Positions 1 through 64,000 of a stretch of DNA of 64,000 nt are shown here, one piece after another. The position numbers and the translations under genes are program-made. Positions within the stretch are counted from its first letter, which is position 1. Every line of letters begins with the position of its first letter. The notes beneath the pieces are model-generated. The model ran no database searches and was not told where the DNA came from. It was given only the letters and a program-made list of their open reading frames with translations. Source of the stretch: an uncultured Pseudomonadota bacterium (GTDB lineage Bacteria > Babelota > Babeliae > Babelales > CAIQNR01); NCBI GenBank assembly GCA_964604015.1, contig CAZRXF010000004.1, forward strand, positions 4,861 to 68,860, given 5' to 3'.

Positions 1-876
1 TTAAATTCAGCCGTGTGGAGTGGGGGAAGTTTTGTATATGTTCCTGCGGGAGTACACGTTGATCTTCCCTTGCAAGCTTACTTTCGTATCGATCAAAAAC
101 AAATGGGACAATTTGAACGAACGCTCATCATTGCTGAACCAGGAAGTAGCGTACACTACGTTGAAGGTTGCAGTGCTCCAGTGCATCGCTCAAGTTCCTT
201 GCACAGCGCGGTGGTTGAATTGATTGCGTTGCGTGATTCAAAAATTCGTTACACCACCATCCAAAATTGGTCACAAGATGTGTACAACCTTGTCACCAAG
301 CGAGCGATTGCTTATCAAAACGCGTCAGTTGAATGGGTGGATGGTAATTTTGGTAGCAAAGTAACCATGAAATATCCGTGCATCGTTCTTAAAGAACCAG
401 GAGCAAAAGGCCATGTTGTTTCCATTGCTGTTGCAGGTAAAGGACAGCATCAAGATACTGGCGCAAAAATTATTCACTGTGCCTCTGATACCACTTCACA
501 CATCATTTCAAAATCGATCAGTAAGGAGAGTGGGCGCACGAGTTACCGTGGACTTTTGAAAGTGCTCAAAGGAGCAACGGGGGTAAAAGCTCGTGTGCAA
601 TGTGACGCGTTGCTGCTCGATGGAGTTTCCCGAACCGACACCTATCCAACAGTCCAAGTGCTTGAAGAACGGGTTGATGTGGGGCATGAAGCTTCAGTTG
701 GAAAATTAGATGATGAGCAGTTGTTTTATCTCATGAGCCGTGGACTGACCGAACAGCAAGCGCAAGCAATGTTGGTGAATGGGTTTATTGATGTGTTTGT
801 TAAAGAACTTCCGATGGAATATGCAGTCGAAATTAATCGTTTGATTGCTCATGAGATGGAAGGGTCAATCGGATGA
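1..876 (+). CDS. sufB: Fe-S cluster assembly protein SufB, C-terminal part (5' end upstream of window)
   Basis: Frame 1 is open from base 1. The translation ([70 protein letters not shown]) matches the conserved SufB C-terminal region. ATGA stop/start overlap with the next gene. Confidence 0.9.
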
Positions 877-1607
877 TTCCTGTTCGTGTCCTTCTTACCA
901 AAGAAACTCCTTCGTATACGCTTCCTGCAGGTACAGAATCTTGCAAGATAGATGTGTTACATTTGGTCGTTCAGGAAGACGTACAAGTGGTTATTAACGA
1001 GCCAGAGCAGTTTTTAGGAACTACGAGGAATATCAATCTTGAATTACAAGCGGGTGCTTCTGTCCAATGGCAGGGTTTTGCAAGTACCCAGGCGTTGCAT
1101 GAGACAGTGATCGTTACCATTGGTGCTCACGCTACGTTTCTAAGAACTTTTCATAGCAACCAAACCGGTTCGTTAATCGGTTCTTATACCTACGTTCTTG
1201 CCGGGCAAGAAGCTCGGGCTACTCTGATTGGTAGACTAAGTCTGACACAAAGAGCCGCACACACGTACACCATCGTGCAACTTCACGAAGCGCCTTCAAC
1301 GCATAGTTCGGTTGATGTAAAAACCGTACTTGCAGATCCAGTATCCTTCTCCTATGACGGGACCATTACTATTCAAGAAAAAGCAGCTCATTCTCAGGCG
1401 TTTCAAAGTCAAAAGAACCTTGTTCTTAGTCCTCAAGCACAGGTACGTTCAGTGCCTAATCTTGAAGTGCTGACTCATGAAGTGCAATGTGGTCACGGTT
1501 CAGCTGTATCATACGTGAACGATGACCACCTTTTTTATCTTCAAATGCGTGGAATCTTTCCTCTAAAAGCTCAGGAACTTTTGGTAGAAGGGTTTTTAAA
1601 AGACTAG
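873..1607 (+). CDS. sufD: SufD-like Fe-S assembly protein (short, 244 aa)
   Basis: Translationally coupled to sufB (ATGA at 873-876). C-terminus [39 protein letters not shown] is the SufB/SufD family signature. No sufC lies between B and D. Confidence 0.75.
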
Positions 1608-4114
1608 CTCGTAAAGCTTTTGCGTATTTTGATAAAATCAGCTTTGGCTTCTCTGGAAATGGTAGATGATCGTACAATAGCTGTTAGTACATTCTTTTCA
1701 AACTCATCACTTTGAGTATGCAGAGCTTGCATAAATACGACTCTTTCAGTTTGATGCAAGATAGATGCTGCTAGGGTTACCGCTTGGTCTGGCTGACTAG
1801 TATAGGCAGAGTAGGCAAGTGGTATAAAAAAACGGTTTATTGGGGGGTGTGAAGTAACCTTGTGTTGAAATCTGTGAGTGCTTCTTTCTAGTGCTTCAGA
1901 GTCGTCTTTTATTGCTTTAAGCATTTCATCTAAGTCTCTTATATGAGGCTTCATTGAAGGCGATTGTATTGAAAGGCGCATGCAAAAATCTTTTCTCAAA
2001 AATGTTGCGTGCGTAATGAACGTTGCCAGAAAAAGATCGACATCTTCTTCTTGTATAGTTTCTACCAAAGCTATAAGTGCTTGTGTGCCCTCATCTGGAG
2101 TAATTTTGTTTGCTCGTGCTTTTTGACATAAAGTGTAGAGCGGCTGTAGAAACTTATTGGTTTTTGCATCAGGACTCACTTTGGTTAAAACAGCAGTGAT
2201 ACGTTTTTGTATTTTACAAAGCTTATTTTTATTTGCAGGAGTGTTTGCTACTTCAATCATTCTCGTTAGACGAGTTTTAAAATTGATGAGATAGATCCAA
2301 AGAGAATCAATCAGCTCTGAGGATGGCTCGTCGTGTAATTCTCTTTCTAGTGCTTCAAAAACTGCTTGCCATACGGGTAGTTCATAACACTGAAACTGTG
2401 GAAGTTGTACCGATTGAAGGATAGGGATCATATTGGCAGGGTTGTTTGTAAAAAGATCGGTGCAGTGATTTATAATTTCTTGTTGTTGAATATCGGAGAG
2501 AGGCAAATCAAGAGTAGTGAAAGAATTGGCATGTACTATTAGTGAAATTGCTGAAAGATGACTGCCGGCTTGTTCGTTTTTGGCTGCGAGTGTACGGATA
2601 GCAGCTTTTACTGATGCTGCTTTAATAGGACTGATATTGGGTTGATGTGGTACTCCTGTAACCCTAGAAGCGTTAGAATGACTTTGTTTTTGTGGTAATA
2701 CTGTATCCACAGTTTGGTTACTTGTTGCTGTGGGTATTGGAGCTGCTGCAGTTTTAGCTTTTTGTTTTCCTTGTTCTTTTCGTATGAGTTTTTGTTCAGC
2801 AGCTGAGAGAGTATTTTCTCGTGAGCGATTGCTTATTGGTCCTTCAGGAGCAGGAGCTTCAAAAGTAAATTCTTCTTTCTTTGATGCCCTTTCTTTTTTT
2901 GAGCGGCGTGCTTGGGTGGTTGAGGTAGGTGCGTTAGATGGATCAGAAGATTGTGCAGTAATGTGTACTGGCACTTTAATAGTAGGTGCTCCCGGAGCGT
3001 AGCGCTTAGGTAGAGAAACAATAACTTTAGTAGAAGCTTTCGAGTTACTTAAATCTGGTACAAGATTTAAAGGTGATGCTGCTTGAGGGTTTTCTTTTTT
3101 TTGTGATTGTACCGGTGCTGCTGGCGGTATGCTCTGAGAAGCTGACGCAGTACGGTTCAGAATTTTAATTGGTTGGAATGGCTTGAAAGGAGAAGGAAGA
3201 GGTGGAAAAAATTCAGGAGAAAACAATGCATTGGTTGTAGCTTTGCGATCTTGTTCAGGTTCAGAAACTGGCATCAGTGCGAGAGGTTCTTGCTGTGACG
3301 ATATTTCCGCAGGTGAAGCAGTTGATTGATGTTCTGTAGGCTCTAAATGTGATGGGTGCAATTGATTTTGATTTTTTTCAGGAGCTATCACAACTGGAGC
3401 AATAGATGGATCTTGTAGTATTCTTTGTTCATGTACGGGGGCAGGTGAAGCAAGATTTTGTTCTTGTAATTTTGAGAGGTCATTTTTGATTTGTTCGATT
3501 TTTTCTTTTGGCAGATGCTTCTGTTGATTTAGAAGAAGTTGGAGGTGTTTTATGGTTCCTTTTGGTCCAAAAATTTTTAGACATTCTTCAATGATATAGT
3601 CAGTTTTATCGATTGGCATTTTAAAAGGTCGTGGGGTTACTGGATGATCGGGGGCTATTGTAGCGGGAGGTACTAGCGCAACGGAGGAGTGGCGAGTTGG
3701 AAGATAGGCAGCTGCTCCTAATGAGGGATTTTGAGGCTCTGGTGCATACCAGTAGATACGATGAAGACAGGGATTTTGGTCCTTATCGAATTGTATTTCA
3801 TAAGCAGCTTCGATGCAATGCACGTTGACAGGATCGCCGCTTGTGACATCGCAGAATACAAATCGGCCAGTTTGTCCTCTGACAAGATAAATAAAATGGT
3901 GATTGTGTTGGTCAGTTTTCCATGTAGTAAAGATTTTCTGCCATGTGATGGTTGGATTATTTGCCGGAGGCCTATAAGCATCAAAAGTAATTGAGTCTGC
4001 GTGTGATAGCGGTTCGTAAGTGAGCGGAAGAACAAGATCTCTGTGTGTCTGTGCGCCATGAGTTATGGCTGGAATACTGCCTAATGACAAAAATATAAAA
4101 AGTACCTTCTTCAT
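1604..4114 (-). CDS. P1: secreted modular low-complexity protein, member 1 of a 7-gene paralog family (function unknown)
   Basis: 836-aa ORF with signal peptide MKKVLFIFLSLGSIPAITHG|AQ. N-domain carries TITWQKIFTTWK. The middle is P/S/A/Q-rich (FFPPLPSPFKPFQP). The helical C-terminal third ends FMQAL...STISREAKADFIKIRKSF. AAGGA lies before the ATG. Its stop overlaps the sufD stop inside CTAG (1604-1607). Confidence 0.85.
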   Translation of the reverse strand: MKKVLFIFLSLGSIPAITHGAQTHRDLVLPLTYEPLSHADSITFDAYRPPANNPTITWQKIFTTWKTDQHNHHFIYLVRGQTGRFVFCDVTSGDPVNVHCIEAAYEIQFDKDQNPCLHRIYWYAPEPQNPSLGAAAYLPTRHSSVALVPPATIAPDHPVTPRPFKMPIDKTDYIIEECLKIFGPKGTIKHLQLLLNQQKHLPKEKIEQIKNDLSKLQEQNLASPAPVHEQRILQDPSIAPVVIAPEKNQNQLHPSHLEPTEHQSTASPAEISSQQEPLALMPVSEPEQDRKATTNALFSPEFFPPLPSPFKPFQPIKILNRTASASQSIPPAAPVQSQKKENPQAASPLNLVPDLSNSKASTKVIVSLPKRYAPGAPTIKVPVHITAQSSDPSNAPTSTTQARRSKKERASKKEEFTFEAPAPEGPISNRSRENTLSAAEQKLIRKEQGKQKAKTAAAPIPTATSNQTVDTVLPQKQSHSNASRVTGVPHQPNISPIKAASVKAAIRTLAAKNEQAGSHLSAISLIVHANSFTTLDLPLSDIQQQEIINHCTDLFTNNPANMIPILQSVQLPQFQCYELPVWQAVFEALERELHDEPSSELIDSLWIYLINFKTRLTRMIEVANTPANKNKLCKIQKRITAVLTKVSPDAKTNKFLQPLYTLCQKARANKITPDEGTQALIALVETIQEEDVDLFLATFITHATFLRKDFCMRLSIQSPSMKPHIRDLDEMLKAIKDDSEALERSTHRFQHKVTSHPPINRFFIPLAYSAYTSQPDQAVTLAASILHQTERVVFMQALHTQSDEFEKNVLTAIVRSSTISREAKADFIKIRKSFTS

Positions 4115-4198
4115 AAAATATCCTTGCTATTCAGTAAAGTTCTGACTTTATACGTCTGGTCAGAGGCATGAAATCAGAACCTTTGTTATTCGATAAAA

Positions 4199-7100
4199 TT
4201 AGTTTTGTTTACTGGCCTTACCTACAAGAGCAGTTACAAAATCTCTGAGTAAAGCGTTAAGTTTTGTTTTATTAGATTCTGCTAGAGCCGGATCTTTGCT
4301 TAATGTCTGTACAAGCGACGATTTTTCAGGAAGTGGAATGTCGGTTGAGGTTATAATTCTTTTCATAAGGTAAAGAAGAAGGTTGCTTGAAAAGCTACTT
4401 AAATTTTTTGCTAGTTCTGGAACGTCGGCTCTAGTAAAAGGTTGCTTAATATTAGTAAAAAAGTTCGGAGTAACCTCTTTTATCTTATGGTATGCCGCAA
4501 GATCTTTAAATAAAGCTTCTTCATCAGCCGTTAAAATCGCCAACAATTGCGCGAGAAATTCGGCTCTTCCTGCTCTTAAGAATTCTTTATGTAGAGGATC
4601 TAGTATTTTGATTTGTTCTTCGGGATTATTCATTAGCGAATTGTAGTTAGAAACTTTTCTTCTAACGTCTCTTATGAAAGGGATTTTTCCAACAGCTGTG
4701 CTATCGGGTTGAGATTTATCGAGATGAGGCTCTAGAGCTTGTCTCCACTCTCGGAGACACGGCAAAAGTTCTGGTAAAAGTTCTAATAAAAGTTTTGCAT
4801 CTTCTTCTTCTTCTTCTTCGATGGATGCTGATAGTAGTGGTTTTGAAAGTGCTTCCAAAGGAGCCGTTATGGATCTTAGGTGATCCCTTTGATTGGTGTT
4901 CGTTAGAAAAAGAATAGATGCTAGTAGGCCTTTGTTAAAATTATCAGTGTCAGGATGAACGAATAGGGCTTCAGTTAATTTTGGTGATATAAAATATGAA
5001 AGATCGTAGTTAGTTATCACTTCTAAAATTTTTTTATTACCAGTTATTTTTTCTATCAAAGCCAATTCTAAAGGGCTATTATGTCCAGGGTTGCTAAAAG
5101 GGAAATAGAATTTTTGTAACTTCATCAAGATATCATTTAATTCTTTCAAAGAGTCTGTAGGAGGGTGTTGAAATAATTCTCCTTGCTCAAACATATCGAA
5201 GATCCGTAATAGACAGTTCTCCCATACCACCTGTCTTGTAAGCCAGGAGTGGTGATTTGTTTGCTCCATCTCATGAATCTCCTGTAGAAATTTTGTATGC
5301 TCTTCGGGGCTCTTAAAAGAGTCAATAAGGGTATCCAAATCTGCAGCTGATTTTGCAGTCATAAGTGTGATGGCTTGTGCGCCTTCTGCGCGTGGTACAG
5401 GGTGTCGAAGAAGAGCGTCTGCTTTCTCCAAAATGGATTGATGACCTAACAAATATGGGGCATTTGTTATTTTTAATGCCTGTATGAAAGCGGGAGTTTC
5501 AGCTTTAATTTTCTGTGCAATAATTCTTCTTGTGGTATCGTCTAACCGAGATGGCATTTTACCCGGAGTATGAACTGCAGAAAAAAAGATGTGGAAAAAA
5601 GGTGCAAAATCTGCGTCAAAAAGTTGAATAAGTTGCTCGTTTGAAGGATCGCCTTTAAGAATAGCATCGAAAAAATTCTCTATTTTTGGAAAAGGATCAA
5701 CGTCTAAGTCTGGAGGAGATTGAACAATAGTTCGAAGCTTTTGAATGAGAGAGTCAACAGAATTTGGTTTTCCTGATGCATCGGTTACTTTTTTTCGACT
5801 CTCACTTTTTGCTTTTTCCGCCTCTGCTTGAGCGCGTCTTGCAGCGGCTTGCTGTAGTTTTCTAATCTGTGCAGCTTCTTGTTTACCACCCTCTTCCTTT
5901 CTTTGTCTGCGGGATAAAATAGGTTCACTTTGAGCAGATGCTATAAATTCAAGAGGGTCGGATTGTTGTTCTGCTTTAGCAGCTGCTGCGGCTGTTCTGG
6001 CCTCTTCTTCTTTCTTTTGTAATTGGCTTATCGGCGCATCTTTTTTAGGAGGTCGTGATGATGTGGCAGTACTTGTAGCAGGGGCAGGCGGTTGCTGCAA
6101 AGATGGTGCCGCTGCTGCTACGGGTAAAACACGAGAAGTGGTGGGCTGTTGAGGTTGTTTTTTTGAAGGTTCAGATGATGGTCTTGGTGCACGAGCGGGA
6201 GCGCTTTCTAAAGTTGACTGCTGCTTTATGTGCTGTCCCTTGGATTGTTGAGAGGTGCTTTGATGTGGTCCAGAGACAGGTACTGACGATTGTGTGTGAG
6301 GAGTAGATTGTTTAGAAGGTGTGGCAACAGCAGTTGGTAGTGGTGCCTGTGGGTTTTTCCCTGTTACAGAGTCTTCTTTTTTGGGGAATTGTAATGCTGT
6401 GGATGCACTGCTGTTTGCTTGTTGTCGTGCGACTGCTGGACGACTTGGCTGTAAAGATGCTTGATGTTTGCGATGTTGAGCTGTTGTAACAGAGGAAGAA
6501 GCAGGGGCTGCTGATGATCTCTGGGATACGGTTTGCAGGGTAGGTTGTAGGTGAGATGGTTCAGAAAAAGGCAGGGCTGGCTGGGCGGCAGCTAGAGGTG
6601 CTTGTTGGGTAGGTGCTGCCTGAGTATCGCTAGAAAGAGATCCATTTTGACTAGGTTGTAATGAAGGTGCGGGGGTAACCACAGGGTTTCTTTTTTCAAT
6701 GTGTGCAGCAGTAAGAGGAGAAGCTTGTGGCTCAGCTGCTGCTGCTAAAGAAGGCTGAGGAGCTGATGGTTGTTCTTGCAAAAGGATTGTGAGGTCACGT
6801 CTTACTTGGTCAAGAGCTTGTTGAGAAAGTCCTGAACCAATAAGTGATAACAGATGCTGAATTGCTCCTTGTTTACCTTTTTGACGTACTAAATCTGGCA
6901 GGCTTACGGACTGGATAAGGGGCATTTGTGCATTGGATGCGCCGTAGTCTACGGGGGGAAGTTGGGTGAAGCTCATAGGTGGGACTGGAGAATACAGAGG
7001 AAGTGGCTGACACATAGGGTGCCCCCACGGTTGTAAAGGATAGCTTGGATAAGGATGGGCTGGAAAAGGATGCGAGTAGAGCGGTGTCCAGAAGCGCGAT

Positions 7101-7477
7101 TCGGCGACATAAGGTGCGCCATCCCTTATTTTGATTGTATGAGTTGCTATTATATTGGAGTGATAAGGTTCTGGTTTGTCGTCGGATCCACAATAAAAAT
7201 CGAGCTGCCCCAAGCCATTATGAATAGCTTGAATGTGGTGCACCCTATGAGGCTGAGTGACCCAATTTTTCAGGAGTTCAGCCCAAGTGGTACCCGGAAA
7301 ATTTTTGGGGGAATGATACATACCGAGAGGCAATACTTTTTTGGGGTTCTGAGGATCTAAAGGTATGTTAAGTTGATATTGAGGCTGTGCGGCACTTGCG
7401 GCAGTACAAGATAGCAAAAGTACTACAAGTACCTTGAATCTAAAAAATATCGGCATAGTTTCTATCTTTTTTTTCAT
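4199..7477 (-). CDS. P2: secreted modular low-complexity protein, family member 2
   Basis: Long ORF 4199-7498. I prefer the ATG at 7477 (MKKKIETMPIFFRFKVLVVLLLSCTAASA|AQ) because GGAGA sits 5 nt upstream. N-domain has GTTWAELLKNW and ATHTIKIRDGAPYV. A Y/H/P linker, a ~400-aa P/A/S/Q-rich region, a K/E/R-rich helix and a helical C-terminal half containing an EEEEEED run follow. Confidence 0.85.
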   Translation of the reverse strand: MKKKIETMPIFFRFKVLVVLLLSCTAASAAQPQYQLNIPLDPQNPKKVLPLGMYHSPKNFPGTTWAELLKNWVTQPHRVHHIQAIHNGLGQLDFYCGSDDKPEPYHSNIIATHTIKIRDGAPYVAESRFWTPLYSHPFPAHPYPSYPLQPWGHPMCQPLPLYSPVPPMSFTQLPPVDYGASNAQMPLIQSVSLPDLVRQKGKQGAIQHLLSLIGSGLSQQALDQVRRDLTILLQEQPSAPQPSLAAAAEPQASPLTAAHIEKRNPVVTPAPSLQPSQNGSLSSDTQAAPTQQAPLAAAQPALPFSEPSHLQPTLQTVSQRSSAAPASSSVTTAQHRKHQASLQPSRPAVARQQANSSASTALQFPKKEDSVTGKNPQAPLPTAVATPSKQSTPHTQSSVPVSGPHQSTSQQSKGQHIKQQSTLESAPARAPRPSSEPSKKQPQQPTTSRVLPVAAAAPSLQQPPAPATSTATSSRPPKKDAPISQLQKKEEEARTAAAAAKAEQQSDPLEFIASAQSEPILSRRQRKEEGGKQEAAQIRKLQQAAARRAQAEAEKAKSESRKKVTDASGKPNSVDSLIQKLRTIVQSPPDLDVDPFPKIENFFDAILKGDPSNEQLIQLFDADFAPFFHIFFSAVHTPGKMPSRLDDTTRRIIAQKIKAETPAFIQALKITNAPYLLGHQSILEKADALLRHPVPRAEGAQAITLMTAKSAADLDTLIDSFKSPEEHTKFLQEIHEMEQTNHHSWLTRQVVWENCLLRIFDMFEQGELFQHPPTDSLKELNDILMKLQKFYFPFSNPGHNSPLELALIEKITGNKKILEVITNYDLSYFISPKLTEALFVHPDTDNFNKGLLASILFLTNTNQRDHLRSITAPLEALSKPLLSASIEEEEEEDAKLLLELLPELLPCLREWRQALEPHLDKSQPDSTAVGKIPFIRDVRRKVSNYNSLMNNPEEQIKILDPLHKEFLRAGRAEFLAQLLAILTADEEALFKDLAAYHKIKEVTPNFFTNIKQPFTRADVPELAKNLSSFSSNLLLYLMKRIITSTDIPLPEKSSLVQTLSKDPALAESNKTKLNALLRDFVTALVGKASKQN

Positions 7478-7753
7478 TTTAGTCTCCATTTTAACCACTT
7501 GGCTAAATTTTAATTTGAATTTAATTGCATATTGTTTTTAAAATAAATCAGCACGTGGAGACGATGTGAAGCTTAAGCCCTTCTTTTTACTTGGTTGGGC
7601 TTAAAAAATGACAAACTTTTTTCACATGGCCTTTCTAGGGCAGCATAAGCAATTAGGTTTTTACGGATGAGGGTGCAACTTATAAAATAAGTGTTTTTGA
7701 TGATGTGTTGTATCGACTCATCCGTAAAGCTTGTTTGGTGAAAATTTGCTGGA

Positions 7754-10700
7754 TTATTTAAGATAAGTTGGGTATTTATTTCTTATGCTTTCTTTTTCTA
7801 TTTTGCATACTCGATCAGATTTTATGAGACGTTCCAACAGATGTTTTTTTGCCAAATAAACAATTTCATCAGAATGCATAATTTTTTCTAGCCCAAGCAT
7901 TACGGTTGCAATGTCTAGTTTATCAATTGCTTGTGTGAATTTTATTGGAGAGATCTGACTACTGCCAGAAATTTCTTTCAACGACGTTATCACAGCTATA
8001 ATAGCCTTGGCGGTTTCGTCTTCCTTCTTAGAGTCACTTTTTGTAGGAATAGCAGCTGCTTGTGCAGTATGTCCGTGTTGAGTTGTCAAAAATGTTCGAT
8101 ATGCCGAGCGAATGCTTTCCTTATCTGGCTCTGAAACGAAATGTGATTTTCCTAGCTGTGTAACAAGGGCATACTTTATCCCTGGCTGAATGGCTTCTGA
8201 TTCAAAAATTTTTGTCGTTACAGGAACTTTAATTAGAAGAGCGTGCGTGCAAAGGGCTTGTACAAATACTGGTACTTCTGGGTAAGAGATTTTTTGAGCA
8301 ATCGCTACAATTTCTATAAGGGCATTCTCTTTTGCAGCATCATCACCGACAGAATGTTTTACTGCTGCATGTGCAATTGGTGTGGTAAAATCATTTTCTG
8401 GATCTGGTGCAATGATCGCAACAGCTGTAGTACCGTCTGCCGATGCTCCTTCTGCTTTAAACCGTTTAGATGTTGATGCATTGGTTCCCAAAAATGTGCG
8501 GATGGCAGTAACAACTTCCAAAGGAATTTCGGCATATCCAGATGCTTCAAGTTGCAGATAAACTGCTTGTGCCAAGAGCCCTCCATGGATTGTTAATGCG
8601 ATACTAAAGCATTTTGCTTCAGAATCAGCCTGTTGAGGATCTATTGTTTTTAAAAGAGCTATTGCTTTTTGGATTGCCTCCTGGCGGGGTTGAGCATGAG
8701 CACCGGTTCCTTCACAATAATGGCGTGCAACTTCTATTATTGGGGTGATGAACCGATTAGTATTTAAAGATTCCAAAGGAAGAGGTTCAAGATTGAGTGT
8801 GTTCCATGCAAGAAGATCTTCCCGAAGCTTTAAAAGTTGCTGATGGTACAACGGATTTTCATGTTGTACGCGTTCGATTATTTGGTTAAGGCGTTCTAAG
8901 AAGTCTTTTCGATAGATATCGAGGCGCTGCTTAGTTCCTGCTTCATCTACAAAGAGTCTTGGCAAGCCTCCTGGTTGTGGGATCTGTGTTTCAAGAATTG
9001 CAATCCAAACAAGTGGCTCACTGGTATGATGGGCGGGATCTGCTGTCATCTGAATCATAGGAATGATTCTGTCTTGGTTTTCTGCAAAAATATTTTTGAA
9101 GGATAGTATGGCTTGGTGTGTAGCAAGCTGTGCCATCTGATCAGAGGAGGCTCCTGGTTGTGCAGCGGCACCTGAGACAGATACTGGTTCTGAGGTCATC
9201 GCCACAATTTTTTTATGAAGATTTTCTATGTGTGAGCGATAAGGTGAAACGTTTTCTTGTGTGAGGGAATATTCAACGAGATATTCTACTGTGGCTAATT
9301 GTTCCTGAAGAAGCGATTTTTTTGATTCAGCCAGAGGAGGCGCTGCTTCTAGGCCAGCTAGAGCAGAGAGAATTACGATGTACACCCCAATGTTTTTTTG
9401 AGGTTGGTTTAATTCTGCAATTACACAGGAAAAATCATCAGGGTTTTTTGCTCGTAATAAGATTTCTTGTGTAATCCTAATTGAATGATTAAGAAGGGCA
9501 AAGACTAACTCTGATGTTTGGTCGATCATGGCAAGGTGAGTGTTCAATTCATCGGAAAAAGAACGAAAAAGCTTTTGAAATCCTACATCGTGAAGTAGGA
9601 GAGTATTAAAAACAGGATCTGTACATTGCCTCCATATTTTTCGTTCGGTATCAGGCAATGTTTTAATGAAGTCTTCGAAAATCTTTGTAACAACTGCGTA
9701 ATGAGAGTCATGTCTATACGACTTTAGAATTGCATAAAAATCGGCAACATCTTGAGGAGTTTTTATTGTAGGAAGATGTTTTTGTAGGACGGTGGTAACT
9801 CTTACTGAGAGGAATCCGTTAAGATCATCAGGAGAGGAAATGGCTTTCAAAACTTTTCTTAAATCGGCCTTATCAGATTCTGTCATATTTGGGTCGCAAG
9901 AGAGGGCACGAAGTTGTTTTTGAGTTTTTGCAGTGATGTACGTTGTGACTTGTTCCGCAGAGATTCCCTTTAAAATTTCTCCGCGACGGGTAAGATCTTT
10001 AAAAAGTTCGGAGATGGAGTTCGCAGATATGTTTTCTGCTCGCATGACAGTAACAGGCATAGGCTCCCGGGCGCCATTAGCTTCGAGAACTTTGAATTGG
10101 AGAGCAGTAATAAAAGCTTGAAGCTCCTGTAATTCTTGGGTTTGAACACTTTGAGTCTTTTCACGGACAGTAAGTATTCGCTTTAGGTCTTCACAAAGTG
10201 TGTGAAACTCATGCAAGGTAAACCATGACCAGCGGTTTTGAGTAATTCCATCAGCAAGGAGAGGCAAAAATTGTTTAAGACTCCTTTCAGAGCCAGGGTT
10301 TTGCTGACAGATCATTAACAATTGTTCGGTATTTCCGACCCTAGTAACAAAATTAAATACGTCTTCTTTAGCGATGCCTTTACCGGTAGGATCTTCAAGG
10401 AGCTTAAGAAGTTCTGTTCTATTGTTGGTAATGGAAGCAGCACTAATGAGAGTGGTAGATGCCGCTGCAGCAGCAACTTCTGTGAGTTTGTTAAGATTAA
10501 TTACTCCGCTAGGATTTACAAATTGTTCTGCAGACATTTTAATCGATACAGTATTTGATGAGCCTTGCCCTATTCTTATACGTAAGGGAGAAGCAGGGAA
10601 GGATTTTGTTTCAAGATAAACCTGTGATTCATTAAGAATATACTCGTAGAAATTAGAAGATATGTTATTTTCTCGGCAGGTTGCTATTGCAGTGGGAACG

Positions 10701-13700
10701 TACTTACAGATAGCTTGCGCAATCGCCTCATGATGATTCTGTTCTAGCTTAAACCGATTGGGTTCTAAGCTACCGTATGCTTCATCATAAAATTGAGGGA
10801 AAAAAGCAATGAGAGACGGAGTTTCAAAAAGGGTTACGAGCTGCCGTGGTGACAAGTTCTTCTTTATAAGGGTATTAGTTACTTCTTCAAGGTGAGAAAG
10901 AGCAGTAGGACCATGTTGTTTTTTTGTCAGTGCTTCAATATTTTGGAGCAGTTGAGTAAATTCTGCGTCACTTACGTTATTGGCACTGGCTAGAGTTACA
11001 GCCTCTGACATAACACGGCTGAGTAGTGTTACCATGGCTTGGTGAGCAGAAGATGGAAGGGGGTTTTCGAGCGTCTCTTTTATTTGTTTAACTAATGATT
11101 TATTTCTGAGTTTTAATTCTACTTTTGCTAAAAAAGTAGCACGATCTCGAGCCATCTGTGAAATCGTAAATCCGCTATGGGGGCACGACACCGCTCTTAG
11201 AAGGGCTGCTTGCAAAACTAAACAAGGGAAGGTGTGCGCGGTCTGATGTGTATTCACAAAGGCACGTGCTTGCTTATGAGGGCAATCCGTACTGTGTGTG
11301 CACGTATCAGGATCTGCTCCTTCGCCTTGCTCCCATGTATTTAAAGTATCTAAAATACGGAATGCTTGTGAATCTACATGTCCACGGTCAGCTGCTGTTG
11401 CGCGATGAATTTTTTGTTGATCAGGATCAGGAAGTTTTCGTCCAAGAAAAGCGTGCAGCTCTGTTTGTTCTTTTTCTGTTAATGAGTGTTCCTGAGGATG
11501 TGCATTGTGTTTAGCAAGAAGCTCCTGACTGTGCCGACAAAGCAATGAAAAATCATGATCTTCATTGGTAAAAAGAGGAAGTGCGTGAGAAACAGCTGCA
11601 AAAACAAGTTTTTTACCAAGAGGCGTAAGTGGATCATGATCACGGAGCAGTGCTGTCAGGGTAGCATAATCATTCTTGTTTAATGCCACAGTAAGATTTG
11701 CAAAAATGTCTTTTTCTTTTTTTTCGACTTCTTCACGTTGTGCTCGTTCCAAGGCAAGACGAGCTTTTCGTATGAGAGTATCTTCTCTACTACTATTACT
11801 CTTTTTTTGCTGACGCCCTGGGAGAGCTTCCGTTTGAATAGATGCTGGAACCTCATCAAACTCATCCTTCCTAGCGCCAAATTTAGCAACTACGGCAGGT
11901 GCAGCGGTGCTGGAACTATCAGTAGCAGATACGCTTGACCGTCCAGATACAGATTCGGATGCTGTGGAAGGGGTAGGAGTTGGTACTGGTCTTGGTTGTG
12001 CGGGCGTGGGCAAAACACCGCGTGTGTTTTGTGCTTTAGGTGTAGCTGAAGGGCGAGCTTCTTGCCGTTGTTGCGGGGCAGGTGTTGGTTTTGTTGTCGC
12101 AGCGGCATGAGATGCTTTTGCAGTTGGCTGGGAACTGTTTTTTGTAGAAGCTCCCTGCCGTTGGTTGTGCGAAGGATCGGCCGAGGGTGTTCTGTGAGAT
12201 GGTTTGCTTTGGACAGTAGAGGCAACAGCATTTTGTGGCCGTGCAGGGGCTGAAGCACTTGCCGCTGCTGGAATTGTAGATTCTTTTGATTTTTGCAAAG
12301 AAGGAGCGCTTGGCGCTGTAGTAGAACGAGGTGTTGGTGCAGGTGCAGAGGGAGCTGCACTGTTTGTTCTGCGGGATATGATTGTTGGAGCAGTGGCCGC
12401 GATATTTGGACCGGATGCCGCAACCGCAGCGGTAGGTGAAGGATTTGTTTGTAATGCCACTGGAACTTCTTGTGTGGTCTGTGGTGCATGTTGACCAGAA
12501 CCTGAGGGTGCGGTGCGAGCAGCAACGGATGTCAAAGCAGAAATTACAGGAATGTCAGCTGCTGGAGTATTGCTTAAAGGTGGTAATGGCGACGGTGTAG
12601 GATTTGAAGAAGGGAGTGGAGTGATTGAAGATGGATTGTGTGAAGAGGCATCTTGAGGCGCCAAATCAACGTGATTGATTACTGGTGCTGTGGCAGGTGA
12701 AGGACTTGCTGTAGGTGCTGACGCTGTTAACTGAGTGAGAAGAGTTTCGAGAGTATGTGGCGGAGTACTGTCGATGGCTGTTATTGGGTTAGAGTTACTG
12801 GTAGGCGGGACTGGTGCCGGAGCCGATGGTGAGATACTTGTGTTGCTTGGGGTTTGTGTTGGAACAGTACGGGCGGGAGTGATTTCAGTTGGAACTGCAT
12901 CACTTGGCGCAGTTGGTGGTACTGGTGGGTGCAAAAGAGAGGCAAGGTCAGCTGCAACTTGTGCAAGATGGTGTGCAGGAAGGGTAGGTGATGCAATCAG
13001 AGTTCTAAGATAGTTGACTGCTCCATTGTGACCACGTTGGGTTAAGACTGTACCAAGGTCAGAGTACATCATTGGAGCAGCAGGAGGGAGTACCGAATGC
13101 GCGTGCGGTGGTAGGGGATGATGTGCAGAAACCTGTGCATGTGGTGGATAGTAAAAGGTATGTCCAGAGACCGGATGGTGTGGGGGAAAAGGATGATAAC
13201 CTTGGGCAGCAACAGGGGAGAAAGTATGGCCTAGCTGAGGATTTTGGTGTGGTAGGAAGGCGCCAGGGTGCGCAGGAAGAAGGGGACCGTGTTGTAATGG
13301 ATAACCAGTTGTCACTGGAGCTACCGGTCTTTGTGTAGGAACGTATCCTTGTTTCCAACGAGATTGCGTAATAACAGGCGTTTCACCCCTAATTACTATG
13401 GTGTGTGTTGCTACCAGCCGTTGATCATGCTTAGATGCTTCCCGTGAACAGTGAAAAGAAAAAATTCCAGGTTGATCGGTTGCGAGCGCATGAATGAAAT
13501 AGTGTTGATCAGGAGATTTCGCCCAATCGAGAAATATTTTGGTCCATTTTTCAGAACTGTTTGCAGGCGTAAAATGTGGATTGAGGAACATATATCCATC
13601 TACCATGCTTTCTGGATCTGGTCCACGAGGGATTCTTAGTCTGAACTCTGCAGCACCGAGTGAACTGCAAAACAATATGAGGAATAGAATTTGAGGGAAT

Positions 13701-13717
13701 CTAAATAATAACAACAT
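7754..13717 (-). CDS. P3: secreted modular low-complexity protein, family member 3 (1987 aa, largest)
   Basis: Signal peptide MLLLFRFPQILFLILFCSSLGA|AE. N-domain has SEKWTKIFLDW and ATHTIVIRGETPVI. A His/Pro-rich linker is followed by a ~450-aa P/A/S/T-rich region, the Cys/His motif CTHSTDCPHKQARAF, and a very long helical C-terminal region with a duplicated terminal module. Confidence 0.85.
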   Translation of the reverse strand: MLLLFRFPQILFLILFCSSLGAAEFRLRIPRGPDPESMVDGYMFLNPHFTPANSSEKWTKIFLDWAKSPDQHYFIHALATDQPGIFSFHCSREASKHDQRLVATHTIVIRGETPVITQSRWKQGYVPTQRPVAPVTTGYPLQHGPLLPAHPGAFLPHQNPQLGHTFSPVAAQGYHPFPPHHPVSGHTFYYPPHAQVSAHHPLPPHAHSVLPPAAPMMYSDLGTVLTQRGHNGAVNYLRTLIASPTLPAHHLAQVAADLASLLHPPVPPTAPSDAVPTEITPARTVPTQTPSNTSISPSAPAPVPPTSNSNPITAIDSTPPHTLETLLTQLTASAPTASPSPATAPVINHVDLAPQDASSHNPSSITPLPSSNPTPSPLPPLSNTPAADIPVISALTSVAARTAPSGSGQHAPQTTQEVPVALQTNPSPTAAVAASGPNIAATAPTIISRRTNSAAPSAPAPTPRSTTAPSAPSLQKSKESTIPAAASASAPARPQNAVASTVQSKPSHRTPSADPSHNQRQGASTKNSSQPTAKASHAAATTKPTPAPQQRQEARPSATPKAQNTRGVLPTPAQPRPVPTPTPSTASESVSGRSSVSATDSSSTAAPAVVAKFGARKDEFDEVPASIQTEALPGRQQKKSNSSREDTLIRKARLALERAQREEVEKKEKDIFANLTVALNKNDYATLTALLRDHDPLTPLGKKLVFAAVSHALPLFTNEDHDFSLLCRHSQELLAKHNAHPQEHSLTEKEQTELHAFLGRKLPDPDQQKIHRATAADRGHVDSQAFRILDTLNTWEQGEGADPDTCTHSTDCPHKQARAFVNTHQTAHTFPCLVLQAALLRAVSCPHSGFTISQMARDRATFLAKVELKLRNKSLVKQIKETLENPLPSSAHQAMVTLLSRVMSEAVTLASANNVSDAEFTQLLQNIEALTKKQHGPTALSHLEEVTNTLIKKNLSPRQLVTLFETPSLIAFFPQFYDEAYGSLEPNRFKLEQNHHEAIAQAICKYVPTAIATCRENNISSNFYEYILNESQVYLETKSFPASPLRIRIGQGSSNTVSIKMSAEQFVNPSGVINLNKLTEVAAAAASTTLISAASITNNRTELLKLLEDPTGKGIAKEDVFNFVTRVGNTEQLLMICQQNPGSERSLKQFLPLLADGITQNRWSWFTLHEFHTLCEDLKRILTVREKTQSVQTQELQELQAFITALQFKVLEANGAREPMPVTVMRAENISANSISELFKDLTRRGEILKGISAEQVTTYITAKTQKQLRALSCDPNMTESDKADLRKVLKAISSPDDLNGFLSVRVTTVLQKHLPTIKTPQDVADFYAILKSYRHDSHYAVVTKIFEDFIKTLPDTERKIWRQCTDPVFNTLLLHDVGFQKLFRSFSDELNTHLAMIDQTSELVFALLNHSIRITQEILLRAKNPDDFSCVIAELNQPQKNIGVYIVILSALAGLEAAPPLAESKKSLLQEQLATVEYLVEYSLTQENVSPYRSHIENLHKKIVAMTSEPVSVSGAAAQPGASSDQMAQLATHQAILSFKNIFAENQDRIIPMIQMTADPAHHTSEPLVWIAILETQIPQPGGLPRLFVDEAGTKQRLDIYRKDFLERLNQIIERVQHENPLYHQQLLKLREDLLAWNTLNLEPLPLESLNTNRFITPIIEVARHYCEGTGAHAQPRQEAIQKAIALLKTIDPQQADSEAKCFSIALTIHGGLLAQAVYLQLEASGYAEIPLEVVTAIRTFLGTNASTSKRFKAEGASADGTTAVAIIAPDPENDFTTPIAHAAVKHSVGDDAAKENALIEIVAIAQKISYPEVPVFVQALCTHALLIKVPVTTKIFESEAIQPGIKYALVTQLGKSHFVSEPDKESIRSAYRTFLTTQHGHTAQAAAIPTKSDSKKEDETAKAIIAVITSLKEISGSSQISPIKFTQAIDKLDIATVMLGLEKIMHSDEIVYLAKKHLLERLIKSDRVCKIEKESIRNKYPTYLK

Positions 13718-13765
13718 ATATTTTATCTTTCTTTATCAAAGTTCAATTAAAGCAATGGTATGGAT

Positions 13766-16700
13766 TTACTGTATTGTGCACATGTCAGACAACGATTCAC
13801 GCCACGTTAGTTGTCTTTTTGGTTCGTCCTGTTCTTGTGCAAGCGCAGCTTGCCAAGGTTCGCTATCTTTTGAATGTTCTCTGAGGGCTGATTTCATCAA
13901 AACAATAAAACCAAAGGGACCATCTTCATTGGTGTAAAGATTAAGAATATGAAGAAACTCCGCAATTTTTGTGGGACTTTTGATGGCTCCAATCACGTTT
14001 GTTGCAAGTGCAAGAAGCCCTTGTAGTTTGTGAGGAATCTCTGCTTTTTTATTAAAAACTCGATAGGCATAGGAAAGAAAAAGAGAGGGAGCGTTGTTGA
14101 TATTGGCAAAAATATAACGTTGCGCGGCAACAGTTTGCTGTACCGTGTTTTGTTGCCCTAACTGATGAATTCGACACGCTATTGTTTCTTCTGCAAGTAT
14201 TGTGAAGAGATTTTCTGGTGCTGTTCTGAAGTTGATTAATGATTGTACAAGCTTTCTGGCATCGTCATCAGTTGTTATTTGTTGCATGAGTTTTGAAATC
14301 CTTGACGTAACAAGGACTCGCTGCCGATTCCTTTGGTCAGGCCCCCCAGGGATTTGTGAAAAATCTGACCAGAGTTGCGCAATGGCGATAAACTGTGGGT
14401 TAAGAATATGGCTAAGTTCTGCGTGCGTTTGGCGAGCAAGCGAAGCTACCGAATCCTGACCAACCTTAGATAGTTTGACCTTATTAAAAAACTTCATACA
14501 AATTTCAAGTTGCGAAAGGGGAAGATGCAGCCTGAAATGGTTCACCGTTTCTTGTAGAGCGAGGAGCAATGCTACCTGATGAGCCAAGCAAGCATCTGCT
14601 TGTCTTGCTTGGTCAACCTGCCGTATAAAAGCGAGGGCATACTGAAAATTGTCTCCTCGAGTAGTTTGCGCAGCAGCTCCTACAGATGTTTCGTCGGTGG
14701 GATCTTGCATGAGCGATACAAGGTGCTCTTTCGCTTTTTGACATGCTGCTTGAAAATTGTGCGCTTCCAGGTCACCCTTCATTGCCTCAAGTGTCGCGGC
14801 ATGACGAGCATTAATTTCTTGTTCTTGTTCCTGGTATGCCCTCTGTGCCTGCCGTTCAGCTTCACGGCGAGCTTCTTCTTGCTGTTGTCGTGTGGGTGGT
14901 GGGGGACCAACTGGTGTTGGTGCCGGCAGCAGCGGTTGAACAAGGGCTGTAATTGTTGCGTGGTCGGCTGCTGGAAGACGTGTCTCTGCCTGGGTGAGAA
15001 GTTCTTGTAACGCTGCAGATGCTTGTGCACGTTTTTGTGAGCAGAGAAGAGCGGCAACCATTGTTTGGTAACGCATAAGCGTGTGATCAAGGTGTTCAGC
15101 ATGCTGTTCTAAGAAAGTTTGTGCTTTGGTATGAACACAGGTGCCACCGCGGCACGATCCTTGGTGTGAATTCATCTGTACCAGGTGCCATTCCAACCCT
15201 GCTGATAGCATGCCCAGGTCTGTCGCTTGTTTTAACAGTGCTTCTCGTCCCCGGTCTTCCTTTGAGGTATAGCGCAGCAGGTACCCTAAAAGGGCACGTC
15301 GATCACTGGCTGCTTGAATAACAAGGCCTTTATTTCTGCCATTCTTTAGCGCGAGTAACTTACCGACTGCCGATACGAGGATGTCAGGAGCTTGTTCGTG
15401 CTGAACTAAACTCAGAAGCTGTTGCCGATAGAGTGTGGGATTTTCTTCCTCTATAGATGCGGTAAGGCGCCATGCTTTTGAGAAATCATTTGTGTCAGTA
15501 GCATCTGTTACCTGCTGGATAAGAGCGGCATATCGTGCCGTTCGTTCAATCTCACGCTGTTGTGCTGCTTCCTTTTTTTTTCTTGCTGTTTCTTTGGCTA
15601 TTTCACGTTGTAAACGTTCTTGCTGCAGTTGTGCATCTCTTCTTTCTCTTGCTTCCTGTGCTTGTAATTCTTCAGCTTGTCGTTGCTTGAGGGCTTTTCT
15701 TTCCTCTTCTTGTTTACGGCTCAAGGCTGCTGTCTGTCTTTCTTGTTCTTCTTGCTGTTCGCGCTGACGTATAAGCGTCGCTTCGTATTCGATTTGTCTT
15801 ATATCTTCTTGTCGTTGCCTTTCTTGCGCCTGTTCCTCACGTTTACGCCCAGGAACTGCTTTTTTACTCTCATGTTGCTGTGCAGGAACAGCAGGTGTTC
15901 TTGTGGTATCGGGTTGACGTTTTTGGCGCTCCCCTTTGTGACGATGATCAACAATGACCACGTGTGCAGGCGTAACAGATGGTGAGGAATTAAGAACAGA
16001 AGAAGGTTCATTCCGAGTTGCACTGGCTGCAGGAGCTAAAGATGCAGCATCTGCTTGTATGGCGATATGAGGGGTATCGTTTTTCTTTTCTACGAAAATG
16101 GGCTTTTCTTGTGGTGCGTCAGCAGCTGGATGTTCTGCTGTGGGTGATAGTGTAGCGGGTAAGTGCGGTGATCTAAAAGTTATATCAGGTGATGGCGAGT
16201 GTAGTGGCGATGGGGATTCTGCTCGAGCACTGGACATTGGTGAAACGGTTTCATGGGATTCTGTGATGTGATGGGCTTGAGGTGACAGTTGAGAACTAGC
16301 TACTACTAAAGGTAAAGGAGGGAGGGGCAAGGAAAGAGGAGCAGCATGTATGGCAGGTGCACTTAGGGGTGGCAGTGGAAGGCGGTGTTGAGGCGCATGA
16401 GACACTAAAGAGGGGGCAGCAGAAAATAGTGGAATCTGTCGACTGGAAGATGCAAGGGAAGACATAGGAGGATAGGTAGGCGCTGCGTACTGGGGGATCT
16501 GTGGGTAGGTTGGAACTGGGTAAGGGAAGGTCCCAGCAACGAACGGGCTTCCTGGCATTTGTTGGTATGCAAGTGAGAGATGTTGGTAAACAGGGTGAAT
16601 GACTTGCTGATGTATAAAGTGACCCTGAGGCTCAGAAGTAGGAAAAACAGGAACCGGAATAAATTGTACGTTTCCATCTTCACAAACAACATTATATCGA

Positions 16701-17032
16701 GCAACATATCTGTCGCGTGGAATCTCATATCCTGCAGTATCGAAATAATAATACAAGCCATCTTGTTGCGGGTCGGCATATTTCCTGACAAGTACGACTT
16801 GTCCACAAATTCGATGTTTCTCCCATTCTGTGAACCAGTCTCCCCATGATGTTCCAGGAGTGTCAGCAGGACTGAATTTTGGATCAAGACCAACTAAACG
16901 TCCCGGGTTATTACAATGATCAGGAAGTGGCAAAAGAAGAGAATCTCTCAATGATTGCGGTACGCTGGCGCATGCTGTTTCATGAGGAGCTACGAGAGCA
17001 GAAAAAATAATCATCAAAATAAATGGTAACAT
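13766..17032 (-). CDS. P4: secreted modular low-complexity protein, family member 4
   Basis: Signal peptide MLPFILMIIFSALVAPHETACA|S. N-domain has GTSWGDWFTEWEKH. Also a Y/P linker, a P/S/A-rich region (LPLPPLPLV), a long E/R/Q/K-rich helix (RKREEQAQERQRQED...), the motif CRGGTCVHTKAQTF and a helical C-terminus. Confidence 0.85.
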   Translation of the reverse strand: MLPFILMIIFSALVAPHETACASVPQSLRDSLLLPLPDHCNNPGRLVGLDPKFSPADTPGTSWGDWFTEWEKHRICGQVVLVRKYADPQQDGLYYYFDTAGYEIPRDRYVARYNVVCEDGNVQFIPVPVFPTSEPQGHFIHQQVIHPVYQHLSLAYQQMPGSPFVAGTFPYPVPTYPQIPQYAAPTYPPMSSLASSSRQIPLFSAAPSLVSHAPQHRLPLPPLSAPAIHAAPLSLPLPPLPLVVASSQLSPQAHHITESHETVSPMSSARAESPSPLHSPSPDITFRSPHLPATLSPTAEHPAADAPQEKPIFVEKKNDTPHIAIQADAASLAPAASATRNEPSSVLNSSPSVTPAHVVIVDHRHKGERQKRQPDTTRTPAVPAQQHESKKAVPGRKREEQAQERQRQEDIRQIEYEATLIRQREQQEEQERQTAALSRKQEEERKALKQRQAEELQAQEARERRDAQLQQERLQREIAKETARKKKEAAQQREIERTARYAALIQQVTDATDTNDFSKAWRLTASIEEENPTLYRQQLLSLVQHEQAPDILVSAVGKLLALKNGRNKGLVIQAASDRRALLGYLLRYTSKEDRGREALLKQATDLGMLSAGLEWHLVQMNSHQGSCRGGTCVHTKAQTFLEQHAEHLDHTLMRYQTMVAALLCSQKRAQASAALQELLTQAETRLPAADHATITALVQPLLPAPTPVGPPPPTRQQQEEARREAERQAQRAYQEQEQEINARHAATLEAMKGDLEAHNFQAACQKAKEHLVSLMQDPTDETSVGAAAQTTRGDNFQYALAFIRQVDQARQADACLAHQVALLLALQETVNHFRLHLPLSQLEICMKFFNKVKLSKVGQDSVASLARQTHAELSHILNPQFIAIAQLWSDFSQIPGGPDQRNRQRVLVTSRISKLMQQITTDDDARKLVQSLINFRTAPENLFTILAEETIACRIHQLGQQNTVQQTVAAQRYIFANINNAPSLFLSYAYRVFNKKAEIPHKLQGLLALATNVIGAIKSPTKIAEFLHILNLYTNEDGPFGFIVLMKSALREHSKDSEPWQAALAQEQDEPKRQLTWRESLSDMCTIQ

Positions 17033-17141
17033 GCGTACAAGATCCCCCTACAGAGTGTGTTGTTTAATACAGTGAGTAATAACGTGCAGAAATAGTACCG
17101 CAGAAACATTTTTTTTTGCACGAGGTTTTTGTGAAAAAAGA

Positions 17142-20100
17142 TCATGCTTCTGCAGCAGCTGCTTGGCCACCTGTAGAAAAGACACCTGATACTTGTTCTG
17201 CTGGTTTGCATGCGGCAAAGAGATGTTCTCGAATTGGTTCAGAAATGAGTGTGGACTGTTCTTCTAGAAACATTTGTAAAGAGGCTTTAAGTTCAGGGGG
17301 ACCATACTTGCTAAATGCGGTTGCAAATGCAGTTGCATCAGTCTCAGTCTTGATGTCGAGCACTGACGCGTGCAAAGTTGCACGGATTGCGGTCATTTCC
17401 CTTTCCCTCTCTTCCTCTGTTGGCAAAGCAGCGGCCCTTCTGTGTGCAACAATCGAAGCAAGAGCGAGTGCGGTGGTTGGATCATTCAAGATTTCCGCTA
17501 CTTGTGATACGGGCTCTTTTTTGGGTGTAGGTAACATCATTGCCTGACGTGCCGGCTGTTGGTCATCAAGTGTGGACAAAATAATCTTGCGAGTTGCTTC
17601 AAGATGTGCGGCAAATTCCGTAAAGAATTCGCTATTTCCATACTTTTGCAATAAAGCTTCGATGGTGGTAAGCACTTTCCTTGATACTACGTTCACTGCT
17701 TCATGAACACGAGGGTCTTTTTCCTGCTGTTTAGCAAATGCTACATGAAAGCTGGTCCAGTAGAAGGATGCTTCATCGGTATCTGCGTTTCTTAGGACGA
17801 TATCTAAAGCATCGCCAAGGTTTGAGGGATAACGGAGGATTTTTGTGACAAGACCGGCTGCATCTTGAAGGCTTCCCGGGTCAGTGAGGTGTTGTGCAAT
17901 AAAGTTTCTAAGTTCTTTTTCAAAATATGGAAGGATCTTAGTTTTGAATGGTGTTCCTCCTGGCATATTCAATGACTCAAAGTGTATAACGTTCATTTTT
18001 GCTTTCCACTGTGCCTGTTTATCAGGAGAAAGTGTCTTGATGTAATTTTGTAGAGCTTGAACTATGGCAGTATGTTCGGGATGTGTACTCTGTTGCCTGA
18101 GGCGTTCAAGAAATCCTACAATATGAGCGTCTGTTTTGATTTTTTCTTCTAGTGTTTTGCGCAGGGTGTCAGCAATGAATTTGCTGCGTAGGGCTGCGGC
18201 GTCTGCACCAGTAAATACAATTCCTGGCAGAAAACCAAAAAAATCAAAAAGAGATTTAAAATACCCCTCAGGTAACTGAGCAACTGCATGTTCTTGCACT
18301 GGTGTATCACTGGTAGCAAGGAGATTTTCAAAGCGCGTATGAAGTTGTTTCAGCTGTTTTACAAACCGTGTGCGTGCACTTTTGGTAGCCGAACTTTCCG
18401 AATCACCTGATTTTTCTGTATCTGCAATGCACTTGCTGAGGAGAGGTTGAAAAATGGTTGCTATTCTTGTGGCATAGGGTTCGAAGGACGGGTCTTCCAT
18501 CAGAGCAGTAATAAAGAAGGAGGCTGCTCGAGGATGCGTTTTTAGAAGATATTCTGTTGCGAGCATCCGTTCTTGAGGCGATTGAAGTGATCCAAAAAAT
18601 GCGGTTACTTGCTCTTGTGCTTTGATAGAACCAGTTCGTGTAAAAAGAGAAGCTTCAATTGCTTCGGCGCATGCCACGGCCTGTTCTTTCAGTGATGGAG
18701 ACGAAATTGGTGTGGCTGCAGCGGATGCGCAGGCTGTTTCAACTGGCTGCAAGGTTCCAGGGAACTTATGTACCATCGCCATGAAAACTTCGAAACTCTT
18801 CTGTTTATCGGTCAGTCCACTTCTTGCGGCAGAGATGACATCCTCGCTTTGAATTTCTCGTACCCTACCACATCCACTTGGGCCAGCGAGCCATCCTACA
18901 GAATGGAAAATGGGGTTTAGGATAATTGTAGAATTTGCAGAAAAACTTGAGCGGACGAAACAGTATGCCCGTCTATGAATACAGTTTTTCATTGCGCAAG
19001 GAGTGTTTTCGTGATCCTCACGATGTTTTAAGAGTGCTTTGATATACCATACCAATCCCTGTGTGAAGTTGTGAGTAAGCTTGATAGCGTCAAGCATATA
19101 GTTTTCTTGTAACTCTTTAGGAGCGTAGCGACTAAGGTAGGTAAGGAGGAGGGCGCGATCTACTGAGGAAAGTTGGCGTTGAATTTCACCGTGGGGACTT
19201 TCAATGAGTGCTTGGCAGGCGCTGGCTATCTCAAAAGTATCGACCGAAGTTTCAGGGTCTGACGTGTCATCGGTAGTAATAGCCAACGCTTTTAGAATCG
19301 CCAGCAAACATTCAACATGAACAGGCCGTTGTATGTCTGGCAGAGAACGAAGATGTTCACGTGCCGTTGCGATGTCGTTTGCTGCAAGAGCGGTGGTTAT
19401 TGCTTCCTGAATGCTCTGCTCGTGTTCTGCGCGTTCTTGTTTCGCTCGTTTTTCCTGCTCTCTTTTTTCTTTGAATGTTACTGTTCTTTCTTTTCTTTCT
19501 TCTTTGTCAGCAGTTTGGTCTGCTTGCGTGCTAGGTAGGACGGTGTCTCCTACGGCGCTTTCAACAGAACCTTCTTGAGCGGTAGGTGCAGGGGCGACAT
19601 GAGGTGCAGATGCATTTCTTGGCTCAGCAGTTTCTTTCCTCACAGATGCGTTTGGAGCAGCAGCTGCAGCAAGAAAGAAATCATTACTCGCCTGTCGTCT
19701 TCGTTGCTTTGCTGGTGTACCTGCACTTTCTGCTTGTGGTGCTGATGCTTGAGATTTTGGTACCACTGGAGGCGTTAGAGCAGAAGCTGCGTTGTTTGCC
19801 GGTGAGAGTGGTGGTACGGGAGTTGTAGCATTTCGTTGTGTGCCGTGACGTGGTTCAGCTGCATGATGGGTGGCAGTAGTGCTGTGTCTGCGTTGTTTTT
19901 GCTGTGTTTGAGGTATTTGTGGAGCAGTAGGGATGGCGCTTGATCGTTGTTGTTGCGTTGTATTTTTACCGCATGAAGATGTTGTAGATGTCTGTGCGGG
20001 TGGCGTTGGAGTGACGCGAGAGGGTGCTGGGGGCCTTGAGGAGCTGGTGGCAATTGTTGGTTTTTTATTCCACGCACCAAGGGCTGGGTTGTATTCTTCC

Positions 20101-21200
20101 TTTGCGGTATCAGGAACGGTGTTCTGTGTTGCAGATGCTTCAGCAGCAATTACTGGAGCTGCAAGAACTGGTAGTAAAGCGCCCGTTGAGTGGATAGAGG
20201 GAGGAGGAGTCGGAGAAGCTACTGATGCCTCTCCTCCTGCATCTGAGGTAACCAAAATAGCGGCGACTGGGGATACAGACAATGCATGTGGGAGTTCTTG
20301 TGCAACTGGTTCAAGTAGGATTACAGAGGAACCATGTGCACCAGGTTCTGGGGATTGTTCAAGAGCTGTTACACTTGCACGAGATTCAGACAAGCGACTT
20401 TGGGCAGGACTTACTTGTTGTAGTTTTGCTAGGCGTTGCGCACACAAGGTAACAAAGCCCGGGCGTTGTTCCGGTGGAATTCCACGTATCAGATCTATAA
20501 GTGATTTCTCGATTTCATCGTCTGATGTTGTTGGAAATGATGATGCCGTAAAGAGCCTTTGCGCAGTTATACAGAAAGATTCATCTGCAGTGGCAAAAAG
20601 AAGGCGAACAATACTTAGGTGTGAAACCGGAGAGATGGTGCCAGTTGGCGATTGGAGCGGAGCAACTGCTCCTGATGGTGCTGCTGTAATTTGCGAAAAA
20701 GCTTGTTGAGGATGAGCGTAAGAGTGTGGTGGGGGAGGCACTGGGAGAGAAAAAAAAGGAAAAATAGGATTGCGGTGAGGCAATGAGGTGTCGAACATAT
20801 GAGTGACTGGGTCGGGAAAGAAGGAGCCGGTTACTTGAGGTAGTTGTCCTGGCGCAAGAAGAAGGTGGTGGTAAGAAAGATGGAAAGGTGATGCATTGGC
20901 AGGTGGTGTTGCTTCAAGGCGATAGGATACACCACTCCCGTTAGGGTTTTTCGTGACAAGAAGACCTGTACTTTGTGCTCCCTGTCCCTGTAACTGAGTA
21001 AGCGCGGCGTACAATTGCCTTCCGGCAGGCCCTCCGGGGTGAACGGAATAGAGCTGTCCATTGTGTCCTGGAAGCATAAGCATGTACACAGAGCTTGCGT
21101 TACAAAGAGGAAAAGTCACAAGGCAGACAAGAGCAAAAAGTCTCTTGAACGTGCGAGAAAAATGGCGGAATTGAGCATTCAAAGAATAAGAATAAGACAT
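17142..21200 (-). CDS. P5: secreted modular low-complexity protein, family member 5
   Basis: 1352-aa ORF whose ATG lies 1 nt after the P6 stop. N-terminal hydrophobic segment LFALVCLVTFPLCNA|SS. Contains a P/A/S/T/Q-rich region, a K/E/R helix (DKEERKERTVTFKEKREQEKRAKQERAE), VDRALLLTYLSRYAPKE, the motif CAMKNCIHRRAYCF and a helical C-terminus. Confidence 0.85.
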   Translation of the reverse strand: MSYSYSLNAQFRHFSRTFKRLFALVCLVTFPLCNASSVYMLMLPGHNGQLYSVHPGGPAGRQLYAALTQLQGQGAQSTGLLVTKNPNGSGVSYRLEATPPANASPFHLSYHHLLLAPGQLPQVTGSFFPDPVTHMFDTSLPHRNPIFPFFSLPVPPPPHSYAHPQQAFSQITAAPSGAVAPLQSPTGTISPVSHLSIVRLLFATADESFCITAQRLFTASSFPTTSDDEIEKSLIDLIRGIPPEQRPGFVTLCAQRLAKLQQVSPAQSRLSESRASVTALEQSPEPGAHGSSVILLEPVAQELPHALSVSPVAAILVTSDAGGEASVASPTPPPSIHSTGALLPVLAAPVIAAEASATQNTVPDTAKEEYNPALGAWNKKPTIATSSSRPPAPSRVTPTPPAQTSTTSSCGKNTTQQQRSSAIPTAPQIPQTQQKQRRHSTTATHHAAEPRHGTQRNATTPVPPLSPANNAASALTPPVVPKSQASAPQAESAGTPAKQRRRQASNDFFLAAAAAPNASVRKETAEPRNASAPHVAPAPTAQEGSVESAVGDTVLPSTQADQTADKEERKERTVTFKEKREQEKRAKQERAEHEQSIQEAITTALAANDIATAREHLRSLPDIQRPVHVECLLAILKALAITTDDTSDPETSVDTFEIASACQALIESPHGEIQRQLSSVDRALLLTYLSRYAPKELQENYMLDAIKLTHNFTQGLVWYIKALLKHREDHENTPCAMKNCIHRRAYCFVRSSFSANSTIILNPIFHSVGWLAGPSGCGRVREIQSEDVISAARSGLTDKQKSFEVFMAMVHKFPGTLQPVETACASAAATPISSPSLKEQAVACAEAIEASLFTRTGSIKAQEQVTAFFGSLQSPQERMLATEYLLKTHPRAASFFITALMEDPSFEPYATRIATIFQPLLSKCIADTEKSGDSESSATKSARTRFVKQLKQLHTRFENLLATSDTPVQEHAVAQLPEGYFKSLFDFFGFLPGIVFTGADAAALRSKFIADTLRKTLEEKIKTDAHIVGFLERLRQQSTHPEHTAIVQALQNYIKTLSPDKQAQWKAKMNVIHFESLNMPGGTPFKTKILPYFEKELRNFIAQHLTDPGSLQDAAGLVTKILRYPSNLGDALDIVLRNADTDEASFYWTSFHVAFAKQQEKDPRVHEAVNVVSRKVLTTIEALLQKYGNSEFFTEFAAHLEATRKIILSTLDDQQPARQAMMLPTPKKEPVSQVAEILNDPTTALALASIVAHRRAAALPTEEEREREMTAIRATLHASVLDIKTETDATAFATAFSKYGPPELKASLQMFLEEQSTLISEPIREHLFAACKPAEQVSGVFSTGGQAAAAEA

Positions 21201-21201
21201 G

Positions 21202-24200
21202 TTATCGTTTTCTAAATAATGATTGTGTTTGAGTTACAATTTCTGCACTGGAAAGATTTCGTTTTTCTTGGGGGAGTTTTACACCGCCTATAGTTTCAAG
21301 AAACTTTTTTTGTGCACGTTTGAAATCTTTTGGTTGCTTGGCAGCTAAATTTGGAGGAGCTATGTACTCAATGCACAGTGCTTTTATGCAATGGACAAGT
21401 GCTTCCCTTTGTTCGCGGGTAAGATCGGTTCCCTGTTGCTTTGATCGATCATAGATGCGGTCAAGAAGAAGTACGTATTCCTCTGGTTGAGGGTTAGCGT
21501 TCACAAGAATTTCAAGAAGATCGATTAATGAGGTACGTGGTACTTTGGAAAGAATTTTTTCAAGAACTTTAAGGAGTGCTGTTTTGTTCTCTGTAAGCTC
21601 CGGACTTGTGAAATCCATGATTGAACGTTGAAGAGGAGTGAGGACGTATTTTGTGAATGCCTCTGAGGACTGTGATCCCGTTAACCATTTTGATTGAAGC
21701 AGTTCCATACACCTTCGATACTCTTCCGGCGTAAGATCAGTATCTTTACATCTTTGGTATTCTTCTTTTGTAAGATTGGTTTCATCACGTTGGGTTTGAG
21801 GGTGAGCTTCTTGAGCGGCCGCGGCCGTATGGCGTTTTCTTTGCTGGTAAACTATGAGCGCAATACAATCAGGATTTTTTAGTTCTAATCCTTTTCTTAA
21901 TGCTCGTTCGTAAGCTGCTTGATCAGTCAAATCAGAAAGATGTTGCACTTTGGTGTAATGCAATGCGAGGCAAAAACACGCTAGCCCCTTTATTGTGTTG
22001 TTCATGTTGACTGCCGTTTCATCCTGTTCATGAACGTCAGCTTCTACAAATTCATTCAAAAGAGTGATGTTATCTTGAGATACATAGAATTCTGATTTTG
22101 TATGGAGGAGGATATAGAGAAGCATAATTTTTTCATGTAGATCATGCGCTGCTCCTGATGCTGTTTTTGCCTCAAGCTGTGCCCGCGCTTGTTTTAAATA
22201 GGCTTTTGTTAAGAGGACATCGTTTGCTGTTTCCTTTAAGACGCGGGACCTGTTCCAATGTTCACTTGCTTTTGAGATATTTTCCAAAGGGGTGAGAAGG
22301 GTGGTTGGGCAGAGGACCTCCTCATCTTTCTGAGAAGATTCGGCTTGTAGTGCCCGTAAACTGCTTAATTTGTCAGGCAAAAAATATTCGTTCTGTTCAG
22401 CTGTTCTAAGGACCCTTTCAACGAGAATAGCTGAAGGTTGGTGCGGGTCTCTGCATGGACACGGCGTGAGGTGAGCCTGGATAAAGAGGTGCATAGCAGT
22501 AAGAGAAGTGAGGGCGGTGTGTTTGTGGGTTTCGATGTAAGCGAGGGCTCTGTGGTGAGGACATTGCTCAGAAGTAGCTTCTGAGCACAGTGTAGGGGTT
22601 CGTGCAGCGTGTTCCACTTCTCTTTCCAACGAAAGATACGTGCATTCTGTGTCCCCGCATTTGCTACCAGCCTGTACATATTCAAAGTATTGTAGATCCT
22701 GCTTATCCTCAATCAAAAATCTACAGAGCGGTTGTAACTGGCTGCCATTGATTGCGCCTCGCTGCGAAGTGAAAAATGCTTTTGCTTTTTTCCGCACGAG
22801 TTTTTCTGTTTCTACATGAGCTGAGCGTTGTTCCGGCGACAAGGTAAGAAAAATCTGTACGAGGATGAAGCAATCATCAAAAGATCTTGTAAGAAGTGAA
22901 GTAAGATCAAGCTGTTCATAGCAGGTAAGTGCCGCTTGCATATCGTTATTCTTGAAGTGATTTGCGGCCCTAGTGTGCTGCTCTTCTTCTGCGTGATTTC
23001 TGACAAATGTATAGGCATTCTTGATAACCCTTGCTACCAGATTATCAGCTATGCGTTCGACTGGGGCTTTTTTCACAATACGCGGATGTTGTGGACCAAA
23101 CATAGGCCGGGCAATAAGAGGGGGAGGAGAAGATGGGAGTGATGCAGCTGTTTGGACAACAGAGACATGAAGACTTGCTTTGCGTGCTTTTTGTGTCATT
23201 TTTTTTCTTTGATTGCGGGAAAATTTAGGAGCTGCTGCTCCTGCCTTTTGTTCATTCACTTCTTCGGTAATGTCTGAAAGATTGCCTTCGATAGATTTTG
23301 AAGGAGCGGTCAAAGATGGGGAAGGAGAAGAAGGTGTGGTTACCACGACTCCTCGCTGAGGGAGCCGTACAATAATAGGTAGTGGCTTTCTGCCATAAGG
23401 CGCTTTCCCCTGCGTATGGTGTAAACCATCAGTTGTTGGTAAAACCCCTTCCTTTTGAACATGTGGGTGTGGTGGAAAAGGAGTGGAAAGTGCAGCGGCC
23501 GAGGCAGCAATTGTCGCATAAGAGCGAGCGGTTAGACCAGATGCTACCGCTCCTGGTTCTTGAATCTCATCAGCAACGGGGGGAGTGGAAGGAGGATGTG
23601 AAGCGGACGTTGCCGCCATTGGCTCTTGAGTTTCGCTAGGACCGTGAGGAGCGGAAGGAAGAGTAGGAGCGCTTGGTGCTGATTCTTCTGTAGGCGAAGG
23701 TTCAGGAGAGACCTTGCGGATGGGTGGCTGATGATCGGTAATGGCAGGAGAGGTCTGTGGGTAAGCAGGAAGAGAAGGATAGTACTGTACATAGTAGGGC
23801 ACAAGAGGAACGAGTATCACAGGGCGAAAAATCAGTACATTGGTGTAAAAGATGGGTGCCGGCGTACTATCAGGAGGAATACGCTGCAGCCATGGGTTGC
23901 TAAGATCGGATGGATACAATGCATAACGCCCGAGTTCTGCGCATTCGTGACATGGATAGGAGTTTTCCTCGTCGGTGAGAATGAAAAATGTCATTCCATC
24001 ATAGAGAAGGGTAAAGACAAAGGGTTGTTGGCGAGAATGACAATCTTCTATTACAGCAAGAAGATTGGGAACATGTTCCGTTTCGGGTCCGTGAGGTATA
24101 AGAGGAATGGTGATGGCACCTCGCGTTCCGCGCAGAATAGGAAGTAAATGCTCAAACTTCTGGCAGACCTCCGAAGATCCTAAGGACGTGTTAAAGCGAT

Positions 24201-24333
24201 CATCAAGATATGGATCAGCAAACCAAAGATTACCATGTAGTACATTGCCGCGAATATTTTGTGCGTACTGAGCGCCTTGAGTTGAGAAGGACCCCAACAG
24301 TAAGAAACTTGAAAACAATACACGATATTTCAT
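21202..24333 (-). CDS. P6: secreted modular low-complexity protein, family member 6
   Basis: ORF track 21202-24357 starts at TTG. The ATG at 24333 gives MKYRVLFSSFLLLGSFSTQG|AQ, a better signal peptide. N-domain has QQPFVFTLLYDG. Also a Y/P linker (VPYYVQYYPSLPAYP), a P/S/T-rich region, the motif CSEATSEQCPHHRALAY and a helical C-terminus. Confidence 0.85.
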   Translation of the reverse strand: MKYRVLFSSFLLLGSFSTQGAQYAQNIRGNVLHGNLWFADPYLDDRFNTSLGSSEVCQKFEHLLPILRGTRGAITIPLIPHGPETEHVPNLLAVIEDCHSRQQPFVFTLLYDGMTFFILTDEENSYPCHECAELGRYALYPSDLSNPWLQRIPPDSTPAPIFYTNVLIFRPVILVPLVPYYVQYYPSLPAYPQTSPAITDHQPPIRKVSPEPSPTEESAPSAPTLPSAPHGPSETQEPMAATSASHPPSTPPVADEIQEPGAVASGLTARSYATIAASAAALSTPFPPHPHVQKEGVLPTTDGLHHTQGKAPYGRKPLPIIVRLPQRGVVVTTPSSPSPSLTAPSKSIEGNLSDITEEVNEQKAGAAAPKFSRNQRKKMTQKARKASLHVSVVQTAASLPSSPPPLIARPMFGPQHPRIVKKAPVERIADNLVARVIKNAYTFVRNHAEEEQHTRAANHFKNNDMQAALTCYEQLDLTSLLTRSFDDCFILVQIFLTLSPEQRSAHVETEKLVRKKAKAFFTSQRGAINGSQLQPLCRFLIEDKQDLQYFEYVQAGSKCGDTECTYLSLEREVEHAARTPTLCSEATSEQCPHHRALAYIETHKHTALTSLTAMHLFIQAHLTPCPCRDPHQPSAILVERVLRTAEQNEYFLPDKLSSLRALQAESSQKDEEVLCPTTLLTPLENISKASEHWNRSRVLKETANDVLLTKAYLKQARAQLEAKTASGAAHDLHEKIMLLYILLHTKSEFYVSQDNITLLNEFVEADVHEQDETAVNMNNTIKGLACFCLALHYTKVQHLSDLTDQAAYERALRKGLELKNPDCIALIVYQQRKRHTAAAAQEAHPQTQRDETNLTKEEYQRCKDTDLTPEEYRRCMELLQSKWLTGSQSSEAFTKYVLTPLQRSIMDFTSPELTENKTALLKVLEKILSKVPRTSLIDLLEILVNANPQPEEYVLLLDRIYDRSKQQGTDLTREQREALVHCIKALCIEYIAPPNLAAKQPKDFKRAQKKFLETIGGVKLPQEKRNLSSAEIVTQTQSLFRKR

Positions 24334-24414
24334 GCTCACCATCCCACAATTTGCCAAAAAAGTGGGGTTAAGCTTACTGATTTATTGTTGTTCTGTAACT
24401 ATTCTTTGCGGTTT

Positions 24415-24459
24415 AAAAATAAAAGAGCCCTCATGAAAATTGAGAGCTCTTTTATTTTT
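24415..24459 (-). terminator. Strong hairpin between P7 and P6, candidate intrinsic (bidirectional) terminator
   Basis: AAAAATAAAAGAGC (24415-24428) pairs perfectly with GCTCTTTTATTTTT (24446-24459). The stem carries A- and T-runs on both sides, and the site lies 33 nt past the P7 stop. Confidence 0.6.
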
Positions 24460-24491
24460 AAACTGCAGACATGAGACGTTGGATACGCTAC

Positions 24492-26777
24492 TTACACTGC
24501 TGCTGCGGCGCCGTGATGATGAACACGTTGGTCAGCCGGAATAATGTCTGTAGGAATAACTGCATTGATTTGTGCTAGTTCTTCATCATCATAGACAGGA
24601 GTTTGCGTACAGCGTTTGTACACTTTTCTTATTCCTTCAGCTATGGTGTCTTTGCCTTTTGTGTAGCCAGCTTTGAGAATGTTACATTTTTCTTGGTAAG
24701 CAGTTACAAGGCTTCTGAGGTAAAGAACAGCAATTTCTACGCATTCTTCCCCGTCTGCTTGAGCAGCTTTAGCAAATTCTTTGGCTTCCTCATGAATGCA
24801 GTGGCGTTTTACTGTGCAGCGCTCCTGTGATGCAGCTCGGTCAAGTAATCTTAGATAGTTAATAGCCTGTGCTTTGGTATGTTGTTTCTCCACGTCACAA
24901 CTAAGACATTGATCAAGAAATTCTTGTTTTTTATCGACATCTTTTTCGTGCATAGAGAGCGCAAAATAAAGACAGGTTCGATACCACTTGTCAATTTTTT
25001 TGTCATGAGAAAATTGGATTGCTTTCGGGATAAAGGCACTGATTTCTTCCGCGGTCAACATATAACGTGCGTTCACGTAAAGATCACCAACAAAAACCGT
25101 GTGTCGCACTTCAAGATGTGCAATGTTAGGAAGACGTTCTTTGGCTTCTTTGAGTCTTCCGGCATTCAACAGCGCCTCGATTTCTTCGAGTGAAATGGTA
25201 TCGCTTATTGGTCGTGTAGGCATCTCCTCTTCGTCGGAATCGAGCTCAGCGGCGGCTGCTATTTGCAATGCAGCAAGAGCGCTGGCGGTACTCCGTTGTT
25301 GCGGACGAGGGTGTTTTTCTTCTGCTTTTTTGTGCGCGATGGTAGCAGCAGCGGCAGCTATGCTTTGTTCTTGTGCGCGTTGAACATCGCGTTTCATTGC
25401 TTGTGCATGTTGTGTAAGTAAGGCTTCAAAATCATCGCCTTTTGCAGCTTTGCTGCGATCCTGTTTTTTGGCTCCGGAAGCAGAAGCTTTTTGAGCAGCA
25501 GCTCTATCTCTTTCTGCTTGCTCTTTTCGTTTTTGTTTTTCCGCTTCTTCTTTTTCTTTTTTCTCAGTATCGGCTTGAGCCTTTTTTGCAGTAGCAGCAT
25601 CTCGCTTTTGCTTAGCTTGTTCTTCTTGCTTTTGTTTAGCTTCACGTTCAGCCCGTTCTTGCGCCTCTTTACGTGCTTTTACGTTAGATTGTTCTTGCGC
25701 TTCCTTTGCAGCTTGTTCTTGGCGCCTTTTTTCTTTTTTAGCCTGTTTTTTTGCTTCTCGTTTAGCTTGTTCTTCGGCAGATACTTCTTCTGTCTCTTCC
25801 TGTTCTTGTAAGGAAGTTTCCGCTGTTCCAGGAACGGATGAGGAAGCTATTGTTGTGGTCTCAGAAGTGGCAGCTGCAGCTGCTTGCGTAAGGTTGCCCG
25901 AAGCAGTATCTGCTTGGTCTTGCTGAAGTCTAAGAGTGGTAGGAAGAGGCGGTTCTTCCTGTTGGTGGCCAGAAAGTTCAACATGATGCAATGTGGCTGT
26001 GGATGGTGTGGATTCTTCTTGCAAAGTTGGAGCCGCTGAGATGACTGATGATTGTTGTTCCTCAAGAGTCAGAGATGCAAGAACTGTTTGCAGTTCGCGC
26101 GTAACAGGGCTTGTAGGTGACGTTGCAGAGGAAGCACGAGAGGTTTGACTTGAAGATCTGCCTGGGGTGTTACTGGTTTGAGCTGGTGTTGCTCGGCGTC
26201 TTTGGTGTCTTGTGGGTGGTGCTACGGGTACGGGTACGGCGAAAGGCACTGGACGATCGACAGGGACAGCAAAAGGTACTCGATGAATAACGGGTACTGG
26301 ATAGGGATGATGAACGACAACAGTTTGTGTAGGAGGGTTCGTCATTTGTTGTTTAAGTGATTCGACTTCTGCTGGAGTAAAATGAAATGCTTTGCCGTCA
26401 GCGTGAACTCGATAAGCAGCAACTATGTCGTAACGAACAGAAGGATTTTTGAAGGGGATGAGGTTTATGTCTGTTCTTAGCAATGCATTGCCACGCTCGG
26501 AGTGCCCATCGTCTGTTTTACAGAGGAAAAAACAGAAGGGTTGATTGCTTGAGTGGGCGGCATCTAAATAGCCGAGTAAAGTTAAGCGTCCCGTTTCTTC
26601 AGCAAGAGGTTTTTGTCTCAGATTGAGAGTCACAGGAGCTTGAGGAGTAGCGATAGCAAGTGAGGACCCATCATCACTCAAAGTGTACGTCCCTATTGAA
26701 CCAAGTCCCTGAGCGGCATAGGCCATTGGGCACACTAAGCTCAGAATAAAGAAATTTAAGAACAGACTTCGCTTCAT
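24492..26777 (-). CDS. P7: secreted modular protein, family member 7 (shortest, with the longest ER/K-type charged helix)
   Basis: ORF track 24492-26792. The ATG at 26777 (MKRSLFLNFFILSLVCPMAYA|AQ) has GGAGG 8 nt upstream. N-domain has SNQPFCFFLCKTDDG. Also a V/P/F linker (RVPFAVPVDRPVPFAVPVPV), an S/T/Q-rich region, ~120 aa of E/K/A/Q/R helix and the motif CTVKRHCIHEEAKEF. Confidence 0.85.
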   Translation of the reverse strand: MKRSLFLNFFILSLVCPMAYAAQGLGSIGTYTLSDDGSSLAIATPQAPVTLNLRQKPLAEETGRLTLLGYLDAAHSSNQPFCFFLCKTDDGHSERGNALLRTDINLIPFKNPSVRYDIVAAYRVHADGKAFHFTPAEVESLKQQMTNPPTQTVVVHHPYPVPVIHRVPFAVPVDRPVPFAVPVPVAPPTRHQRRRATPAQTSNTPGRSSSQTSRASSATSPTSPVTRELQTVLASLTLEEQQSSVISAAPTLQEESTPSTATLHHVELSGHQQEEPPLPTTLRLQQDQADTASGNLTQAAAAATSETTTIASSSVPGTAETSLQEQEETEEVSAEEQAKREAKKQAKKEKRRQEQAAKEAQEQSNVKARKEAQERAEREAKQKQEEQAKQKRDAATAKKAQADTEKKEKEEAEKQKRKEQAERDRAAAQKASASGAKKQDRSKAAKGDDFEALLTQHAQAMKRDVQRAQEQSIAAAAATIAHKKAEEKHPRPQQRSTASALAALQIAAAAELDSDEEEMPTRPISDTISLEEIEALLNAGRLKEAKERLPNIAHLEVRHTVFVGDLYVNARYMLTAEEISAFIPKAIQFSHDKKIDKWYRTCLYFALSMHEKDVDKKQEFLDQCLSCDVEKQHTKAQAINYLRLLDRAASQERCTVKRHCIHEEAKEFAKAAQADGEECVEIAVLYLRSLVTAYQEKCNILKAGYTKGKDTIAEGIRKVYKRCTQTPVYDDEELAQINAVIPTDIIPADQRVHHHGAAAAV

Positions 26778-26813
26778 TTTTTCTACCTCCATAATTTTAA
26801 TACTCTAATAGAA

Positions 26814-26841
26814 ATTTTATATGAGGGGTGAAAAAAGTCAA
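26814..26841 (-). promoter_or_regulatory. Candidate sigma70-type promoter for P7
   Basis: On the minus strand: TTGACT (26841-26836), a 16-nt spacer, then TAAAAT (26819-26814), about 35 nt upstream of the P7 ATG. This is consensus matching only. Confidence 0.3.
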
Positions 26842-26898
26842 AAGGGAGGAAGATTAAGCTTATTTTTTGGGAAATAAGGCAAAGATGAGCATACCTTT

Positions 26899-26927
26899 TT
26901 GTCTAAAATTGCTGTAGGCGTTACACT
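26899..26927 (+). promoter_or_regulatory. Candidate sigma70-type promoter for sufS
   Basis: TTGTCT (26899-26904), a 17-nt spacer, then TACACT (26922-26927), 38 nt upstream of the sufS ATG. The same TACACT -10 appears upstream of rpsI. Confidence 0.3.
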
Positions 26928-26964
26928 GGAAACCTACTGTTTATTTGATGGTTAAGGGCGTTTC

Positions 26965-28164
26965 ATGACACTGTTTAAGGATGATTTTCCTTTTTTTCGT
27001 TCGCATCCTGAGCTTATTTATCTTGATAATGCGGCAACAACACATAAGCCACAGCAGGTGCTTGATGCTTTAGTTCGATTCTACACTGTCTCGAATGCAA
27101 ATATGCATCGTGGCGTGTATCACCTTGCAGAGCGCGCAACAGAAGAGTTTGAAGCAAGTCGATCATTGGTAGCTTCCTTTCTTGGTGCTGCTCATTCTTC
27201 TGAGATTATTTTTACGTCAGGAGCAACGGCGGCTATCAATATGGTTGCGCAAGGATGGGGCACTGCGAATGTGCATAAAGAAGATGAGGTTGTAGTAACC
27301 GCTCTTGAGCATCATGCCAACTTTGTACCGTGGCAGCAGTTGTGTGAACGAACCGGTGCCCAGTTAAAAATTATTCCTGTTGACCAACGTGGTCTGCTTG
27401 ATCTTTCCCATCTTGCATCCATCATAACGTCACGAACAAAAATGGTAGCAGTTACCCACGTGTCAAATGCAATTGGAACCACCGTTGATCTTGCACCGAT
27501 TATTGCACGGGCTCATGCAGTTGGTGCGCGTGTATTGGTTGATGGATGCCAGGCTGTTTCTTTTATTCCGGTAGATGTCCAAAAGCTCGGATGTGATTTT
27601 TATGTCTTTTCCGGGCACAAAGTCATGGGACCTACTGGTGTGGGAGTGTTGTATGCGCGGCGTGAAGTACATGCTGAATTTTTTCCTCCTACTTCAGGAG
27701 GAGGAATGGTCTTTCAGGTAACGCCAGAACGGACGACGTTTTTAAAAGCTCCACGTTGTTATGAGGCGGGAACTCCACCCATAGCAGGGGTAATGGGGCT
27801 TGCTGCAGCGCTTTCGTGTCTTCAAAATGTGGGCATTGAACAGGTAGGCCGGCATACTGCAGCGTTAACACACCAGGCAATTGCAGCATTACGAGAATTT
27901 CCGCGTGTTCGTCTTTTAGGCCCTGTTGAGCAACTTGAAAAAGAGGGGCATCTGATAAGTTTTGTGGTGGATGGGATGCATGCCCATGATGTTGCTGCGT
28001 ACCTTGATCGCTACGGCATATGCGTGCGAGCAGGACATCACTGCGCACAACCTTTAGCCGAGCAGTTGCACTACCAAGCCTCCGTTCGAGCATCATTTTA
28101 TCTGTATACTACCGAACGTGACGTTGAACTATTCATCAAAGCCTTGCGAAACATGATGAGATAA
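26965..28164 (+). CDS. sufS: Cysteine desulfurase SufS (class V aminotransferase)
   Basis: Motifs LDNAATTHKP, HHANFVPWQ, PLP-lysine context FSGHKVMGPTGVGVLY and catalytic-Cys loop RAGHHCAQP. Confidence 0.9.
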   Translation: MTLFKDDFPFFRSHPELIYLDNAATTHKPQQVLDALVRFYTVSNANMHRGVYHLAERATEEFEASRSLVASFLGAAHSSEIIFTSGATAAINMVAQGWGTANVHKEDEVVVTALEHHANFVPWQQLCERTGAQLKIIPVDQRGLLDLSHLASIITSRTKMVAVTHVSNAIGTTVDLAPIIARAHAVGARVLVDGCQAVSFIPVDVQKLGCDFYVFSGHKVMGPTGVGVLYARREVHAEFFPPTSGGGMVFQVTPERTTFLKAPRCYEAGTPPIAGVMGLAAALSCLQNVGIEQVGRHTAALTHQAIAALREFPRVRLLGPVEQLEKEGHLISFVVDGMHAHDVAAYLDRYGICVRAGHHCAQPLAEQLHYQASVRASFYLYTTERDVELFIKALRNMMR

Positions 28165-28212
28165 TCGAAAATCGCTGGCGCAGTTTTTTCCGTGTAAAAA
28201 GGGGACGAGAAC

Positions 28213-29181
28213 GTGAGAAGGAGCGTGCTTTTTGTAGTCTTGTTGCTACCCGTTGGTTGGTGCGGGTTGTTGTCATCTTCCATTCCCTCAAAAATTATGG
28301 ATGACATTTCAGACACGCTTGCAACAGGGATGCCGATTGCTCTTTTTTCAGGGGTATGGTGGGCGGTTGCTAATCGAATTCCTTACAAATGGTCTGATCT
28401 TTCAGAACCAGCGGCGACGTTCATTAGAACGACGTGGAAAGAGCAGGGGCTTAAATATCCTGAAAAAATCATGCTGAAAGAGATTCCAGTAACATCGTTT
28501 CTTGCAAAAATTGTCATGTACACCCAAGAGCTCCCGCATGCACTTGCTGTCGGAGCGCCATTTAAAAATCGCATAGAAGAATTTTTATACGAAAAGATCC
28601 ATCTTGAATCTGAACTTCTTGAAGAAACGGATGAACTGAAGCGGATGCAGCTTCAGGAAAAACTTAAAAAAGTTGAGGAAGGATTGGCTGAGTGTCGCTT
28701 TGTATGCGGGCATGAGCGGGTCCACAAAGAACGGTCCCATACGTATCAAATGCTTTTGATTCAGTTCATAGCGCCTTTTATTTTCCATAGTTTGTTAAAA
28801 CATTCAGCAAACGCACTTGATCGTCATTGCCTCTTGCCAACGCTTTCTGCGGTACTTCGAAAGAATACAACACGGTCAGTTCTTGAAATGATTACATTCT
28901 GGGTGACCGCGCATATTTTTGAACGAGACGCTGATTTGCACGCTTCAAAAGATCCTGCGGAATTGAGAGCTGGAATTAACCTTTTTGTTCAAGCGCAACA
29001 AGCAAAGGCAGAACGGTCCCGAGTGCAGGGAATGAGAACATTTGTTCTTCTCTGGCTCCTGAAATATACCCACCCAACGATTCCTGAGCGGCTTTCTTAT
29101 CTGAAAAAGGCCCTCAAAAAAGCAGAGCGATCACAACACTCCGTACGAAGCAAGAGCAGAACGAATCAGAGAAAGGTCTGA
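28213..29181 (+). CDS. M48-family (HtpX/Ste24-like) zinc metalloprotease, membrane associated
   Basis: HExxH present (CGHERVHKE), followed by ERDADLHA and THPTIPERLSYL, which match the usual M48 downstream motifs. N-terminal hydrophobic segment. Confidence 0.6.
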   Translation: MRRSVLFVVLLLPVGWCGLLSSSIPSKIMDDISDTLATGMPIALFSGVWWAVANRIPYKWSDLSEPAATFIRTTWKEQGLKYPEKIMLKEIPVTSFLAKIVMYTQELPHALAVGAPFKNRIEEFLYEKIHLESELLEETDELKRMQLQEKLKKVEEGLAECRFVCGHERVHKERSHTYQMLLIQFIAPFIFHSLLKHSANALDRHCLLPTLSAVLRKNTTRSVLEMITFWVTAHIFERDADLHASKDPAELRAGINLFVQAQQAKAERSRVQGMRTFVLLWLLKYTHPTIPERLSYLKKALKKAERSQHSVRSKSRTNQRKV

Positions 29182-29661
29182 ATTTTTACAAAGGACGGTC
29201 TTGATGATTCCTGCCTGCAAAGCAGACGTAAGTGCCTGGGGTTGATCATCAATCATGACACAGGCGCGAGGGTCAAGATGATGGATAGCAAGAAAATGCT
29301 TGATAAGCTGCGGATCTGATTTTTGTGTCCCAAACGACTCGCTGCACACGATGTCGCTAAAGTAGGAAAAAAGGAGTTCACTGTGCGGGATGTCTTTTAA
29401 AAAATCAAAGAGGGACGAAGAAAGCGTGGTAATGCTAAAGAGTTTATGCCCACGTCGTCTGCATTCTTCCAGGAACGCAAGGGTCGATCGGTAATCTGGT
29501 GCCAGGGTTTGGGCGTATACAGCGGTACCTGTCGTATTATGTGAACTTTTTTTAAAGAACAAACCATCAAAATCTACGATGAGTGCATACTGGGAAATCT
29601 TTTGTACTGTTGGTTCAGAACCTAAAATTGGACAGAAACGTTCGACTCTCTGCGTCATCAT
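29131..29661 (-). CDS. HAD-superfamily hydrolase (small)
   Basis: Motif I VDFDGLFF (DxD), later SITT and MIDDQPQAL (the DD motif). The 3' end overlaps the convergent M48 gene by 51 nt. Confidence 0.55.
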   Translation of the reverse strand: MMTQRVERFCPILGSEPTVQKISQYALIVDFDGLFFKKSSHNTTGTAVYAQTLAPDYRSTLAFLEECRRRGHKLFSITTLSSSLFDFLKDIPHSELLFSYFSDIVCSESFGTQKSDPQLIKHFLAIHHLDPRACVMIDDQPQALTSALQAGIIKTVLCKNSDLSLIRSALASYGVL

Positions 29662-29709
29662 AGGAAACCCCTTCTTTAAAGACCTTACCTACGATTCAGC
29701 GTAACGGTC

Positions 29710-30411
29710 TTACTGTTTTTGGCAACACCCCTTTCTGGTTATCATCCTTCGTTGCTTTTTTCCAAATCCAAAGAGCGAATGTGATTTTTTGTTTACCGCT
29801 TGCGATACTGCAGTTCCTTGGGCTGAGGTAAGTGTAGTGACCAGATCTTTAAGGTCAGCAAGCTCTTTTTTAATAGCGGCAACTTGTTGCGCTGTTCCTG
29901 CAGTTTCGGAGTTTTTTGCTAGCTTCACAACGAGTGGGGTGATGGTATCAAGTATCCCGACCGCATTTTTTACTTTTGCTCCTAGATTTTCCTGATTTTC
30001 TTTCAACAAAGGGAGCTCTTTTTCCCAGAGTTGAATCTGTTTTTCAAGTCCCAGTAAGGTACTTTTTGTCTCGATGATAATCGCCATTTCATGACCAATA
30101 AAGTGGTAGACACCAAAAACTGCGGCAAGTCCACCAAAGACAAACCAAAGATAGGGGGAAGCCAGGAGAGAAACGCCAGGATTGGTTACAACAAGTGAAC
30201 GAACTTGTGGCTGAGGTGTGGCGGCGCTGGAGTGTCCTGCCACCCCTGCCACGGCTGCGCCTGCGACGACTGCGGCCGTTGAGACAAGATCACGTGGTGA
30301 AGGGAGTGTCAGGGCTTCATCTTGCTCTCTCATAAACTGACTGACCAATCCTTCTTCGGACAATGCTGGAACTGTCGACAGTAGGGCAAGGGCGAAAATT
30401 GTTTTTTTCAT
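29710..30411 (-). CDS. Hypothetical exported/membrane coiled-coil protein with polybasic-CC C-terminus
   Basis: Signal peptide MKKTIFALALLSTVPALS, TM helix LWFVFGGLAAVFGVYHFIG, a heptad-like region, and the tail GKKQRRMITRKGCCQKQ. Confidence 0.6.
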   Translation of the reverse strand: MKKTIFALALLSTVPALSEEGLVSQFMREQDEALTLPSPRDLVSTAAVVAGAAVAGVAGHSSAATPQPQVRSLVVTNPGVSLLASPYLWFVFGGLAAVFGVYHFIGHEMAIIIETKSTLLGLEKQIQLWEKELPLLKENQENLGAKVKNAVGILDTITPLVVKLAKNSETAGTAQQVAAIKKELADLKDLVTTLTSAQGTAVSQAVNKKSHSLFGFGKKQRRMITRKGCCQKQ

Positions 30412-30483
30412 GGCGGTTTCCTATCGTATAAAGCGTGATAAACATTGGGAACGGACTATACTGGAAGGCCGAAGGGTTACGCA

Positions 30484-30861
30484 ATGAGTTATAAAGATTT
30501 GTATCATGAACGGTTGTTGGATTATTTCCACCATCCGCGCAAAAAGGGCACGCTCGAGCAGCCAGATTTCAAAACGGGGGTTCATAACCCCTCGTGTGGC
30601 GATTCTGTCTTTTTTCAAGGCCATGTTCGCGATGGAAAGTTGGTGGCGTGCAGATTTCAGGCCCAAGGGTGCGTGATCAGTTGTGCTGCTGCTTCATTGC
30701 TTGCAGAAAAAGCAGAAGGATGCACGGTAGAAGAGATTGCAACCTATACGCCACAAACGATGCTCGATCTTGTGGGAGTATCGCTTGGTCCAACGCGCAT
30801 GCGTTGCGCGCTTCTTGCGCTTGAAGCATTACAAACAGGGATTATGCGTAAGGAGAGCTAA
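30484..30861 (+). CDS. sufU: SufU/IscU-type sulfur-transfer (Fe-S scaffold-like) protein
   Basis: MSYKDLYHERLLDYFHHPRKKG, NPSCGDSV, GCVISCAAAS and RMRCALLALEAL provide the three Cys plus Asp ligands typical of SufU. The ORF track start 30445 (TTG) is less likely than the ATG at 30484. Confidence 0.85.
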   Translation: MSYKDLYHERLLDYFHHPRKKGTLEQPDFKTGVHNPSCGDSVFFQGHVRDGKLVACRFQAQGCVISCAAASLLAEKAEGCTVEEIATYTPQTMLDLVGVSLGPTRMRCALLALEALQTGIMRKES

Positions 30862-30862
30862 A

Positions 30863-31987
30863 ATGCTAGACCGTGCAAAAGTGATGCGAGAATTAAACAT
30901 CGAAGGGCAACAACTCTTTCTCGATTATTCAGAAGAATATGAAGCGGTGCGTGCACATTGGCATGCGTTGTGTGCCGACCCTCTGTTTCTTGAAAAAGTG
31001 CGCGCCTATCCATCATATGGCCTTGCACTCTGGCAAGGGCAGGTGGGCAGTGCCTCTCTGGTTAAACCATTAGAAAAATCGTATCAGGTTGTATCAGTTG
31101 ATGGATCACAAATTTATCCTGACAAGCATCAGGGTACTACGTGCTTTCTTCTGAACATTGGTACAGCGGTTTTACGCTATGGGCTGGGACAAGGGATGAC
31201 CCTGTTTTCTTCCGAGCCCTCTCTTTTTATCGGTCAGGATGGTGACGATGAAACAGGTCGCTCAATTGATGTGGTAAATGGGAAACGGGAAGAATTTGAA
31301 TTTAAGGCGGGGCTTGAAACGTGTAGTGCATTGCAGGAAGAACAACCTGAAATGCCGCTCCTTTTTTTGTTTGATGGGTCACTTATTTTTTGGCATCTGG
31401 AAAGTAAAGAAGCGCTGCTGAAACAGTATTTTTTGCAGGCGTATTGCCAGTTGCTCCAAGGCTTTTACGAGAAAAAGATACCGGTTGTCGGCTATATTAG
31501 CCTGCCTAAAAGTAAAGATCTGGTGAATCTTGCTCGGGCGCAGGCAACTCAATTTTCCCCAGTCGCTACTGAACGAACACAGCTTTTTACTCACACGGTT
31601 GATACGGTCATTGCTTCAATCTTTCTTGAACCCGGTGAGCGTTCCACTTTTTTTGAAAGTGCTACTCCGATTACGCAGGGATATCCGCCGCATTTGCGTC
31701 CGTGGTTTTGTTATTACGCAACACAAGACGAGATGGTTCGTCTTGAATTTCCTCGTTACGTTGTTGATGACATAGCACTTGCAGAGCAAAGTTTTTCGAT
31801 TATTGCTGACCAAGTAGCAAAAGGTAACGGGTACCCAATCAGCACAGCAGAAGCGCATATACAGGCGGTAGTCAAAGGTGCTGACCGTGAGTTTTTCTAT
31901 CATGCCATTGAGCGCTATGGGGTACAGTGTAAGCGGCGTCTGATTATGTCTCAAAAGAGTCTTAAAAAACGAAGGATGAGTGTATGA
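30863..31987 (+). CDS. NurA-domain-like nuclease candidate (function uncertain)
   Basis: The ATG at 30863 is preceded by AAGGAG. The track start 30737 would overlap sufU. VSVDGSQIYPD (DGS motif) and the C-terminal GNGYPISTAEAHIQAVV resemble NurA-family motifs as I recall them. No herA-like ATPase is adjacent. Confidence 0.4.
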   Translation: MLDRAKVMRELNIEGQQLFLDYSEEYEAVRAHWHALCADPLFLEKVRAYPSYGLALWQGQVGSASLVKPLEKSYQVVSVDGSQIYPDKHQGTTCFLLNIGTAVLRYGLGQGMTLFSSEPSLFIGQDGDDETGRSIDVVNGKREEFEFKAGLETCSALQEEQPEMPLLFLFDGSLIFWHLESKEALLKQYFLQAYCQLLQGFYEKKIPVVGYISLPKSKDLVNLARAQATQFSPVATERTQLFTHTVDTVIASIFLEPGERSTFFESATPITQGYPPHLRPWFCYYATQDEMVRLEFPRYVVDDIALAEQSFSIIADQVAKGNGYPISTAEAHIQAVVKGADREFFYHAIERYGVQCKRRLIMSQKSLKKRRMSV

Positions 31988-32295
31988 AAAAAGGGATGAA
32001 AGCCGTGTTGTGTGCTCTATTTATCATAGGTTCTACCCCTGCAAAGGCAGGATTTTTTGGGTGGCTTGATCTTGCTGCTCTGGTGATTGTGCTTCGTTCG
32101 GCTGAACGGCTTATTTTGGAAAAAGACCAGTGTTGTGCGTGCTGTCAAGGTTGCAGAAAAAATGGTATGCGAGCGTTGATGGCACAAGGGGGAAAGAAAA
32201 AACAGGCTCAGCACAAAGAATGTCTGGAAGGATCAACGGAAATGGTGGTACTACTCAAAGACTGTAGCTGCCGGCAAGAAAGGCAGGAGGGATAG
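31984..32295 (+). CDS. Small hydrophobic-N-terminus Cys-rich protein (hypothetical)
   Basis: ATGA overlap with the upstream gene. N-terminus MKKGMKAVLCALFIIGSTPAKA, a second hydrophobic stretch, then the cluster CCACCQGC. Confidence 0.5.
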   Translation: MKKGMKAVLCALFIIGSTPAKAGFFGWLDLAALVIVLRSAERLILEKDQCCACCQGCRKNGMRALMAQGGKKKQAQHKECLEGSTEMVVLLKDCSCRQERQEG

Positions 32296-32348
32296 GGTAA
32301 AAATGAAGGCGCGTACGTAAAAACGTGCGGGCAAAGGGGGAGAAAGGG

Positions 32349-33533
32349 ATGAAAAGGGAACTGTTGGGAATGTTGTTATGTTGTGCAGGGATTGGCGCTC
32401 TGCAGGGGTCTGACTCGGAACCTTGCTCACGTCCTGCAAGTTGTCCGCCAGTAGTTGAAGGTTCGGCAGGGGCTGGCACTACACTTCCAGATGGAGCTCG
32501 GTTTTCTCTTCATGATCCGAGAAATACCCAGATTCTTCAACTTATAATGCAATGTCAGGCGCTTCAAGCCGAGGTAAAAAAACAATCAACTTATGAATGT
32601 CCGCAAGAGGAAGATGCATCTGCAGTTCGGGCGGTGCGGGCAGAAGGGACTTTGCTAGCATCGATTTCGGGACAATTACAGCAATTAGGAACGGGACTTC
32701 TTGGGTTATGGCAAAATGCAATGGCTGGCTCAGTACATGCTGCGGGACCGGTTCAACAAAGCGTATCATCAGTTGCTGTAGGGGAAGCTGGAGATGTGTC
32801 ACATACTGTTCCTCTTCCTGCGGCAGCTGGATGGTCTCAGGAAAATATTGCTCAGCTGATAAAAGTTGAGGGAGACAGTATTCGTGCTGAGATGACGGGT
32901 ATGTTGGCAAGCAGTATGCAGGGAACACGTTTTTATAATGCTCCAGAAGTTGTTCAGAATCATGAGTTATGCGAGGGGATTGTTCGTTGTGCTTTTGGAA
33001 AAACCGAACAGGGAAACGAGGCTTTTGATAGGCTTAGAGAGCTTGCCCAGCCTCGACAGAGCATATTCTGTTGGCGGCGACGTACTCCGAGACGTTCAAT
33101 ATCTCAAGTGGGCCCTATACCGCTCAGACCACCATCCCCTTCCCTTTCCGGGTATCAAAGAGATGGTGTTGGGATTGCGTTAGCGCAATTACATCCCACT
33201 CCTGTATTCCCTGCAGAAGTGACCGAGGATACGGTAGAGCAGTATTTGCAAGAAGAGATGGAGAATTTGAGGCGAGATATCAAAGCAGAGCTAGTAAGTC
33301 AGGGACGAGCATATGCCATTCTGGAACTTTCAAAAGCATTTGAGAACCGTGAAACGTGCCAAGCACTTGTAAGTGCAGGATTAGGTACAGATGCGTATGC
33401 CAGGTTAGTTGCGCTTGCAGGGGGAGCTCAGAAAGAATCAGTACAACGACCATCTGTCGAGCCTGTTGATTCTCAATGTGGAAGAGGTCGTGCTGCCGGA
33501 GGAGCCGGTGGTGATGGGCTTGTTTTTGTTTAG
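32349..33533 (+). CDS. Hypothetical secreted protein
   Basis: The ATG at 32349 has GGGGGAG upstream. Signal-like MKRELLGMLLCCAGIGALQG. A/G/Q-rich with no recognisable motif. Confidence 0.6.
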   Translation: MKRELLGMLLCCAGIGALQGSDSEPCSRPASCPPVVEGSAGAGTTLPDGARFSLHDPRNTQILQLIMQCQALQAEVKKQSTYECPQEEDASAVRAVRAEGTLLASISGQLQQLGTGLLGLWQNAMAGSVHAAGPVQQSVSSVAVGEAGDVSHTVPLPAAAGWSQENIAQLIKVEGDSIRAEMTGMLASSMQGTRFYNAPEVVQNHELCEGIVRCAFGKTEQGNEAFDRLRELAQPRQSIFCWRRRTPRRSISQVGPIPLRPPSPSLSGYQRDGVGIALAQLHPTPVFPAEVTEDTVEQYLQEEMENLRRDIKAELVSQGRAYAILELSKAFENRETCQALVSAGLGTDAYARLVALAGGAQKESVQRPSVEPVDSQCGRGRAAGGAGGDGLVFV

Positions 33534-33637
33534 GAAGAAGCAGTGTGATGATAAAAAGAGGGCATTTGGAATCAGCTTAAAGAAGGAGTAAAATCACCTG
33601 AGAGTTTCAGAAGTAACCAAAAAAAGAAAGAGCTATC

Positions 33638-34387
33638 ATGGGTAAAGAATACGAGGGAGCAAAAAGTCTGGTGTTGGTCGTTATGTGCAGTAGCATGACG
33701 GCGATGGTGAGTGCGGGGGATAGGTTGTCTACAGCCATAAGTCCTTCGGAGTTGCGTGGGCTTGGAAGTTTTCGTTCGTGCGGCGCAGATCCGGAGGGAT
33801 GCATCGTGTACCTTGCTAAACCATTTTCTCGTGATATTACTCCATCTGCAGTCTCGACTCGAAAATCTTCCGCAAAGAGTGGCACGAGAGTTACGATCCA
33901 GGAAGGTGTTGTCCCACATGAAGATCATGATGATGATCAGGAGCTTTTGAATCTTGCGGAACATCCGGTGAGTTCTCCATCTAAGGGGGCTACTGCAGCG
34001 ATGGCTGCTTTTACCCTCACATCTCCTCGTCCACCTAAAACACCCAGCGCAGAGAGGGTGGTGAATTTAAAGCGGAGACTTCAGGAATTGTTGGGAAATG
34101 ATGAAGCGCTGACCGCTGTGGTTGGAGATGACGGTTCGTATAAAAATTTATGTGCCCTTGTAGCAGCAGCAGCTGGCGCAAAAAAAGGGCGGGGATCTCG
34201 TACAGACGGTGCGGCCTTGGTTCCGCTGCGTCCGCGGTCATCTAGCTTGAAAGGACCGAGACCTAACAGTACGGGTGGCTTCGGGTTGCAACGAATGCCT
34301 TCAGTTCCTGCTACGGTGGAATCAGCTGCCGATTCTCTTCGTGGTGGTGCAGCAAGTGCGGGAGAAGAAGTGGCTGTTAAGGCGTAA
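33638..34387 (+). CDS. Hypothetical secreted low-complexity protein
   Basis: N-terminus SLVLVVMCSSMTAMVSAGD; S/A/G/P/R-rich. Preferred over the antisense 288-aa ORF. Confidence 0.5.
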   Translation: MGKEYEGAKSLVLVVMCSSMTAMVSAGDRLSTAISPSELRGLGSFRSCGADPEGCIVYLAKPFSRDITPSAVSTRKSSAKSGTRVTIQEGVVPHEDHDDDQELLNLAEHPVSSPSKGATAAMAAFTLTSPRPPKTPSAERVVNLKRRLQELLGNDEALTAVVGDDGSYKNLCALVAAAAGAKKGRGSRTDGAALVPLRPRSSSLKGPRPNSTGGFGLQRMPSVPATVESAADSLRGGAASAGEEVAVKA

Positions 34388-34517
34388 ACTTCTGTTCGGA
34401 TTATCCGGTAAAAGTGGTTTTTTTTAGGAAAGCTGTGTACAGTATCCGCAGTTTTTATTGCAGTAGTAGTAAAAACGAGTAAAAAACTAAACAGATGGTT
34501 TAACAAAAAGGATCTGT

Positions 34518-34958
34518 ATGAAAACAGTAAAATATGCTTTTGCAATTGGGCTTTTGTGTGTAGCGCCAGTCCGCGCAGGCGAAGCAACATCGGCAGCTGC
34601 CTCAGATGACGTTGCGCCAGTGCAAATCCCAGTCGATTGCTCTGATCTTGTTGCTGCAAAAGCAGCTGCCTACCGTACCTTACTTGGAGCGTATAAGTCT
34701 GGTGACGATCAGACCGCAGTTGCTGACTCACTTGCCGCGTTGCTGAGTGCGTATCAAGCATGTCACGATGAAAAGTTGGTAGCAAAAACACGATCAGTTG
34801 ACGTATCAAGCGATACGGCATCTTCAGACGCTGCTCCTGCTGATAGCCCTGCACCTTCAAATAGCGATGTTTCTCCTGCTCCAGTTCCGACAGATGCGGC
34901 TTCAGCGACCCCAGCAGTAACAGATGTAACTCCAGCAACACCGGCATCAGCAGCTTAG
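34518..34958 (+). CDS. Hypothetical secreted protein
   Basis: Signal peptide MKTVKYAFAIGLLCVAPVRAG, A/S/D/P-rich tail, AAGGA before the ATG, and a strong terminator downstream. Confidence 0.6.
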   Translation: MKTVKYAFAIGLLCVAPVRAGEATSAAASDDVAPVQIPVDCSDLVAAKAAAYRTLLGAYKSGDDQTAVADSLAALLSAYQACHDEKLVAKTRSVDVSSDTASSDAAPADSPAPSNSDVSPAPVPTDAASATPAVTDVTPATPASAA

Positions 34959-34989
34959 TACTTCCCTCAGCATTCGATACAAACTAAAA

Positions 34990-35016
34990 GCCTCCCAAAT
35001 TTGGGGGGCTTTTTTT
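34990..35016 (+). terminator. Rho-independent terminator
   Basis: GCCTCCC-AAATTT-GGGGGGC stem-loop followed by a T7 run. Confidence 0.8.
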
Positions 35017-35116
35017 ATTGTAAATAATCAGGAACTAATCTTTTTGTAGCACCATTTTTGTACTTTTCCTTATTCTAAAAATGCTTTTTATCGGTCATAA
35101 AGGGTGAGGGGAATAC

Positions 35117-35635
35117 ATGGGGATGTATAAAAAAGGGGCGCTTGTCGGCATATTCTTTTGTCTGTTCAAGAATGCGGCAGGAGCGTTTTCCGGGGATATA
35201 GAACAAAGAAATTTTTTGAGACTTGAGCAGCTGTCTACTCGAGTACATCTGCTTGAAAAGCAGGTGTTACAGGAGGAAAAAGAACGAGTCCTGTTATGGA
35301 GAAAAGTACATGATCTACAGGGTGCACAGCGCGATATAAGGATCAGTCTGGGAGCTTTATGGTTCGGAATTGCTGTTGAAGACAAGAGCATTGCTTTGTT
35401 AGAGAAGGAGGTTTGCCAGCTAAGGCGAGAGATTACCTTGCAAAGAAGGGAACTTGCATTGCTTGAACAACGTTTTTTCGATGGCGATGCAAATTCTCAA
35501 GAAGCTACTTCTGGATCGCGTCTCGTATCGGTGGAAAATACTGAACCTGAAGGACCAACAAGCCCTCTCCTGCCTCCTTCTATTGGATCAAGAGTGGTGC
35601 TCCATTCATCCGAGCAAAGGGGAGGGACCGCATGA
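35117..35635 (+). CDS. Hypothetical exported coiled-coil protein
   Basis: N-terminus GALVGIFFCLFKNAAGA, GAGGGG before the ATG, and heptad-like L/E/Q/R sequence. Confidence 0.55.
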   Translation: MGMYKKGALVGIFFCLFKNAAGAFSGDIEQRNFLRLEQLSTRVHLLEKQVLQEEKERVLLWRKVHDLQGAQRDIRISLGALWFGIAVEDKSIALLEKEVCQLRREITLQRRELALLEQRFFDGDANSQEATSGSRLVSVENTEPEGPTSPLLPPSIGSRVVLHSSEQRGGTA

Positions 35636-36264
35636 AACGAAAACTTTTACTGAGTGTACTGCTTTCACTCGTCCCGTTTCAGACGCAAGCAAGTGTTGAT
35701 GGCAATGCTGATGGGAAGGATGTTGCGATTGTTGTTCTTGCTTGTGGAACGGCGTTTATGTCGGGTGCATGGTTGGTGTGGTGTTGGTACACAAGGTCAG
35801 TGAAGCGAGAACTACAGTATAATTTGGCTCATGCGCAAGGGGAATTAGGAAGAACACAAGGACAATTGCGGGGAGCGGAGGACCGATTGCAGCAGCTTGC
35901 TCAGGCGATAGGTCCTGTAGTTGAAGACACAAGAAGAACGAATCGGGCTGTGGGTGACGCACAGACTCGGATTCAGGCAGTGCGAGATGCAGCACTTGCA
36001 CAGTTGCAACGAGCAACAGCGGCAGGAAGTGCTGACGAAGTTTGGATAACTATGCAGAACGGGGGACCTCCGCCCTCTTATAATGCTCCGCATGTGTCAC
36101 TTGCGCAGCTTTTACCCCCTGCCTTACAGTCAGGTGTTACAGAAACTGACTTGAGACAAGGACCAGCTTACCAGCAAGAAGGTTTTGGTGATGAACAGGA
36201 GCAGGTTGATGGGGTACAGGGGCGAATTGGTGGAGCGGCAGGGTTTAACGACGAAGAAGCCTGA
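35632..36264 (+). CDS. Hypothetical membrane/exported coiled-coil protein
   Basis: ATGA overlap with the upstream ORF. Signal MKRKLLLSVLLSLVPFQTQA, TM helix VAIVVLACGTAFMSGAWLVWCWY, then a Q/R/A-rich helix. Confidence 0.55.
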   Translation: MKRKLLLSVLLSLVPFQTQASVDGNADGKDVAIVVLACGTAFMSGAWLVWCWYTRSVKRELQYNLAHAQGELGRTQGQLRGAEDRLQQLAQAIGPVVEDTRRTNRAVGDAQTRIQAVRDAALAQLQRATAAGSADEVWITMQNGGPPPSYNAPHVSLAQLLPPALQSGVTETDLRQGPAYQQEGFGDEQEQVDGVQGRIGGAAGFNDEEA

Positions 36265-36373
36265 GCAAATTGTCTCGCTTTTGCAAAAAAAGCAGCTACA
36301 CTAGGGCCCATTATGCTTTTTTAAGGCATAAATAGATGAAAACATAAAGTGTTTCTTGCACAAAGGGATGTGT

Positions 36374-36919
36374 ATGAAAAAAGTAAAAATTTTGCTCAGT
36401 GTAACGATGCTCTTGTCTGGGTATAGCGTAGCAAGCGAGGGGGGGCGCCCTGACGACCAGGTTCAAGAACAACTTTTAGCTGGGGCGGTGGCTTCATCTG
36501 ATAACTCAGGTGCAACGGCAGTTGCTGGTGAAGAACAAGAAGAAGGGGCGGTCGCCCAGGTGGGCGTAGATCCTGAGCTGAATGATCACCAAGGTCCGCA
36601 AGTGAATGGTGGTTCCATGCAAGCTGTTCTTGATGCACTTGCCCGGAACGCTTCTGCGCCACTTCCGGGACAAGAGGTGACGGGTTCTAAACTGGTCCGT
36701 GCTATATGGAGGGGGGAAGGTGTTCCAGGAACACATCCAACTGGCGAGGGAAGGACATTGACCGATGCTGAAATTGCTGAAGCAAATGCAGTACAAGCAG
36801 CAAGACGTGCGGTTGGTCGCCCTGCCGCGTATGCGCCTACAACAACGTCGTACCTTGGGCTTCCGGGAGCGGGACATGGAAGACCTCCTCATAGAACTGG
36901 CACCCTACATAGAAGCTAA
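36374..36919 (+). CDS. Hypothetical secreted Gly/Ala-rich protein
   Basis: The ATG at 36374 gives MKKVKILLSVTMLLSGYSVASEG. The sequence looks disordered. Confidence 0.5.
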   Translation: MKKVKILLSVTMLLSGYSVASEGGRPDDQVQEQLLAGAVASSDNSGATAVAGEEQEEGAVAQVGVDPELNDHQGPQVNGGSMQAVLDALARNASAPLPGQEVTGSKLVRAIWRGEGVPGTHPTGEGRTLTDAEIAEANAVQAARRAVGRPAAYAPTTTSYLGLPGAGHGRPPHRTGTLHRS

Positions 36920-37000
36920 GATTTTTGAAAGGGCCTCTGTAGGCCATTTTTTATGAGCAATAATGACAGAAAATACATGATAGGCGATAAGGAAAAGTTG

Positions 37001-37402
37001 ATGAAAAAAGTGCAGCGGTTGATGGTAGCGATGCTGGTCTGTTCAAGTGTGAGTTATGCAAGTGGCGGCCAAAACCAAAATCATACTCGACATACAAGAA
37101 CGCGTTCTGTGGCGGGTGGATCACCCCTTGTAGCATTACAGGGCAAAGGAGATGACGGGGCGAGTTCTTCTGCTCAAGAAGGTGGTGATGCGGGTCTAGA
37201 CGAGTTATTACGGATGCGTCACCTGAGTGTGGGGGCACCGGGTGGTCCTGTGCGGCCAGGTGCAGCCAAGGGGGTTCGGCAAAAAAACTGGGCATTGTTG
37301 AGTGCCGCAGCGGAATCTTCCACCACAGGTGGGGGTGCCGGTTTTTCAGGCGCAGGTTCTGAACAGAAGGGCAGCAAAGACAGCAATGCTCCTGAGAACT
37401 GA
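37001..37402 (+). CDS. Hypothetical secreted Gly/Ser-rich protein
   Basis: The ATG at 37001 follows AAGGAAAAG and gives MKKVQRLMVAMLVCSSVSYASGG. Confidence 0.5.
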   Translation: MKKVQRLMVAMLVCSSVSYASGGQNQNHTRHTRTRSVAGGSPLVALQGKGDDGASSSAQEGGDAGLDELLRMRHLSVGAPGGPVRPGAAKGVRQKNWALLSAAAESSTTGGGAGFSGAGSEQKGSKDSNAPEN

Positions 37403-37438
37403 TGTATGTAGGTGGCAGTGATTTTACAAATGGCGGTA

Positions 37439-37470
37439 AAGAAGGGACTTGGTTTTGCAAGTCCCTTCTT
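37439..37470. terminator. Perfect 13-bp hairpin between convergent genes (candidate terminator)
   Basis: AAGAAGGGACTTG-GTTTTG-CAAGTCCCTTCTT, followed by CTTTT on the plus strand. Confidence 0.6.
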
Positions 37471-37487
37471 CTTTTAAATCGTGAGTT

Positions 37488-38639
37488 CTAACCCAAGAAC
37501 TTTTTAAAAAAGCTGACGATACTGCCTTCCCCACTCGCGCTATCTGTTCCAATGATGTCAGAGTATTCGGTCAGCAGTTTTTTTGCTTCAGGAGAAAGTT
37601 TTTTCGGTATTGCACATTTCGTTATGATAACCAGATTTCCTCGCACTTTGTTGCGCAAATTAGGAAACCCTTTACCGGCCACGATAATACGCTCACCAAC
37701 TTCACATCCCTTTGGTACTTTAACCGTTTCTTTGGTGCCATCGATGCTTTCAATTTCTACCTGTGATCCAAGAACCAGTTGCGGGTACGTTAACATCAGT
37801 GATGAGACTAAGTCGTTGTCTTCTCGTTGGAACTTTTTGTCTGGAGTTACCTTGATCTTCAAAAAAAGATCCCCTGATGGTCCGCCGTATACGCCCGCAT
37901 CACCTTTTTCTGCGATGCGAAGTTCGGCTCCATCGTAGATGCCAGCAGGAATGTTTACGCTAAATTTGTCGTATTTTTGAACGCGTGACTGGCCTTTGCA
38001 GGTTGCACATGGGTGTGGAATGGTATAACCGTTGCCTTGGCATGATGAACACGGTTGTGAGTAGGCAAAAAAGCCTTGCCTAAACTGCACCTGGCCTGCG
38101 CCATGACATGCCGCACATGTTTGTACCGTTGTTCCCGTCTTTAACCCTTTGCCAGAGCAATCATCGCATAAAAAGAAGTGGTAAAAGCTCACCTGCTCTT
38201 TTTTTCCTAAGAACGCATCTTTGAGAGAAACGGTGAGTTCTTTGTAAAGATCATGTCCTCGTTTAGGATCGGGGCCCGTTGCTCCCTTTTTACGCTTCTT
38301 GCTTCGTCCACCGAAAATGTCTTCAAACCCAGAACCGAAAATATCTCCAAAGTTTTCGAAGATATCGTTGATATCCATGCCGCCATGGCCACCAAATCCG
38401 CCCGTGTTCATATTTTCAAAGTTCGCATGACCTACCTGGTCATACTGCTGGCGTTTCGCGTCGTCAGAAAGAATCTCGTACGCGTGAGCAGCTTCCTTAA
38501 ATTTTTCTTCCGCTTCTTTGTTGTCAGGATTTTTGTCCGGATGATATTTGACTGCGAGTTTGCGGTAGGCAGCTTTAATTTCTTCTTTTGTAGCTGAACG
38601 GCTTACGCCCAATATTTCATAAAAATCTTTTTTGGTCAT
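37488..38639 (-). CDS. dnaJ: Chaperone DnaJ (type I, zinc-finger containing)
   Basis: J-domain DFYEILGV and KYHPDKN, a G/F-rich region, and four CxxCxGxG repeats ([32 protein letters not shown]). Confidence 0.95.
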
Positions 38640-38691
38640 GGCTGTTTCGATGGGTTAAAAAGGGAGAATGGAACGGGATTAAGTATAGCAT

Positions 38692-39432
38692 AGTAGGGGT
38701 GTAGCGCCACCCCTTCCTGAAACCCTACTTTTTTTACTTTTATCTTTCTTTGATTCAAGACGCATGTACCCCACTACGCGTGGGGAGGCGCCAGGGGGTG
38801 CTTGTCCACTCCCTTGGAACCAGGACACAACCTTGCAGTTTGATCGCTTTTGACGGCTCCAATCCTCGTTGCGCCCTATCGGTCGACAACTCAGTTCCGC
38901 CTAATAAGGTGTTACCAATCTAGGAACTAAAACAGATTTTTGCTCTGCTGTTTAACCAGTCCAAGTATGAAAGCACTCTCGCTCATTGATCATATTCTTC
39001 TTAACGTCATCCCCAATGAGTGACAGTCGTAGCACTGCAAAAGTGCAGTGACTAGACAAAGCGAATGTCGGGGATCCAGTCAATTTAAAAAACTCTCTTC
39101 ATAGTCATTCCCAATGAATATATAAGGAATGTACCCAATTTTACTGGATCACCGACGCTCACTTTGCCTCGCTGGTGACGACGTCAAGGAGGGTGTGTGA
39201 TTGCTGGCAAGAGAAAACCTAATTCTGGAGTGACTGATAAAATGTAAGTACCCCATTAGGCGGAACTGAGTTGTCGACCGATAGGGCGCAGCGAGGATTG
39301 GAGCCGTCAAAAGCGATCAAACTGCAAGGTTGTGTCCTGGTTCCAAGGGGGTGGACAAGCACCCCCTGGCGCCTCCCCACGCGTAGTGGGGCACATACTT
39401 CTTGAACCAAAGAAAGATGAAAGTAAAAAAAG
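38692..39432. repeat. Intergenic hairpin-mosaic repeat element, copy 1: terminal hairpin, 178-bp inverted-repeat arms and a 349-bp unique core
   Basis: Arms 38728-38905 and 39255-39432 are reverse complements with about 7 mismatches by my manual count. Terminal hairpin GGGGTG-TAGCGC-CACCCC lies at 38696-38713. The arm sequence recurs at 59682-59830. Confidence 0.85.
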
Positions 39433-39458
39433 AAAAGTTGTTTAAAAAGAAGAGATGT

Positions 39459-40346
39459 TCAACCTAAAAGTTTCCGATAGCGTGTGCAGTCCGCTTGTGA
39501 GTGCTTAATTTCTCCACTGCGCTCAGGAGCAAAAAGTGGATCAAGAGGATAATCGAGCTCTTTTTTGAGGTCTTCAAAAAGCTTACGTATTGAACGACTG
39601 GTTCCGGTAGCGATATTGATTGGTTGGCCAGTGCACAAATCAGCAGGAAGTAGGCCTGCAGAAAGATTTGCCTGAACGATCTGATAGACGGGAACAAAGT
39701 CTCGTGTTTGCGTGCCATCACCAAAAATAGTGATCGGCTGTTGTTGCTTCATCCGTTCGGTGAACTTTGCAACAACACCTGAATATTCACTGTGTGGATG
39801 TTGACGAGGACCGTAGACGTTAAAATACCGTAAGCACAGCGTAGGCAGTTGAAATGTCTGAGTGTATTGCTGACACAGCTGCTCTCCAAATAGTTTTGAC
39901 CAGGCGTAAGGCGAAGCAGGGTGGCAGGTAGCTGTTTCTTCACACAGTTTTCCTTGATCACCATAGACGGCGCATGAGGAAGAAAAAACAAAGCGTTCTA
40001 TGTCATTTTTTCGGGCAGCCTCAAGCAGATTACATGTTCCGGTGACATTCGTTTCAAAGCAAAAACGTGGGTTTTCAACTGATTCTGGAACTGAAACTTG
40101 CGCTGCCAAATGGAAAACAGTTGAGGCTCCTTCAAGCGCACGTAGACACGTTGCGGCATCACGAATATCCCCCTCGAAAAAAGTAATTGCGTGGGCAATG
40201 GTAGAAAGATTTTCCTTGGTACCGGTACTCAGGTTATCAAGAACGGTAACCTGGGCGTTACGAGCAACCAATGCTTCAACAAGATGAGATCCAATAAATC
40301 CAGCACCTCCCGTAACAACTACTTTTTTGTTGGCATACTCATTCAT
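39459..40346 (-). CDS. NAD-dependent sugar-nucleotide epimerase/dehydratase (GalE-like SDR)
   Basis: VVVTGGAGFIGSHLVEAL Rossmann motif and YAWSKLFGE (YxxxK). ATGA-coupled to the upstream gene. Confidence 0.8.
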   Translation of the reverse strand: MNEYANKKVVVTGGAGFIGSHLVEALVARNAQVTVLDNLSTGTKENLSTIAHAITFFEGDIRDAATCLRALEGASTVFHLAAQVSVPESVENPRFCFETNVTGTCNLLEAARKNDIERFVFSSSCAVYGDQGKLCEETATCHPASPYAWSKLFGEQLCQQYTQTFQLPTLCLRYFNVYGPRQHPHSEYSGVVAKFTERMKQQQPITIFGDGTQTRDFVPVYQIVQANLSAGLLPADLCTGQPINIATGTSRSIRKLFEDLKKELDYPLDPLFAPERSGEIKHSQADCTRYRKLLG

Positions 40347-41695
40347 GGTTGTGCCTGATGTGAAAGGGGAGCGCGGGGTGTAGGTGAACCTTGACTAAGT
40401 TCAGTCACAAGCAGCTCAGCTATGCTTTTGCCGTCAAGAAGGCTTTCTTGCATGCTCGAATATTTCCATGCTCCGTAGCGGCCAATGGAGTGAATGTTGT
40501 GAGCAGCAAGTGTTTCATGAAGAGCTGGTAGGTTTTTTTCTCGCCAGAAATCAAAGATGACGTACGCGTGTGAAATATTCATCACTTTTTTAACGAGTAC
40601 TTCTTCGTCGCTGAACTGTAAAAGTTGCTGGATTTGCGTAATCGCTTCCCGAGTTAAAGTGCCAGGTGAAGTTTTAGGGGCATTAAGATAGGCAATTTCG
40701 CCATACAGCGAACTGCATCCGTGAGGAACCATGGAAGGAGAGAAGTTGTGATAGAACCCGAGTCGGTAGGGGATGAACTGCTTTTCTGGAAGGTAGATCC
40801 AATGCTTGTCAGAAAGATCAGAACGGTTAATGCCGAGATTAAAATTGATAACAGAATTGCATAAAAGTTTTTTATGAGCTTCAGCCAGAGTTGAAGATGA
40901 GGGTTCTTTCAAAAGTTTTAAGAACGTATCAAGAGGCAAGGTGTTGATCAGGGTGTCATACGATTCAAAATCACCATTGGTAAACGTAACGACCTTGTTC
41001 TTTGTATCCACTTGCTCAACGGTGTAGTCGGTTTTGATGGGTGTTTTAATGGCTTTTGCAAGCTTATCTACCCAAAAGTTGATGCCACCTTTTTTAGGAT
41101 AAAAAAAATTCGCATTGTAGCCGATTTCTTGTTCTTGAGGACTATTCAAACTTCCTTTCAAAATTGCTTGCAGTGAGGTGTCAGGAACAAATCGTCCCGT
41201 CCATGAAGCAGATATCTTTTTAATGTCGTAGGCAAAGATTTTTTCTTGGTAAGGAAGGAAGAAATATTTGGTGAGCCCTGCGCCGAATTTTTTCAAAGCC
41301 CAATCGTAAAAGGTTCGTGGATCCTTTTTGCCTTGAGGCCGATTTACAAAGCCTTCAATGCATTCGATGATGACATCAGAGGGCAATCCGTACAAATTTA
41401 CTTGGAAGGGAAAGGGAGTATACGTTTCGTGGGAATAAATAAAGGAGCGGCGACGAATGGGAGCGAGGTTTTCCATGCCCACCACATCACTTAAAAACTG
41501 CGTAAAATAGGGATCGTTTGAATGAAGCAAATGTCCCGTGTAATCGAAAGTAAAGCCTTGTTCTTCAACAGAACGACAAAGACCACCAGGTGTTGATTCT
41601 TTTTCAAAGATTTTAAAGTCAAAAAAACCTTGCTGTTCAAGATGATAGGCGGTTGAAAGGCCTGTGAGGCCTGCCCCCAAAATGACGATTCCCAT
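40343..41695 (-). CDS. FAD-dependent oxidoreductase, UDP-galactopyranose mutase-like
   Basis: The ATG at 41695 is preceded by AAGGAG. MGIVILGAGLTGLSTAYHL is a dinucleotide-binding motif, and the C-terminal IGRYGAWKYSSMQESLLDG resembles the GRxxxY[KR]Yxxm[DQ] end of Glf-type mutases. Confidence 0.5.
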   Translation of the reverse strand: MGIVILGAGLTGLSTAYHLEQQGFFDFKIFEKESTPGGLCRSVEEQGFTFDYTGHLLHSNDPYFTQFLSDVVGMENLAPIRRRSFIYSHETYTPFPFQVNLYGLPSDVIIECIEGFVNRPQGKKDPRTFYDWALKKFGAGLTKYFFLPYQEKIFAYDIKKISASWTGRFVPDTSLQAILKGSLNSPQEQEIGYNANFFYPKKGGINFWVDKLAKAIKTPIKTDYTVEQVDTKNKVVTFTNGDFESYDTLINTLPLDTFLKLLKEPSSSTLAEAHKKLLCNSVINFNLGINRSDLSDKHWIYLPEKQFIPYRLGFYHNFSPSMVPHGCSSLYGEIAYLNAPKTSPGTLTREAITQIQQLLQFSDEEVLVKKVMNISHAYVIFDFWREKNLPALHETLAAHNIHSIGRYGAWKYSSMQESLLDGKSIAELLVTELSQGSPTPRAPLSHQAQP

Positions 41696-41791
41696 ACACG
41701 CTCCTTTTTCAAAAGATAGCACCGATCTGCACGTGGTGCTCAGTAACTGCAAGAATGAGCATTTAGTTATAAGCAGAAAGTAGGGAATTGT

Positions 41792-42316
41792 CTATTGAGC
41801 GCCTTGTTTTTTAGCCGCTTGGAAAGCCTCTGGTAGTGAAGTAGTAATGAGGGAAAATGAGCCTTTTTTGAGAAGTTTTTCGATGTCCTTGTTGACTGTT
41901 AAAACGATGGAAAATTTTGTTGTTCCTTGCAAAGGAAAAGGAGAGGAAAGTGTGAACGTGAGGCATTGCGTGTGCTCGTCCCAGGTACTTGAGGCAATGT
42001 GGTTTTCATGAATGGGGTGGCGACCTTCGTTCAGTTTTTTAAACAACGTGCCTTTGATCTTGTGGGTTCTGATAGGTGGACCTTCCCATTGGAGCTTCAC
42101 TGTTTTTAAGAAAGCCTCGTCGGGTGTTTTTTTTGTGAAAGATAGCGTGGCATACGTTCTTTCATAAAAGCCGGGTTTACCAATTTTTTCATGCAATTTT
42201 TCTGAGTCAGGAAGCGCTTTGCTTTCTTTATCAGCCGTCAGGGAGTGTTCGTTATAGGTCGGGGCAAAAAGTGAAGTACAAAAGGCTACAAAACAGAGAA
42301 TAAGGCGCATGTGCAT
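41792..42316 (-). CDS. Hypothetical secreted protein
   Basis: The ATG at 42316 follows AAGGAG and gives the signal MHMRLILCFVAFCTSLFA. Confidence 0.6.
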   Translation of the reverse strand: MHMRLILCFVAFCTSLFAPTYNEHSLTADKESKALPDSEKLHEKIGKPGFYERTYATLSFTKKTPDEAFLKTVKLQWEGPPIRTHKIKGTLFKKLNEGRHPIHENHIASSTWDEHTQCLTFTLSSPFPLQGTTKFSIVLTVNKDIEKLLKKGSFSLITTSLPEAFQAAKKQGAQ

Positions 42317-42396
42317 ACAATCTCCTTTCCTGAACAAAGATACAGACAAGTTTTAGTGTAGCAAGATGATTCAGTCAGAAGAAAGCATGCATGTCG

Positions 42397-43506
42397 TTAC
42401 GGGTAGACACTTACCTCAAAACGGGCTGTTTTTTTACCCAAACGTTCTGAAAGAGGGGGAAAAGGAGCGGCGGTATAAATGTCATTGAGACAAAGGTTGT
42501 CAAACTCCTTGCATCCTGAAGAAACGACAAGGTCAACATCGATGACATTACCTTCAAGGTCGATGGTAATGCCGCAATGGAGAATGTACTGGATCTGATG
42601 CGTACGCACCCATTCTTGAATAAGGTGTTCTTTCCCTCGTCTGCTAAAACGTGCAGAAGCGTTTAGGTGGTTCAGGAAGGTTGACCAGAGTGTGTAATAC
42701 CGCATATCGCCTTCTTTGATGGTTATCTGATGTCCTGAGCCAAGATCATCGCCACCTTCAGTGCCAGCCTTCTTGGCGGAAGGAAGCCCGTCTTGAGCAA
42801 AGCTTGCGATGGTGTTTCGTGAATTTTTAAACAGGTCTGCCAACGTAAGTTTGTTTGCTTGCTCCGCCTTTTGTTTTTTTGGAGTGGTTGATTGCTTTTT
42901 TGAAATAGCAGGTACGGTAGATTCTTGGGCTTGTGTAGCGAGGGCAACCAACGAGGAGGGCGTAGGCTCTGAAAACGATTCTTGTTTTTCTGCTACTGCT
43001 TCTTGTTCCGGTTGTTTCTCAAACGTTGGAGTTGCTGGAACCTGTTCATGATGTTCTTCTTGAGGTCCTACTTCAACTTTGTCGCCTATCGTTTCTGACA
43101 CTACCGGCACGGTTCGTTCTGGTGCAATTGCATGAGCAGGTGGGGTAGGCAGCGATGTCGGCGTGTGTTCAAAGGCTGATTTTCCATCGGCATGACCTGA
43201 GACGGGAACCGGTTTATTCATCATCGCCTGATTGCCATAAAACACTACGGGCGCAGGAACAACAAAAGGTTGGTCAAGCGTCGCCTTTTTTGTCGGATCA
43301 TCTGATTTTTTTGTGGCCTGAGGTTGTGCAGGAGTGGTTGAACGGGAACGTTCTGGCTGTTTAGATGGTTGAGCCGGAAGAAAAAGAGGAGAGAGTTTTT
43401 TCTCGGTCAGTATCAGGAAAAGAAGGAGCAAAAGAAGAGCGTGGATGGTAAGGGATACAACGACCCCCGTGCTTTTTTTTGTCTGTTTGTGTTCGCGTGC
43501 AACCAT
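42397..43506 (-). CDS. TonB-like energy-transducer protein
   Basis: N-terminal anchor VVVSLTIHALLLLLLFLIL, a Pro/Glu/Gln-rich spacer, and a C-terminal TonB_C-like GNVIDVDLVVSSGCKEFDNLCLNDIYTAAPFPPL. Confidence 0.55.
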   Translation of the reverse strand: MVAREHKQTKKSTGVVVSLTIHALLLLLLFLILTEKKLSPLFLPAQPSKQPERSRSTTPAQPQATKKSDDPTKKATLDQPFVVPAPVVFYGNQAMMNKPVPVSGHADGKSAFEHTPTSLPTPPAHAIAPERTVPVVSETIGDKVEVGPQEEHHEQVPATPTFEKQPEQEAVAEKQESFSEPTPSSLVALATQAQESTVPAISKKQSTTPKKQKAEQANKLTLADLFKNSRNTIASFAQDGLPSAKKAGTEGGDDLGSGHQITIKEGDMRYYTLWSTFLNHLNASARFSRRGKEHLIQEWVRTHQIQYILHCGITIDLEGNVIDVDLVVSSGCKEFDNLCLNDIYTAAPFPPLSERLGKKTARFEVSVYP

Positions 43507-43608
43507 CCCAAGTTCCTTCTTTTTCCAATCTTTTTATAAAGAATACCCGAGAATCGGTGTTTCGGTAAATTTTTGAAGGGGGAGAGCCTCGCTCGCCCCC
43601 TCACTTTG

Positions 43609-44577
43609 TTAGCGTGTTTGTGCTGTGTGGCGGCCAGCTTTATGAGAGTTCTTTGGTGTTGCCTGTGGCTTCATGCTGCCTTTTTTTGAAACTACCACGG
43701 TAAAGAGGACTGATTTGTTTCCGTCTACATGTTTTGCAACGACGCAAAAGGTTCCGGAAGAAACGTGTTTATCAAGTGCAAGGCGATAATAATACGTGTC
43801 AGATGAATGACCTGGCATGTTGATGCCATCAGAAACATCTTTTCTAGTGAGCGTCGCAGGGATCTTTTTACCGTCGCAGGAATGAAGCATGTAATCAAAA
43901 ACTCTTTGTGGAGCAAACGTGCCATTGCTTGAGTGAAGTGGTGGCAGGCTCGGGTTTGTTGTATCGGTCAGAATGGTACCTGGCTTTAAGGTGTAATGGA
44001 CAGAATCCTTTTCCATTTGCTGCATATCCATAGGAACAAATTCTATTCGTTCTGGTCCATGAAAATGCCAATGCATCCGATTGTATTCCCACTGCAGGTT
44101 CCAGTACGTTCCCCACGCAAGAGAAGCCTTCGTTTCTGCCGTTTCAATAGCGTCTCGGTACATTCGGTCGTAAAAGACCTCTTTAAGCTCAAGTTCATGT
44201 TCTTTTCTGAAACGATCGAGTTTGCTTTGAAGTTGAAGAAGTTCTCGGTAGACGGGATATTTTCCTGCCAATCCCGCATCACGTTTTCTGTACAGAGCGT
44301 TGACTTGAGCCTCATCTGTTTGTGCAAGAGCATGTGCTTTTTGGACTTGTACAAGCGTCACTGACTCGTTATCAATAAGAAACGGTGTGTGGAGTGGTCC
44401 TCGTGGACGGGCTTGGATGCCGTGTTCTGGCGCATGGTGAGAAGCAAGATACATCAATCGCAACTGATCGATTTCTTGTTTTTTTACGTTTGGGTTCATT
44501 TCTTTTTTGGCCATCGCTGCTGTCTGGGCAAGTCCCAGCAGCATGAGTAGCCCGATGGGCGCTGTTTTTTTCTGCAT
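43609..44577 (-). CDS. Secreted protein, member A of a 3-gene paralog cluster (unknown function)
   Basis: Signal peptide, then QLRLMYLASHHAPEH, a helical hairpin, TILTDTTNPSLPPL, and a beta-like C-terminus YYYRLALDK...VAKHVDGNKSVLFTVVVSKK. Confidence 0.7.
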   Translation of the reverse strand: MQKKTAPIGLLMLLGLAQTAAMAKKEMNPNVKKQEIDQLRLMYLASHHAPEHGIQARPRGPLHTPFLIDNESVTLVQVQKAHALAQTDEAQVNALYRKRDAGLAGKYPVYRELLQLQSKLDRFRKEHELELKEVFYDRMYRDAIETAETKASLAWGTYWNLQWEYNRMHWHFHGPERIEFVPMDMQQMEKDSVHYTLKPGTILTDTTNPSLPPLHSSNGTFAPQRVFDYMLHSCDGKKIPATLTRKDVSDGINMPGHSSDTYYYRLALDKHVSSGTFCVVAKHVDGNKSVLFTVVVSKKGSMKPQATPKNSHKAGRHTAQTR

Positions 44578-44615
44578 ATGGTTTTCCTCTTTTGTGATGG
44601 GGTTTTTACCACCGG

Positions 44616-45176
44616 TTAGACAATTTTTAATTCGTCGTCAGTCAGCACAATGAGTTTTTCAGGATGACGTACTTTAAAAAGTTGTGCCTCCGCACTGTAG
44701 TTCCAGTAGGCGCTACTTGCCTCATACTGAGCCTTACGTATTTTTTCAGTGAGGTAGGTATTGGTATGCGCTGCTGAAAGTTCTTTGTGATATTTTTTTT
44801 CAAAGTGGGCTAGTTCCTGTTTCATCTCACGATATTTGCGATAGACCGAATGACGTTTTGCAAGATACTCATCTCGCTGAGCATTTAGCTTAAGAAGGTC
44901 TGCCTCTTTGTTGTGAAAGGTGTGCCATGCCCGTGTGACGTCCTTTTCTGTTACTGTCTCAGAAACGGGCAGATCGTCCCAGGTCAGGTCGATTACTGGC
45001 TCTTCAAAAAGTGGTACGAGGCTAGGGTTGGGATGGCTCCCGAGATACGCAAGGCGCATTTTTTCATGTTGTTCTGTTATGGTAGATGCTTTGGTCTGAT
45101 GAGGGCTTTTTTTTGCGTATCCATGACCGTGATGTGCAAGAAGATAGGCAACGGTGAGAATAACAGAGCGATTCAT
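44616..45176 (-). CDS. Secreted protein, member B (truncated form lacking the C-terminal domain)
   Basis: The ATG at 45176 follows AAGGA. Signal MNRSVILTVAYLLAHHGHG, then EKMRLAYLGSHPNPS and the same helical region. It ends before the C-terminal domain. Confidence 0.65.
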   Translation of the reverse strand: MNRSVILTVAYLLAHHGHGYAKKSPHQTKASTITEQHEKMRLAYLGSHPNPSLVPLFEEPVIDLTWDDLPVSETVTEKDVTRAWHTFHNKEADLLKLNAQRDEYLAKRHSVYRKYREMKQELAHFEKKYHKELSAAHTNTYLTEKIRKAQYEASSAYWNYSAEAQLFKVRHPEKLIVLTDDELKIV

Positions 45177-45186
45177 AGGGAGTTCC

Positions 45187-46152
45187 TTATTTCTTTTTGG
45201 CCACAACTTCTAGAGTGAAAAGCACGGAATGATCACCGTTTACATGATTTTGAATGATGCAATTTTTGCTGCCAGGGCACGCGTCTTTGCCAACTGTTAA
45301 CGTGTAGTAATTTGTTCCTGTAGATCCGCCAACCATACCCATTGGATTGTTGTTTGAGACGTAATTCATTCCCATTCCAAACTGCATTGCTCGTTTGCAT
45401 TTTGGATTTCTTTTGACTGGGAGCTCAAACAAAGAATAGCTTTCAACTTGTCTGTTGATGCTTCGTTCTACGCCGCCTTGTGGGGATGCAAGGGCAGGCA
45501 GACGAGGATCAGTTTTATCATCGAGCACTTGGCCAGGTACTACTTTGATAGTAGGAGCTTTTTTAGCGAGCTGTTTGACTTCAGCAAGTGATGGTTCTTT
45601 TGGAAATGTTGGCATCGGGAAGTTGTTCCATGGCCCGTGATACGGGTTTTGATGTTCCATTTCATAGGTAAATTGCAGTTGATCAAGAGTAAACCATGCT
45701 TGAGCCAGTTGTGTTTGGGTTGCAATGATCTCCTTGTTATACGGACAGTCTTTCATGACGGTTTCAAGTTCTTTCTGATGTTTCTCTCTGAACGCAGTCA
45801 GGTGCTTTATAAGAGATTCAAGTTCTTTGTAAGCGGGGCTATTTTGTTCGAGATACAGATTCCTTTTTTCTGTGAGAGCTTTGATGTCTTGTTGTAATGC
45901 GTTGTAAGCCTTTTGCGCTTGATTGATTTGTTCTTGCGTAACAGCGGTAGCCTGTGGAAGCGATCGCCAGTGAAGAGGAATGGACGAATGAGGCGTTGGC
46001 ATGATGTTATGTTCAGGATGGAGACGCAAGTACACAAGGCGCATTTTTTCTGCCTCGTCGGCTTGTTTTGCTGTCTTGCTTCCTCCTGGGGTTGCTGAAC
46101 AGAGCTGGAAGGCGGTTAAGAGGGTGAGTAGTGGTTTGATGGATGTATGCAT
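45187..46152 (-). CDS. Secreted protein, member C of the paralog cluster
   Basis: The ATG at 46152 follows AAGGAG. Contains EKMRLVYLRLHPEHN, QVLDDKTDPRLPAL and NYYTLTVGKD...IQNHVNGDHSVLFTLEVVAKKK. Confidence 0.7.
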   Translation of the reverse strand: MHTSIKPLLTLLTAFQLCSATPGGSKTAKQADEAEKMRLVYLRLHPEHNIMPTPHSSIPLHWRSLPQATAVTQEQINQAQKAYNALQQDIKALTEKRNLYLEQNSPAYKELESLIKHLTAFREKHQKELETVMKDCPYNKEIIATQTQLAQAWFTLDQLQFTYEMEHQNPYHGPWNNFPMPTFPKEPSLAEVKQLAKKAPTIKVVPGQVLDDKTDPRLPALASPQGGVERSINRQVESYSLFELPVKRNPKCKRAMQFGMGMNYVSNNNPMGMVGGSTGTNYYTLTVGKDACPGSKNCIIQNHVNGDHSVLFTLEVVAKKK

Positions 46153-46272
46153 GGGAAGGCTCCTTTTTTTGGTACACAACGGCAAGCGTTGCAAGAATCA
46201 ATAAAACAGATTGATTTACCATAGAAAGTGCTGATGAAAAAAAGGAACGGTTTTGAGGGGGAGGTTAAAAAA

Positions 46273-47298
46273 CTACCGATGCTTAAGTGAAAGAAGGCCC
46301 TTGGCCTTTTCAAGTTCCCATTCAGGTGACAGTTCATGCGTTCCACCACGTGGTGACTGTAAAAAACGCATAATTTCTTGCAAAAAGCTTTCTGACGAGC
46401 GAGCTGCTCCATTTGTTTCTAAGGAGAGCCACTGGGCAAGTACCCGGTACTGAAGGTAGGGATTAAGTGCAAAGAATTTCTGAAGATCGAGAGTGCGGTG
46501 ATCTGTTTCAGATGGTGCTACTACTGATACAAGAGCTTGCTCCGTCACAATTTTCAAGAACCGTTCTGTTTCTTCCAGATTCTTCATAGCGCGCGTCAGA
46601 TTTTTTTTCGAGCGATCATCACAGGCAGCAAAAGCAGGAATGAGGTTTGATCGAATGCGGTTCCTGAGGTAGGCATCAGACTCGTTGGTAGGGTCGATCT
46701 GATAAGGAATGCTGTGCTCTGCAAGATATGCAAGAATATCTTGCTTGGTTATCTGTAAGAGTGGTCGCACAAAAAAGCCATCGTGAGCCTTCATGCCACC
46801 CAGTCCAGCAATGGTAGTACCTCGTATGAGATTGATGAAAAACGTTTCAAGTTGATCATCTTGATGATGAGCCAACAAAATATCTGAAGCCTGATGAGCC
46901 GCGCGCACCTGTTCAAGAAAGAGACGACGAAGCTTTCTTCCCACTTCTTCCTGTGAGCCGTTGGGAACAATGGTGTGGGTAAGGTGAGAGGCGTAGCCAA
47001 TTTCCAGAGGTATCTGAAGACCAGCACATAAACGTTGACAGAAAGCAACGTCATCTTTTGATGAGGCACGCCATTCATGGTCAAGGTGCGCAGCAATAAG
47101 AGAGAGGCCCAATGACTCTCGTACGTGCATCACATGGTGAAGCAGGTATACAGAATCGGGGCCTCCCGATAATCCTATGATGACCGTGGTGTTTGGTGTA
47201 ATAAGCCGAAAAAGTTCTTCGCGAACGTTAGATGTCGAGGTTTTTTGCAAAGCGGCCATTGCGTTCGATGAAATCCTTTCGACCGGAAACGTCATCAC
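46273..47298 (-). CDS. tilS: tRNA(Ile)-lysidine synthetase TilS
   Basis: PP-loop VIIGLSGGPDSVYLLH. The true start may be the ATG at 47259. Either start overlaps the gyrB 3' end. Confidence 0.85.
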   Translation of the reverse strand: MMTFPVERISSNAMAALQKTSTSNVREELFRLITPNTTVIIGLSGGPDSVYLLHHVMHVRESLGLSLIAAHLDHEWRASSKDDVAFCQRLCAGLQIPLEIGYASHLTHTIVPNGSQEEVGRKLRRLFLEQVRAAHQASDILLAHHQDDQLETFFINLIRGTTIAGLGGMKAHDGFFVRPLLQITKQDILAYLAEHSIPYQIDPTNESDAYLRNRIRSNLIPAFAACDDRSKKNLTRAMKNLEETERFLKIVTEQALVSVVAPSETDHRTLDLQKFFALNPYLQYRVLAQWLSLETNGAARSSESFLQEIMRFLQSPRGGTHELSPEWELEKAKGLLSLKHR

Positions 47299-49633
47299 CC
47301 ATCAGCGTGGCAAACCAGGTGTCTGCTTCAAGAGCATCTTCGATAGAAACTTGCAGCAAGGAACGGCTTTCGCGGTCCATGGATGTTTCCCACAACTGTT
47401 CAGGGTTCATTTCCCCCAAACCTTTGTAACGTTGTACATGCATGTATGGCTTGCTGATGGCGCGAATGGCGTTGATGAGAGCAATTGCTCCAACACCAGT
47501 CAGTGCGCGATTCTTTTCTTTGACTTCAAGAATCCACTCTTGTTCGACGTCAACAAGACCTTCCTGTGTTTTAAGAACAAGTGCTGTTTCTTCTGAAGCA
47601 AAGAAGGCAACTGGTGCCTGCCAGGACTTATTAAGAAGTTCAAATTTTATCCAGTCAGAAGGGGCTGATTCATCATTCTTGAGAGCATCTTCACGTGTCA
47701 GGAGAACTTTGTAACTTTTGAAAAATGCTGGAAGCTTGGCAACAATCTGTTCAACTGGTGTAGCAGCCGTAATCTGGTTTTCTCGCATGAACAAGAGAAG
47801 ACGATGGCCTTGTGCATCAGTCAGCTTGAAGTTGGTGCACAGTTTTGCAAGTTCATTTTCGTACTGGGTGAGTGTGTTCAGGAATGAGGTCCACGCAACT
47901 TCGGGTAACACATGGTCGCCCATGGTACACACGAGCTGTTCGCGGGCCCAATCAAACAAAAACTCTCTGAACGAACGTTCGTCTTTGAGGTACTGTTCTT
48001 TTTTGCCTAGTTTTGCTTTGTAAAGCGGTGGCTGAGCGATGTACAAGAACCCTTTTTCGATGACTGGTTTCATGTATCTGAAAAAGAATGTCAGGAGCAG
48101 GGTGCGAATGTGAGAACCGTCAACGTCGGCATCGGTCATGAGAATGATTTTGTGGTAACGGGTCTTTTCAACATCAAATTCGTCACCGATACCAGCGCCA
48201 ACTGACGCGATAAGTGCCTTGATTTCTTCGTTTGAAAGAATTTTATCAAGACGTGCCTTTTCTACGTTCAAGATTTTACCTTTGAGTGGCAGAATTGCTT
48301 GGGTGAATCGATCACGACCTTGTTTTGCTGAACCGCCTGCAGAATCCCCCTCAACGATAAACAGTTCGGTATCGGCAGGGTTTTCATTGGAACAGTCAGC
48401 AAGCTTTCCAGGTAAAATGGTGCTTTCTAACTCTGTCTTGCGGCGTGTTAAGTCGCGTGCCTTTTTGGCGGCTTCTCGAGCGCGTTGAGCAAGTTCTGCT
48501 TTCTGAATGATCTTTTTAACGATGTTCGGGTTTTCTTCAAAGAACGTATCAAGATGAGCAAATGTCCAGGTTTCAACAACCCCTTTGACTTCACTGTTGC
48601 CCAATTTGCCTTTTGTTTGTCCTTCAAATTGTGGCTCTGGAACCTTGATGTTAATGACCGCAACAAGCCCTTCACGAACGTCTTCACTTGAAAGATTGTT
48701 CCCTTTCAAAAGACCCATTGCCTGACCACGCTTGTTACAAATCTTGGTCAAAGCTGCTTTAAAACCGGCAACGTGTGTACCGCCATCAATCGTGTTGATG
48801 TTGTTAACGAATGAATAGAGCTGTTCGGCGTATCCTTCGTTATATTGCATGGCGATTTCAAGAACGTATTGGTCGTCTTCCGTTTGGAACGAAATAACTT
48901 CTGGAAAGATTGGATTCTTTTTCTCGTTAATAAATTCGATCAAAGAAACGATACCACCTTCAAAAAAGAACGAGTGATCCTTTGCGTTGAACTCATCAAT
49001 TATGGTGATGCGTAGTCCTTTGTTCAAGAACGCAAGTTCTCGAAGGCGGGCAGAAAGAGTGTCAAATGAGAACGCCGTTGTTTCCATAAAGATCGTTGGA
49101 TCAGGAAGAAAGCGAACCATCGTACCGTTTGGTTTGTTGGTATCACCAGTCATAGCAAGAGGAGCAAGTGGTTTACCTTTTTCATATGATTGGCTGTACA
49201 CGTTCCCGTTTTTGTACACTTCAAGATAGAGCGATGTAGAAAGAGCGTTTACAACAGAAACACCAACCCCGTGAAGACCACCAGAGAAGCGATACGAATC
49301 TTTATCAAACTTACCCCCAGCATGCAGCTTGGTAAGAACAACCTCGGCGGCAGAAATTTTTTCGGTGGGGTGGATGTCGGTTGGAATACCGCGTCCGTTA
49401 TCTTCGACTGAGCAAGAGCCATCGGTGTGAAGAATTACTTTGATGTTATTGCAGTATCCTGCGAGTGCTTCGTCAACCGAGTTATCAACAACTTCGTATA
49501 CCAGATGATGGAGACCCTGAGGACCCGTTGAGCCGATATACATGGCAGGGCGTTTACGTACCGCCTCAAGACCTTCCATGACGCGAATGGACTTGGCACC
49601 ATATTCGTTTTTTTTGTCTGCTTCATGAGCCAT
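47228..49633 (-). CDS. gyrB: DNA gyrase subunit B
   Basis: LEAVRKRPAMYIGS, HLVYEVVDNSVDEA, GGLHGVGVSVVNALS, the Toprim motif EGDSAGGSAKQGRDR, PLKGKILNVEKA and the C-terminus ...FAKNLDI. Confidence 0.97.
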   Translation of the reverse strand: MAHEADKKNEYGAKSIRVMEGLEAVRKRPAMYIGSTGPQGLHHLVYEVVDNSVDEALAGYCNNIKVILHTDGSCSVEDNGRGIPTDIHPTEKISAAEVVLTKLHAGGKFDKDSYRFSGGLHGVGVSVVNALSTSLYLEVYKNGNVYSQSYEKGKPLAPLAMTGDTNKPNGTMVRFLPDPTIFMETTAFSFDTLSARLRELAFLNKGLRITIIDEFNAKDHSFFFEGGIVSLIEFINEKKNPIFPEVISFQTEDDQYVLEIAMQYNEGYAEQLYSFVNNINTIDGGTHVAGFKAALTKICNKRGQAMGLLKGNNLSSEDVREGLVAVINIKVPEPQFEGQTKGKLGNSEVKGVVETWTFAHLDTFFEENPNIVKKIIQKAELAQRAREAAKKARDLTRRKTELESTILPGKLADCSNENPADTELFIVEGDSAGGSAKQGRDRFTQAILPLKGKILNVEKARLDKILSNEEIKALIASVGAGIGDEFDVEKTRYHKIILMTDADVDGSHIRTLLLTFFFRYMKPVIEKGFLYIAQPPLYKAKLGKKEQYLKDERSFREFLFDWAREQLVCTMGDHVLPEVAWTSFLNTLTQYENELAKLCTNFKLTDAQGHRLLLFMRENQITAATPVEQIVAKLPAFFKSYKVLLTREDALKNDESAPSDWIKFELLNKSWQAPVAFFASEETALVLKTQEGLVDVEQEWILEVKEKNRALTGVGAIALINAIRAISKPYMHVQRYKGLGEMNPEQLWETSMDRESRSLLQVSIEDALEADTWFATLMGDDVSGRKDFIERNGRFAKNLDI

Positions 49634-49815
49634 ACTGATCTGACCTCTCCGTCTATGATATTAAAATGTTGACTGAAACTACTTGGTTAACGAGCTAAAA
49701 CAGATTATTCTCAAGTAGTATAACGTAAGAACCTCTAGTTGGCCAGAAGGTAGGGCGTCAAGAAATGAGGGGAGAAACGGTCGAAGAATGGTGATGAAAT
49801 CGTGATCTTGAGAAA

Positions 49816-50286
49816 GTGAATACTATGGCAGATTTCTGGACAGATGAACAGTACATGCGCAAGGCGCTTGAGTATGCACAGCAAGCGGCATCTGAGGGCG
49901 AAGTTCCCATAGGGGCTTTGGTAGTTGACCCTTCTGGTGAGATTATCGGGGTTGGATATAACCAAGTTGAACAACGAAAAACTCAGACGGCTCACGCAGA
50001 GATGACAGCACTCTTTCAAGCAGCTCAGAGAAAGGGTGATTGGCGCCTTGAAAACTGCACTTTGTATGTTACACTTGAGCCCTGCACAATGTGTAGTGGA
50101 GCTGCCCGATTAAGTAGACTGGCAGGGGTTATCTACGGAGCGCAGTCGAACCTGTTCGGGTGCCACCTTGACAAGGATTCTTTTATTCCATTATACAGCA
50201 AGGATACGCCGTTTTTTAAAGGGGGCGTGTGCGCGCAGGAATGTGCCGATGTTTTAAAAGCGTTCTTCAAAAAAAGAAGGGAGTAG
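49816..50286 (+). CDS. tadA: tRNA-specific adenosine deaminase TadA
   Basis: Zinc-binding motifs HAEMTAL and PCTMCSGA. The start could be the ATG at 49825. Confidence 0.85.
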   Translation: MNTMADFWTDEQYMRKALEYAQQAASEGEVPIGALVVDPSGEIIGVGYNQVEQRKTQTAHAEMTALFQAAQRKGDWRLENCTLYVTLEPCTMCSGAARLSRLAGVIYGAQSNLFGCHLDKDSFIPLYSKDTPFFKGGVCAQECADVLKAFFKKRRE

Positions 50287-50287
50287 C

Positions 50288-50674
50288 GTGAGTAGTCAAA
50301 AAGGCTCAAGAAAAGAACTTGAAAAAATAAAAGAAGTGTTGCTGACACGTAAAAAAGAGCTTGAAGAGGCTATTGTTCAGCTTCAGGCAGAAGGGGACGT
50401 TTCTGGCCAGGCTCAGGATCAAGGTGACCAAGCCATTTCGGCTGCCTTTGAAACCCTTAAAAGTTCGCTTCATAATAATGAATATGAAGAATTTAAAATG
50501 ATTACTAAGGCCCTCAAGATGATTGATGAAGGGACCTATGGTATTTGTGCCGACTGCGGGCAGCCTATTTCAGAGCGCCGATTGGAATCCTATCCTAACG
50601 CGACCCGTTGCTTACCCTGTCAGGAAGCGGCTGAGGATGAGCGGGAACGGAACAATCCAGGCTCATTTTTTTAA
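50288..50674 (+). CDS. DksA/TraR-family C4 zinc-finger protein
   Basis: Coiled-coil N-terminus followed by CADCGQPISERRLESYPNATRCLPCQ. Confidence 0.8.
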   Translation: MSSQKGSRKELEKIKEVLLTRKKELEEAIVQLQAEGDVSGQAQDQGDQAISAAFETLKSSLHNNEYEEFKMITKALKMIDEGTYGICADCGQPISERRLESYPNATRCLPCQEAAEDERERNNPGSFF

Positions 50675-50733
50675 GGCATTCTTTTTGACTCATGAGGGGT
50701 AAATCGTTACTCTAGAGGTTCAATGTCAGTTGT

Positions 50734-50808
50734 GCCGGTGTAGCTCAGTGGTAGAGCAATTGATTCGTAATCAGTAGGCCGTCGGTTCAAATCCGATCAC
50801 CGGCTCCA
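50734..50808 (+). tRNA. tRNA-Thr (anticodon CGU), CCA encoded
   Basis: Manual cloverleaf: acceptor GCCGGTG/CACCGGC, D-arm GCTC-AGTGGTA-GAGC, anticodon arm ATTGA-TTCGTAA-TCAGT (CGT at positions 34-36), T-arm GTCGG-TTCAAAT-CCGAT, discriminator T, then CCA. Confidence 0.9.
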
Positions 50809-50865
50809 GATGGGGACCAAAGTATCGTTCCAGTACCTCGCAAAAAGAAGCTCTGGTTCGCTCAA

Positions 50866-50893
50866 TTGACAAGTTTTGGTGGCGTGGTACACT
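50866..50893 (+). promoter_or_regulatory. Candidate sigma70-type promoter for rpsI
   Basis: TTGACA (50866-50871), a 16-nt spacer, then TACACT (50888-50893), 55 nt upstream of the rpsI ATG. Confidence 0.35.
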
Positions 50894-50948
50894 CACTGAG
50901 GCATAAATCGTACAATAAAATCCATTTTGCAAGGCGGTATAAAGTCTT

Positions 50949-51386
50949 ATGGTTAAGCCTGAAGAAAGAAAAGAAAAGGGAGCTGCAAAAAAAGCTTCTG
51001 CTCATGTTATAGGTGTTGTTGGTCGCCGTAAGAAGGCTGTTGCCCGTGTGTGGCTACGCCGTGGCGCAGGTGGGGTTGCAATCAACTCACTCCGTTGCGC
51101 AGATTACTTCCCAACCGACGAAACACGTACCACAGCGGTAAAATCGCTGGTTGTGTGTGACGCCCTTGCTAAGTACGATGTTGTTGCTAACGTCCAAGGC
51201 GGTGGCAAATGTGCTCAATCAGAAGCAGTGCGACTCGGTATCGCTCGCGCGCTGGTTGAAGAAAACGAAGCGTTCCGCTCAGTTCTTCGTGAACACGGAT
51301 TCTTGACCGTTGATGCTCGTAACAAAGAGCGTAAAAAACCAGGTCAACGTGGTGCACGTCGTAAATTCCAATTCGTAAAACGTTAA
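50949..51386 (+). CDS. rpsI: 30S ribosomal protein S9
   Basis: GRRKKAVARVWL, GGGKCAQSEAVRLGIARAL and the C-terminus RKKPGQRGARRKFQFVKR. Confidence 0.93.
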   Translation: MVKPEERKEKGAAKKASAHVIGVVGRRKKAVARVWLRRGAGGVAINSLRCADYFPTDETRTTAVKSLVVCDALAKYDVVANVQGGGKCAQSEAVRLGIARALVEENEAFRSVLREHGFLTVDARNKERKKPGQRGARRKFQFVKR

Positions 51387-51422
51387 GGTTTTGCTGCTTT
51401 TGCATAAAAAAGGCTTCTGAGT

Positions 51423-53291
51423 ATGTGTAGCGTTGTCGGGTATGTTGGACATCGCCAAAGTTGTGCCCTCGTGTTGGATGGGTTAGTCCGTCTTGAATAT
51501 CGTGGGTATGATTCTTCGGGATTTGCATGTATCAATGCAAAAACTGAGAACCTTGAAGTTGCAAAAGCAGTCGGTGGACTTTCGAATCTCTTTGAAGTCC
51601 TCAAAAAACATCCCATTGATGGTACTGTAGGGATCGGTCATACCCGCTGGTCCACGCACGGTATCCCTTCTGAAAAAAATGCCCATCCCCATGTCGATTG
51701 CCATCAAAAATTGGCAGTTGTTCATAATGGCATTATCGAAAATCATCAGGCGCTGAAAGTAAGTCTAGAAGCAAAGGGGCATACCTTTACATCAGAAACA
51801 GATAGTGAAGTTATAGCCCATCTTTTTGAGCAAGAACGTTCTTCGTGTGTCTCGTATCCTGTAGCATGCCCTCCATCTTATAAAAATGTTGTATTGCAAG
51901 TTGTTAAGCAACTTGAAGGTGCGTATGCCTGTGTGGTGGTGTTTGAGGATGCTCCTGAAACATTACTAGCTCTTCGAAAGAGCTCGCCACTGTGTGTCGG
52001 GCGTGGGCAGAAAGAAATGTTTGTAGCGTCTGATGTACTTGCTTTTTCAGGTCATGTGCAGGAAGTCGCGTTTTTGCCACAGGAAACCTATGCATTCGTG
52101 AGGGCAACTAGCGTTGAAGCATTTGATTTTTCAGGTAATCCTATCGAGCTGAACTTTGAAAAGCTTGATAGCCTCTGGATAGCAGCAGAAAAAGATGGAC
52201 ATGAACATTACATGCTCAAAGAAATTTACGAACAAAAAAGTGCTATCTACAAAACAGCAACTCTGTGTTCATCGCTTGGGACTGCGGTGTGGGATAAAAC
52301 CGGTATCTCTTCTGAAGCTATCCAACGCCTTAAACGTATTAAAATTATTGGGTGCGGTACCTCATGGCATGCTGGTCGCATAGCGGAGTTCTTTTTTGAA
52401 GAAACAGCGGGTATTCCAACCACTGCCGCGCTTGCATCTGAGTTTCGGTACCGTACTTTTTTCCCTGAACCTGACACGTTGTATATTGCGGTCTCTCAAT
52501 CAGGTGAAACGGCAGATACCCTTGAAGCGGTTAGAATGCTTAATCAACAGGGACAGCTTACACTTGCGCTTACCAATGTTGCTTCAAGCACGCTTGTCAG
52601 AGAATGCGAAGGGTTCTTGCTCACCCAAGCAGGCCCAGAAATGGCAGTTGCTTCAACCAAAGCGTTTACTACGCAAGTTGCAGCGCTTTACTGGCTTTCA
52701 CAACGCATTGCCTATGAACGGGGCAAAATAACGCGTGAAGCATTCGAGCACGCGTATGATGGGTTGTTGATTGCAGGTGAGTATCTTGAAAATGCGATCG
52801 ATTTGTACAAGTACCAGATTTTTGAAAAGCTTTCGTTTTTCTATGCGAACTTTAAAAACTTCATCTTTTTGGGACGCCATATCAGTTACCCGTTAGCACT
52901 AGAAGCAGCGTTGAAGTTAAAAGAAATTGCCTATGTTTTTTCACAGGCGTATCCAGCAGGTGAACTGAAGCATGGCCCACTGGCCCTTGTAGATGCTGAA
53001 ACACCGGTTTGTATTTTTTCTCATCCTGACCCGGCCATTTACCAAAAAATTCTTTCAAATGCTCAGGAAGTCGTTTCCCGCAAAGGGCGTATTCTGGCCT
53101 TTTGCTTTGAAGGGCAAGATGAACTTAAAAACCTTGCCGAGCACGCGTTTGTATTTCCTGTTCTTCATCCGCATCTTGCTGTTATCGCTATGTCTGGCAT
53201 CATGCAGCTTTTGATGTATTCGATTGCTAAGGCTCGAGGCTGTGACATTGATCGTCCACGTAATTTGGCAAAATCAGTAACGGTTGAATGA
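51423..53291 (+). CDS. glmS: Glutamine--fructose-6-phosphate aminotransferase GlmS
   Basis: N-terminal MC(S)VVGYVG (Cys2 nucleophile), GIGHTRWSTHG, SIS-domain motifs SQSGETADT and AVASTKAFT, and the C-terminus NLAKSVTVE. Confidence 0.96.
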   Translation: MCSVVGYVGHRQSCALVLDGLVRLEYRGYDSSGFACINAKTENLEVAKAVGGLSNLFEVLKKHPIDGTVGIGHTRWSTHGIPSEKNAHPHVDCHQKLAVVHNGIIENHQALKVSLEAKGHTFTSETDSEVIAHLFEQERSSCVSYPVACPPSYKNVVLQVVKQLEGAYACVVVFEDAPETLLALRKSSPLCVGRGQKEMFVASDVLAFSGHVQEVAFLPQETYAFVRATSVEAFDFSGNPIELNFEKLDSLWIAAEKDGHEHYMLKEIYEQKSAIYKTATLCSSLGTAVWDKTGISSEAIQRLKRIKIIGCGTSWHAGRIAEFFFEETAGIPTTAALASEFRYRTFFPEPDTLYIAVSQSGETADTLEAVRMLNQQGQLTLALTNVASSTLVRECEGFLLTQAGPEMAVASTKAFTTQVAALYWLSQRIAYERGKITREAFEHAYDGLLIAGEYLENAIDLYKYQIFEKLSFFYANFKNFIFLGRHISYPLALEAALKLKEIAYVFSQAYPAGELKHGPLALVDAETPVCIFSHPDPAIYQKILSNAQEVVSRKGRILAFCFEGQDELKNLAEHAFVFPVLHPHLAVIAMSGIMQLLMYSIAKARGCDIDRPRNLAKSVTVE

Positions 53292-53393
53292 GTGCCAAAA
53301 TAGAAATTCTATTCGGCTCGTGCTCGTTGAATTTTTCTCGATCATCGATATCCTCTGAACAGCCGTTTAAACTCTTAAGGAGGGATCTCTCTG

Positions 53394-54326
53394 ATGAACA
53401 TAAAGATACTTTGTTTTGTGGCTCTCAATCTCGTTTGTGCCTGCAGTCTGGTCGTGGCAACGGTGTCGTGCAAGGCGACGGCGCTTACCGGTCAGGAGCG
53501 GCAGGAGTGCTTTGATGTGTGGTCGGGCCAGGAACGTGGGGTCTTCACGGAGCGGGCAGCGCGTGCTATGGTTGCTGACTATTTTAAGGCCAGAGCTGGC
53601 GAATCCTTTCCGGACGGATTATTCACTCCTCGCCGAAAGGATTTTGAGAGCTGGATCGGGGATGTTTTCCTTCTCATGCTCAATAAAGCAAACGTCATTA
53701 GCTTAGCGCGGGAAGACGCAGTGGTTGATGATGTTCGGAATATCGTCAAAGCTTCTCAAAACGACCTTAAAAAGATAGTACAACGAAGGAACAAAAAACT
53801 TTCCCCAACAGAAGTTCATAGGCAAGAGGTTAAAAGACTCGTGGCGTGGATTCGGCTTCTCCCTGAATGGCAGACCTATGAGGAAAGGAAGAGCGGAGGG
53901 TGCAGGCAATCTGATTCTGGGCAGCAGGGGGATTTTGATGTGTGGTATGACCAAGGGCGTGGAGTTTTTACACCACAGGAAGCACGTGCTATGGTAACGA
54001 GATATCTCAAGGTAAAGGCTGGTGAATCTTTTTCGTTCTCTCGGCAAAAAGATCTTGAAGATTTTATGCGGGATTCTCTGCTTGTGATGCTCGCTGGAGC
54101 GAAAATTATTCTCTTAGGCAATCCAGACTCTGAAGACGATGTGAAGGCCGTTGTAAAGCTCTCTCGAGAAAAACTCAAAGAAACGTCTTATGAAGTTGAA
54201 GCACACAACCGGTTCGATGCTCGTCGTCGGCAAGAGGTTAAAAGGCTGGTTGCGTGGATTCGCCTTCTTCCCGAATGGCAAGCATATGAAGACAAGATGA
54301 GCAAGATATGTGGGTGTTCTAAATAG
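53394..54326 (+). CDS. Secreted protein built from two tandem ~141-aa repeats (unknown function)
   Basis: AGGAGGG before the ATG. Signal MNIKILCFVALNLVCACSLVVA. Repeat units start at FDVW (53511 and 53934) and each ends with RQEVKRLVAWIRLLPEWQ[TA]YE. Confidence 0.75.
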   Translation: MNIKILCFVALNLVCACSLVVATVSCKATALTGQERQECFDVWSGQERGVFTERAARAMVADYFKARAGESFPDGLFTPRRKDFESWIGDVFLLMLNKANVISLAREDAVVDDVRNIVKASQNDLKKIVQRRNKKLSPTEVHRQEVKRLVAWIRLLPEWQTYEERKSGGCRQSDSGQQGDFDVWYDQGRGVFTPQEARAMVTRYLKVKAGESFSFSRQKDLEDFMRDSLLVMLAGAKIILLGNPDSEDDVKAVVKLSREKLKETSYEVEAHNRFDARRRQEVKRLVAWIRLLPEWQAYEDKMSKICGCSK

Positions 54327-54567
54327 CTTGCCGTCTATTCTGCAATTATCACTGTGGTCTTTACGCGGTCTATTGTTGGGGACTGCAGATTCGAGCTCCC
54401 ACCATGATTTGATAAAAAATCAGTGACTGTTGGGTGATTGTCTCCCTGATTGACCTCTCGTCCTTGGCGTACTAACTTTTTTAAAAAGTTGCTTTCACTT
54501 GCGTCTGAAGTAAAAAAAGGCTGTGGGAAGGCGAAATCGAAGTTTAATTACTCATCTATGGGGGATT

Positions 54568-54912
54568 ATGAAAAGATATGTTTTTGTAGTGGGTATCGGT
54601 TTGATATCGTCATCTGAAGTTTTTACGATGGACCTGAAAAAAGCACTAGAAGAGCAAAATAAAGATAACTCACCAGTACGTTCGCTTGCAGTGTTAATAG
54701 CAGCAGATCAGCGGCCTACAGATCCTACTCCTGGGCAACAACGGTCAGTTGGGCGGGCAACTTTTATGAGTGCTCAACCTCCGCAACAGGGTCTTGGAGC
54801 TCGAATTAGAAGCTTTTTCAGAGGCGCAGTTCTGAGTACAACGCAAGAGCAAGTCGTAACCGGAAAAAGACAAGGACCTGATAGGGACGATGAGGATAAC
54901 GATCTTTTATAA
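54568..54912 (+). CDS. Small hypothetical secreted protein
   Basis: The ATG at 54568 follows GGGGGA. N-terminus MKRYVFVVGIGLISSSEVF, with a disordered Q/R/P-rich remainder. Confidence 0.5.
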   Translation: MKRYVFVVGIGLISSSEVFTMDLKKALEEQNKDNSPVRSLAVLIAADQRPTDPTPGQQRSVGRATFMSAQPPQQGLGARIRSFFRGAVLSTTQEQVVTGKRQGPDRDDEDNDLL

Positions 54913-55263
54913 AGCAGCTGGGTGAAAAACAGCTAGGAAACAGGTAAATGGGATTCTTGGATTGTCATTTTCTGACCAACCTTTTTGCATGGTGGGTTCT
55001 TTTCAACCAACACAAAAATAAAGAAAAAGAATAAACCATACGCGACGGCTGAAGACAGCCACTGTTTCTGACATCTTCTCATGTGAAAGCTTTCCACTAA
55101 TTTCTAGATTTCCCTTTTCCTGCCCCAGGTTCTTTTTTCGAGACTTTTCCCCAGGAGCAGAGACTTTCAAGTATCCCGTTAAAGGCCTATTTTGTCAAAA
55201 AACACTCCATTCTTGTGGTGTAAGGGGAAGGTAACAGGTGAACACTTCCCCCCTGTATTCTAC

Positions 55264-56760
55264 TTATTCCTTTACTTCTTTCAGGCTTAATTTCTGGCCT
55301 ATGGCATACGTATTTTTAAGGAAGGCAAGCTGGTCTTTATGGGTAATCATTTTAGGATTTGCTTTTTTGCCTGCATTAAGAAGGTCAATGAGTGTTACGG
55401 TGTTTTGAAGGACATAATCTTGGGCAAGGAGTTCTTTGCGTTTTTCCTTCCACGGAATATCGTCATCCTTCTCTTTTTTTGATTTTTTTGGAGAAGCATT
55501 ATCATCGGCTCCATGAGGTTTGATCGTTCGTTTAAGAACTACTTCTCGTCCAAAATGGTGAGTCATCCAGCGGGCTGTTTCACTTGGTGGGGTGTACTGT
55601 TCAATGACAATGTCAGGGGTAATTCCTTTTCCTTGGACGCAGGTATCGTAGGGAAGGTAATAGAGAGAGGTGGTCATTTTGAGTGCACATTCGCCGCTCA
55701 GAGGAATGACTTCTTGTACGGAGCCTTTACCAAACGTTTCCGTTCCCACCACAAACACCTGAAGGTTGTCTTTCGGTTTTAGTTTTTCAGAATACAGTTT
55801 TAATGTCCCTGAAAGGATTTCTGCAGAAGATGCGGTGTAATTATTAACGATAAAGAAAATCGGAACCCCCTCTTTGCGTGGCAATGGTTTGCGTGTGGTT
55901 TTCCATGATTCGATGACTTTGTTGTCTCGATTTTTGGTGGTAGCAACCAATGATCCTTTTGGTAGGAACAGGCCAGCAATATCAAGTGCAGCTTCAAACA
56001 GGCCACCGGTGTTGTTTCGTAAATCTATGATGATCCCGTGACTTTCCTTTTTATATGCTTCTTCTAGTACTGCTTGCACGTGCTTGATCGATTTTTCACT
56101 GAACACAGAAAGCAGCAGGTAGTAGATATCATGCTCCTGAATATAGAACATGGCAGAAATTTCATCGTTGATGACGTCTCGAATAACAACAAATTCAAGA
56201 GGATCAGTATGATTTGCGCGCATGATTTTGAGGGTGACTTTGGTTCCCTTTTCACCTTTCAAGTGGGACATGACTTCTTCAAGTTTCATGCCCTTTACTA
56301 CGTGATCATCGATTTGAATGATTTTGTCTCCCGCCTTAAGGCCGGCCTTTTCTGCAGGGCCGTTAGGTACCAACTCGATGACCGGCACCACTTCATCTTC
56401 TGGATCTTTATCACCCGGCATCAATGCACCTACGCCATAGAAATGGCCACTGATCTTAGTAAAAAGTTCTTCACATTCTTTCGAGCCAAGAAATACCGAA
56501 TGAGGGTCAAGACGAGAAAGGGCCCTGCACGCTTCTTCCATTCTTTCTTTTGTTTCTTCTTTGCTAGGTTTTTTATAATAACGTGCTTGTGGTCCGTACA
56601 TGAGTGCGACTGTTTCGTTAAACGGGTGAGAAGATTCAAGAAGTTGCTGCTCCGCAGGAGAAAGAGTGGTTTGTAAAACGCGGTTATGTCCCAACAGGGC
56701 TGGTGTGATGCAGGTGAAAATCAGGAGAAAAAAACGGGAAAAAGAGAAGCGTTGTTTCAT
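55264..56760 (-). CDS. ctpA: Carboxy-terminal processing protease (S41, PDZ-containing)
   Basis: Signal peptide, PDZ region GPAEKAGLKAGDKIIQID, catalytic-Ser context NNYTASSAEILSGTLK and Lys context TFGKGSVQ. Confidence 0.88.
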   Translation of the reverse strand: MKQRFSFSRFFLLIFTCITPALLGHNRVLQTTLSPAEQQLLESSHPFNETVALMYGPQARYYKKPSKEETKERMEEACRALSRLDPHSVFLGSKECEELFTKISGHFYGVGALMPGDKDPEDEVVPVIELVPNGPAEKAGLKAGDKIIQIDDHVVKGMKLEEVMSHLKGEKGTKVTLKIMRANHTDPLEFVVIRDVINDEISAMFYIQEHDIYYLLLSVFSEKSIKHVQAVLEEAYKKESHGIIIDLRNNTGGLFEAALDIAGLFLPKGSLVATTKNRDNKVIESWKTTRKPLPRKEGVPIFFIVNNYTASSAEILSGTLKLYSEKLKPKDNLQVFVVGTETFGKGSVQEVIPLSGECALKMTTSLYYLPYDTCVQGKGITPDIVIEQYTPPSETARWMTHHFGREVVLKRTIKPHGADDNASPKKSKKEKDDDIPWKEKRKELLAQDYVLQNTVTLIDLLNAGKKANPKMITHKDQLAFLKNTYAIGQKLSLKEVKE

Positions 56761-56847
56761 GGCCTAGATCCTTCTTGTAGTGAGTGAAAACGGCTTTCAA
56801 ACTACTCTTTTGCTCCTGCGGCTGTGAAGGTTTTAAAAAGGAGATGC

Positions 56848-57132
56848 ATGATGTCAGGACATAAAAAGATAGGGTTACGGGTATTTTTTATCGTAGAACT
56901 CGTTGTTTTTGTTGCCTTGTACGTGGGAGGTCCAGAAGGAATGCGATGGATTGCAAAAAAACGGGAGGAAAACAAACAGCTTGCTTTGAAAACGGAAAAT
57001 CTTTCGTTCAACATTAAAAAACTTGAAGCAGAAATTCAAAAATGGGAACATAATCATTTCTATCAAGAAAAAGTAGCCCGTGAACAATTACAGATGGCCC
57101 GTCCGACAGACGAGGTCTATCGCACCACCTAA
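56848..57132 (+). CDS. ftsB: Septum formation initiator FtsB/DivIC family
   Basis: The ATG at 56848 follows AAGGAG. TM helix LRVFFIVELVVFVALYV, a coiled coil, and YQEKVAREQLQMARPTDEVY. Confidence 0.8.
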   Translation: MMSGHKKIGLRVFFIVELVVFVALYVGGPEGMRWIAKKREENKQLALKTENLSFNIKKLEAEIQKWEHNHFYQEKVAREQLQMARPTDEVYRTT

Positions 57133-57158
57133 CTCGATACCAGACTAAAGGAGTTTTT

Positions 57159-57776
57159 ATGTCAGGTCCTTACACTCTTTCCCCGCTTCCTTACGCCTAC
57201 GGCGCGCTTGAACCGTATATCGAAGCACAAATTATGGAATTACATCACAGTAAACACCAGCAAGCGTATGTTGACGGTCTTAATGCAGCATTGGAAAAAC
57301 ACCCTGAACTTTTTGAAAAACCACTTGTTGAACTTCTTACCAATCTTGATGAGGTTCCTGCTGATATTCAGACAGCGGTGCGAAATCATGGGGGCGGTGT
57401 CCATAACCATACGTTCTTCTGGCACGTCATGAATATCAAAGGTGGGGGAGAGCCGGTAGGAAAATCGGGAGAGGCAATCAAGGATGTGTTCGGAAGTTTC
57501 GATCTTTTTAAAGAGCAGTTTAACACTACTGCAAAAAACAGGTTTGGCAGTGGTTGGGCGTGGCTTTCACTTGATAAAAGTGGAACGTTGGTTGTTTCAT
57601 CGACCGCTAACCAAGATAGCCCGCTTTCAGGGGGCCTTATCCCGATTTTAGGGTTGGATGTCTGGGAACACGCTTATTACCTCCAGTACTTCAATCGCCG
57701 CGTTGACTACATTTCTGCCTGGTGGAATATCGTCAACTGGGAGTATGTTGAGGAGCAGTATACGACCCTTCTGTAA
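57159..57776 (+). CDS. sodA: Fe/Mn-type superoxide dismutase
   Basis: LPYAYGALEPYI, ELHHSKHQQAYV, NHGGGVHNHTFFW and DVWEHAYYLQY. Confidence 0.93.
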   Translation: MSGPYTLSPLPYAYGALEPYIEAQIMELHHSKHQQAYVDGLNAALEKHPELFEKPLVELLTNLDEVPADIQTAVRNHGGGVHNHTFFWHVMNIKGGGEPVGKSGEAIKDVFGSFDLFKEQFNTTAKNRFGSGWAWLSLDKSGTLVVSSTANQDSPLSGGLIPILGLDVWEHAYYLQYFNRRVDYISAWWNIVNWEYVEEQYTTLL

Positions 57777-57865
57777 AGGGACGGTACCTGGTAGAAAAAT
57801 GATGCGATATCGCTATACTTGAAAAGAAACAAATAAAGCCACCTGATCGACAAAAAGGACCTGTC

Positions 57866-59374
57866 ATGACAAAAGAAAAAGCTCCTGATGCAGCACTGCA
57901 TCACTCCCATGCTGAATCACAAGAACACCTCGTTCGCGTAGAAAAGGTAAAAAAACTGCGCGAAATGGGAATTGAGCCATGGCCTGAAAGTAAACAGGTT
58001 ACTGGTACGTGCCATGAAGTCGTGGAGCAATTTGAGCGTGACGAAGAAAAGGAATATGCCGTTGCTGGACGCTTAGTAGCATTACGCGGTCACGGTAAGA
58101 CTATGTTTGGTAAGCTGCAAGATCGGTCAGGGACAGTGCAGCTTTATTTCAAACAAGACACGCTGGGCGATGAGGCTTTTAGCTTGCTTGAAAAGTTTGT
58201 AGATCTTGGAGATTTGCTTTGGGTTCGTGGTGTTTCTTTCAAAACAAAAACAGGTGAAGTCACGCTTCGTGTTGATGAGTTGACGCTGCTTGCTAAATGT
58301 TTGCATCCGCTGCCTGAAAAATTTCACGGGCTTACTGATATCGAAACTCGCTACCGTCAGCGCTACCTCGATCTGATTACCGATGAGGAAAGCAGGACTC
58401 GCTTTATTGCGCGATCAAAAATTATCAGTGGCATTCGTCACTATCTTGAAGATCATGGGTTTATGGAAGTGGAAACACCGATGCTCCATCCCATTCCTGG
58501 AGGTGCTGCAGCTCGTCCTTTTGTGACGCATCACAATGCACTCAATTCTGAATTTTTCCTTAGAATTGCTCCTGAATTGTACCTAAAACGTTTGGTCGTT
58601 GGTGGTTTTGAACGGGTGTATGAAATCAATAGAAACTTTAGAAATGAAGGAGTTTCTACTCGTCATAATCCAGAGTTTACGATGCTTGAGTTCTATCTTG
58701 CGCATCATGATTACAACTACATCATGGACTTTGTTGAGCAGATGTTGCGTACCGTTGCTTTGCAAGCGCGTGGTACTACACAACTTTCGTTCCATGGTCA
58801 TGCCATTGATTTTTCAAAACCGTTTTCTCGTTTGAGCGTTAAAGACGCCGTGTTACAGTACGGTAAACTGACTGAAGCGGCCATTGCACCTGATGCCATC
58901 GATAAAGAACTGGCAAAGCATGGCATTGAATTGAAAGTAAAAGACACTTCCTATGCACAGAAACTGTTCTTGTTGTTTGAGGAAGTGGCAGAAAAGCAGC
59001 TGATTCAGCCAACATACATTATCGATTATCCTGTTGAAATTTCTCCTCTTGCAAAGAGTGATGCACAAAAACCGGGATTTGTTGCGCGTTTTGAACTCTT
59101 TATTGGTGGTATGGAATTTGCAAATGCCTTTAACGAATTGAATGATCCATTTGATCAGGAACAACGGTTCAGAGAACAAGCAGCAACACATAAGGCGGGC
59201 GATGATGAAGCTCATCGTTATGATGCTGAATATGTGCAAGCGCTGCAATACGGTCTCTTTCCAACCGTTGGGTGTGGTATCGGAATCGATCGTTTAGTAA
59301 TGCTTATGACTGATGCTCCATCAATCAAAGATGTGATTCTTTTCCCTACTCTTAAAAAGAAAGAACTGGCGTAG
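57866..59374 (+). CDS. lysS: Lysine--tRNA ligase (class II)
   Basis: OB-fold N-domain, motif 2 FRNEGVSTRHNPEFTMLEFY, and motif 3 GCGIGIDRLVMLMTD. Confidence 0.95.
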   Translation: MTKEKAPDAALHHSHAESQEHLVRVEKVKKLREMGIEPWPESKQVTGTCHEVVEQFERDEEKEYAVAGRLVALRGHGKTMFGKLQDRSGTVQLYFKQDTLGDEAFSLLEKFVDLGDLLWVRGVSFKTKTGEVTLRVDELTLLAKCLHPLPEKFHGLTDIETRYRQRYLDLITDEESRTRFIARSKIISGIRHYLEDHGFMEVETPMLHPIPGGAAARPFVTHHNALNSEFFLRIAPELYLKRLVVGGFERVYEINRNFRNEGVSTRHNPEFTMLEFYLAHHDYNYIMDFVEQMLRTVALQARGTTQLSFHGHAIDFSKPFSRLSVKDAVLQYGKLTEAAIAPDAIDKELAKHGIELKVKDTSYAQKLFLLFEEVAEKQLIQPTYIIDYPVEISPLAKSDAQKPGFVARFELFIGGMEFANAFNELNDPFDQEQRFREQAATHKAGDDEAHRYDAEYVQALQYGLFPTVGCGIGIDRLVMLMTDAPSIKDVILFPTLKKKELA

Positions 59375-59977
59375 GAGTGTAGCGCCACCTTCGCCGTTGC
59401 GACTTTGTCGCTAAGGCGTAATCACGCCGTAGCCTTGGCGAAGGCGGACCTTACTGTAGCCCTTCTCTTCTTTTACTTTCAGCTTTCTTCTGAACAAGAC
59501 GTATGTGTGCCCTTACGCAGGGCATGCGTAAAAGGGGTGCTTGCCCACCCCTTTTAAAACAGGGCACCAGCCGTTCCTCTGGACCCCCATGACGGCAACG
59601 ACGTTTCGCCGCATCCTTCGGGGGACGGCTCACGGCTCTGCCTGATATGGACCTTTATTAAATTAAATTTAGTCACTCCTTATTAGGCGGAACTGAGTTG
59701 TCGACCGATAGGGCGCAACGAGGATTGGAGCCGTAAAAGCAATCAATCCGCAGGATTGTGTCCTGATTCCAAAGGGGTAGACAAGTACCCCTTTGGTGCT
59801 GCGCGCAGAGCGCATACATACTTCTTGAACTTAAGGCATACTTTGTGGGCCCTCACAAAAAAGGACCGCTTTGGCGCCCTTTCCCGGCGTAAGGGGGTAC
59901 AGATGTCGTGTTCCCACGAGAAAGAGAAAAAGGTCAAAATAAAAAGTAGGGGATTGAGAAGTGGTGGCGCTACACCA
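59375..59977. repeat. Intergenic hairpin-mosaic repeat element, copy 2 (both termini present)
   Basis: Inverted termini GTGTAGCGCCACC (59377-59389) and GGTGGCGCTACAC (59963-59975). A well-conserved arm (59682-59830) is homologous to 39255-39410, and a degenerate inverted arm lies at 59471-59646. A private three-way-junction insert sits at 59385-59447. Confidence 0.8.
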
Positions 59978-60045
59978 GTCTCTAGACCTTTCCCTTTCTA
60001 GAACGGTATAACGAACAGAAATTGTTCTTAGAAAAAGGAAGAGGA

Positions 60046-62235
60046 ATGGGAAAAAAATCGTATCTTTTATATCTTTTTTTGTTGATTCCAGTAGGAGCTC
60101 GGGCAGACGTTAATGATAATCTCAGTTATCTCGTCTCTCAGTACGGCATACAGTATCTCTTTCCGTACTATTACTTTGATATCAACTCTGCGGCAGCTGC
60201 TTTGCGTGGTTCCATGCGTGCGGCATGGACGGTGAAAGGTTGGGTAGGGCTTGGTAGTTTTAGTGATCTTCAGAATGCGTATCTCTACCCACCAGATGGT
60301 GCTGTTCCTGCGGATGTTCGTGCGAAATTACAGGAATTCAATCAGCACGTTGTTGCAACGTCAGAAGTCCCGGAATTTGTAGCCGAACACCCCTTGCGTC
60401 GTGACACTGATCTAGGAAATTTTGAAAAAGAATTCATTACAAATCGATTGAATTATGCAGCGCCTCTCTTTCAGATGGCGGATGAGGATCATCCTTTTGT
60501 AGATCCTGACACAAACCTTACGAAAAACCCAACTCCGTATGGGTACGCGCTTGATGTGCCTTTAGTTGCAGGGGCAGATGTTCCTCGGATTGCCACCTGC
60601 TTTAGTGGAGGAGGATTCAGGGCAATGATTGCAACACTTGGTTTTTGGCAGGCGGTAAGTGACATGGGCATAGCAGGTTCCATTCTGTATAGTGCGAATC
60701 TTTCAGGGTCTACCTGGTGTACCATTCCTTGGACGGTGGGAGCATCATTGCGTGATTTGTATGTGACCTATGAAAAATATGCACACATTTCTGTTGGGGT
60801 AGCGACTTTGAATGATCTGCGTAAATACGTGGTTCCTCCTATGAGCGTAAATGGTGATCTGGGGTATGTGCGTAAAAAATTTGTGAGTGCGTTTTTATGG
60901 GCACAGCCACTTAGTTCGGTGCGTGGACTTTACAGTCCGTTGCTTGGTCAGATGACCCTTTCTGCGTGGGATGATGATCTTTTACGTCAGGCCTATGATA
61001 TTACGCTTCCAAAGCAGTCTTCGCAGTACCTCTATTTTTGGCAGGCAATGGATTTCATTAAAGATGGGACGAAGCGTCCTTTCCCCATTGCAACCTCTTT
61101 GATCCCCTACGCGGGCAATTTCAATGAAGTTGCTTCAAAAATTGCTGTGAAACAGAAATCTTCCAATGGTATTTGGATGGAATTTAATCCTGAATCGGTA
61201 GGATTTGAATATTTCGATAAGAACAAAGACCTGACAGGGGTATGGATTCCTTCGTTTGCCTTGGGAAGATTCTTTAATCCCGTGTACAAAGAACCTTCTC
61301 GGTGGTATCGCATTTTCACAAATAAAACAGTGTTAGGGTATGCCAGTGATCCGGCTCCAGTACACACGTTAGACTATTGGGAAGGAACCTGGGGATCAGC
61401 ATTTACCGTGTCCCCGGCAGATGTGTATCGGATCTTTTTTAAAGAGGTTCCGCCTTCTGAAGATCAAAGTTCAACAGGACTTTCGAGCAGTACTACATTG
61501 ACAGAACGGGTTATTGGGTTACTTGGTAGTGCAGTTGGGGGAGCTGCAACGCTTGGTAAAGAAGTTGCAGCGCTTAGTAATATGAATAATATACGTCTCT
61601 TTCCTGCGTACTTTAATAATTTTGCACCATTTGATGATTCGCCTATTCAAGCTGCTACATTTACGGCCGTTGATGCGGGAATTGATTTTAACCTTCCCTT
61701 TCCTCCTCTTCTTCGCCAATCTCGCGGTGTTGATTTGATTATTGTGGGAGATTGGTCTGAAGCAACGCCTGCCTACCCTGCAAAGCAACTATGTCTAGCA
61801 GAAAAGTGGGCCCAAACGCGGGGAGTTCCATTCCCAAAAATTCTTACTTCAAAGTTTTACAAAACGATCTATGACCGACCTATGACATTGTTTAATGAAT
61901 ACGAAGAAGGTACAAGAGGACCTGCAATTTTGTATATTCCGTTGATCGACAATGAGTTCAACGTTCCTGATTTTAATTTGAATGGCTGTTTTAATGGCTC
62001 TTGTTCAACATTCAACTTTGATTATTCAAAAAAGGGACGTGATGGAGTGAAAGACCTTTCAGAAGAGGTGTACAATATCTTATGGGATCTGTATCCGCAG
62101 ATGAGGCAAGTAGTTCAGCAGATGGTGGTGGCAAAGAATGAGGCCGCTCAGAATCATACGCCCTACCAATTTTCTATGACAATGGCAGATGTCGATCCGA
62201 TTGCACCACAGGCTGCAATTCAAGCTGGTGCGTAG
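60046..62235 (+). CDS. Secreted cytosolic-PLA2/phospholipase-B-type lipase (PLA2_B/PLAc catalytic domain)
   Basis: The ATG at 60046 follows AAGGAAGAGGA. Signal MGKKSYLLYLFLLIPVGARA. Contains FSGGGFRAM (60604-60627), the nucleophile elbow NLSGSTW (~60697-60717) and VDAGIDFNLPFPPLLRQSRGVDLII (Asp codon 61672-61674). This is the GGGFR / G-x-S-G-S / D-x-G-x-x-F-N-L-P pattern of eukaryotic cPLA2. Confidence 0.85.
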   Translation: MGKKSYLLYLFLLIPVGARADVNDNLSYLVSQYGIQYLFPYYYFDINSAAAALRGSMRAAWTVKGWVGLGSFSDLQNAYLYPPDGAVPADVRAKLQEFNQHVVATSEVPEFVAEHPLRRDTDLGNFEKEFITNRLNYAAPLFQMADEDHPFVDPDTNLTKNPTPYGYALDVPLVAGADVPRIATCFSGGGFRAMIATLGFWQAVSDMGIAGSILYSANLSGSTWCTIPWTVGASLRDLYVTYEKYAHISVGVATLNDLRKYVVPPMSVNGDLGYVRKKFVSAFLWAQPLSSVRGLYSPLLGQMTLSAWDDDLLRQAYDITLPKQSSQYLYFWQAMDFIKDGTKRPFPIATSLIPYAGNFNEVASKIAVKQKSSNGIWMEFNPESVGFEYFDKNKDLTGVWIPSFALGRFFNPVYKEPSRWYRIFTNKTVLGYASDPAPVHTLDYWEGTWGSAFTVSPADVYRIFFKEVPPSEDQSSTGLSSSTTLTERVIGLLGSAVGGAATLGKEVAALSNMNNIRLFPAYFNNFAPFDDSPIQAATFTAVDAGIDFNLPFPPLLRQSRGVDLIIVGDWSEATPAYPAKQLCLAEKWAQTRGVPFPKILTSKFYKTIYDRPMTLFNEYEEGTRGPAILYIPLIDNEFNVPDFNLNGCFNGSCSTFNFDYSKKGRDGVKDLSEEVYNILWDLYPQMRQVVQQMVVAKNEAAQNHTPYQFSMTMADVDPIAPQAAIQAGA

Positions 62236-62361
62236 GGCGTGTCTACTTTAAAAAACGATAATCTTAGTAAAAAGTGAACTTGTATGTCTCCATTACGTCG
62301 CCCCCAACGAACAACGTGAGTGTTGGGGGTCCAGTAAATAAAAAAAACAAAATCATCATAT

Positions 62362-62388
62362 GAAAGGGGTAGGAGAGTACCCCTTTTT
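62362..62388 (+). terminator. Rho-independent terminator downstream of the phospholipase gene
   Basis: AAAGGGGTA-GGAGAG-TACCCCTTT followed by a T-run. A second hairpin CCCCCAAC...GTTGGGGG lies at 62301-62329. Confidence 0.6.
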
Positions 62389-64000
62389 TATGGCGTTACT
62401 GCTGGATCAGGCGCAGTGGAAGGGGAGTGAGTATGGTGGTGAGGATTTTCCAGCGTGCCGTGAGACATCATGTAGATCTTGATGCCAAAAATAGCAGCAC
62501 TGAGTGGGAAAAGGAGCCAGTATTTTTTTAACCATTCTTTCCAGTCCATGCCCACGTGAATCTCATTTTTTTCAAGAAATTGGGGAAGCTCTTCCACAAG
62601 GATATCAAGCAGATTGAGGATATCCTCAAGTGGCATTTGTTGCAGTTGGTCAAGAGGAAGCCGCCCTTTTCCTTCAATAAACAGGGGGCGGCACCGGGAA
62701 GAAGCATGGTGCGTTGCCGTTGTATGAAGAAGATGTGTTACAAAACAGGCAAATTCTTTCATGATTTGTTCGTCTTGAATGTATTTATACCGATTTATGT
62801 TGTTCCAAAAGGAAAAAAGGGGACGGAAGGAACGGGTTCGATAGAGCGCTCGAATCATCACCAAGACCGGCTCTTTAGTAATGTTAAGTTGTTCAAGGCA
62901 CGGATCAATTTCATCACCAGTGCTGTTGCTGCAGCTGAGGCGCAAAAGCCCCTGCGCGTTAAGAAGATAGAGTTTGTGAAGCGCGGGTTCCATTCTTTTC
63001 AGGAGATAGAATCGACTGATCACCTTATCAATTTCAATCCATGGCCTGAAATCAGAAAGAAGGGCTCCCTGTTCCTGTGAAAGATTTTTGTAAAGTCGTG
63101 CGGTGGGTGTGGGCTGTGAGGAGAGAAAAATGTGGAGTAACGGGGCATAGTGTTGGTTTGCAGGGGAGCTCAGGACAGTGTGTGAGAGGATAAAAATTTC
63201 TTTGGTAAAATCTTCAATAAGTTTTTGATCACACACATCGCGGTATGCCTTAAAATCTTCCCAGACAAGAGCAAGCGGTTTAAGAAGCAAACTTGTTTTT
63301 GTTGGTTCTGAAGAAGATTCGCGGGAGGTGAGTTTAAGAAGGATTTTTGCTACTTCTTCAAGTCGTTTAATGTAGTAGTAACGGTGAAACACCATATTGG
63401 TAAAAGACTCAGGTGTGGTGTTGTATTCTGTTTTGATGAGGGTACTGATGGAAGAAAGATCGGTAGTTTTTATGTGGGGAACAGAACGAGGAAGGGCCAA
63501 AGGCTCATGAGCATAGGCAGAAAGACGATTGCTGTATTTTTCATTGACCGTATCGATGAGGGTGAGGATTTGTTCTATGGAAAGTTCTTGCAGTTCATCA
63601 AATGTTTCAGTTGATCGAAGTGTGAAAGCGTCTTTGTATACCAGACACAAAAGAAGGAGGAGTTCCTTAGTGAAGGTAGGGCTTTTTATAAAATCAAAAC
63701 TTTGAAATTGGCCAATGACCTGTATGAGTGGGCCAAGATGTTTTTCTTCCAACAACAGAGAAAAATATCCAGCTATCACAGGATCGTTAAAAATAAGATC
63801 TTCTTTTTTAAATCCAAGGTTCTCAACGCCGTGAAGAAGAATAGGAACATTTCGGTCGTGGAGCGATTTGAAAAGCACAAAGCTTGCATGGAGTCTTTTT
63901 GTTAGGTAGTAACGAAGGGCAAAACTTGCGCAGAAATCATCAGTATAGACATGTGGAGTTGGTGGTCGTTGAACGGCAACAAGCGCAAGAGGAGAGTAGC
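62388..64000 (-). CDS. Hypothetical helical protein with C-terminal TM helix and His-rich tail (probably 5' partial)
   Basis: The track ORF 62388-63878 starts at GTG, but I read the same frame with no stop up to base 64000, so the gene may begin beyond the window. C-terminus WLLFPLSAAIFGIKIYMM then ENPHHHTHSPS. Confidence 0.6.
   Translation of the reverse strand, partial: YSPLALVAVQRPPTPHVYTDDFCASFALRYYLTKRLHASFVLFKSLHDRNVPILLHGVENLGFKKEDLIFNDPVIAGYFSLLLEEKHLGPLIQVIGQFQSFDFIKSPTFTKELLLLLCLVYKDAFTLRSTETFDELQELSIEQILTLIDTVNEKYSNRLSAYAHEPLALPRSVPHIKTTDLSSISTLIKTEYNTTPESFTNMVFHRYYYIKRLEEVAKILLKLTSRESSSEPTKTSLLLKPLALVWEDFKAYRDVCDQKLIEDFTKEIFILSHTVLSSPANQHYAPLLHIFLSSQPTPTARLYKNLSQEQGALLSDFRPWIEIDKVISRFYLLKRMEPALHKLYLLNAQGLLRLSCSNSTGDEIDPCLEQLNITKEPVLVMIRALYRTRSFRPLFSFWNNINRYKYIQDEQIMKEFACFVTHLLHTTATHHASSRCRPLFIEGKGRLPLDQLQQMPLEDILNLLDILVEELPQFLEKNEIHVGMDWKEWLKKYWLLFPLSAAIFGIKIYMMSHGTLENPHHHTHSPSTAPDPAVTP

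What the first reader, a model, noticed from the sequence alone, without database searches (positions are those of the whole stretch)
59375..59977. Second, complete copy of the element between lysS and the phospholipase gene, bounded by inverted GTGTAGCGCCACC termini
The copy starts 1 nt after the lysS stop with GTGTAGCGCCACC (59377-59389) and ends with its reverse complement (59963-59975). The right-end subterminal sequence (reverse complement ...CACCACTTCTCAATCCCCTACTTTTTATTTTGACC) is homologous to the left end of copy 1 (CACCCCTTCCTGAAACCCTACTTTTTTTACTTTTATC). Arm 59682-59830 aligns with 39255-39410. The opposite arm (59471-59646) is a degenerate inverted version. The arms are separated by only 35 bp, against 349 bp in copy 1. 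Copy 2 also carries a private three-way junction (stem 59388-95/59437-44, enclosing hairpins GCGAC-TTT-GTCGC and GGCGT-AATC-ACGCC). Modular gain and loss between copies is typical of composite repeat families such as BIME, and may mark the phospholipase gene as flanked by mobile or recombinogenic DNA.
Basis: seen in the sequence. Interest (0 to 1): 0.6.

Follow-up and report, generated by a model that had tools for sequence, protein, structure and literature searches.

The report
Mosaic hairpin repeat inserted after lysS
The 600 bases between lysS and the phospholipase gene are a real inserted copy of a previously undescribed family of hairpin-rich, non-coding mosaic repeats in an uncultured amoeba-associated (Babeliales/TM6) bacterium; it is a new example of a known kind of selfish or structural intergenic DNA, not a new kind of system.

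Summary
GTGTAGCGCCACC sits at 59377-59389 and, inverted, at 59963-59975, and again at the left end of copy 1 (38699). The 599 nt between the termini are an insertion. Four related species (69-84% LysS identity) keep lysS next to the phospholipase gene with only 63-79 nt between them. The junction falls between the lysS stop codon and a conserved CTCTAGAC.

The family has at least four loci in about 84 kb of this genome, plus diverged members in two sister species. The unit is a roughly 225-nt arm made of several hairpins. The stems covary and the loops are conserved, and the arm ends in a terminal hairpin, which is the "terminus" itself.

Modules are shuffled between copies.

There is no conserved ORF, no Rfam hit, no strand bias in wobble pairs and no transposase nearby. 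No target duplication is visible.

Best reading: a non-autonomous MITE/BIME-like mosaic repeat acting at the DNA level. The mobilising enzyme is unknown. The phospholipase gene is syntenic in the relatives, so it is not accessory, although repeat modules flank it on both sides and its 5' end varies between strains.

The parts
59377..59389 (+). Left terminal hairpin (TH): GTG-TAGCGC-CAC(C), the left boundary of copy 2, 2 nt after the lysS stop
   Evidence: the empty-site comparison places the junction here
59388..59447 (+). Private three-way-junction insert (stem CCTTCGCC/GGCGAAGG enclosing hairpins GCGAC-TTT-GTCGC and GGCGT-AATC-ACGCC); about 58 nt that other B arms lack
   Evidence: folds; seen as an insertion in alignments A3/A4; no other copy
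59451..59650 (-). Arm of subtype B (inner end at 59650). Hairpin H1 is TGCCC-ttacgca-GGGCA at 59508-59524. Hairpin H2 is at 59529-59556 (loop CTTGCC on +). The inner core 59590-59647 is identical to L011 2258-2315.
   Evidence: nhmmer E=4e-51; 58-nt exact block; pair I5
59651..59677 (.). AT-rich central spacer between the two arms
59678..59832 (+). Arm of subtype A. The inner core 59681-59734 is identical to copy 1's left arm. H2 is at 59769-59796 (loop GACAAG). H1 is TGCGC-gcaga-GCGCA at 59800-59814. It ends with the motif ACATACTTCTTGAAC.
   Evidence: pair I6
59833..59861 (+). Module H: hairpin GTGGGCCCTCAC (59845-59856) with a T-run before it and an A-run after it; shared with copy 3 (L011 2052-2090)
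   Evidence: alignment A3
59861..59975 (+). Outer half of a second B-type arm (H1 about 59882-59898, A-rich tract) ending in the right terminal hairpin GGTGGCGCTACAC (59963-59975)
   Evidence: nhmmer E=4e-19, model positions 107-215; alignment A3
38694..38914 (-). Copy 1, left A arm with terminal hairpin GGGGTG-TAGCGC-CACCCC (38695-38714), next to the dnaJ promoter region
38915..39246 (+). Copy 1 internal region. It contains the conserved P module (about 39003-39083; AACGTCATCCCCAATGAGTG...GCGAATGTCGGGGATCCAGT), shared with copy 4 (L088 about 6595-6690).
39247..39466 (+). Copy 1, right A arm, 94-95% complementary to the left arm. Its outer end lacks a recognisable terminal hairpin and overlaps the stop codon of the epimerase gene (39459-39461).
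62288..62348 (.). Solo P-like module downstream of the phospholipase gene (CCCCCAAC...GTTGGGGG hairpin followed by TCCAGTAAAT)
62362..62390 (.). Solo hairpin AAAGGGGTA-ggaga-GTACCCCTTT plus a T-run, between convergent genes. It has the same stem class as TH and H2.

Best explanation
Copy 2 is one inserted member of a family of non-coding, non-autonomous mosaic palindromic repeats. It resembles a MITE in having inverted ends and insertion polymorphism. It resembles a BIME/REPIN in being built from hairpin modules in alternating orientation. The host is an uncultured Babeliales (Dependentiae/TM6) bacterium.

The building block is a roughly 225-nt arm. It consists of an inner hairpin core, hairpin H2 (loop RRCAAG), hairpin H1 (loop GCGTAR or GCAGA), the motif ACATACGTCTTGAAC, an A-rich tract and a terminal hairpin. 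Arms come in two subtypes (A and B) and occur singly or as head-to-head inverted pairs. Optional modules (P, H, three-way junction) are found between or beside them.

Shown here:
- The element is absent from the orthologous sites of related species.
- The family sits at different sites in different species.
- The hairpins are kept by compensatory changes.
- Copies exchange patches of sequence.

Inferred: copies were spread in trans by an enzyme encoded elsewhere in the genome that recognises the terminal or internal hairpins, either a transposase acting on inverted ends or a hairpin-binding HUH/RAYT-type enzyme. Only insertions in the few free bases between a stop codon and the next promoter survive. 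Once inserted, the elements act passively. They add a very stable structure, and in several copies a terminator-like hairpin plus T-run, at the 3' end of the upstream gene, and they serve as substrates for recombination and hairpin template switching.
For: 1. Insertion. lysS to phospholipase is 672 nt here but 75, 74, 63 and 79 nt in L013-L016. The sequence TAG-ccttaaa-CTCTAGAC in the relatives corresponds to TAG-ga-[599 nt]-cagt-CTCTAGAC here. The copy-1 site (epimerase to dnaJ) is 819 nt here but 89, 64 and 74 nt in three relatives.

2. A dispersed family. There are four loci in about 84 kb of this genome: the two window copies, L011 and L088 6270-6491. Diverged members occur in L014, downstream of the phospholipase gene, and in L080/L081. 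Eight metagenome contigs end inside elements.

3. Structure is conserved rather than sequence. For H2, 92% of cells are paired, 8 of 11 pairs change on both sides, and 0 of 500 shuffles reach this. RNAalifold on 9 arms finds 13 of 19 pairs with double changes.

4. Non-coding. The arm ORF is broken by a 1-nt indel in copy 2. Only one related peptide exists among 1.8 billion cluster representatives.

5. Not a known RNA. There are no Rfam matches, even at E<=1. Wobble pairs show no strand bias, G.T 7 against A.C 5.

6. Exchange between copies. Exact 54- and 58-nt blocks sit inside arms that are otherwise 72-82% identical. SNP 39291 G/A toggles the one core difference between the two arms of copy 1.

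7. Hairpin-driven mutation. The loop of H2 is exactly inverted between two near-identical strains.
Against: - No target-site duplication can be read at any junction. The nearest empty sites come from other species (83-88% protein identity).
- No autonomous partner or transposase lies in the window or the flanks examined.
- Copies within the genome are 72-82% identical, so no recent transposition is demonstrated.
- Copy number cannot be counted, because the genome is available only as metagenome contigs.
- Exact-pattern scans of 185,579 species genomes, of JGI metagenomes and of viral contigs found nothing.
- Copy 1 has only one recognisable terminal hairpin, copy 3 ends in module H on one side, and copy 4 is a single arm. 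A simple 'two inverted ends' transposon model therefore fits only copy 2.
Confidence: 0.62

Rival explanations
1. REP/BIME-type system in the strict sense. The basic unit would be the roughly 25-30-nt hairpin (AAAGGGGTR-N6-YACCCCTTT and relatives). It would be spread as single-stranded DNA by a domesticated RAYT (Y1/HUH) transposase and kept by the host for termination, mRNA stability or supercoiling. The large elements would be clusters of such units.
For: TH, H2 and a solo terminator hairpin at 62365 share the same stem. Hairpins alternate in orientation and are mixed with other motifs. Every copy sits at the 3' end of a gene. TH followed by a T-run looks like an intrinsic terminator at L011, L088 and L014. 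No target duplication is seen, which fits single-strand transposition. GTAG occurs in the TH loop, recalling the GTAG tag of REPs (PMC3733652, abstract only).
Against: Homology between copies runs over about 225-nt arms plus a 90-nt P module, not just over single hairpins. Only four hairpins of this stem class are present in 64 kb, far below typical REP densities. No RAYT gene was seen. The GTAG lies in the loop rather than at the foot of the palindrome.
Confidence: 0.18
2. A family of large structured non-coding RNA genes. Each arm, or each inverted pair, would be transcribed, and the conserved hairpins would be RNA structure.
For: Strong covariation in H1 and H2, and conserved loops. The fold z-score is -9. 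The inner-to-outer strand folds better as RNA in 8 of 9 arms. Inner cores are highly conserved.
Against: There is no strand bias in wobble against A.C mismatches (7 against 5). Arms occur in both orientations within one element, so a single transcript holds one sense and one antisense arm. No promoter-like or terminator-like signal exceeds chance. There is no Rfam relative. Presence and absence vary between sister species, and truncated or shuffled copies exist. SNPs are enriched in the elements (3 of 5 SNPs in 3.7% of the compared sequence).
Confidence: 0.1
3. Internally deleted remains of one larger autonomous element (an IS or integrated element). The arms would be its long terminal inverted repeats and the copy-1 and copy-4 internal region the last trace of its gene.
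For: Copy 1 has 190-nt inverted arms around 339 nt of internal sequence. Copy 4 shares both the arm and the internal region. Copies 2 and 3 look like deletion derivatives with the arms brought together.
Against: The internal region has no ORF longer than 43 aa and is itself made of palindromic modules. Nothing matches phage or plasmid collections. No full-length version was found anywhere.
Confidence: 0.08
4. Chance similarity, or a local inverted duplication without any spread.
For: None beyond the low number of copies seen.
Against: Three exact 13-mers against about 0.002 expected, and no shuffle comes close. Arm matches reach E=1e-44 to 1e-63 at four unlinked loci and in two other species.
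Confidence: 0.01

Closest known systems
Bacterial interspersed mosaic elements (BIMEs) / REPIN doublets of Enterobacteria and Pseudomonas
   Same: Extragenic, at the 3' ends of genes. Built from imperfect palindromic units in alternating orientation, combined with other short conserved motifs. Module composition varies between copies. Stems covary. No target duplication.
   Different: The homologous unit here is a roughly 225-nt arm of four or more hairpins, where a REP is 20-40 nt. Whole elements measure 450-770 nt. The density seen is low (4 loci in about 84 kb). There is no sequence similarity, and no RAYT gene has been identified.
Bacterial MITEs (e.g. Correia/NEMIS, the Coxiella QMITEs of PMC5896051, the Cardinium MITE of PMC9769881)
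   Same: Small, non-coding, with inverted ends and able to fold into a long hairpin. Intergenic, polymorphic between related genomes, and able to overlap the 3' end or stop codon of a neighbouring gene. Found in host-restricted bacteria.
   Different: No target-site duplication and no parent IS were found. Only copy 2 has two matching ends. The arms are long, internally structured and of two subtypes. Sequence conservation is highest near the centre rather than at the tips.
IS200/IS605-derived palindrome-associated transposable elements (PATEs)
   Same: The ends are defined by (sub)terminal hairpins rather than plain inverted repeats. There is no target duplication. Mobilisation in trans by an HUH enzyme would explain selection for hairpins on single-stranded DNA.
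   Different: IS200/IS605 ends carry hairpins in the same orientation on one strand and insert 3' of a fixed tetra- or pentanucleotide. Here the two terminal hairpins of copy 2 are inverted, and the flanks share no motif (TAGGA, TTTAA, TAGTA, CCAAA, GACTG).
BOX elements of Streptococcus pneumoniae
   Same: Modular non-coding repeats (boxA, boxB, boxC) with a variable number of modules, a stable predicted structure and no known mobilising enzyme.
   Different: BOX modules lie in a fixed linear order rather than in inverted pairs. They are much shorter and unrelated in sequence.

Membership tests
MITE | Terminal inverted repeats | tested here: met
   Copy 2 has a 13-nt perfect repeat, extending to 36 nt at 83% against the copy-1 end. 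Copy 1 has 190-nt arms at 94% but only one terminal hairpin. Copies 3 and 4 are one-ended.
MITE | Target-site duplication flanking the element | tested here: inconclusive
   Filled site: TAG-ga[...]cagt-CTCTAGAC. Empty site: TAG-ccttaaa-CTCTAGAC. No direct repeat is visible, but the empty sites come from other species.
MITE | Small, with no transposase gene and no conserved ORF | tested here: met
   Elements measure 450-770 nt. The arm ORF is frameshifted in copy 2. The longest internal ORF is 43 aa.
MITE | Several dispersed copies and presence/absence polymorphism | tested here: met
   Four loci in this genome, and members at other sites in L014 and L080. Empty sites exist for copies 1 and 2.
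MITE | A related autonomous IS with the same ends | not testable with these tools
   The genome is available only as scattered metagenome contigs. There is none in the window or flanks, and exact-pattern scans of the public collections were empty.
REP/BIME | Unit is a 20-40-nt imperfect palindrome with a conserved GTAG/CGTC tag at its foot | tested here: inconclusive
   Hairpin units of 25-30 nt are present (TH, H2, H1). GTAG occurs inside the TH loop (GTGTAGCGCC), not at the foot.
REP/BIME | Mosaic of units in alternating orientation with other motifs, in an extragenic position | tested here: met
   Alignments A3, A4 and A6. All copies lie between genes, at the 3' end of one of them.
REP/BIME | High copy number (hundreds per genome) | not testable with these tools
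   Only about 84 kb of the genome could be read. It holds 4 composite loci and 1-2 solo modules.
REP/BIME | A cognate RAYT (Y1 transposase) gene in the genome | not testable with these tools
   Not present among the annotated neighbours.
IS200/IS605-type PATE | Left- and right-end hairpins in the same orientation on one strand; no inverted ends | tested here: not met
   The copy 2 loops read TAGCGC at the left end and GCGCTA at the right end on the + strand, so the hairpins are inverted.
IS200/IS605-type PATE | Insertion 3' of a fixed tetra- or pentanucleotide | tested here: not met
   The flanks of six terminal hairpins share no motif.
Known structured RNA families (Rfam 15) | A covariance-model match | tested here: not met
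   Nothing at the gathering score. At E<=1 there are only two chance-level hits: tpke11 at 18 bits and WsnRNA46 at 20 bits.

The most novel reading that the evidence does not exclude
The arms would be the cis-acting substrates of a hairpin-recognising single-strand DNA enzyme not yet described in Dependentiae, in effect a 'giant REPIN' system of 450-770 nt. The conserved loops (RRCAAG, GCGTAR, TAGCGC) would be protein contact sites. The exact loop inversion seen between two strains would reflect a flip-flop step of that mechanism rather than a replication error. An alternative of similar novelty is that single arms are a new class of large structured RNA.
Probability: 0.12. Interest if true: 0.7.

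Novelty: new member of a known kind. Interest (0 to 1): 0.4.

Why it matters
Dependentiae (TM6) are reduced-genome intracellular parasites of protists. The one cultured Babeliales genome was reported to hold a single IS4 transposase and no other mobile DNA (PMC4378268). A dispersed, recombining repeat family would give this clade three things:
- a source of genome plasticity;
- a reason why its metagenome assemblies break (eight contig ends fall inside elements);
- markers for strain typing.

The elements sit precisely between stop codons and the next promoter, and in one case they supply the stop codon. They therefore probably reshape 3' ends and insulate neighbouring genes from read-through. 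The covarying hairpins with fixed loops point to a specific binding partner that could be looked for. None of this changes general understanding of such elements.

Tried and rejected
- **Exact-pattern scans.** The A-arm 27-mer against 185,579 species genomes gave 0 hits. The B-core 30-mer and a gapped A pattern against JGI metagenomes gave 0. The A and B patterns against viral contigs gave 0. All three collections therefore contributed nothing to the census.
- **Six-frame protein search.** That search was wasted.
- **HMMER search with the arm peptide.** Against 1.84 billion representatives, only P0001 is real. P0122 and P0123 are translated tandem repeats unrelated to this family.
- **Protein-coding reading of the arm ORF (57-63 aa).** Rejected, because copy 2 has a frameshifting 1-nt indel.
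- **Known RNA families.** Rejected.
- **Promoter and terminator scans of both copies.** Nothing above the shuffled expectation.
- **Strand-specific RNA function.** Not supported by the wobble asymmetry, G.T 7 against A.C 5.
- **TCATYCCCAATGA as a dispersed motif.** It occurs only twice, both times inside copy 1, which is no more than chance allows.
- **RRCAAG counted across loci.** Uninformative.
- **Plasmid and phage collections.** No similarity.
- **DGR-like diversification of the phospholipase gene.** Considered and dropped, because the differences in the L002 allele are not adenine-specific.

Full report
**1. The observation**

The lysS ORF ends with TAG at 59372-59374. After GA comes GTGTAGCGCCACC (59377-59389), and its exact reverse complement lies at 59963-59975. 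The 13-mer is found exactly three times in the window, the third at 38699, the left end of copy 1. No dinucleotide-preserving shuffle approaches this.

The subterminal homology with copy 1 (36 nt, 83%), the arm match 59682-59738 / 39255-39311 (96%), and copy 1's own 190-nt arms (94% complementary, 339 nt apart) are all reproduced. The three-way junction near the left end is predicted in folds of the element and of the arm alone. It has no second copy anywhere in the sequence I held. The element folds about 9 sd better than shuffles on either strand, as any large inverted repeat would.

**2. The organism**

The window's LysS and DnaJ occur only on metagenome contigs (ENA, Logan, one NCBI record) that are 99-100% identical to the window. 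The nearest genomes by LysS are unnamed MAGs at 84, 83, 77 and 69% identity, then a 'Candidatus Babeliales' MAG at 64%. DnaJ relatives carry the name Dependentiae. The host is therefore an uncultured Babeliales (TM6) bacterium.

**3. It is an insertion**

In L013, L014, L015 and L016 the same two genes are adjacent, with 75, 74, 63 and 79 nt between them, against 672 nt here.
- L013 and L014 read TAG-ccttaaa-CTCTAGAC.
- The window reads TAG-ga-[GTGTAGCGCCACC ... GGTGGCGCTACAC]-cagt-CTCTAGAC.

The boundaries thus coincide with the terminal hairpins to within 2-4 nt. CTCTAGAC, followed 18 nt later by TAYAAY, looks like the phospholipase promoter; that is my inference from conservation. If so, the element occupies the only free bases between the stop codon and the next promoter.

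No target duplication is visible, but the empty sites come from other species.

Copy 1 behaves the same way. The epimerase-dnaJ spacer is 819 nt here, against 89 nt (L084, 88% DnaJ), 74 nt (L094-96, 84%) and 64 nt (L085-87, 77%). A fourth relative (L080/L081, 86%) has about 950 nt there, containing one diverged arm in the same orientation.

**4. More copies and the real anatomy**

Translating the arm and searching proteins found one 58-aa 'gene' (P0001). Its contigs carry copy 3 (L011 about 2040-2488), directly after a TPR gene. Walking 9 kb upstream of the window found copy 4 (L088 6270-6491), directly after an MshEN-domain gene. A sister species has a diverged member downstream of its phospholipase gene (L014 7720-8400).

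Aligning all arms shows a unit of about 225 nt:
- an inner core beginning (C)CTTATYAGG;
- hairpin H2 with loop RRCAAG;
- hairpin H1 with loop GCGTAR or GCAGA;
- the motif ACATACGTCTTGAAC;
- an A-rich tract;
- a terminal hairpin.

The 'terminus' is this hairpin, and its stem changes in step between copies:

| Copy | Terminal hairpin |
|---|---|
| Copy 1 | GGGGTG-TAGCGC-CACCCC |
| Copy 3 | AAAGGGGTG-TATCGC-CACCCCTTT |
| Copy 2, right end | TGGTG-TAGCGC-CACCA |
| Copy 4 | GGAGTAG-AACG-CTACCCC |
| L014 | AAAGGGGTG-CTTTGT-TCACCCCTTT |

Its inner 58 nt are identical to the B arm of copy 3, while the rest of those two arms is about 70% identical. Likewise 54 nt are identical between the A arms of copy 1 and copy 2.

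Copy 2 is therefore, from left to right: TH, a private three-way junction, arm B (inverted), a spacer, arm A, module H, then the outer half of another B arm with its TH. Copy 3 is H, arm A (inverted), a spacer, arm B and TH. Copy 4 is TH, arm A and an internal region. Copy 1 is TH, arm A, an internal region and arm A'.

The internal region shared by copies 1 and 4 carries a roughly 90-nt conserved palindromic module (P). A P-like module stands alone at 62288-62348. Another version, with a covarying inner hairpin, lies in a relative (L094).

**5. Coding, RNA or DNA?**

- *Coding is excluded.* The only ORF shared by arms is frameshifted in copy 2, and it has a single relative among 1.84 billion protein representatives.
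- *Structure is selected.* In H2, 92% of cells pair, 8 of 11 pairs show changes on both sides, and no shuffle or register shift comes close. RNAalifold on nine arms recovers H2 and H1 with 13 of 19 pairs compensated.
- *Nothing points to one strand.* G.T and A.C mismatches are balanced, 7 against 5. Each paired element contains one arm in each orientation. Promoter and terminator scans are at chance. Rfam gives nothing.
- *The elements accumulate variation.* Three of the five SNPs seen among population contigs fall in the 3.7% of compared sequence that is element. My binomial estimate is P of about 5e-4.

I therefore read the hairpins as DNA-level features, either recognition structures for whatever spread the family or structures maintained by hairpin-templated repair. 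An RNA gene seems unlikely.

**6. Dynamics**

Arms at different loci are 72-82% identical (A) or 77% identical (B). A and B arms are 57-65% identical to each other. The two arms of copy 1 are 95% identical. The family is thus old, and the exact 54-58-nt blocks are best explained by patchy conversion between copies. The SNP at 39291 (G/A) toggles exactly the base that distinguishes the two copy-1 arms in their core.

Two strains of a sister species (dnaJ 99.6% identical) differ in H2 by an exact inversion of the six-base loop, CTTGCC against GGCAAG. Six clustered changes nearby re-pair the extended stem, and the rest of the arm is identical. This is the signature of intrastrand template switching in a quasi-palindrome, or of a flip-flop process.

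**7. Likely consequences (inferred)**

Every copy abuts the 3' end of a gene:
- Copy 2 starts 2 nt after the lysS stop.
- In copy 4 the stop codon TAG (L088 6275-6277) lies inside the terminal hairpin.
- The degenerate outer end of copy 1's right arm overlaps the epimerase stop.

At copy 4 and L014 the terminal hairpin is followed by a T-run and faces the upstream gene, like an intrinsic terminator. At copy 3 the terminal hairpin also has a T-run, but it faces the 5' end of the downstream gene instead. A solo hairpin of the same stem class serves the convergent gene pair at 62362-62390. The elements probably terminate or insulate transcription and stabilise upstream mRNA, as REP/BIME elements do. 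That comparison rests on established knowledge of those families and was not tested here.

**8. The phospholipase gene**

It gives only a sub-threshold PLA2_B match (17.6 bits against a cutoff of 23). It is syntenic with lysS in four relatives, so it is not an accessory island.

Family modules lie on both sides of it (copy 2 upstream; the P-like module and the solo hairpin downstream). L014 carries a full element on its downstream side. And contig L002 is identical to the window through the element, then switches at 60041 to a 78%-identical allele.

**9. Comparison and verdict**

The element works like a MITE/BIME-type mosaic repeat. It cannot be filed strictly under MITE, because no target duplication and no parent IS were found. 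It cannot be filed under REP/BIME, because the unit size is wrong and copy number and RAYT are untestable. It fails two defining features of IS200/IS605-derived elements. No sequence relative exists in phage, plasmid, genome, metagenome or viral collections at the sensitivity available.

It is a new family of a known kind, in a phylum whose cultured representative was reported as almost free of mobile DNA (PMC4378268). Interest is moderate. The enzyme that moves it and the true copy number remain unknown.

Noticed in passing
L080 9808-9850 vs L081 7398-7441: Two strains of a sister species (dnaJ 99.6% nt identical) differ in hairpin H2 of the arm by an exact inversion of the 6-nt loop (CTTGCC against GGCAAG). 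Six clustered flanking changes re-pair the extended stem, and the rest of the arm is identical.
   Followed up: partly
window 60041-60187 (L002 12176-12322): Contig k141_4260506 is identical to the window through lysS and the whole element. It then differs at 35 of 147 positions at the start of the phospholipase gene, encoding a variant N-terminus. This is either a second allele or paralogue, or a recombination breakpoint 65 nt past the element.
   Followed up: partly
window 62288-62348 and 39003-39083; L088 ~6595-6690; L094 ~1090-1290: A second palindromic module family (P: GTCRTCCCCAAYGA...hairpin...ATGTYGGGGRTCCAGT). It occurs inside copies 1 and 4, alone downstream of the phospholipase gene, and in a relative with a covarying inner hairpin.
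   Followed up: partly
window 62362-62390: A solo hairpin AAAGGGGTA-ggaga-GTACCCCTTT plus a T-run lies between convergent genes. It has the same stem as the terminal hairpin and H2 of the elements. It resembles the hairpin after the phospholipase gene in L014 (ATGAAAGGGGTG...CACCCCTTTTT).
   Followed up: partly
L088 6271-6288: The stop codon (TAG, 6275-6277) of the MshEN-domain gene lies inside the terminal hairpin of copy 4. The element appears to supply the last codons and the stop of that gene.
   Followed up: no
window 38714, 39291, 59482: Three of the five SNPs seen between the window and population contigs fall inside the two elements, which make up 3.7% of the compared sequence. The SNP at 39291 (G/A) makes the right arm core identical to the left arm core.
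   Followed up: partly
contig ends: L003 (window 59580), L093 (59884), L006/L010 (38798), L008 (38737), L009 (39349), L082/L083 (inside the L080 arm): Eight independent metagenome contigs end inside elements, as expected for repeats or strong hairpins that break short-read assemblies.
   Followed up: no
window 1604-26792: A run of very large minus-strand ORFs (836, 1092, 1987, 1088, 1352, 1051 and 766 aa). The 1987-aa ORF has no Pfam hit on record, and the other six gave no Pfam match at E<=0.001. They may be effector or surface proteins of this intracellular bacterium.
   Followed up: no
window 53816-53894 / 54224-54302 and 45012-45065 / 45997-46050: Two pairs of direct repeats (79 nt at 81%, 408 nt apart; 54 nt at 70%, 985 nt apart). 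They are probably repeated domains or tandem paralogues within coding sequence.
   Followed up: no
L080 9018-9452 (-): In the sister species, the expanded epimerase-dnaJ spacer also holds a 144-aa ORF with a signal-peptide-like N-terminus and no Pfam hit. It is absent from the window and from the empty-site relatives.
   Followed up: no
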